Shown: piece after piece, positions 1-24,000 of the stretch | How positions within the stretch are numbered: position 1 is the first letter of the stretch | Layout: each line of letters starts with the position of its first letter | NCBI GenBank assembly: GCA_017537265.1 | Contig: JAFYLE010000009.1 | Coordinates: 7,421 to 31,420, forward strand | Length of the DNA stretch: 24,000 nucleotides | Direction: 5' to 3' | DNA from: Clostridia bacterium | GTDB taxonomy: Bacteria > Bacillota > Clostridia > Oscillospirales > SIG627 | Notes under the pieces: generated by a model | Database searches by the model: none | Seen by the model: only the letters and a program-made list of their open reading frames with translations | Told to the model about the DNA's origin: nothing | Program-made: the position numbers and the translations under genes

Positions 1-2
1 AG

Positions 3-251
3 AACTTTTTCTACGGCGAGAGTGTGACGGTTGCGGGGCTTCTCACCGGCAGCGATTACCAAAAAGCTGCAAAGGAAGCAGACCTTAAGGAATACGACGC
101 AGTGCTCATTCCCGCAAGCAGTCTGCGTTACGAGCGCGACCTGTTTTTGGACGGCGTCGCACTTGCTGATCTGGAAAAAGAATGGAATCTTCCCGTCATT
201 CCCGTGGAGGGCGGCGAGGACATTGTGTATAAACTGTTAGGAGAAAATTGA
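3..251 (+). CDS. C-terminal fragment of a DUF512-type protein; the 5' end lies upstream of the window
   Basis: Frame 3 is open from the window edge (NFFYGESVTVAGLLTGSDY...). The stop TGA at 249-251 overlaps the der ATG (TGATG). The sequence pattern and the position directly upstream of der match the DUF512 gene that precedes der in many Clostridia. This is recognised from memory, not from a search. Confidence 0.6.
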   Translation, partial: NFFYGESVTVAGLLTGSDYQKAAKEADLKEYDAVLIPASSLRYERDLFLDGVALADLEKEWNLPVIPVEGGEDIVYKLLGEN

Positions 252-1579
252 TGGCACTACCGGTTGTGGCAGTGGTCGGCAGACCGAACGTCGGCAAAAG
301 TACGTTTTTCAACAAAATGTGCGGTGAGCGCATCTCCATTGTGGAGGATGTGCCGGGCGTGACCCGTGACCGCATTTATTCCACTTGCGAGTGGGCGGGC
401 AGAAAAATGCTGCTCGTTGACACGGGCGGATTGGAGCCGAATTCCGAAGACGAATTCCACATGCATATTGCGGAGCAAGTGCAGATCGCAGTCGATACGG
501 CGGACGTCATCATCATGATGACGGAGATCACCTCGGGCGTTATGCCCACTGACCGCGAAATCGCGCGCTACCTTTCCCGCGCACAGAAGCCCGTGGTGCT
601 CGCTGTCAATAAGGTGGACTCCATCGGTCAGACCCCGCCGGAGTTTTACGAATTTTACGAACTCGGTATCGAGCATGGTCCTTTTGCCGTCTCCAGCGTG
701 CACGGCACGGGCAGTGGCGATATCTTGGAGTGCGTCAACTCCCTGCTTCCGCCCCCTGCGGAAGAGGAGGAGAGCGAGCGCATTCGCGTTGCGGTCATCG
801 GCAAGCCGAATTCCGGCAAGAGTTCTTTGGTCAACCGCATCACCGGACAGTCCCGTATGATCGTCTCCAACGTCCCCGGAACCACGCGCGACGCGGTGGA
901 TACCGAGGTGGACAATGCTTACGGTTCCTTCACCTTCATCGATACGGCAGGCATTCGCCGTCAGTCCAAGGTGGAGGATAAGATCGAAAAATACAGCGTG
1001 CTTCGTGCAAAACTTGCCGTCGAGCGCGCAGACGTGTGCATCCTCATGGTGGACTCGCTTGAGATGGTCACCCAGCAGGACGAGCGCATTGCAGGCATTG
1101 CTCACGAATCGGGCAAGCCGACCATCGTCGTGCTTAATAAGTGGGATCTTGTGGACAAAGACAACGACACCGTGAAGAAGGCCACCAAGGACGTGGAGAT
1201 CGCCCTGTCGTACATGACCTACGCTCCCCTGGTGTTCATTTCCGCCAAGACGGGTCAGCGCGTGGACAAACTTTATCCCCTGATCCAAAAGGTGTACGAG
1301 TCTTCTCGTCGCCGTATCCCCACAGGCGTGCTCAACGATGTACTTGCAGACGCCGTTGCCCGCGTCCAGCCTCCGTCGGATCGCGGTCGCCGTTTGAAGA
1401 TCTATTATATGACGCAGGTCTCCGTCGCTCCGCCGACCTTCGTGGTCTTCTGTAACAGCGAGGAGCTCTTCCACTTCTCCTACCGCCGTTATCTGGAGAA
1501 CAATTTGCGCGAGACCTTTGATTTTGAAGGAACCCCCATCCGCATCGTCGTGCGTGAGAGGGGAGAGGAGGAAAAATGA
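251..1579 (+). CDS. der: Ribosome-associated GTPase Der/EngA
   Basis: There are two tandem G domains with P-loops GRPNVGKS and GKPNSGKS, DTGG/DTAG and NKVD/NKWD motifs, and a KH-like C-terminus. I prefer the ATG at 251 over the ORF-track TTG at 248. Confidence 0.95.
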   Translation: MALPVVAVVGRPNVGKSTFFNKMCGERISIVEDVPGVTRDRIYSTCEWAGRKMLLVDTGGLEPNSEDEFHMHIAEQVQIAVDTADVIIMMTEITSGVMPTDREIARYLSRAQKPVVLAVNKVDSIGQTPPEFYEFYELGIEHGPFAVSSVHGTGSGDILECVNSLLPPPAEEEESERIRVAVIGKPNSGKSSLVNRITGQSRMIVSNVPGTTRDAVDTEVDNAYGSFTFIDTAGIRRQSKVEDKIEKYSVLRAKLAVERADVCILMVDSLEMVTQQDERIAGIAHESGKPTIVVLNKWDLVDKDNDTVKKATKDVEIALSYMTYAPLVFISAKTGQRVDKLYPLIQKVYESSRRRIPTGVLNDVLADAVARVQPPSDRGRRLKIYYMTQVSVAPPTFVVFCNSEELFHFSYRRYLENNLRETFDFEGTPIRIVVRERGEEEK

Positions 1580-2280
1580 ACGGATTTCTGTTTGGTTTCG
1601 GCGCCATTCCCGTCTTTTCAACGGGCCTTTTCCTGCCTGCCGAGGGGGAAAATTGGTTGCCGCTCATCCTCTTGCTTCTTGCCGCGGCACTCGGTGCGTA
1701 CCTCTTGGGCAGCATCAATTCCGCCGTGCTCGTCAGCAGCGCGCTGTTCGGCAAGGACGTTCGATCCTTCGGCAGCGGTAACGCGGGCCTTACCAATATG
1801 CACCGCGTGTTCGGTGTCAAGGGCGCCCTTTTGACGCTTGTCGGCGACGTGATGAAGGCCGTTTTGTCAGTCCTGCTCGGACTTGCTCTTTGCGGCTATC
1901 AGTACGGCGGCTACACCGCGTTGGCTTTTTGCGTCATCGGTCACGCGTTTCCCGTCTTTTTCGGTTTTCGCGGCGGCAAGGGCGTGCTGAGTGCGGCGTC
2001 TGCCATCTGCTGTCTGTCACCCGTCGTGTTTTTCTGCATGATCGGTATTTTTCTTCTCATGGTGCTCACTACGCGTTACGTTTCCGTCGGCTCCGTTACC
2101 GCGGCGTTTTTCTTTCCGCTGTTTTTGAAGGCGTTTTTCGGCAGTCTGCCCTTCGTGGTGCTTGCCACCTCTCTGTTTACCGCCGTGCTCGTCATTTTCC
2201 TGCACCGCGAGAACGTGCGCCGTCTGTTGCGCGGTGAGGAGAAGAAGTTCGGACAAAAAGAACCGCCCAAAGATGAGTGA
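1576..2280 (+). CDS. plsY: Glycerol-3-phosphate acyltransferase PlsY
   Basis: A 4-nt ATGA overlap joins it to der, and GGAGAGGAGG lies upstream. It is a multi-pass hydrophobic protein with the PlsY signatures GSGNAGLTN and FRGGKGV, and der-plsY synteny is conserved. It has short N- and C-terminal extensions relative to the typical ~200 aa PlsY. Confidence 0.9.
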   Translation: MNGFLFGFGAIPVFSTGLFLPAEGENWLPLILLLLAAALGAYLLGSINSAVLVSSALFGKDVRSFGSGNAGLTNMHRVFGVKGALLTLVGDVMKAVLSVLLGLALCGYQYGGYTALAFCVIGHAFPVFFGFRGGKGVLSAASAICCLSPVVFFCMIGIFLLMVLTTRYVSVGSVTAAFFFPLFLKAFFGSLPFVVLATSLFTAVLVIFLHRENVRRLLRGEEKKFGQKEPPKDE

Positions 2281-2283
2281 TCT

Positions 2284-3417
2284 ATGAAACAAACCGTCTC
2301 TTTTTACGCATGTGATTCTTATGAGGACCGCGCCGCTCTCAAGCGCGCGGTCCTTTCTGTCATTTCCGACTGCGGCGGCTTCGACGCCCTGTTTGACCGC
2401 GGACGCCGCGTGGTCGTCAAGCCCAATCTGGTGATGAAAAAGTCGCCGGAGGGAGCCGCTACCACCCATCCCGCGCTGATGGACGTGCTTTTGGAGATCT
2501 TGCTTGAATACACCCGCGACATCCGCGTGGTCGAGTGTCCGGGCGGTCCCGGCACGCCCGCACTCGTGGAGGCGATCTATCGCACCACGGGTATTCGCGA
2601 GGTCTGCGACAGACGCGGCGTGGAGATCGTCGTTTCCCCCGAGGCGCGCACGGTCACGGTGGAAGGCGCCAAGGTCGCCTCTGCGCTTTCGCTTGCGGGG
2701 GAAATGGTGGACGCGGACGTGTTCATCAACCTCGGCAAACTCAAGAGCCACTCGCTCACCACGTTTACGGGCTGTGCCAAGAACCTTTACGGTGCCATCG
2801 TCGGGCTGACCAAGGTAGAGTACCACGCCCGTTTTGCACAGCTTTCCGACTTCGCCAACCTTATTTGCGACATCAACCGTGCACTCGTGCCCACGCTCAA
2901 TCTGCTGGATGCTGTCGTCGGCATGGAAGGCAACGGCCCCACCGGCGGCACGGCGCGTAAGATCGGCGGCATCGTCGGCGGCAACAACGCTTTTGCCGTG
3001 GACGCCATCGGCGCTCGCCTCATCGGACTTCGGGAAGAAGAGGCCCCCATTCTGTCCGCCGCCCGTGCTCTCGGCCTTTACACACCGGTGGAAGAGTGCC
3101 TCGGCGACGATTATGCTCCCTTTGTGCAGAGCGATTTTCTCTTTGCGGACGCACAGCGCTTTTCCATCTTGCGCGAGATGCCGAATCTCAAGTTTTTGCG
3201 CCGCTTTTTGGAACCGCGCCCCGTCATCTCCTCCCGCTGTGTCGGTTGCGGGGAATGTGTGCGCCTCTGCCCGAAGAGCGTCATTGAACTTCGCACGGTG
3301 AAGGGCAAAAAACGCGCGTACATTCACAAAAACAAGTGTATCCGTTGCTATTGCTGTCAGGAACTTTGTCCTGCCAAGGCCGTGGATACCAAGTCCAGAA
3401 AGATCCTGAAGATATGA
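2284..3417 (+). CDS. DUF362 domain protein with a C-terminal 2x[4Fe-4S] ferredoxin-type domain
   Basis: It has a DUF362-like core (RRVVVKPNLV..., LKSHSLTTFTGCAKNLYG, MEGNGP) and two cluster motifs, CVGCGECVRLCP and CIRCYCCQELCP. Its stop overlaps the ispE start (ATGA at 3414-3417). Confidence 0.8.
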   Translation: MKQTVSFYACDSYEDRAALKRAVLSVISDCGGFDALFDRGRRVVVKPNLVMKKSPEGAATTHPALMDVLLEILLEYTRDIRVVECPGGPGTPALVEAIYRTTGIREVCDRRGVEIVVSPEARTVTVEGAKVASALSLAGEMVDADVFINLGKLKSHSLTTFTGCAKNLYGAIVGLTKVEYHARFAQLSDFANLICDINRALVPTLNLLDAVVGMEGNGPTGGTARKIGGIVGGNNAFAVDAIGARLIGLREEEAPILSAARALGLYTPVEECLGDDYAPFVQSDFLFADAQRFSILREMPNLKFLRRFLEPRPVISSRCVGCGECVRLCPKSVIELRTVKGKKRAYIHKNKCIRCYCCQELCPAKAVDTKSRKILKI

Positions 3418-4271
3418 GTGGGAGACGACTCACCCTTTGGGCGGCCGCAAAACTCAACCTCACCCTCGGCGTGGGAGAGCGCCGCGCGGACGGTTATCAC
3501 GAGATCCGCTCCGTCATGCAGAAGATCAGCCTGTACGATACGCTCTCTTTTGCCAAGGCGGATGAGATTTGCTTTACCTCGGATCTCAAGTACCTTCCGA
3601 ATGACGAGCGCAACCTCTGTGTCAAGGCCGCACGTCTGTATTTCGAGGCTGCGGGAATTGACGGCGGCGTGGATATCCGCGTGCGCAAGGCCATTCCCGT
3701 CGGTGCGGGTCTCGGCGGAGGAAGTGCGGATGCCGCGTGCACTTTGCGCGCCCTTTGTGCACTGTACCGACCGTTGGATCGGGAGACGCTTCACGCCCTT
3801 GCCCTTTCTCTCGGCGCGGACGTTGCGTTTTGCCTGTCGGAGGACACCACGTGCCTTTGTGAGGGCGTGGGGGAGGTGCTGACTCCCATTGTCCGCGGCG
3901 GGAGTGCGCCCATTTACCTCGTGCTTGTTAAAAACGACCGCAAACTTTCCACCGCCTCGGTGTACGGTGCGTTTGACAGTATGCCCGCTCGCCCCATTCC
4001 CTCGGATGAAAAGGTGCTTGCCGCATTGCAAAGCGGAGACGCAAAACTGCTCTCCGAGAATTTGTTTAATATGTTGGAGCAGCCGGTCTTCGCGCAGAAG
4101 CCCGCGCTTTCCGATCTGCTCGCGGAATTTGCCGCCCTCGGTGCACTCGGTGCGCGCATGAGCGGCGCAGGGCCCACCGTTTACGGCGTGTTTGACAGTC
4201 AGGAGTCCGCACTCAAAGCCGCGGCTCATTTTGAGTCTGCGCCGTTTTGCCGCATCGCAACGCTTTTGTAA
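3414..4271 (+). CDS. ispE: 4-diphosphocytidyl-2-C-methyl-D-erythritol kinase (MEP pathway)
   Basis: It carries the GHMP-kinase motif PVGAGLGGGSADAA and the typical IspE N-terminus AKLNLTLGV. I chose the start at ATG 3414 (MSGRRLTLWAAAKLNL). The ORF-track start at 3336 would overlap the upstream gene by 80 nt. Confidence 0.9.
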   Translation: MSGRRLTLWAAAKLNLTLGVGERRADGYHEIRSVMQKISLYDTLSFAKADEICFTSDLKYLPNDERNLCVKAARLYFEAAGIDGGVDIRVRKAIPVGAGLGGGSADAACTLRALCALYRPLDRETLHALALSLGADVAFCLSEDTTCLCEGVGEVLTPIVRGGSAPIYLVLVKNDRKLSTASVYGAFDSMPARPIPSDEKVLAALQSGDAKLLSENLFNMLEQPVFAQKPALSDLLAEFAALGALGARMSGAGPTVYGVFDSQESALKAAAHFESAPFCRIATLL

Positions 4272-4273
4272 TT

Positions 4274-4303
4274 GCATATTTTTTCCAAAGCAGCCGAATA
4301 CTC
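4274..4303 (+). promoter_or_regulatory. Candidate forespore-type (sigma-F/G-like) promoter for spoIIR
   Basis: GCATA at 4274-4278 matches the -35 GywTA. After a 15-nt spacer, ccGAATACTc at 4294-4303 matches the RAnAnT part of the -10 but lacks the GG. The match is to consensus sequences recalled from B. subtilis and is weak. Confidence 0.25.
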
Positions 4304-4335
4304 CCATTGCCAAACTTGGCAATGGGAGGTTTTTT
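4301..4335 (+). terminator. Rho-independent terminator after ispE; its 3' arm contains the spoIIR Shine-Dalgarno
   Basis: The stem CTCCCATTGCC (4301-4311) pairs with GGCAATGGGAG (4318-4328) around the loop AAACTT, followed by GTTTTTT (4329-4335). Confidence 0.85.
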
Positions 4336-4965
4336 ATGTTTGCGATCTGTTTGCCCGCGTACAGAAGACAGATGCTTCTGCGCGCGCTCGCACTTTTGTT
4401 TGCCCTTGTGCTCTGCGCCTTTGTTCTTCTTCCGCTCAAGGCACAGGCGGCACTTTTTGATTCGGTTTTGCGTTTTCACGTCGTTGCGAATTCCGACAGC
4501 GCAAAAGATCAGGAGATCAAACTGCTCGTGCGCGACAAGCTTTTGGAATGGACGGGGGAAGACCTCGCTCTTTGCCGCCAGAGCGCGGAGGCCGAGGTTT
4601 ATCTTGCCGCAAGAAAAAGTGAGCTTTTAAGCCGCGTGAGGGTGTATCTTGCATCTTTGGGCGTCTCTTACGGTGCCGAGGTATTCCTCGGTGCGGAGGA
4701 ACACGCGGCGAAAGTCTATGGTGACCTCACGCTGCCCGCGGGCGAGTACCGTACGTTTCGCGTGGTGCTCGGAGAGGGTTGCGGGCAGAATTTTTTCTGC
4801 GTGCTCTTTCCGCCGATCTGCCAAAACAGCGCGAAGGGAAGCGCTTCCGAGACTTTTTTGCACTACGGCGTCAAGGGAGAGAGCGTGGGGCGGATCAAGA
4901 CGCGCCAAGGGGTGGAGGTGCGCTTCTTCCTGTGGGAAAAATTGAGGTCGATTTTTCAAATGTAA
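4336..4965 (+). CDS. spoIIR: Stage II sporulation protein R (forespore signal for pro-sigma-E processing)
   Basis: It has an N-terminal signal/TM segment and the SpoIIR hallmarks LRFHVVANSDSAKDQEIKLLVRD, PAGEY, FFCVLFPPIC and VRFFLWE. I chose ATG 4336, which follows GGGAGG (4324-4329). The ORF-track start at 4192 would overlap ispE. Confidence 0.9.
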   Translation: MFAICLPAYRRQMLLRALALLFALVLCAFVLLPLKAQAALFDSVLRFHVVANSDSAKDQEIKLLVRDKLLEWTGEDLALCRQSAEAEVYLAARKSELLSRVRVYLASLGVSYGAEVFLGAEEHAAKVYGDLTLPAGEYRTFRVVLGEGCGQNFFCVLFPPICQNSAKGSASETFLHYGVKGESVGRIKTRQGVEVRFFLWEKLRSIFQM

Positions 4966-4970
4966 ATTTT

Positions 4971-5011
4971 CGGAAAACAGAGAGGAAAAAGCGTGCGTTT
5001 TGCCGTTTTTT
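4971..5011 (+). terminator. Possible weak intrinsic terminator after spoIIR
   Basis: CGGAAAAC (4971-4978) pairs imperfectly with GTTTTgCCG (4997-5005) around a long loop, followed by TTTTTT (5006-5011). Confidence 0.35.
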
Positions 5012-5013
5012 AC

Positions 5014-5042
5014 TTGCATTTTGCGCCTCGTGGTGTTATAAT
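5014..5042 (+). promoter_or_regulatory. Sigma-A type promoter with extended -10
   Basis: TTGCAT (5014-5019), a 17-nt spacer, then TGtTATAAT (5034-5042). It sits 39 nt upstream of the ATG at 5081. Confidence 0.7.
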
Positions 5043-5080
5043 ATGCTGAACGCAAATATGCAAAAGAACGGAGTTATTTT

Positions 5081-5893
5081 ATGAAACGCTCAGTCAATGC
5101 ATGGGCAGTCGGTGCCGATTACGGATTTGAAGAAACGTTTGCCAAAGTCAAGGCGGCGGGTTTTGAAGCCATCGAGCTCAATCTGGACGCAGACGGCGCA
5201 CACGCCCTCACTATGGAAACAACCGCAGCAGATCTGCAAAAGATCGTGGAAATTTCCAAAAAATTCGAACTTCCCGTCAGCGGCATCTCCACTTCCATCG
5301 GTGGCAACATCGGTTCCGCGGACGAGGCGGAGCGACAGGCCGCCGTTGACGTTGTGAAAAAGCAACTTTTCCTGGCAAAGCACCTCGGCGCTTCCGCTAT
5401 TCTCGCCGTTCCCGGCGCAGGCAACACCCCTTGGGGCGAGGCACATGAAATCTGTATTGAGGCCTACCGTTCCCTGACTCCCGTGATCGAGGACACCGGT
5501 ATTCTCGTCGGTATGGAGCACGTGTGGAATGGCTTCTTCCTCTCCCCGCGTGATCTCGCGTATACCGTGGACGAAATTGGCAGCGACTTCGTCGGCGTGT
5601 ATTTCGACATCGCCAACTGCGCGGACCGCTCCAAGAGCGAGGACTGGATCACCTTCCTCGGTGAGCGCATCAAGCGCGTGCACATCAAGAATTTCAACCG
5701 CAAGAGCGTGTTTGAATTTGCCTTCCCTCTGCTGTTTGAAGAGGGAACCATCGACTGGGTGCCCGTCATGGCCGCCCTTCGCAAGATCGGCTACGAGGGT
5801 CCTTTGACCGCCGAGTTCGGCGCACCCGAGGGTGATCCGAGCGAAAATCTTATTAAGAGCGCGGATGCGATTCGTCGCATTCAGTGTCTGTAA
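5081..5893 (+). CDS. Sugar phosphate isomerase/epimerase (xylose isomerase-like TIM barrel)
   Basis: The 270-aa protein has the family pattern: AGFEAIEL near the N-terminus, GMEHVWN, YFDIANC and HIKN metal-ligand-like positions. The substrate is not assignable from sequence. Confidence 0.75.
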   Translation: MKRSVNAWAVGADYGFEETFAKVKAAGFEAIELNLDADGAHALTMETTAADLQKIVEISKKFELPVSGISTSIGGNIGSADEAERQAAVDVVKKQLFLAKHLGASAILAVPGAGNTPWGEAHEICIEAYRSLTPVIEDTGILVGMEHVWNGFFLSPRDLAYTVDEIGSDFVGVYFDIANCADRSKSEDWITFLGERIKRVHIKNFNRKSVFEFAFPLLFEEGTIDWVPVMAALRKIGYEGPLTAEFGAPEGDPSENLIKSADAIRRIQCL

Positions 5894-5911
5894 TCGGGAG
5901 GTATTGTTTTT

Positions 5912-7429
5912 ATGAAACAGCTTAAGAGACTTGTGCTTCTTTTGCTCGTGGCAGCGTTCTGCGTTCTGCCGCTTGCTTCCTGCATCCCCGGTCGCGGCAA
6001 CGCGTTCGACGGTGGCGATCCCACTCCGATCGACCCCAACGCCAAGCCCGGTACTTACGACTATGCAAAGAGTCTTGTGCCTTCCGTCAATTACGAAGGC
6101 CGTGACTTCCGTATCCTCGTGTGTAAGTCCGTCAGCGAGTTCGACGCCAACAACGGTGACCTTGCCCGCAACGTCGTGGCAAAGGAATCCCTCGGTATTC
6201 CGATCAACGACGCCGTCCTGACCCGTAACATGGACCTGCAGACTCAGCTCGGCATCACCATCCGCGCCACGGAGAAGCCCTTCCGCAAAGTTGCGGAGGA
6301 ACTGCGCAACTCCATTCTCACGCAGGACGACCGTTACGACATCTGCTTCACCCGTTTGGACGACCTCACCCCGCTCGCCAGCGAAGGTCTTCTCGTCAAC
6401 CTTTTTGAAATGGACCTTGACCTGTCTCAGCCTTGGTGGGATCAGAACTCCATCAAGGAACTGACCATTCAGGACGAATTGTACTTTGCCGTGAGTGACG
6501 GTGACATCGTCGACAAACAGACTACCATGGCCTGCATGTTCAACAAGAAGGTCATGGACGAGCAGCAGATCGATCCCAAGAGCGTTTACGCCATGGTCGA
6601 CGAAGGCACCTGGACCATCGACGCCATGATGGATATGATCAAGAACATCAGCCCCGACAGCAGCGGCGACGGTATCAAGAATGAAGAAGATACTTGGGGC
6701 ATTTTGACCGAGTATGACTCCGCGACCTGTTTCTATTACGCGTTCGGCGGTTGCGTCACCGACAAGAACGGCTCTGACGAACCGCAGCTTCGCCTCGGCG
6801 ACAGTGACATGCGTGAAGCGGTCGATAAAGCCATTCTGACCCTGCGCGACAATGCCAACGTCTTCAAGGTCGAGCAGATGGGCGGCAACTGGCTCGCCGC
6901 CAGTGACATGTTTATCAACAACCAGGCCATGTTCCGTATCACCAACCTCACCACCACCGAGCGTTGGCGTAACATGGAGGCAGACTTCGGTATCCTGCCC
7001 ATGCCCAAGCTCAACGAAGAGCAGAAGAATTACGTCCACCTCTGCAAGAACGGTGCAACCGGCGTTTGCGTGCCCAACACCAATACCGACCTGGACTTCA
7101 CCGCCATCTGCCTTGAGGCGTTTGTGTCCTTCTCCCGCTATACCCTCCGCGAGGGCTACTTTGAATCCACCATGCAGGGCATGGTCTCCCGTGATGAAGA
7201 GACTGCCCGCATGCTCAACCTCATCTTCGACACCCGTGCCTTTGACCTCGGTTATATCTTTGACTTCGGTTGCAGCGAGGCCGGTATGATGGACGGCACC
7301 GGTTACCTTCTCAAGAAGATCGCCGCCGATCTTTCCACGCAGTTTGGTTCTTCGTGGGACTCCATTCGCGACAAAGCACAGGCCCAGATCGACGACATGC
7401 TCGATACGCTGGAGAACTCCCGCATCTAA
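5912..7429 (+). CDS. Extracellular solute-binding lipoprotein (ABC-type, family 1-like, ~500 aa class)
   Basis: It has a signal peptide with the lipobox LPLASC (Cys24). Its size and composition are typical of large carbohydrate-binding SBPs of Firmicutes. GGAGG lies upstream. No permease or ATPase genes are adjacent. Confidence 0.7.
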   Translation: MKQLKRLVLLLLVAAFCVLPLASCIPGRGNAFDGGDPTPIDPNAKPGTYDYAKSLVPSVNYEGRDFRILVCKSVSEFDANNGDLARNVVAKESLGIPINDAVLTRNMDLQTQLGITIRATEKPFRKVAEELRNSILTQDDRYDICFTRLDDLTPLASEGLLVNLFEMDLDLSQPWWDQNSIKELTIQDELYFAVSDGDIVDKQTTMACMFNKKVMDEQQIDPKSVYAMVDEGTWTIDAMMDMIKNISPDSSGDGIKNEEDTWGILTEYDSATCFYYAFGGCVTDKNGSDEPQLRLGDSDMREAVDKAILTLRDNANVFKVEQMGGNWLAASDMFINNQAMFRITNLTTTERWRNMEADFGILPMPKLNEEQKNYVHLCKNGATGVCVPNTNTDLDFTAICLEAFVSFSRYTLREGYFESTMQGMVSRDEETARMLNLIFDTRAFDLGYIFDFGCSEAGMMDGTGYLLKKIAADLSTQFGSSWDSIRDKAQAQIDDMLDTLENSRI

Positions 7430-7578
7430 CAGAGCTTGAGGTTACGGTTTTATCTTAAAAACTGTTGCGATCATCTACCTTTTGACCAAGGTCTGCACCT
7501 GCGGCTCCAAGGCGTGTAAAGCCGAGGAAGCAGAGGGCAAGGCCGTCAAGACCGACATTGACTGACAACTGCATAAAA

Positions 7579-7792
7579 CGCTGAGAACGAGGGGCAAACA
7601 CCTCAAGTCTGTGACTCCAGAGAGGCCGGAGGATGGAAACGGCTGTCACGGCGGTGGGCGCATTTCACTCGGGAGCGGCGCGGGGGATAATCCCGCGACG
7701 GCACCGTCCGTAAACCGGTTTTTAAGTGATAAATAAGGGTGGTACCGCGACCTTGTTCGCCCCTGTGAAAACAGGGGCGAATTTTATTTTTT
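7579..7792 (+). promoter_or_regulatory. T-box riboswitch leader, Phe (UUC) specifier, controlling pheST
   Basis: The stem I base is CGC-UGAGAA-CGAG (7579-7591) pairing with CUCG-GGA-GCG (7668-7677), which is K-turn-like. An AG-bulge CCAGAGAG is at 7617-7624. The specifier UUC (7664-7666) is followed by A7667 immediately 5' of the closing helix. The T-box motif GGGTGGTACCGCG is at 7737-7749, with UGGU able to pair with an ACCA 3' end. A terminator hairpin follows. Confidence 0.9.
7756..7792 (+). terminator. T-box leader terminator (alternative to the antiterminator)
   Basis: TTCGCCCCTGT (7756-7766) pairs with ACAGGGGCGAA (7771-7781) around a GAAA loop, followed by TTTTATTTTTT (7782-7792). Confidence 0.9.
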
Positions 7793-7825
7793 GCGAAAAA
7801 TTTGATTCATATAAAAGGAGACAAT

Positions 7826-8848
7826 ATGAAAGACAGACTGATGAACTTACAGGCAGAGTGCCTGCAGAAACTCGATTCTGCAAACACTCTTGCCGCCTTG
7901 GAGGAGATCCGCGTCACCTACCTCGGCAAAAAAGGCCCGCTGACCGAGATCTTGCGCGGTATGGGCGCCCTCCCCGCAGAGGAAAGACCGATCGTGGGTG
8001 AGATTGCAAACCAAGTGCGCACCACACTTGCCGACGCCTTGGCGGCAAAGAAGGAAGCCCTCGGCGCCGCGGCAGATGCCGCTCGTCTGGAAGCGGAAAA
8101 ACTGGACGTTACCGCCCCCGCAGTGCTCAAGAACCTCGGCGGCAGACATCCGATCGCCCTCGTGCAGGAAGAGATCGAGAACATTTTTATTTCCATGGGC
8201 TTCTCCGTGGAGGACGGCCCCGAGGTGGAGACCGATTACTACAACTTCGAGGCACTTAATACCCCCGCGGATCACCCCGCGCGTGACGTGCAGGATACCT
8301 TCTACGTCACCGAGAAGGTGTTGCTTCGCACCCAGACTTCTCCCGTGCAGGCCCGCACCATGGAGAAGACGAATCCTCCCATCCGCATGATCTGCCCGGG
8401 CCGCGTGTACCGTTCCGACGCGGTGGACGCCACCCACTCTCCGATGTTCCACCAGATCGAAGGTCTCGTGGTCGATCGCGGCATTACCATGGGCGATCTT
8501 AAGGGTACGCTGGACCTGTTCGCACAGAAGATGTTCGGCGAACAGACCAAGACCCGTTTCCGCCCGCATCATTTCCCGTTCACAGAACCGTCTGCAGAGG
8601 TCGACGTCTCCTGCTTCGTCTGCGGCGGAGAAGGCTGTTCGCTGTGCAAAGGTGAGGGTTGGATCGAGATCCTCGGTGCCGGCATGGTGCACCCCAACGT
8701 TCTGCGCGCCTCCGGGATCGACCCTGAGGAGTATTCCGGCTTTGCCTTCGGCATGGGCGTGGAGCGCATCGTTATGACCCGTTACGGCATCAACGACATG
8801 CGCTATCTGTATGAAAACGACGTTCGCTTCTTGCGACAGTTCTCTTGA
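7826..8848 (+). CDS. pheS: Phenylalanine-tRNA ligase alpha subunit
   Basis: It has class II aaRS motifs ([28 protein letters not shown]). ATG 7826 is preceded by AAGGAG (7815-7820). The ORF-track TTG at 7802 is rejected. Confidence 0.95.
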
Positions 8849-8864
8849 TGGGAGGTAAGACAGT

Positions 8865-11264
8865 ATGAAACTTGCACTCAGTTTTCTTTCCGATTATGTA
8901 AAGAGTGAGTTTTACAAAACTCCCCAAGCGTATTGCGACCGTATGACCGCCACCGGCAGTAAGGTGGAAGGGTATGAGTTCGCGGGCGCAAACGTGGACG
9001 GCGTCGTCATCGGCAAGATCGTGGAGATCTCCCGCCACCCCGATGCAGACCGTCTGCAGGTCTGCAAGGTGGACGTGGCAGGGGAGAAGCTTTTGCAGGT
9101 CGTCACCGCCGCGACCAACGTGTTCGTCGGCGCAGTTGTGCCTGTGGCACTCGACGGCGCAAGTCTTCCCGGCGACGTTAAGATCAAGACCGGTAAACTG
9201 CGCGGCGAGGTTTCCGAGGGCATGTTCTGCTCGATCGCAGAGCTGGAACTGACCACCTTCGATATGCCCGACGCCATCGAAGACGGCATTCTCATTCTGC
9301 CCGAGGACGCACCGCTCGGCACGGATATCCGTGAGTACCTTATGCTCTCCGACACGATCGTGGAGTTTGAGATCACCCCCAACCGCCCCGACTGTCTGTC
9401 CGTCATCGGTCTCGCACGCGAGACGGCGGCCTCCTTCGGCGTGGAAGCCAACATTCCCACCCCCGTCGTAAAAGGCGGCGCAGGCAAGACGGAAGAACTT
9501 GTTTCCGTCACCGTGGAAGACGCCGACCTTTGCGAGCGTTACTGTGCCCGCGCGGTCAAAAACGTTAAGATCGCACCTTCTCCGCTGTGGCTGAGAAGCC
9601 GTCTGCGTCTTATGGGCGTGCGTCCGATCAACAACATCGTGGACATCACCAACCTCGTCATGCTTGAGTACGGCCAGCCGATGCACGCCTTCGATCACCG
9701 TACCCTGACCGACGGCAAGATCATCGTTCGCCGTGCCAAGGCAGGGGAGAAGATGACTACCCTCGACGGCGTGGAACACGAGTTGACCGAACAAATGCTC
9801 ATGATCTGTGACGCGGCGCGTCCCGTCGGCGTTGCCGGCGTTATGGGCGGCGAGAACAGCGAGATCCGTGAAGACACCACCACCGTGGTCTTTGAGTCCG
9901 CCATCTTCAACGGCGCGTCCATTCGCAAGACCAGCCGTGCCCTCGGCTTGCGTACCGAGGCATCGGGCCGCTTTGAAAAGGGCCTCGATCCCGAGACTGC
10001 GCCGCTTGCCCTTGCCCGCGCTTGCGAACTTGTGGAACTGCTCGGCTGCGGTGAAGTGACCGACGACGTCATCGACGTGTATCCCACGCCCCGCACGCAG
10101 ACTCTGCTTCCCGTGGAAGTGGAACGCACCTGCGAGTTCTTGGGCATTTCCATCACCCGCGAGCGGTATGAAGAGATCCTGAAGTCCCTCGATTTTGTCA
10201 TCGAGGACGATTACATTACCGTGCCCTTCTACCGTCAGGACGTGGTCGACTTTGCCGACATCGCAGAGGAGATCGCCCGCATCTACGGTTACGATAAGAT
10301 TCAGGCAAGCGCCTTCAAGACGCCCGCCACCGTCGGCGGCCGCGGGGAGTTCGGCGAATTCGTCCGTTCTCTCGCCTCCATCTGCACCTCCCTCGGCGCG
10401 TATGAGATCCAGACCTATTCGTTCATCGGTGAGAAGTATTACGACGCCATCGGCTACGCCGCCGACGACGTGAGAAGAAAGAGCGTCGTTATCACCAATC
10501 CGCTCGGTGAGGATACCTCGCTCATGCGTACCACCTCCGTGCCCAGCATGCTTGACGTGCTCGGTCACAACTTCAATTATCAGAATCCCTGCGTGCGCCT
10601 CTTTGAATTGGCACGTCTCTACCGTCCCGTTGCGGGCGAAGAACTGCCGGAGGAGACCCGCGCTCTCACGCTCGGTGCCTACGGCGACGTGGATTTCTAC
10701 GCTTTCAAGGGCATGGTGGAGACCGTCTTGACCAAGGTGCTCGGCGAAGGGAATTTGCGTAATCGCACTTACGAGATCTTGCCCGCCACCGAGTGCTTCC
10801 TGCACCCCGGCCGCGCGGCAAAAGTCGTTTGTGACGGGGAAGAGATCGGCGTCTTCGGCGAGGTCGCTCCCAAGATCGCACAGAACTTCGGCCTGTCCAC
10901 TCGCACCTACGTGGCAAGTCTTTGCGTGGAAAAACTCTTCGTCAGAAGAATCGGCGTGCGCAAGTTTTCTGCCCTTCCCAAGTTCCCGGCCATGACCCGC
11001 GATCTTTCTTTGGTCTGCGACAAGGCACTCACCGTCGGCGAGATCGAGAAGATCATCATTCAGGCAGGCGGCAAGAAGCTGGAGAACGTACGTCTCTTCG
11101 ATACCTACGAGGGCGAGCAGGTCCCCGCGGGCAAGAAGAGCCTCTCGTTTGCGCTGACTCTGCGCGGCGCGGAAAAGACCATGACGGATGAAGAGGCGGA
11201 CAAGATCGTCAAGAAGACTTTGTCCAACCTCGAGTTCCACCTCGGCATCACCCTGCGCGCATAA
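8865..11264 (+). CDS. pheT: Phenylalanine-tRNA ligase beta subunit
   Basis: The 799-aa protein has an N-terminal tRNA-binding OB domain (VVIGKIVEISRHPDADRLQVCKVDVG), B3/4 and B5 regions, and a C-terminal FDX-ACB-like domain. GGGAGG lies upstream, and the gene is adjacent to pheS. Confidence 0.95.
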   Translation: MKLALSFLSDYVKSEFYKTPQAYCDRMTATGSKVEGYEFAGANVDGVVIGKIVEISRHPDADRLQVCKVDVAGEKLLQVVTAATNVFVGAVVPVALDGASLPGDVKIKTGKLRGEVSEGMFCSIAELELTTFDMPDAIEDGILILPEDAPLGTDIREYLMLSDTIVEFEITPNRPDCLSVIGLARETAASFGVEANIPTPVVKGGAGKTEELVSVTVEDADLCERYCARAVKNVKIAPSPLWLRSRLRLMGVRPINNIVDITNLVMLEYGQPMHAFDHRTLTDGKIIVRRAKAGEKMTTLDGVEHELTEQMLMICDAARPVGVAGVMGGENSEIREDTTTVVFESAIFNGASIRKTSRALGLRTEASGRFEKGLDPETAPLALARACELVELLGCGEVTDDVIDVYPTPRTQTLLPVEVERTCEFLGISITRERYEEILKSLDFVIEDDYITVPFYRQDVVDFADIAEEIARIYGYDKIQASAFKTPATVGGRGEFGEFVRSLASICTSLGAYEIQTYSFIGEKYYDAIGYAADDVRRKSVVITNPLGEDTSLMRTTSVPSMLDVLGHNFNYQNPCVRLFELARLYRPVAGEELPEETRALTLGAYGDVDFYAFKGMVETVLTKVLGEGNLRNRTYEILPATECFLHPGRAAKVVCDGEEIGVFGEVAPKIAQNFGLSTRTYVASLCVEKLFVRRIGVRKFSALPKFPAMTRDLSLVCDKALTVGEIEKIIIQAGGKKLENVRLFDTYEGEQVPAGKKSLSFALTLRGAEKTMTDEEADKIVKKTLSNLEFHLGITLRA

Positions 11265-11274
11265 TACGAAAAAA

Positions 11275-11316
11275 GTCAAGGCGGCAAAGAATACTTTGCC
11301 GCCTTGACTTTTTTTC
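11275..11316 (+). terminator. Rho-independent terminator after pheT
   Basis: A 15-bp perfect stem, GTCAAGGCGGCAAAG (11275-11289) with CTTTGCCGCCTTGAC (11294-11308), closes an AATA loop and is followed by a T7 run. An A-run upstream makes it potentially bidirectional. Confidence 0.9.
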
Positions 11317-11332
11317 ATCTTGTCGTTATAAT
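11304..11332 (+). promoter_or_regulatory. Sigma-A type promoter for the nusB operon
   Basis: TTGACT (11304-11309, inside the 3' arm of the terminator), a 17-nt spacer, then TATAAT (11327-11332). It sits 36 nt upstream of the nusB ATG. Confidence 0.7.
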
Positions 11333-11367
11333 ATTTCCGTAGAAAAATCATCGTTTGAGAGGAATTT

Positions 11368-11793
11368 ATGGCAGAGAGTAGAGTCAGAGAAAGAGAGACT
11401 GCATTTCAGCTTCTCTTTTCCGCCGAGTTTCAGAAGGACACCCCCGCAGAAGAGGTTTTGGCGGACTATTTGGAAGCAGAAGAATTGGACGTAGTTTCCG
11501 AGTACGTAAAGTCCACCTTCCTCGGCGCCCGCGCCTACCGTGAGGAGGCACTCGCACTTGCCCTGTCCGCGTCTCGCGGCTGGTCGTTGGAGCGTATGTC
11601 GCCCGCCATGCGTGCACTTTTGACACTCTCTCTTTATGAGATCTTAAAGACCGATATCCCCACCGGCATTGCCGCAAACGAGGCGGTGGAACTCGCCAAA
11701 CGTTATGAGGACGAGAAAGGCGCCAAGTTCTTAAACGGCATCCTCGGCACCATCTCCCGCGCCCACGCGGCGGAAAAGGAACAGACGAATTAA
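11368..11793 (+). CDS. nusB: Transcription antitermination factor NusB
   Basis: The 141-aa protein has a NusB-like N-terminus (RERETAFQLLFSAEF) and core (LLTLSLYEIL..., INEAVELAKRY-type pattern, FLNGILG). GAGAGGAA lies upstream. Confidence 0.9.
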   Translation: MAESRVRERETAFQLLFSAEFQKDTPAEEVLADYLEAEELDVVSEYVKSTFLGARAYREEALALALSASRGWSLERMSPAMRALLTLSLYEILKTDIPTGIAANEAVELAKRYEDEKGAKFLNGILGTISRAHAAEKEQTN

Positions 11794-11794
11794 C

Positions 11795-12724
11795 ATGGAG
11801 TTTTGCCTCGGAATCGATACCAGCAATTACACGACCTCTCTTGCCGCGGTATCCCTTTGCGGCGGTGAGGTGCTTTCAGTGCGCAGGCTTTTGGAGACAC
11901 CCGCGGGACACGTTGGGCTTCGCCAGAGCGATGCGCATTTTTTGCATACAAAAAATCTGCCCGACCTCTTTGACGAACTCTCTTCGCGCCTACCTGCAGG
12001 CGCGAAATTCGTGCGTGTCGGCGTTTCCACACGCCCGCGCGGCGTCGAGGGTTCGTATATGCCTTGTTTTCTTGCGGGCGTGGCAAGTGCGAAGGCCGCG
12101 GCAACTGCCGCGGGAGCAAGCCTTTTTGAGACGAGTCATCAGGAAGGGCACGTTGCCGCGGCGCTTTATGGTTGCCCCGATTTTCCGACGGTAAGCGAAT
12201 TTTATTCCATGCATCTCTCCGGCGGCACCATGGAACTTTTGAAGGTCACTGACAGCGAGCGCGGCTACGAGACAAAACTTGTCGCCGCCACGCTTGACGT
12301 CACCGCGGGCCAACTCATTGACCGCGTCGGCGTGCACATGGGCCTCGCTTTTCCCTGTGGAAAAGAGCTGAGCCGCCTTGCCCTTTGCGCAACGAAGAAG
12401 TTTGACCGTGTCAAGCTTTCCGTCAAATCCGACGGCATCAACCTATCCGGCTTGGAGAACCGTGCAAAAATGCTTTTCGACAAAGGGGAGAAGCGTGAGG
12501 ACGTGGCCGCGTTTCTGCTGCGTGAGATCGCGCGCGCCATCGTCGCTTTGTACGAGTTCGGGGATACGTCACTGCCGCTTCTGCTTTGCGGCGGTGTGAG
12601 CGCAAGTGCGTATCTCAGGGAGAAGATCACACATCAGAACGTCTACTTTACCGACCCTGCACTTTGCACGGATAACGCCGTCGGCGTCGCCCTGCTTGCG
12701 CGGGAGAAAGGGGGAGAGAAGTGA
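11795..12724 (+). CDS. TsaD/Kae1/TsaB-family (peptidase M22, ASKHA fold) paralog of unknown function
   Basis: It has an N-terminal ASKHA phosphate-1-like GIDTSNYTTSLA, an SHQEGH motif that aligns with the HxxxH metal site of TsaD, and a C-terminal CGGVSAS. It starts 1 nt after the nusB stop, and its stop overlaps the xseA start. Confidence 0.65.
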   Translation: MEFCLGIDTSNYTTSLAAVSLCGGEVLSVRRLLETPAGHVGLRQSDAHFLHTKNLPDLFDELSSRLPAGAKFVRVGVSTRPRGVEGSYMPCFLAGVASAKAAATAAGASLFETSHQEGHVAAALYGCPDFPTVSEFYSMHLSGGTMELLKVTDSERGYETKLVAATLDVTAGQLIDRVGVHMGLAFPCGKELSRLALCATKKFDRVKLSVKSDGINLSGLENRAKMLFDKGEKREDVAAFLLREIARAIVALYEFGDTSLPLLLCGGVSASAYLREKITHQNVYFTDPALCTDNAVGVALLAREKGGEK

Positions 12725-13935
12725 GAGAGCCCATCACCGTCACCGCCGTCAACGAGTACATCAAGACGCGCCTGGATCAGGACGTGCATCTGCAGAACGT
12801 TGCCGTGCGCGGAGAGATCTCCAATTTTACCAATCATTATAAGAGCGGTCACTTCTATTTCACCTTGAAGGATGAGGGCGGCGTGCTGCGCGCCGTCATG
12901 TTTAAGTACAGCGCACAGAAGATCGCCTTCACCCCGGAAAACGGCATGAAGGTCGTTGCCACGGGGCGCATCTCATCATTCGTGCGCGACGGTCAGTATC
13001 AACTTTACTGCGAGAGCATGGAGCCGGACGGCATCGGCGCCTTGTACCTTGCATTTGAACAACTCAAAGCGCGCCTTGCCGCAGAAGGTCTCTTTGACGA
13101 AAGCTTGAAGAAGCCTCTACCCAAGTGTCCCTTGAAGGTGGGTGTCATCACCTCACCCACGGGCGCGGCGGTGCGCGACATCATTCACGTGGCAGGCCGC
13201 CGTTTTCCGCTTGCCAAACTCGTGTTGAATCCCGTTTTGGTGCAGGGAGAGGGCGCCGCACCGCAGCTTGTCGCAGCCGTGCGCTACTTCAACGAGGTGT
13301 ACCCCGTCGACGTCATTCTCATCGGCCGCGGCGGCGGTTCTCTGGAGGAACTTTGGGCATTTAACGATGAGGCGCTTGCCCGCGAGATTTCAAGGAGCCG
13401 CATTCCCGTTGTCAGCGCCGTCGGACACGAGACGGACTTTACCATTTGCGACTTTGTCTCCGACTTGCGCGCGCCGACGCCTTCCGCGGCGGCGGAAGTG
13501 GCGCTTCCCGACAAGGACGACATGCGCCGCAAGTTTTCAAACGTGCAGGACGTGCTCTCGCGCATTCTGCTCTCGCGCATCGAGCGTGAGCGTGCACGCG
13601 TGAATGTTTATGCACAAAAAGCGGTACTTTCCTCGCCCATCGGCTTTTTGTCCGAACGCAGAATTCCCGTGGATCGCGCACAGGATGCACTGTGCCGCGC
13701 CATGGATCAGAAGGTCGAGCGCGCCGGGAGCGCCGTGTCCACCCTCGCCGCAAAACTGGATGCCTTGAGCCCGCTTGCCGCATTCTCGCGCGGCTACGGC
13801 GCGGTTCTGACCCCCTCGGGACGCGCCGTCACCCATATTGAAGACGTGCAAATCGGGGATGAGATCACTTTGCGTACCTGTGGCGGAAGAGCCACTGCAA
13901 CCGTTGACCGTATTGAAAAGGAGAGCGTGAAATGA
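12721..13935 (+). CDS. xseA: Exodeoxyribonuclease VII large subunit
   Basis: A GTG start sits in a GTGA overlap. It has an N-terminal OB fold (VAVRGEISNFTNHYKSGHFYFTLKD) and the catalytic-core pattern GRGGGSLEELWAFNDE, SAVGHETD. Confidence 0.95.
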   Translation: MREPITVTAVNEYIKTRLDQDVHLQNVAVRGEISNFTNHYKSGHFYFTLKDEGGVLRAVMFKYSAQKIAFTPENGMKVVATGRISSFVRDGQYQLYCESMEPDGIGALYLAFEQLKARLAAEGLFDESLKKPLPKCPLKVGVITSPTGAAVRDIIHVAGRRFPLAKLVLNPVLVQGEGAAPQLVAAVRYFNEVYPVDVILIGRGGGSLEELWAFNDEALAREISRSRIPVVSAVGHETDFTICDFVSDLRAPTPSAAAEVALPDKDDMRRKFSNVQDVLSRILLSRIERERARVNVYAQKAVLSSPIGFLSERRIPVDRAQDALCRAMDQKVERAGSAVSTLAAKLDALSPLAAFSRGYGAVLTPSGRAVTHIEDVQIGDEITLRTCGGRATATVDRIEKESVK

Positions 13936-14165
13936 ACGAAAATAAGTTGAATTTCGAAGAAAGCTTGAAGCGGCTGGAGGCTATCACCCGTGCTTTGGAG
14001 GCGAGCGAAACGCCGCTTGAAGAGGCGCTGAAACTTTTTGAAGAGGGCACCGCTCTCGTGCGCGCACTCACCGGTGCGCTCGACGAGGCTACCCAGCGCG
14101 TCACCATGCTGCAAAACCCGGCGGCAGGTTCTGTCGAGGAAGCGGATTTTACCCCCGCACAGTGA
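13932..14165 (+). CDS. xseB: Exodeoxyribonuclease VII small subunit
   Basis: An ATGA overlap joins it to xseA. The 77-aa helical protein has the typical FEESLKRLEAI...LEEALKLFEEG pattern. Confidence 0.9.
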   Translation: MNENKLNFEESLKRLEAITRALEASETPLEEALKLFEEGTALVRALTGALDEATQRVTMLQNPAAGSVEEADFTPAQ

Positions 14166-14178
14166 AAGAGAGTCCCTC

Positions 14179-14207
14179 TTGCAAAAAATTAATAATTATG
14201 CTATAAT
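14179..14207 (+). promoter_or_regulatory. Near-consensus sigma-A promoter with extended -10, driving the large ncRNA
   Basis: TTGCAA (14179-14184), a 17-nt spacer, then TGcTATAAT (14199-14207). It begins 14 nt after the xseB stop. Confidence 0.8.
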
Positions 14208-14213
14208 CCACTT

Positions 14214-14852
14214 TGATGGTGCAGTATCCTAGTAAGGACAGTCCTTTTTGAAAACGGGCCTAAAAATCCGTCAAAGGGCACATCGATGAAGCATTTTGTG
14301 CCTGCTTCGTACGCCCAGTATGGGGTGGGTGCTGAATGAGTGGACTTGTGGGCAATCGCAATGGCATGCGGCAACTGTCCCACTCGTTCTTGGAGGCCTT
14401 ATGCCGTGGGGGCTCTTTTGTTCCTACGGGTAAGGGGTAAACCTGTCACGCGGTACGATTTTGATGCTGTGGGCAGTGTAGCCTGCCTTGAGTGGGTGTG
14501 GCGAATCACGGAACACACCGGGGCTTCCGGCCGGAAGACCCTTAGGTGATTGCCGGGTGAAACCATGGCTGCAAAAGAGGCTGAGAAAGGCTCTGTTCTT
14601 TGGAGGAAATCTCCTAGGCTGTTTTGTTTACAAAGGCATAAAAGGGATTGCAGTGCGACCTCATCGGCAATCGAGTCCCGATACACGGCGACGGTATCGG
14701 CTTCGCTTTAAAGGGGAACCGCTTTTTCGGCAACGGGAAGTAGCGAATGGGGAAACGCCAACTCGACCTTAAGCCGCAACATTTACTTTTTATGCTGCCA
14801 TCAACCAAGTCATCAATATGCCTTTTCGTGTCGTTGCGGGAAGGCATATATT
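14214..14852 (+). ncRNA. ole: Large structured non-coding RNA, OLE-class (ornate, large, extremophilic RNA); ends approximate
   Basis: The interval has no RBS-supported ORF, has its own promoter, and contains many local helices (for example 14277-14302, 14404-14429, 14495-14519, 14521-14541, 14678-14700, 14816-14849). Its length of ~640 nt and the synteny xseA-xseB-[RNA]-small membrane protein-dxs-tlyA-nadK-argR-recN match published OLE loci. I did not verify conserved OLE nucleotides. Confidence 0.75.
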
Positions 14853-14879
14853 ATACAAACGGACTTTTTCGGAGGAATT

Positions 14880-15503
14880 TTGGACACATCTCCCATCCCC
14901 CCCGCGCGACGTGAGCGCGAGGAAAAAAACAAAAAGAATAAGCGCCGCCGCAGCCACGTCAACTGGAAGTGGGTCTTCACCGTCTTTGGGCTGAGTCTTC
15001 TCATTTCCATGGTGCTCGCCGTGCTCTCCAGCACGCTGGAGACGATGAATATCTTCGTCGGTTTCATCGTTTTGCTTCTGGTCATCGCCCTCGGTGTTGT
15101 GTTTGACTACATCGGTCTTGCGGTGGCAAGTGCAGACGCGGGCAATTTCCATTCCATGGCCGCCCACGGCAGTCCTTACGGCGCCAAAGGCGTGTGGCTC
15201 ATCAATAACGCGGAGAAGGTCTCCTCGTTTTGCAACGACGTCATCGGCGACATTTCCGGTATTCTTTCGGGTGCCATCGGCGCCACACTTTCCATTTCGC
15301 TCTTTGCGGCGGATACTCCGTGGGGCTTTTGGGGCGATCTGCTTCTCTCCGGCGCCATTTCCGCCATTACCGTCGGCGGCAAGGCCATTTTCAAGGGACT
15401 TGCACTTGCCAACAGTCAGAAGGTCGTGTATTTCCTCTGTGGCGTCCTCTGTCTGTTCTCCCGCAAGAAACAGCCGCAAAAAGCCAAGAAAAAACAAAAA
15501 TAA
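14880..15503 (+). CDS. oapA: OLE-associated membrane protein A-like (4-5 hydrophobic segments, basic termini)
   Basis: A TTG start follows GGAGG (14871-14875). The 207-aa protein has an N-terminal ARREREEKNKKNKRRRSH and a C-terminal SRKKQPQKAKKKQK. Hydrophobic segments lie at about aa 30-50, 57-82, 121-142, 148-168 and 181-193, and there is an NDVIGD acidic pair. It sits immediately 3' of the large RNA and 5' of dxs, as reported for oapA. Confidence 0.7.
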   Translation: MDTSPIPPARREREEKNKKNKRRRSHVNWKWVFTVFGLSLLISMVLAVLSSTLETMNIFVGFIVLLLVIALGVVFDYIGLAVASADAGNFHSMAAHGSPYGAKGVWLINNAEKVSSFCNDVIGDISGILSGAIGATLSISLFAADTPWGFWGDLLLSGAISAITVGGKAIFKGLALANSQKVVYFLCGVLCLFSRKKQPQKAKKKQK

Positions 15504-15518
15504 AGGCATTTTGTCAGC

Positions 15519-17363
15519 ATGAAAACATATTCACAGGAAGAGCTCAAGGCGCTCACCACGCCGGAGGCAAAGACGCTTTGCGAAGACATACGTCGGTACT
15601 TGGTAGACCAAGTGATGAGTACCGGCGGTCATCTTGCGTCCAACCTCGGCATCGTGGAGGTGAGCCTTGGGCTTTTGCGCGTTTTCAACCTGCCTGACGA
15701 TCACGTTCTTTACGATACCGGGCACCAGAGCTACGTTCACAAGATCTTGACCGGCCGCGCGCAGGCGTTTTCCGCTCTTCGCACGTACGGCGGCATTTCG
15801 GGTTTTCCCAAGCGCAGTGAGAGCGAGTTCGACTCGTTCGGTGCAGGGCATTCGGGCACGGCGGTTTCGGCCGCCTTGGGTTTTTCGCGCGCGCGCGCGT
15901 TGCAAAACCCCAAGGATCACAGCCAGCACACCGTTGCTGTCTTGGGTGACGGCGCCCTGACTTGCGGCATGGTGTACGAGGCACTCAACAACATCCGTCC
16001 CTCGGACAATCTGATCATCATCTTAAACGACAACGATATGTCCATCTCCAAGAGCGTGGGCAGGCTTTCGCGTTACCTCTCCAAGGTGCGTAAGAGCAAG
16101 CGTTATCTCTCCATGAAGGTCAAGAGCCATCACGTGTTGGATCGCATTCCGCTCGTCGGCGCAGGCATTGAGCGCGGTCTTTCCCGTATGAAGCGCTCGC
16201 TCAAGTCCATCGTTTACCGCTCCAATCTGTTTGAACAACTCGGCATTTATTACCTGGGTCCCGCAAACGGCAATAATTTGGAAGAGGTCGAGCGTCTGCT
16301 GATCGAGGCGCGCCGTCATCGCGGGCCTGTTTTGGTGCATTTCATCACCAAGAAAGGCTGCGGTTACGCTCCTGCAGAAGAGGATCCCGGCCGTTATCAT
16401 TCCGTCTCCGCTTCCGCAGGGGAGTGCGTGACGTTTTCCGAGAAATTCGGCGAGACGCTGTGCGAACTTGCGTCCGCGGACGACAAGGTTGTCGCCATCA
16501 CCGCCGCCATGGAATCCGGCACGGGGCTTTCTGCTTTCCACAGCCGTTTTCCCAAGCGGTTTTACGACGTCGGCATTTCCGAAGAGCACGGCATGACCTT
16601 TGCCGCAGGTCTCTCCGCAGGCGGAGTCAAGCCGGTGTTTGCCGTGTACAGCACGTTCTTCCAGCGCGCGTACGACCAACTATTCCACGACCTTTCCCTG
16701 CAGAATCTCGGCGCCGTTGTGGCGCTGGATCGCGCGGGCTTTGCGGATACGGACGGACCGACGCACCACGGTCTTTTTGACGTCTCTCTCACCTTGGGGT
16801 TGCCCGGTGTGGAGGTGTATTCTCCCGCAACGCACAGGGAACTTTGCCGCACGCTCAGGGCCGCGGTGAAGGATTTTGATACCGCGACCACCGTTTTGCG
16901 CTATCCCAAGGGAAGTGAAAAGGCAGAGATCGTCCGTAGATTTCCCTGCAACGGGAACGTTGAGCGTTGGGACAGCGGTCAGAACGCACGCGTTCTGATC
17001 TTGACGTACGGCAGAATTACCGAACAAGCACTTCTTGCAGCGGACCGCCTCAAGGCCGTCGGCGTGGAATGCACGGTTGTCAAAATTTTAAAACTCAAGC
17101 CCTTTGACAGAGAGGCACTTGCTCACGTTCTTCGCGACGACGTTTTTGATCTTTGCTACTGTTTGGAAGAGGGGATCTTGTCCGGCGGCTTCTTTGAGGG
17201 GCTCGTGCTTCGCCTCTCTGCGGAAGAGCGGCTGATCGCCAATCGTTTTTCCATCCGCGCCGTGGAGGACAGTTTCGTTCCGCACGGCAAGTACGCGGAA
17301 TTGATCTCCCACACGAAATTGGACGCCACGAGCGTCTCGCGTGAGATCGCAAGTCTTCTCTGA
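15519..17363 (+). CDS. dxs: 1-deoxy-D-xylulose-5-phosphate synthase (MEP pathway)
   Basis: The 614-aa protein has the TPP-binding motif GDGALTCGMVYEALNN, GHQSYVHKILTGR, and transketolase-like pyrimidine-binding and C-terminal domains. Confidence 0.95.
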   Translation: MKTYSQEELKALTTPEAKTLCEDIRRYLVDQVMSTGGHLASNLGIVEVSLGLLRVFNLPDDHVLYDTGHQSYVHKILTGRAQAFSALRTYGGISGFPKRSESEFDSFGAGHSGTAVSAALGFSRARALQNPKDHSQHTVAVLGDGALTCGMVYEALNNIRPSDNLIIILNDNDMSISKSVGRLSRYLSKVRKSKRYLSMKVKSHHVLDRIPLVGAGIERGLSRMKRSLKSIVYRSNLFEQLGIYYLGPANGNNLEEVERLLIEARRHRGPVLVHFITKKGCGYAPAEEDPGRYHSVSASAGECVTFSEKFGETLCELASADDKVVAITAAMESGTGLSAFHSRFPKRFYDVGISEEHGMTFAAGLSAGGVKPVFAVYSTFFQRAYDQLFHDLSLQNLGAVVALDRAGFADTDGPTHHGLFDVSLTLGLPGVEVYSPATHRELCRTLRAAVKDFDTATTVLRYPKGSEKAEIVRRFPCNGNVERWDSGQNARVLILTYGRITEQALLAADRLKAVGVECTVVKILKLKPFDREALAHVLRDDVFDLCYCLEEGILSGGFFEGLVLRLSAEERLIANRFSIRAVEDSFVPHGKYAELISHTKLDATSVSREIASLL

Positions 17364-18100
17364 TGCGCCTGGACGTGTATTTGGTCGAGTGCGGCAAGGT
17401 CAAGAGCCGCACCCTCGCCGCTCGCCTCATCGAGGAGGGCGCGGTCAGCGTTTGCGGCAAGGTCGCCAAAAAGCCTTCCGAAAAGGTCAACGAGGGCGAC
17501 GAAGTGACGGTTATGAACAACGAACTTTGTCGTTACGTTTCCCGCGGCGGTCTGAAGCTTGAGGCGGCACTCACTGCTTTTTCACTTGACGTTACGGGCC
17601 TTCGCGCCTTTGACTTCGGTTCCTCTACCGGCGGTTTTACCGACTGCCTTTTAAAGCACGGCGCCGCACACGTGTACAGCGTGGACGTCGGCCGTAGCCA
17701 ACTTGTGGAGAGCGTGAAGTGCGACGCGCGCGTAAGCGTTTTGGAAGAGACGGACGCCCGCACCGTCACCGAGGAGCATCTGGGTGAAAAGTGTGACCTC
17801 GGCGTTATGGACGTCTCCTTTATCTCCCAGTCACTTTTGTATCCCTCCTGCGCACACAATTTGAAGACGGGCGGTTTTCTCGTCACTCTTTACAAGCCGC
17901 AGTTTGAAGTGGGCAGGCAATACGTCGGCAAGGGCGGCATCGTCAAGGACCTGCGCGCCGTGGAGCGCGCAAGAGAGACTTTGGTGGAAAAAGCCGCACT
18001 CTGCGGGCTGAAATTTGTAAAACATATCCCTTCGCCGATTCTCGGCGGAGACGGTAATTATGAGGAACTTCTGTATTTTGTGAGGTGTGAGCATGTTTGA
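17363..18100 (+). CDS. tlyA: TlyA-family rRNA 2'-O-methyltransferase (S4 + FtsJ domains)
   Basis: It overlaps the dxs stop by 1 nt (TGATG). It has an N-terminal S4-like MRLDVYLVECG...SRTLAARLIEEGAV and the SAM-binding motif FGSSTGGFTDCLL. Confidence 0.9.
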   Translation: MRLDVYLVECGKVKSRTLAARLIEEGAVSVCGKVAKKPSEKVNEGDEVTVMNNELCRYVSRGGLKLEAALTAFSLDVTGLRAFDFGSSTGGFTDCLLKHGAAHVYSVDVGRSQLVESVKCDARVSVLEETDARTVTEEHLGEKCDLGVMDVSFISQSLLYPSCAHNLKTGGFLVTLYKPQFEVGRQYVGKGGIVKDLRAVERARETLVEKAALCGLKFVKHIPSPILGGDGNYEELLYFVRCEHV

Positions 18101-18938
18101 GACCATTGCCCTCTACCCCAATCCGACCCGACGGGTCACGTTTGAGGTGCTGGCAAACGCGGCGCAGATTTTGAAAAAGAGCGGCGCGCGTCTTTTGGCG
18201 GACGAACGCTATCAACTGCTCTTGCAGGACGTGGAAGGCATCACGTTTGTGAGCGAGAGGGAGTTCTTTTCCGCGGATCTTGTCATCGCCTTCGGCGGAG
18301 ACGGCACCTTGCTTTCCGCCTCGCACGAGGCAAGCGAGAAGGGTACGCCTATTCTCGGAGTCAACTGCGGTCACGTCGGCTTTCTGACTTCCGTTTCCTC
18401 AGCGGACTTGGACCGTCTTTCCGACTTGCAGAGCGGGGCTTTCTGCATCCAGGAGCGTATGATGCTTTCCGTTTTGCATCGGGGCAAAGAGTATTACGCT
18501 TTGAACGAGGCCTGCGTTGTCAGTAAGAACAATTGTACGCTTTCCGCTTACGACGTCTCGGTGGACGACATTTATATCGGTCACTACCACGCGGACGGAC
18601 TCATCGTGGCAACCTCCACGGGTTCCACCGCGTACTCACTTTCCGCAGGCGGCGCCGCAGTCGACCCGCGTTTGGACTGTCTGTGCATCACCCCCATCTG
18701 CCCGCATTCGCTTTTGCGCGCCCGCCCCATCATCGTGCCGCCGACCTCCTGTGTGAAGATCTCTCACCGCGCGGACGAGACGGACGAGGTCGTGCTTTGC
18801 GTGGACGGCAGACAGGAGATCGAACTCGCTACCGATGCGATCGAGATTTCAAAGAGTGAGAAGGTCACTCGCGTTTTAGTACCCAAGGAACATCATTTTT
18901 GCAACGTGCTTTACAGCAAGTTTTTTGAGAGGAATTGA
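18093..18938 (+). CDS. nadK: NAD kinase
   Basis: It has the motifs GGDGTLL, the NxGxxGFL-type VNCGHVGFL, and DGLIVATSTGSTAYSLSAGG. ATG 18093 follows GAGG (18082-18085). An alternative GTG at 18087 is possible. It overlaps the 3' end of tlyA. Confidence 0.9.
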   Translation: MFETIALYPNPTRRVTFEVLANAAQILKKSGARLLADERYQLLLQDVEGITFVSEREFFSADLVIAFGGDGTLLSASHEASEKGTPILGVNCGHVGFLTSVSSADLDRLSDLQSGAFCIQERMMLSVLHRGKEYYALNEACVVSKNNCTLSAYDVSVDDIYIGHYHADGLIVATSTGSTAYSLSAGGAAVDPRLDCLCITPICPHSLLRARPIIVPPTSCVKISHRADETDEVVLCVDGRQEIELATDAIEISKSEKVTRVLVPKEHHFCNVLYSKFFERN

Positions 18939-18940
18939 AG

Positions 18941-19402
18941 ATGGCATCCATTCGTACCCGTCGCCAAGAGAAGATCTTGGAAATCATCCGCGCCCGCAAC
19001 GTCCAGACGCAGGACGAACTTTGCGCTCTGCTCGTGGAAGCAGGCTTTTCCGTCACGCAGGCCACTGTCTCGCGCGATATTAAGGAGATGGGGCTCTTGA
19101 AGGTCGCCGTTCCCGGCGGCTATAAGTACGCCCAGGCCGCCGCGGCCGATCTCTCTCCGGAATTGGAGCGTTACCGCAAGGTGCTTTTGGAAGTTACCGT
19201 GCGCGTTGCCGCCGCAGGCAACCTCGTGATTTTCAACACGCTTTCCGGTGCCGCGCAGGCGGCAGCAGCAGCCGTGGACGCCATGAAATGGACGGAGATC
19301 ATCGGTTGCATCGCAGGGGATGATACCGTCTTTCTCGCCGTTTCCACTCCGCAGGTCGCTTCGGAGATCTGCGCCCGCTTCCGTCTGCTTCTCAAGCACT
19401 GA
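18941..19402 (+). CDS. argR: Arginine repressor ArgR/AhrC
   Basis: It has a winged-helix N-terminus (RQEKILEII...TQDELCALL...VTQATVSRDIKEMGL) and a C-terminal oligomerisation/arginine-binding pattern (GCIAGDDTVFL). ATG 18941 follows GAGAGG. The ORF-track TTG at 18935 is an alternative. Confidence 0.9.
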   Translation: MASIRTRRQEKILEIIRARNVQTQDELCALLVEAGFSVTQATVSRDIKEMGLLKVAVPGGYKYAQAAAADLSPELERYRKVLLEVTVRVAAAGNLVIFNTLSGAAQAAAAAVDAMKWTEIIGCIAGDDTVFLAVSTPQVASEICARFRLLLKH

Positions 19403-19417
19403 TCTTCGCTTACTTTT

Positions 19418-21085
19418 ATGTTAAGACGTCTTTCTGTTCGTGATTTTGCGCTGTTTTCCTCGGCAGAGTTTTTGCCGGAGGAAGGCTTTGTCGCGCTCAC
19501 GGGACAGACGGGCGCAGGCAAGAGCCTTGTGGTGGACGCACTCGCGTTCGTCACGGGAAGTCGCAAAGGTCGCGAGTACGTCCGACAGGGAAGCGACAAG
19601 TGCAGTGTCACCGCACTTTTTACTCCCGTCAGCGCCGCACAGCAAAAGGCGCTTTCGGACCTCGGTGTTGAGACGGAGGAGGACGGCATTGAGTTTTTCC
19701 GTTCGCTTTCTCTCGATTCGCGCGGTGTCTGTCGTATCAACGGACGGCAGACCACCCTTACGCTTCTGCGTGAGGCGGCGGGGCTGTTTTGCGACATTCA
19801 CGAGCAGGAGGATGCACACGCGCTCCTCGATTCTTCCCGTCATCTGTTTTATTTAGATGCTTTTGCCGAAGACACGTTTTTGCACAAGCGTGCAGAGTAC
19901 AAGCGACTTTACGAAGCTTATACGGAAATCAAACGACGTTTCGGTACTTTGTATTCCGCCGATCGCAGTGAGGAGAAGAGCCGCCGCGAATTTTTGGAGT
20001 ATCAGATCCGCGAGTTGGAAGGTGCCCGCATCCGCGTTGGGGAAGAGGCGGAACTTGTTGAGAAAAAAGAGCGTTTGAAAAACGCCAAACTGTTATCCGA
20101 TACAACCGCTCTGGTGGAGGCTTCGCTTTCGGGCGAGGGCGGTGCGTATGACCGTGTCATGGCGGCGGCAGACGCACTCAAAAAAGCGTCTGAGGTCGTT
20201 TTGGATTACGCACCCCTTGCGGAAAAACTCGAAGAGATCGGGGAATGCATTTCCGACGTTTCCCGCAGTGTTTTACGCGAGGAGGGCGAGGGTGACCCCA
20301 CCGCAGCCCTTGACGCCATCGATACCCGCCTTTCGCTTTTGCGTCGGCTGTATTCGCTCTATGCGCCAAGCGAAGAGGAACTTCTGCAATTACTCGACGC
20401 GAAAAAGGCGGAACTGTTTGCTATCGACCATGCCAAGGAAGAAGCGCGCAGGCTTCACGCCGAAGCGCTTGAGGCGCGGGACGCCGCGCGCGTGTGTGCA
20501 CTCGCGTTGCGTGCCGAACGAGTGCGGGCGGCCGCGATTTTAGAGACGGAGATCTTGGAGTCCCTGAAGGACTTGGACATGCCCGCCGTGCGTTTTGAAG
20601 TTCGAATGACCGAGCGGGAGAAGATCTCTCCCGACGGATTGGACGATGTGGAGTTTTACATCGGTACCAACGTCGGTCAGCCGATGATGCCGCTTTCCAA
20701 GATCGCCTCCGGCGGTGAGCTTTCCCGCATACTGCTTGCGCTTCGTTGCGTGCTCTCGCGCATCGATGCGATCGACACCTTGGTGTTTGACGAGATCGAT
20801 ACCGGCGTTTCCGGCAAAAGTGCCGCCAAGATTGGCTCCGCCATGCGGCGCCTCGGCGCAGAGCGTCAGGTGCTCGCCGTGACTCATTCCGCGCAGGTCG
20901 CAAGCCGCGCGCACGCGCAGGTCAAGGTGGAAAAGGAGATCGCACTCGGCAACACCGAGGCAAAGATCTATCCGCTTTCTGCCGAGGAGCGCGAGCGGGA
21001 GATCGCCCGCATTTTGGGCGGCGAGACCAGTACCGAAACCTCCCTTGCAGGGGCAAGAGAACTCTTGTCCTGCCAAGGAAAATAA
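19418..21085 (+). CDS. recN: DNA repair protein RecN (SMC-like ATPase)
   Basis: It has Walker A GQTGAGKS, a long coiled-coil middle region, the ABC signature SGGELSR and Walker B LVFDEIDTG. Confidence 0.95.
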   Translation: MLRRLSVRDFALFSSAEFLPEEGFVALTGQTGAGKSLVVDALAFVTGSRKGREYVRQGSDKCSVTALFTPVSAAQQKALSDLGVETEEDGIEFFRSLSLDSRGVCRINGRQTTLTLLREAAGLFCDIHEQEDAHALLDSSRHLFYLDAFAEDTFLHKRAEYKRLYEAYTEIKRRFGTLYSADRSEEKSRREFLEYQIRELEGARIRVGEEAELVEKKERLKNAKLLSDTTALVEASLSGEGGAYDRVMAAADALKKASEVVLDYAPLAEKLEEIGECISDVSRSVLREEGEGDPTAALDAIDTRLSLLRRLYSLYAPSEEELLQLLDAKKAELFAIDHAKEEARRLHAEALEARDAARVCALALRAERVRAAAILETEILESLKDLDMPAVRFEVRMTEREKISPDGLDDVEFYIGTNVGQPMMPLSKIASGGELSRILLALRCVLSRIDAIDTLVFDEIDTGVSGKSAAKIGSAMRRLGAERQVLAVTHSAQVASRAHAQVKVEKEIALGNTEAKIYPLSAEEREREIARILGGETSTETSLAGARELLSCQGK

Positions 21086-21112
21086 ATTTTAATCAATCTT
21101 TTGGAGAATGTT

Positions 21113-22333
21113 ATGCAACTGTACGAAGAACTGCAAAGACGCGGGCTGATCGCCCAAGTGACCAACGAGCCGGAGATCCGTGACATGATCAACGCGGGCA
21201 AGGCGACTTTTTACATCGGTTTTGACTGCACCGCAGACAGTTTGACCGCCGGCCACTTCATGGCGCTGACGCTGATGAAGCGCCTGCAAATGGCGGGCAA
21301 CCGCCCCATCGCCCTGATCGGCGGCGGCACCACCATGATCGGTGACCCCACCGGCAGAACCGATATGCGCAAAATGCTCACCAAGGAAGACATCGACCAC
21401 AACGCCGCGTGTTTCAAGCGTCAGATGGAGCGTTTCATCGACTTTTCCGAGGGCAAGGCTATGCTCATCAACAACGCCGATTGGCTTTTGAACTTAAATT
21501 ACGTGGATCTGTTGCGCGAGGTCGGCTCCTGCTTCTCCGTCAACAACATGCTTCGCGCGGAGTGCTACAAGCAGCGCATGGAAAAGGGTCTGTCCTTCCT
21601 GGAATTCAACTACATGATCATGCAGTCTTACGACTTCTACTACCTCTACAAGAACTACGGTTGCAACATGCAGTTCGGCGGTGACGACCAGTGGTCCAAC
21701 ATGCTCGGCGGCACGGAACTCGTGCGCCGCAAGCTCGGCAAGGATGCCCACGCCATGACCATCACTCTGCTGACCGACTCGCAGGGCAAGAAGATGGGTA
21801 AGACCGCAGGCAACGCCGTCTGGCTCGATCCCAACAAGACCTCTCCCTACGACTTCTATCAGTATTGGCGCAACGTGGGCGATGCCGACGTTTTGAAGTG
21901 CATTCGCATGCTCACCTTCCTGCCGATCGAAGAGATCGAGGCCATGGATTCTTGGGAAGGCAGCCAGCTCAACCGTGCCAAGGAGATCTTGGCATTCGAA
22001 CTGACCAAGATGGTCCACGGCGAAGAGGAGGCCCAAAAGGCAGAGGCTGCGGCGAAGGCGCTCTTCTCTGCGGGTGCAGACAGCGCGGATATGCCCACCA
22101 CCACTCTTTCCGAGGGCGATTTTGCCGACGGCGTGATCGGTGTCATCGATCTCTACGTCAAGAGCGGCCTGTGCCCCTCCCGCGGTGAGGCCCGTCGCCT
22201 CGTCGAACAGGGCGGCGCCACCGTCAACGACGAGAAGGTCGCCGACATCAAGAAGACTTACACCGTCGAAGAGGCAAAGGCTGGCATCACCTTGAAGAAG
22301 GGCAAAAAAGTCTATCATAAAGTGATTTTGTAA
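21113..22333 (+). CDS. tyrS: Tyrosine-tRNA ligase
   Basis: Class I aaRS motifs are present: a HIGH-like region (DSLTAGH), KMGKT (the KMSKS equivalent) and a C-terminal S4 domain. ATG 21113 follows GGAGA (21103-21107). The ORF-track TTG at 21101 is an alternative. Confidence 0.92.
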   Translation: MQLYEELQRRGLIAQVTNEPEIRDMINAGKATFYIGFDCTADSLTAGHFMALTLMKRLQMAGNRPIALIGGGTTMIGDPTGRTDMRKMLTKEDIDHNAACFKRQMERFIDFSEGKAMLINNADWLLNLNYVDLLREVGSCFSVNNMLRAECYKQRMEKGLSFLEFNYMIMQSYDFYYLYKNYGCNMQFGGDDQWSNMLGGTELVRRKLGKDAHAMTITLLTDSQGKKMGKTAGNAVWLDPNKTSPYDFYQYWRNVGDADVLKCIRMLTFLPIEEIEAMDSWEGSQLNRAKEILAFELTKMVHGEEEAQKAEAAAKALFSAGADSADMPTTTLSEGDFADGVIGVIDLYVKSGLCPSRGEARRLVEQGGATVNDEKVADIKKTYTVEEAKAGITLKKGKKVYHKVIL

Positions 22334-22347
22334 GAATGTGAAAAACA

Positions 22348-22382
22348 CCCCGCACTCATCTGTTTGTGCGGGGCGTTTTTTG
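22348..22382 (+). terminator. Rho-independent terminator ending the ole...recN-tyrS unit
   Basis: CCCCGCAC (22348-22355) pairs with GTGCGGGG (22366-22373), followed by a T-run at 22376-22382. Confidence 0.8.
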
Positions 22383-22389
22383 TCTTGGG

Positions 22390-22427
22390 AAAAAGAAAAA
22401 GAACCGCAGACTGCGGTTCTTTTTTTA
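22390..22427. terminator. Bidirectional terminator hairpin in the tyrS/folD convergent gap
   Basis: AAGAACCGC (22399-22407) pairs with GCGGTTCTT (22413-22421). It is flanked by an A-rich run on the 5' side and T7 on the 3' side, so it can serve folD on the minus strand. Confidence 0.75.
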
Positions 22428-22434
22428 TGCCTTT

Positions 22435-23283
22435 TTATTTTGCCGCGTTCTTTGCGGCAGTCAGAGTGTTCTGCAGGAGCATGGTGATGGTCATGGGGCC
22501 GCAACCGCCGGGTACGGGGGTGATGAAGGAGGCTTTTTCCTTTACGGCGTCAAAGTCCACGTCACCGCAGAGGCGTCCGTTCTCGTCGCGGTTCATGCCC
22601 ACGTCAATGACCACGGCGCCGTCCTTGACCATGTCTTGCGTGACGAATTTCGCACGGCCGATGGCAACGACCAGAATGTCAGCCTCCCGCGTGATGTCTG
22701 CAAGGTTTTGGGTTTTGGAGTGGCAGACGGTCACCGTCGCGTTTTTGTGCAGCAGCAACATTGCCTGCGGTTTTCCCACGATGTTGCTGCGGCCGATGAC
22801 GACAGCGTTTTTGCCCTCTACGGGGATGTCGTACTCGTCAAGCAGTGCCATCACTCCCGCGGGCGTGCAGGGGAGGAAGTCGGGATTTCCCACCATGATG
22901 CGCCCCACGGACGCGTAGCCGAAGGCATCCACGTCTTTTTTGGGGTCAATGGCTTCGATCACCGTCACTTCGTCGATGTGGCGCGGAACGGGAAGCTGCA
23001 CGAGAATGCCGTGGATCTTGTCGTCTGCGTTGAGTTTTGCAATGAGCTCCAGCAGTTCTTCCTGCGTGGTCGACTCCGGCAGGCGGTGTACTTCGGAGTA
23101 GAAGCCCACCTCAAGGCAGGCGAGTTCTTTGTTTTTTACGTAGGTTTGGCTGGCAGGGTCTTCACCCACCAGGATGACCGCGAGACCGGGCTTTTTACCG
23201 TAAGTCTCCTCGTAGGAGCGCACTTGTTCGGCAAAGCGCGCGCGCAGTTTTTTGCTGGTCAGTTTTCCGTCAAGCAGCGTCAT
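22435..23283 (-). CDS. folD: Bifunctional methylenetetrahydrofolate dehydrogenase/cyclohydrolase
   Basis: The 282-aa protein has the motifs [33 protein letters not shown] and PGGCGPMT. Confidence 0.95.
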
Positions 23284-24000
23284 GCTTCATTCTCACTTTC
23301 GTTTTCTTCTTCTTTCATTTCGGCAGGCTTTGCCTTTTTCGCACGCAAGAATCCCAGCACGAACAGACTGCCGAAGAGCAAAAAGCAAACGAGCCCCACA
23401 AGACCCGCAATGCGCATGCCCAGAACCACGGGGCTTGAGTCAATGCGGAAGAATTCCACGATCATGCGGCCCAATCCGTAGAAGGCGAGGTAGAACAGGA
23501 AGATCTCGCCGTCGTACTTCTTCGCGCGGTAGAGGAAGAAGTGGATGATCACGAGCAGAGTAAAGTTCCACAGCGATTCGTAGAAGAAGGTCGGGTGGTA
23601 GAATTCGGTGACGTTCTCGGTAATGCCGAGGCCCATGCGCCAGGGCAGATCGGTCAGGGAGCCGTAGGCTTCGCCGTTGACGAAGTTGCCCCAACGGCCG
23701 ATCATTTGACCGATGATCAGGCAGGGGGAAAAGGCGTCAAGCACGGCAAAAAGGTTGAGTTTTTTGATCTTGGTGTAGAAGATGATGACGAGGATCCCCG
23801 CGATGATGGAGCCGTAAATGGCACCGCCGCCGTTCCAGATGGCGATCCATTCAAGGAAGGGGCGACCGATGTAGTGGTCCAGTTCCATCAGCACGTGGTA
23901 GAGACGTGCACCAATGATGCCGAAGGGGATGATGAGGAGCAAAAGGTTGAGGAAGTCGTCCATGCTCACACCCTCGCGCTTGGTCGTGCGGATTCCGTAA
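23280..24000 (-). CDS. lgt: Prolipoprotein diacylglyceryl transferase; the 5' end lies beyond the window
   Basis: It has the Lgt signatures [23 protein letters not shown] and WRMG, on a multi-pass membrane protein. The frame stays open upstream of the ORF-track GTG at 23969 (..[16 protein letters not shown]..), so the gene is truncated by the window. Its stop overlaps the folD start (ATGA). Confidence 0.9.

Follow-up and report, generated by a model that had tools for sequence, protein, structure and literature searches.

A DNA segment of 24,000 nucleotides from a Clostridia bacterium, hereafter called the window, almost certainly contains a complete and well-preserved full-length OLE RNA, followed by the gene of its membrane partner OapA. 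When the whole window was scanned with Rfam 15 at gathering thresholds (the gathering score of OLE being 50), the sole match was to RF01071 (OLE), which lies on the + strand at 14200-14817 with 424.6 bits and an E-value of 9.6e-122, and which spans model positions 1-616 of 616 without truncation. Projection of the RF01071 consensus structure onto the window leaves 143 of the 155 model base pairs (92%) canonical, and 221 of the 249 highly conserved (upper-case) consensus positions are identical. Because helix P1 pairs both ends of the molecule, the RNA would be delimited as follows:

14215..14802, + strand: OLE RNA proper, 588 nt, bounded by helix P1

This length of 588 nt from P1 to P1 agrees with the ~600 nt by which OLE is recognized, roughly one position in four being highly conserved in the family, and no evidence contradicting the class assignment was found. 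OLE is an already known kind of RNA; the copy in the window is a typical full-length member, from uncultured Clostridia of the gut or rumen type, and adds little that is new.

OLE stands for ornate, large, extremophilic RNA, and Rfam has included the class from release 9 onward. The full-length type was reportedly set out by Puerta-Fernandez and co-workers in 2006. A more recent treatment of the full-length type is that of Fernando and Breaker (2024; PMC11332333), and 2,822 OLE copies were catalogued across Bacillota in the same year (PMC11332333). The RNA is described as both abundant and stable, and as binding proteins in trans (PMC9723947, PMC12265935), and a recent proposal has it spanning the membrane in dimeric form (PMC12265935, PMC11332333, PMC12054373). 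The biology of the family as used below is drawn from PMC12265935, PMC11332333, PMC9723947, PMC7936274, PMC12286853 and PMC12054373.

The RNA lies in a string of genes from nusB to tyrS, which, oapA apart, were identified with Pfam and NCBIfam and of which those nearest to the RNA are as follows:

11368-11793: nusB
11795-12724: divergent TsaD-like gene
12721-13935: xseA
13932-14165: xseB
14880..15503, + strand: oapA, 207 aa, TTG start, ribosome-binding site GGAGG at 14871-75

The gene for the 207-aa protein is followed by dxs, tlyA, nadK, argR, recN and tyrS, while farther upstream there are der, plsY, a gene for a DUF362 ferredoxin protein, ispE, spoIIR, an AP endonuclease gene, an unknown 505-aa ORF, pheS and pheT. 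From the xseB stop (14165) to the oapA TTG start (14880) there is a gap of 714 nt, which is the only long gap of the nusB-to-tyrS string; the other junctions overlap or measure at most 16 nt. The gap has a GC content of 0.49-0.56, versus 0.55-0.62 in the flanking genes, and its ORFs are 53-95 codons long, overlap one another, occur on both strands and lack ribosome-binding sites. Outside this string, the window has another long non-coding gap at 7430-7801, the T-box leader of pheS.

The neighbourhood characteristic of OLE, with genes for DNA repair, isoprenoid synthesis, translation, NAD and an arginine regulator, is represented here by nusB, xseA, xseB, dxs, tlyA, nadK, argR and recN. A frequent neighbour of ole, ispA, is absent between xseB and ole in the window, and a search confined to the ORFs of the 24-kb window revealed no gene for OapB (ybzG), OapC (ybxF) or MpfA; in the published pattern OapB and OapC occur without MpfA. 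The nearest loci come from metagenome-assembled genomes of rumen and gut Clostridia and Oscillospiraceae, and spoIIR is present in the window, in keeping with the Bacillota, anaerobic and/or extremophilic, in which OLE is expected. Judging from the sources of the related genomes, the host is apparently a gut- or rumen-associated anaerobe.

Is the conserved fold supported by covariation in related loci? For this question 26 sequences were aligned with MAFFT: the window, five closer relatives retrieved via their OapA proteins, and 20 GTDB loci, the closest of which, among the matches listed, is L005. The pairs counted were those of the Rfam structure together with three helices (P1, P2 and P3/P3.1) that lie outside the Rfam structure and were derived from complementarity. 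Over the 26 loci, 86.6% of the cells were paired, versus 38-47% when the partners were slid by 1-3 columns, and compensatory changes on both sides were found in 136 of the 182 pairs. The covariation score was 0.468, versus 0.12-0.16 for the slid controls and 0.196 for shuffles, and none of 500 shuffles reached the observed value in any measure. The RNA (14215-14802) is 90-95% identical to that of relatives whose OapA protein is 67-81% identical, and 81-82% identical where their OapA is 57-58% identical. This argues that the RNA is a functional gene and not a relic, because it is more conserved than the neighbouring OapA.

A promoter precedes the RNA:

14179..14207, + strand: sigma-A-type promoter of ole, with -35 TTGCAA at 14179-14184, a 17-nt spacer and an extended -10 TG-c-TATAAT at 14199-14207

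In a consensus scan it scored 10 of 12 matches plus the TG extension. Among seven close relatives the -35 element CTTG(C/A)A and the -10 element TATGCTATA(A/C)T are invariant, while the adjoining 3′ end of xseB diverges. An extended -10 element resembling TG-n-TATAAT occurs at about 20 of the 26 OLE loci, within a few tens of bases upstream of the first conserved block of the RNA. In Halalkalibacterium halodurans, where ole lies within a larger operon, the gene reportedly has a promoter of its own (PMC9723947). The conservation of these elements suggests that ole in the window would likewise be transcribed from its own sigma-A promoter, and the end of the -10 box at 14207 would place the transcription start at ~14213-14216, about the first base of P1.

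Much of this had been anticipated by a preliminary description made from the sequence. Its guess that the interval belongs to the OLE class, made from context and size, is borne out by the full-length match to the Rfam model, and two of the checks that it proposed, a search with the OLE covariance model and an examination of homologous intergenic regions for covariation, gave clear answers: the model matches end to end, and covariation is strong in the window and 25 other loci. Its statements that the interval is the only long non-coding stretch of the gene string, that it contains only short overlapping ORFs and that it is less GC-rich than its flanks hold as well. The promoter was recovered by the scan at the position given, and the synteny of nusB, xseA, xseB, the RNA, a small membrane protein, dxs, tlyA, nadK, argR and recN was confirmed with Pfam and NCBIfam. 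The size of the RNA had been put at ~640 nt, which is about 50 nt too long.

The fold comprises helices taken from the Rfam structure and those derived from complementarity, with P-numbers mapped from the text of PMC12265935 and PMC12286853. Its elements in the 5′ part are as follows:

14215-14220 with 14797-14802, + strand: P1, 96% paired in the 26 sequences, 5 of 6 pairs changed on both sides
14222-24 with 14619-21, and 14228-32 (CCUAG palindrome) with 14614-18, + strand: P2, from complementarity, 100% paired
14234-41 with 14593-600, + strand: P3, from complementarity
14243-47 with 14586-90, + strand: P3.1, from complementarity
14253..14272, + strand: P4 hairpin, Rfam helix, with the A-rich loop CCUAAAAAUC (L4)
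14273..14291, + strand: joining region J4a/5, AAAGGGCACAUCGAUGAAG, nearly invariant in the 26 sequences
14292..14338, + strand: P5/P5.1 hairpin, Rfam, 20 bp, loop GCCCA at 14313-17
14342..14389, + strand: P6/P6.1 hairpin, Rfam helices, loop with UGGC (14361-66); GGG/CCC pairs, GAG invariant
14390-96, + strand: J6/7, UUGGAGG, the putative non-bulged strand of the k-turn
14397-14414 with 14419-14435, + strand: P7, of consensus length
14443-14456 with 14464-14476, + strand: P8, of consensus length
14485..14581, + strand: P9 long arm, Rfam helices, 29 of 32 pairs canonical, palindromic terminal loop GGCC at 14529-14532

P3 and P3.1 together make 13 bp enclosing domain 1; double changes occur at all 13 pairs, and the figure of just 70% paired cells arises because MAFFT misaligns this variable stem. 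In PMC12265935, a palindromic OapA site is placed at P2, and P3 plus P3.1 form ~12 bp that enclose domain 1; the helices of the window fit this description. The UAAAA of L4 is invariant in the 26 sequences, the window reading UAAAAAU, and L4 is the A-A bridge of the dimer as seen by cryo-EM (PMC12286853, PMC12265935). P5/P5.1 has no non-canonical pair among its 20 in the window, and over the 26 loci 94.6% are paired, with double changes at 11 pairs.

On the basis of PMC9723947 and PMC12286853, J4a/5 would be the bulged strand of a k-turn, with U83 and C84 in the C-helix, the loop GAU (14285-87), and G88 and A89. As far as the sequence elements go, the k-turn can be drawn canonically from AUC/GAU/GA of J4a/5 and GGAGG of J6/7, with the pairs C84-G95, U83-G96, G88-A94 and A89-G93, and a J4a/5-J6/7 k-turn is the arrangement seen by cryo-EM (PMC12286853). 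Where the terminal GGCC of P9 differs in the 26-sequence alignment, a different palindrome (GCGC, AGCU) takes its place, and such palindrome-to-palindrome variation has been reported for the L9.3 kissing loop (PMC12286853). The dimer-bridge loop sequences UAAAAAU (L4), GCCCA and UGGC (the complementary L5 and L6) and GGCC (L9.3) are all present and conserved, as read from the sequence alone.

The remainder of the molecule is the 3′ domain:

14603..14796, + strand: 3′ domain (domain 2), Rfam helices
14603-13 and 14623-34, + strand: small hairpins of domain 2
14635-45 with 14786-96, + strand: helix closing the multi-branch region of domain 2
14679-87 with 14692-99, + strand: P13, Rfam, with GCGA loop at 14688-91 and a single bulged A14685
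14730-33, + strand: GCAA loop of the P14.1 hairpin, Rfam, the second GNRA hairpin

Helices 20-22 of domain 2 are 95-99% paired over the 26 loci, with many double changes. At the tip of P13 the loop GCGA is of the GNRA type, and a one-base bulge lies two pairs below it, which is the geometry of the OapB site (PMC7936274). All the published sequence landmarks were found in the window: the P2 palindrome, the A-rich L4, the k-turn elements, the palindromic L9.3, and the GNRA loop and bulge of P13.

The preliminary description had also listed seven local helices and one long-range pairing. The complementary segments are present where it placed them, except that CCTAGG lies at 14613-14618 and not at 14603-14608. 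Four of the local helices proved to be real: 14404-12/14421-29 belongs to P7, 14521-28/14533-41 to the tip of P9 and 14678-84/14694-700 to P13, and the fourth is the hairpin at 14816-49, which lies 3′ of OLE. The other three, GGCACA/TGTGCC, GGCAG/CTGCC and GGTGTG/CACACC, lie outside the conserved fold, and their strands belong to helices supported by covariation. The long-range pairing of CTTAGG with CCTAGG is likewise outside the fold, the true partner of CCUAGG being CCUAG at 14228-14232 (P2). As a set, these four pairings have a covariation score of 0.167 in the 26-sequence alignment, versus 0.158 for shuffles, 82 of 500 of which reach it, and they clash with supported helices; they were rejected. 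GGCAC/GUGCC can pair in about 90% of the cells family-wide, with one-sided changes only, and may be an alternative conformer, in a region known to switch structure.

A further hairpin lies between ole and oapA:

14816..14849, + strand: hairpin 3′ of OLE, outside the OLE model, 15 bp, with core GCCUUUUCG / CGGGAAGGC at 14820-28 / 14838-46

Seven relatives have an invariant stem core and a variable loop at this hairpin, and the 83-nt segment containing it has a minimum free energy of -23.1 kcal/mol (z = -2.9). A terminator scan of the window did not flag the hairpin, because no U-tract adjoins it, so that a canonical intrinsic terminator is unsupported here. Family-wide, the spacer between ole and oapA measures anything from ~0 to over 800 nt, and clear terminators are found at several other OLE loci. 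From its sequence, the hairpin is probably a leaky terminator or a protector of the 3′ end, with some read-through into oapA.

The protein encoded downstream is OapA, a predicted multi-pass membrane protein. A hypothetical protein of 'MAG: Clostridia bacterium' matches it at 100% identity. Among the matches listed from GTDB species representatives, the genome of the window itself does not appear and the best is 58% identical. In a large protein collection 4731 homologues were found, some of them named CorB/CNNM or having weak matches to PF01595. Eleven of its first 30 residues and eight of its last 16 are Lys or Arg. A DxxxD motif (NDVIGD) is present, D120 and D124 of which are invariant in an alignment of 19 homologues; both this motif, which separates OapA from CNNM domains, and the likeness to CNNM are published hallmarks of OapA (PMC11332333). 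When 20 GTDB loci encoding OapA homologues were scanned, a full-length OLE of 345-558 bits was found directly upstream of oapA in all 20.

For the OapA of the window, Pfam gave no match and NCBIfam one sub-threshold match, to an unrelated membrane protein, and a comparison of its sequence with PDB chains gave nothing useful (best E 0.75, to an unrelated channel subunit). An AlphaFold2 model is all-helical (pLDDT 73.5), with long helices at 29-53, 58-84, 111-143 and 149-177. The top six Foldseek matches of this model in PDB are all CNNM/CorB/CorC proteins (7M1T, 7M1U, 7CFG, 7CFF), although the matches are weak (E 0.05-0.7, TM-score 0.3-0.5, with a model of pLDDT 73.5); the predicted likeness agrees with the published comparison of OapA with CorB.

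Can the interval be explained without a functional stand-alone RNA? Its main role might be that of a long 5′ leader acting in cis on the oapA-dxs operon, for instance riboswitch-like or as an attenuator: the RNA shares the strand of oapA, with its end 78 nt before that gene, the two are not divided by a canonical intrinsic terminator, the hairpin at 14816-49 having no U-tract, and ole of H. halodurans is part of a polycistronic transcript (PMC12265935). Co-transcription with oapA is, however, also compatible with an OLE RNA, P1 closes the element into a unit of 588 nt, and the family-wide variation of the spacer together with the true terminators after OLE at several loci speaks against a leader, as does the abundance and stability of OLE and its binding of proteins in trans (PMC9723947, PMC12265935). 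We regard a mere leader as very unlikely.

Decay of a once functional OLE is suggested by the 28 of 249 highly conserved consensus positions that differ and by a score of 424.6 bits, in the lower half of the range of 345-558 bits covered by the 20 other loci; yet 92% of the consensus pairs are canonical, most of the differences are common to close relatives and compensated, conservation is higher in the RNA than in the adjoining protein, and both the promoter and an intact oapA are kept, which makes a non-functional relic extremely improbable. The chance that at least one of the ORFs of 53-95 codons is a real gene is smaller still, practically negligible: such ORFs do exist on both strands, and an automatic gene caller set a 53-aa gene in the homologous region of relative L089, but they overlap one another without ribosome-binding sites, and substitutions among relatives track base-pair covariation and not codon structure. 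With the ORFs short and overlapping and the whole interval accounted for by the RNA model, the protein-coding reading was rejected.

An outline of how a full-length OLE RNA would work at this locus is as follows: transcription from a sigma-A promoter belonging to ole would begin a few bases at most from 14215, and the downstream hairpin would limit or stabilize the 3′ end of the RNA, with some read-through into oapA. By analogy with H. halodurans and with the Clostridium RNAs studied by cryo-EM, the RNA would dimerize via the loops L4, L5/L6 and L9.3. OapA, a CNNM-like putative divalent-cation transporter, may then tether the RNA at, or through, the membrane, and the RNA may recruit OapB, OapC and bS21, as in the systems studied. 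Such a particle would protect the cell under Mg2+, alcohol, cold and carbon-source stress, the most plausible means being regulation of an ion flux that depends on OapA.

The case confirms that raw sequence alone, through size, promoter and gene neighbourhood, can suffice for the recognition of such an element. The value of the result is modest: one more ole-oapA locus is annotated, of a kind in which standard gene callers predict either nothing or small spurious ORFs. The small differences of this clade (J5/6, the 3′ hairpin and the lack of ispA) can be used in comparative studies of OLE, and are of specialist interest and based on limited evidence.

How does the window compare with known OLE systems? 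It resembles the full-length OLE of RF01071 in the major helices P1-P14, in a length of ~590 nt, in its Bacillota (Clostridia) host, in having oapA directly downstream, and in the accompanying xseA, xseB, dxs, tlyA, nadK, argR and recN. It differs in its host, an uncultured anaerobe apparently of the gut or rumen type versus a classical extremophile, in having no ispA between xseB and ole, in an altered J5/6 and in a clade-specific 3′ hairpin. OLE in non-extremophilic gut anaerobes has already been described.

In the clade of the window J5/6 reads GAGUGG (or GAUUGG), versus UUAAGG in the consensus, and this alteration may prevent the published k-turn 1a conformer. It can be speculated that the clade combines two peculiarities, a J5/6 unable to form k-turn 1a, while the J4a/5-J6/7 k-turn is canonical, and a 3′ hairpin that serves as an attenuator setting the RNA:OapA ratio. 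This combination, which draws on seven sequences and on a reconstruction from published text, seems unlikely to us; if it is true, the clade would be a natural test of which k-turn is functional.

With ole-oapA of H. halodurans, the experimental model, the window shares an own ole promoter within a larger same-strand cluster, the DxxxD motif of OapA, the k-turn elements, and a GNRA loop with a one-base bulge in P13, although the P13 of H. halodurans has the loop GUGA and a bulged U, whereas that of the window has GCGA and a bulged A. The OLE dimers of Clostridium acetobutylicum and C. botulinum, as seen by cryo-EM (PMC12286853, PMC12265935), have the same bridge loops and canonical k-turn that appear in the window as sequence, where P7, in contrast, is at the short end of its range in the 26-sequence alignment.

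A distant likeness to the Mg2+ transporters with CNNM domains, MpfA, CorB and CorC, is weakly predicted for the OapA of the locus: the best PDB matches of its model are CNNM transmembrane domains (7M1T, 7M1U, 7CFG), and some OapA homologues match PF01595 weakly. Unlike these transporters, OapA lacks CBS and CorC domains and has the DxxxD motif, and the protein of the window has no Pfam match.

Finally, OLE variant 1 (TANB77) and variant 2 (RF39) belong to the same family and likewise come from uncultured gut bacteria (PMC11332333). In the variant types the helices P7 and P8 are missing or shortened (PMC11332333), whereas the RNA of the window retains P7, P8, a full-length P9 and the OapB site of P13, so that assignment to either reduced variant was rejected. 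It is of the full-length type, because P7, P8 and P9 are all of consensus length.

The spacer between the large non-coding RNA OLE (ole, 14215-14802, forward strand) and oapA, which encodes its membrane partner, holds one further structured element:

14816-14849, hairpin in the ole-oapA spacer, outside the Rfam OLE model

Across seven related loci the stem core of this hairpin, GCCUUUUCG / CGGGAAGGC, is unchanged while its loop varies. No U-tract lies next to it in the window, and true terminators occupy the equivalent ole-oapA position in other OLE loci. The hairpin may act as a leaky terminator or as a protector of the 3′ end. The spacer is about 820 nt long in one locus, L017, where OLE lies at 1474-2192 of the contig, and in another (L041, contig positions 2179-3023) about 230 extra nt are inserted within helix P7 of the OLE RNA, both being big deviations from the usual OLE layout. 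Mis-annotation of the OLE locus is illustrated by L089, a related contig on which automatic gene calling put a 53-aa 'gene' (2275-2436) within the OLE RNA.

Other genes and elements of the window are as follows:

3336-4271, forward strand, ispE (MEP pathway), near ole
5912-7429, forward strand, ORF of 505 aa without a Pfam or NCBIfam match
7574-7767, forward strand, T-box leader 5′ of pheS-pheT
11795-12724, forward strand, TsaD/Kae1-family protein of 309 aa, between nusB and xseA
15519-17363, forward strand, dxs (MEP pathway), near ole
22366-23481, forward strand, ORF of 371 aa without an NCBIfam match

The T-box leader was passed over by the default scan because its 71.9 bits fall below the Rfam gathering score of 93; in the local search it covers the model full-length (E 9.8e-16). 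Its stem III region is incomplete relative to the consensus. The 309-aa protein scores well under the TsaD cut-offs (91 bits vs 208; 87 vs 296) and may be a divergent paralogue. It stands where folD is found in many Bacillota, and the nusB-TsaD-like-xseA arrangement is kept in four relatives (L085, L087, L088 and L090) and in L001, a second contig from the window's own organism. The gene ispA often directly adjoins ole; in the window's clade it is absent between xseB and ole.

Within OLE, the conserved GGCAC of joining region J4a/5 (14277-14281) can pair with GUGCC in the 5′ strand of P5 (14298-14302) in about 90% of the alignment cells of 26 OLE RNAs, a pairing that competes with P5. Its changes among these RNAs are one-sided only; it could represent an alternative conformer, or it could be a coincidence. 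In the same alignment, the GGCC palindrome of the P9 terminal loop (14529-14532) gives way only to different palindromes: L017 has GCGC there, while loci L007 and L078 have AGCU. These palindrome-to-palindrome changes are consistent with a putative intermolecular kissing loop.

J5/6 (14339-14343) and J6/7 (14390-14396) were compared as k-turn partner strands of J4a/5, with both published k-turns reconstructed from published text. In the window's clade J5/6 reads GAGUGG or GAUUGG, and since this departs from the consensus UUAAGG, k-turn 1a (J4a/5 with J5/6) tentatively looks non-canonical, whereas the cryo-EM k-turn (J4a/5 with J6/7) appears to stay canonical.

Follow-up and report, generated by a model that had tools for sequence, protein, structure and literature searches.

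The window examined here, 24,000 nucleotides of DNA from an uncultured Clostridia MAG, carries in order pheS/pheT, nusB, a TsaD-family gene, xseA, xseB, the ornate, large, extremophilic RNA (OLE), oapA and dxs, and after dxs a gene for an S4 plus FtsJ methyltransferase (tlyA-like), an NAD kinase gene, argR, recN and tyrS. The neighbourhood nusB-xseA-xseB-OLE-oapA-dxs-tlyA-like-NAD kinase-argR-recN is the canonical, classical one for OLE. Compared with the ole-oapA loci of Halalkalibacterium (Bacillus) halodurans and Clostridium, ispA is absent here between xseB and ole, and the DNA comes from an uncultured MAG rather than from an isolated extremophile. The features around OLE are as follows:

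14179..14207, plus strand: candidate promoter TTGCAA-17 nt-TATAAT with a TG extension, directly 5' of OLE (consensus scan, 10/12 matches, a pattern match only)
14200..14817, plus strand: OLE RNA, full length (Rfam RF01071)
14816..14849, plus strand: 15-pair hairpin between the OLE 3' end and the oapA ribosome-binding site (RNA fold)
14871..14875, plus strand: Shine-Dalgarno sequence GGAGG, with the 4-nt spacer AATT before the TTG start (read from the sequence)
14880..15503, plus strand: oapA coding sequence, OLE-associated protein A, 207 aa plus stop (ORF list, homology, AlphaFold2 model)
15519..17363, plus strand: dxs, 1-deoxy-D-xylulose-5-phosphate synthase, the usual downstream neighbour (Pfam DXP_synthase_N, 332.5 bits)

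The RNA that a previous sequence-only reading had placed upstream of the ORF is a complete OLE RNA: the RF01071 match at 14200-14817 scores 424.6 bits against a gathering score of 50 (E 9.6e-122) and spans model positions 1-616 of 616. The oapA gene, which runs from a TTG at 14880 to a TAA at 15501-15503, starts 62 nt after the OLE 3' end on the same strand and is the gene immediately downstream of ole, a position that it has in common with H. halodurans OapA (BH2780 / WP_010898928.1) and the Clostridium orthologues; dxs begins 16 nt after its stop. The stretch 14805-14900, which contains the hairpin at 14816-14849, folds at -25.1 kcal/mol (z -2.17), and the hairpin sequence is largely conserved in a related locus, L081. 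We rejected this hairpin as a typical terminator because the U-run after it is absent, and a site scan found no terminator-like site between OLE and the oapA ORF. An antisense ORF at 14790-15509 (239 aa) was also rejected, all homology and synteny lying on the plus strand.

The ORF at 14880-15503 is a genuine oapA gene and not a chance ORF. In what follows, A1 denotes the alignment and profile of 24 diverse relatives, and the parts of the protein to which we refer are:

14880..14963, plus strand: N-terminal tail, Lys/Arg-rich, codons 1-28, predicted cytoplasmic (composition 10 K+R, 4 D+E)
14964..15038, plus strand: TM1, extra N-terminal helix missing in CNNM/CorB/CorC, codons 29-53, holding W31 (AlphaFold2 helix 29-53)
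15237..15251, plus strand: DxxxD motif (DVIGD), codons 120-124, in TM3, an OapA signature (invariant in A1)
15381..15395, plus strand: K168 and K172 (GGKAxxK), codons 168-172, predicted cytoplasmic end of TM4 (invariant in A1 and A3)
15459..15500, plus strand: C-terminal tail, Lys-rich, codons 194-207, lineage-specific (composition 8 K+R, 0 D+E)

A protein identical to this one is already deposited (P0001, "hypothetical protein", from a Clostridia MAG). The resemblance to characterised OapA that had been proposed from the letters alone is clear when measured against a published OapA sequence (Kretsch et al. 2025, Suppl. Table 4, PMC12286853), which was machine-read from the PDF and whose species the text does not state. 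BLASTP gave 36% identity over 168 aa with E 1e-20, for a comparison sequence in which a few residues may be missing, and hhalign of the family profile against the same sequence gave a probability of 99.9% with E 2.2e-33. Relatives at E<=1e-3 number 4731 in a 90% cluster database, and a search of 1.84 billion proteins with the A1 profile retrieved 1473 representatives of 50%-identity clusters, 1045 of them at E<=1e-10. Nearly all of the best 150 profile matches are 175-250 aa long, and by these predicted proteins the OapA family is compact and stand-alone. NCBIfam gave only chance sub-threshold matches and holds no curated OapA model. A PDB sequence search with the single protein returned no relative (only a chance match, E 0.75) and one with the family profile found nothing; no OapA structure in the PDB is findable by sequence comparison.

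Like H. halodurans OapA, the protein has about 200 aa, four predicted TM helices, no soluble domains, a DxxxD in the third helix (D120/D124 here, D100/D104 there), the GGKAxxK pair and a weak similarity to CNNM. The residues invariant in A1 are W31, F75, D76, G79, F90, M93, A94, C118, D120, G123, D124, I125, G127, S130, G131, K168 and K172. Among them is the conserved-looking acidic pair that had been singled out in NDVIGD (aa 119-124, nt 15234-15251), where D120, G123 and D124 are invariant in the 24 sequences; in 127 aligned sequences D120 and D124 occur at frequencies of 1.00 and 0.99. DxxxD has been described as a distinctive feature of OapA (PMC11332333), the dominant-negative PM1 mutant of H. 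halodurans is D100A/D104A (PMC9723947) and OapA has been proposed as a putative divalent metal transporter (PMC12265935), and the idea of a cation site at this motif is already in the literature (PMC9723947, PMC12265935). K or R stands at positions 168 and 172 in fractions of 0.99 and 1.00 of the 127 sequences. Together with K/R at columns 22 and 24, the invariant K168/K172 pair would form the conserved positive cluster on the predicted cytoplasmic face that is expected of an OapA, the side of the membrane being assigned from the K+R asymmetry described below. This protein departs from its family at two places: it has His/Gly at 96/97 and Gly at 188 where most relatives have Arg/Lys (at columns 97 and 188, K/R in 81% and 93% of the 127 sequences).

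A scan with one genome per species gave 592 relatives, of which we examined the best 80 loci for OLE. With the OLE of the window as query, nhmmer located an upstream OLE on the oapA strand in 74 of the 80, and Rfam added one locus with a truncated OLE (L045). Three loci (L006, L009 and L059) with less than 200 nt of upstream DNA were uninformative and were left out, which gives OLE upstream on the same strand in 75/77 informative loci among the best 80 of 592. Co-occurrence with the RNA, on which the earlier proposal was to stand or fall, is therefore close, and among these loci we do not see a family that is widespread without OLE. The literature likewise reports a stronger correlation with OLE for OapA than for any other protein (PMC11332333). 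Measured from the OLE 3' end, the codon of the invariant Trp (W31) lies less than 400 nt away in 71 of the 74 nhmmer-positive loci, with a median of 113 nt and a value of 153 nt in the window; in three loci (L016, L028 and L046) another gene sits between OLE and oapA. Two loci from Bacilli MAGs, L031 (CANQIS01) and L033 (CAKPCH01), have no OLE within 3 kb, and the proteins they encode clearly belong to the family, having both CNDVIGDI and GGKAxxK. L033 has a layout in common with L028 and L046 (an ORF of about 415 aa, oapA, an ORF of about 305 aa and an ORF of about 525-547 aa, the fourth not seen in L028), and Pfam identifies the neighbours in L046 as a polysaccharide deacetylase, an N_methyl/Ig-like pilin-like protein and CotH. 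Since OLE lies further upstream in both L028 and L046, the OLE of L033 may be located beyond the stretch that was retrieved.

An AlphaFold2 model built on A1 (mean pLDDT 83.1, pTM 0.70) has helices at 8-22, 29-53, 58-84, 88-95, 99-109, 111-143, 149-177 and 179-193. Four of these are long (29-53, 58-84, 111-143 and 149-177), the short helices 88-95 and 99-109 fall within the 85-110 loop, and the 4-5 hydrophobic segments counted earlier resolve into four predicted TM helices and a C-terminal helix, 179-193. Four predicted TM helices, about 21 kDa and the lack of a soluble domain are what is expected of OapA, and no other Pfam or NCBIfam domains were found in the 207-aa protein. The six best Foldseek matches in the PDB are all CNNM membrane domains of CorB/CorC (MtCorB 7m1t/7m1u and TpCorC 7cfg/7cff), with probabilities of 0.80-1.00, TM-scores of 0.34-0.52 and weak E-values of 0.04-0.7. 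Pfam CNNM (PF01595) matches below threshold (18.4 bits against a cut-off of 28.4, E 0.0018), aligning residues 64-195 to profile positions 2-129 of 181, and the same family matches 17 of 24 relatives at E<=0.01 with a best E of 1.3e-8. A weak homology of OapA to the CNNM/DUF21 domain of MpfA has been reported, as have four helices in OapA against three in CorB (PMC11332333; four helices also in PMC12265935), and the weak Pfam match here agrees. In the model, the protein would thus consist of an extra N-terminal helix and a CNNM-like three-helix core, without CBS or CorC_HlyC domains.

Charge is distributed very unevenly across the predicted membrane. In 127 relatives the predicted cytoplasmic parts, counted as the N-tail, the 85-110 loop and the TM4 end plus the C-terminal side, hold 12-40 K+R (median 24), or 5-13 when the tails are left out, and the two short outside loops hold 0-2 (median 0). 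K+R-rich parts of membrane proteins face the cytoplasm, as stated by the positive-inside rule, and because K+R is one-sided throughout the 127 relatives a single N-in/C-in orientation is predicted, which places both basic tails on the cytoplasmic side, a point raised in the sequence-only reading. The orientation also fits the CNNM register, where the first CNNM helix, TM2 here, starts outside. We infer that these statistics would speak against dual topology, the asymmetry being the opposite of that of dual-topology proteins, and we think it fairly likely that OapA takes one fixed orientation with its N- and C-termini in the cytoplasm, where the tails of this protein would add extra contacts to RNA or lipid. 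The 2025 "integral membrane OLE RNA" model, in contrast, considers OapA facing both ways or antiparallel dimers (PMC12265935).

The best-surviving alternative concerns the tails. It accepts the protein as OapA and makes its long Lys/Arg-rich tails the principal elements that tether the RNA, as the sequence-only reading had stressed; we regard it as unlikely. The two stretches exist, the C-terminal run SRKKQPQKAKKKQK at aa 194-207 as described and the N-terminal ARREREEKNKKNKRRRSH at aa 9-26 and not, as given before, 9-25. The N- and C-tails contain 10 and 8 K+R, the N-tail is basic in 120/120 top relatives (its net charge is above zero in nearly all of them and below zero in none), the prediction puts both tails in the cytoplasm, where OLE domain 1 lies (PMC12265935), and it is conceivable that in this lineage they compensate for the missing K/R at columns 97 and 188. 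However, conservation does not support the emphasis on long tails: the N-tail varies from 6 to 101 aa among relatives (median net charge +7), the C-tail from 0 to 37 aa (median length 8, median net charge +2), and 35 of 119 relatives have a C-tail of at most 4 residues. The published OapA, as machine-read, has only MKSLGKSIN (9 residues) before the invariant Trp, so that the N-tail here is the longer and more basic one (28 aa with 10 K+R against about 9 aa with 2 K), and the OLE-linked proteins of L028 and L046 have no C-tail and end right after the last helix. Basic flanks are in any case expected for any membrane protein by the positive-inside rule, and low model confidence in both tails (block pLDDT 57-61) suggests that they may be disordered. 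As a family feature, the only thing that is conserved in the tails is the sign of the charge next to the membrane. Because length and sequence are not conserved, the published N-tail is short, L028 and L046 do without a C-tail and the invariant K168/K172 pair lies elsewhere, we rate the tails, at best, as putative auxiliary, lineage-specific electrostatic contacts to the RNA.

A second alternative would remove the N-tail altogether, TM1 being a cleaved signal peptide and the mature protein a three-helix, CorB-like one. It draws on the AlphaFold3 model of C. botulinum OapA, from which an "N-terminal signal sequence" was left out (PMC12265935), on CorB/CorC having three TM helices with the N-terminus outside, and on a weak -3/-1 site, L49-S50-S51, after the helix. 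TM1 is nevertheless conserved in a manner unexpected for a discarded peptide: W31 is found in 127/127 relatives, I42 in 119/127 and S50 in 120/127, the conserved positions F36, S39, I42, S43, L46 and S50 lie on one helical face, and the entropy of the helix (1.56 bits) is close to that of TM2 (1.26) and TM4 (1.35). A signal peptide would also have an n-region of 30 aa here and of up to about 100 aa in relatives, with a hydrophobic stretch of about 21-23 residues, and the literature otherwise gives OapA four TM helices (PMC11332333, PMC12265935). We consider cleavage improbable. Conservation at about the level of TM2 and TM4, with an invariant W31 and a conserved face, argues for TM1 as a helix that would be retained in the mature protein.

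The resemblance to CNNM raises a third alternative, that the ORF is an ordinary stand-alone Mg2+ exporter of the CNNM/CorC type and sits beside OLE by chance. Beyond the weak Pfam match, CorB/CorC domains are the sole fold matches, and some database sources name relatives "CorB" or "CBS domain containing hemolysin-like". As modelled, the membrane core weakly resembles that of CNNM/CorB/CorC/MpfA (PF01595; 7M1T/7M1U, 7CFF/7CFG), with three TM helices, short helices on the cytoplasmic side and a juxtamembrane helix. OapA and these proteins are both thought to be dimers, and both are linked to Mg2+: OLE and OapA mutants are Mg2+-sensitive, and MpfA anticorrelates with OLE (PMC11332333). There are also differences. 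The score stays under the Pfam cut-off, the cytosolic CBS pair and CorC_HlyC gave no Pfam matches, and the protein ends 14 residues after its last helix. OapA has the extra N-terminal TM1 and the DxxxD, both missing from CNNM domains, and it lacks the conserved CNNM proline (PMC11332333), TM2-TM4 here being proline-free. Its partner is an RNA, whereas that of CNNM/CorB/CorC is a set of nucleotide-binding protein domains. The adjacency of OLE in 75/77 loci speaks against a chance neighbour, and because the profile retrieves 1473 clusters only, the family stays separate from the CNNM family, which is very large. We therefore hold the exporter to be very improbable and keep to the OapA reading.

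The start of the protein is a TTG, and the sequence-only reading had left it to be confirmed. It is the first start possible after the upstream stop, L081 (protein 80% identical) has an identical GGAGGAATTTTGGAC, and L001, a close relative, likewise starts at a TTG behind a Shine-Dalgarno sequence. Conservation reaches back to it: of 127 aligned relatives, 86% have Asp/Glu as residue 2, 90-95% have K/R at columns 22 and 24, and all have W31, which supports the TTG. Translation from an internal Met (M44 or M56, both present in the product), which would leave the basic tail and TM1 unmade, has in its favour the annotated TTG with its short 4-nt spacer after GGAGG, but we give it a negligible probability, because conservation covers the very segment that such starts would remove, neither Met has a preceding Shine-Dalgarno sequence, and the same Shine-Dalgarno plus TTG is kept in relatives. 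Across 77 homologous loci, the in-frame start with the best Shine-Dalgarno sequence before TM1 is TTG in 34, GTG in 16 and ATG in 21, with 6 unassignable, so that TTG or GTG behind a strong Shine-Dalgarno sequence is the family majority (50/71 assignable loci). Other long ORFs of the same loci, taken as a control with the same picker, gave 116 ATG, 34 GTG and 31 TTG; the TTG enrichment has a Fisher p of about 2e-6, a value to be read as indicative only, given the shared phylogeny of the loci and the noise in the control. The preference for TTG/GTG suggests that selection has favoured weak production of OapA from a transcript that is very abundant.

Taken as a whole, the evidence gives us very high confidence that the product of the ORF is OapA, the subunit of the OLE ribonucleoprotein complex that is integral to the membrane. 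This explanation rests on OapA family identity, synteny, OLE co-occurrence, predicted fold class and charge asymmetry, and the OapA-like reading made at the outset is upheld by the 36% identity to a published OapA, the OLE neighbour in 75/77 loci and an N-terminus mapped to the TTG.

A model that follows from these data is that oapA is probably co-transcribed with OLE and xseA-xseB...dxs-tlyA-nadK-argR-recN, or from the promoter-like site 5' of OLE, and would be translated from its weak TTG start. OapA would insert with four TM helices and have both termini in the cytoplasm. Its core, built from helices 2-4, the pair of short loop helices and the helix at the C-terminus, would be like that of CNNM/CorB/CorC without the CBS and CorC_HlyC regulatory domains, and helix 1 would be an OapA-specific addition. 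The membrane-embedded, invariant D76, D120 and D124 are a likely divalent-cation site, and ion transport is presumed. A strongly positive cytoplasmic face may arise from K168, K172, the basic residues that precede TM1 next to the membrane and, in this lineage, the tails, and the positive inner face of OapA dimers could dock the OLE RNA at the membrane, with these residues as putative contacts, so that the ribonucleoprotein would assemble there. OLE and its partners might then take over the role of the absent CBS/CorC regulatory domains, as has been proposed (PMC12265935, PMC11332333). RNA binding, dimerisation and ion transport would be carried over to this protein by analogy with H. halodurans, whose OapA, as cited in PMC12265935, binds OLE cooperatively and is needed for its localisation to the membrane (Block et al. 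2011). The H. halodurans work also gives OapA-OLE binding of about 2:1 and roles in cold, alcohol and Mg2+ stress.

The OLE-OapA pair described here is a known system rediscovered from sequence alone, and in that respect nothing about it is new. The sequence-only reading correctly recognised the pair, and a protein deposited as "hypothetical" can now be named correctly as OapA. The family-wide side results, namely the topology, TM1, the weak starts and the two loci without OLE, are of modest use for work on the OLE ribonucleoprotein. They indicate that mutagenesis should begin with the conserved basic residues K168 and K172 rather than with the variable tails. The charge asymmetry that points to one orientation also bears on the debated models of a transmembrane RNA: if it holds, OapA would supply neither the outward-facing RNA-binding sites nor the antiparallel dimers of the 2025 model, and access to both mapped OapA sites on OLE would have to be from the cytoplasmic side, unless a further factor serves the outside.

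Weak start codons combined with good Shine-Dalgarno sites are strongly favoured among oapA homologues, as seen at the window gene (14880) and in loci L001-L080, the best 80 of 592 homologous loci (one genome per species). Among the 71 homologues in these loci with an assignable start, 34 begin with TTG, 16 with GTG and 21 with ATG, versus 116 ATG, 34 GTG and 31 TTG for the other long ORFs of loci L001-L080 (Fisher p ~2e-6, the relatedness of loci being ignored). This preference suggests selection for keeping OapA translation low although the OLE transcript is abundant.

Two features flank OLE in the window:
14179-14207, promoter-like TTGCAA-17-TATAAT with a TG extension, directly 5' of OLE
14816-14849, hairpin of 15 pairs, separating the OLE 3' end from the oapA ribosome-binding site
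The first lies within the short spacer, only ~35 nt, between xseB and OLE; judging by sequence, a promoter of its own may thus serve OLE besides read-through. ispA often adjoins ole in other species; it is absent between xseB and OLE here (14166-14199). The hairpin is largely kept in the locus of an 80%-identical homologue (L081), no U-run follows it, and it could be a stem protecting or processing the OLE 3' end rather than a terminator.

Elsewhere in the window, dxs is the next gene after oapA, and three further features were annotated:
3336-4268, GHMP-kinase gene, possibly ispE
4192-4962, spoIIR
7574-7767, T-box leader upstream of pheS/pheT
The T-box match spans the full model (71.9 bits, E 9.6e-15), below the Rfam gathering score of 93. 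Pfam gives nothing at E<=0.01 for two long ORFs, 5912-7429 (505 aa) and 22366-23481 (371 aa). OLE has been associated with sporulation genes, and the presence of spoIIR fits that reported association.

OLE RNA was not found within 3 kb on either side of oapA at two loci from Bacilli MAGs, whose proteins clearly belong to the OapA family and carry both CNDVIGDI and GGKAxxK:
L031, 2959-3561, OapA-family gene
L033, 2998-3531, OapA-family gene
L033 shares a similar ORF order around oapA with L028 and L046: a ~415-aa ORF upstream (polysaccharide deacetylase in L046) and a ~305-aa ORF downstream (N_methyl/Ig-like pilin-like in L046); in L033 and L046 a ~525-547-aa ORF (CotH in L046) comes next. The gene at the deacetylase position has OLE upstream of it in L028 and L046.

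Arg or Lys occupies OapA positions 96-97 and 188 in 81-93% of the family; these positions are His-Gly (nt 15165-15170) and Gly (nt 15441-15443), respectively, in the window protein and the relatives closest to it. Since the longest basic C-tails occur in this same sub-lineage, it is possible that they compensate for the missing residues. Across 127 aligned OapA relatives (residues 1-207 of the window protein), the predicted cytoplasmic side holds 12-40 Lys and Arg and the outside loops 0-2. This one-sided distribution predicts a single N-in/C-in orientation for OapA. For the transmembrane OLE model, dual-orientation or antiparallel arrangements of OapA have been discussed (PMC12265935), and the asymmetry speaks against these.
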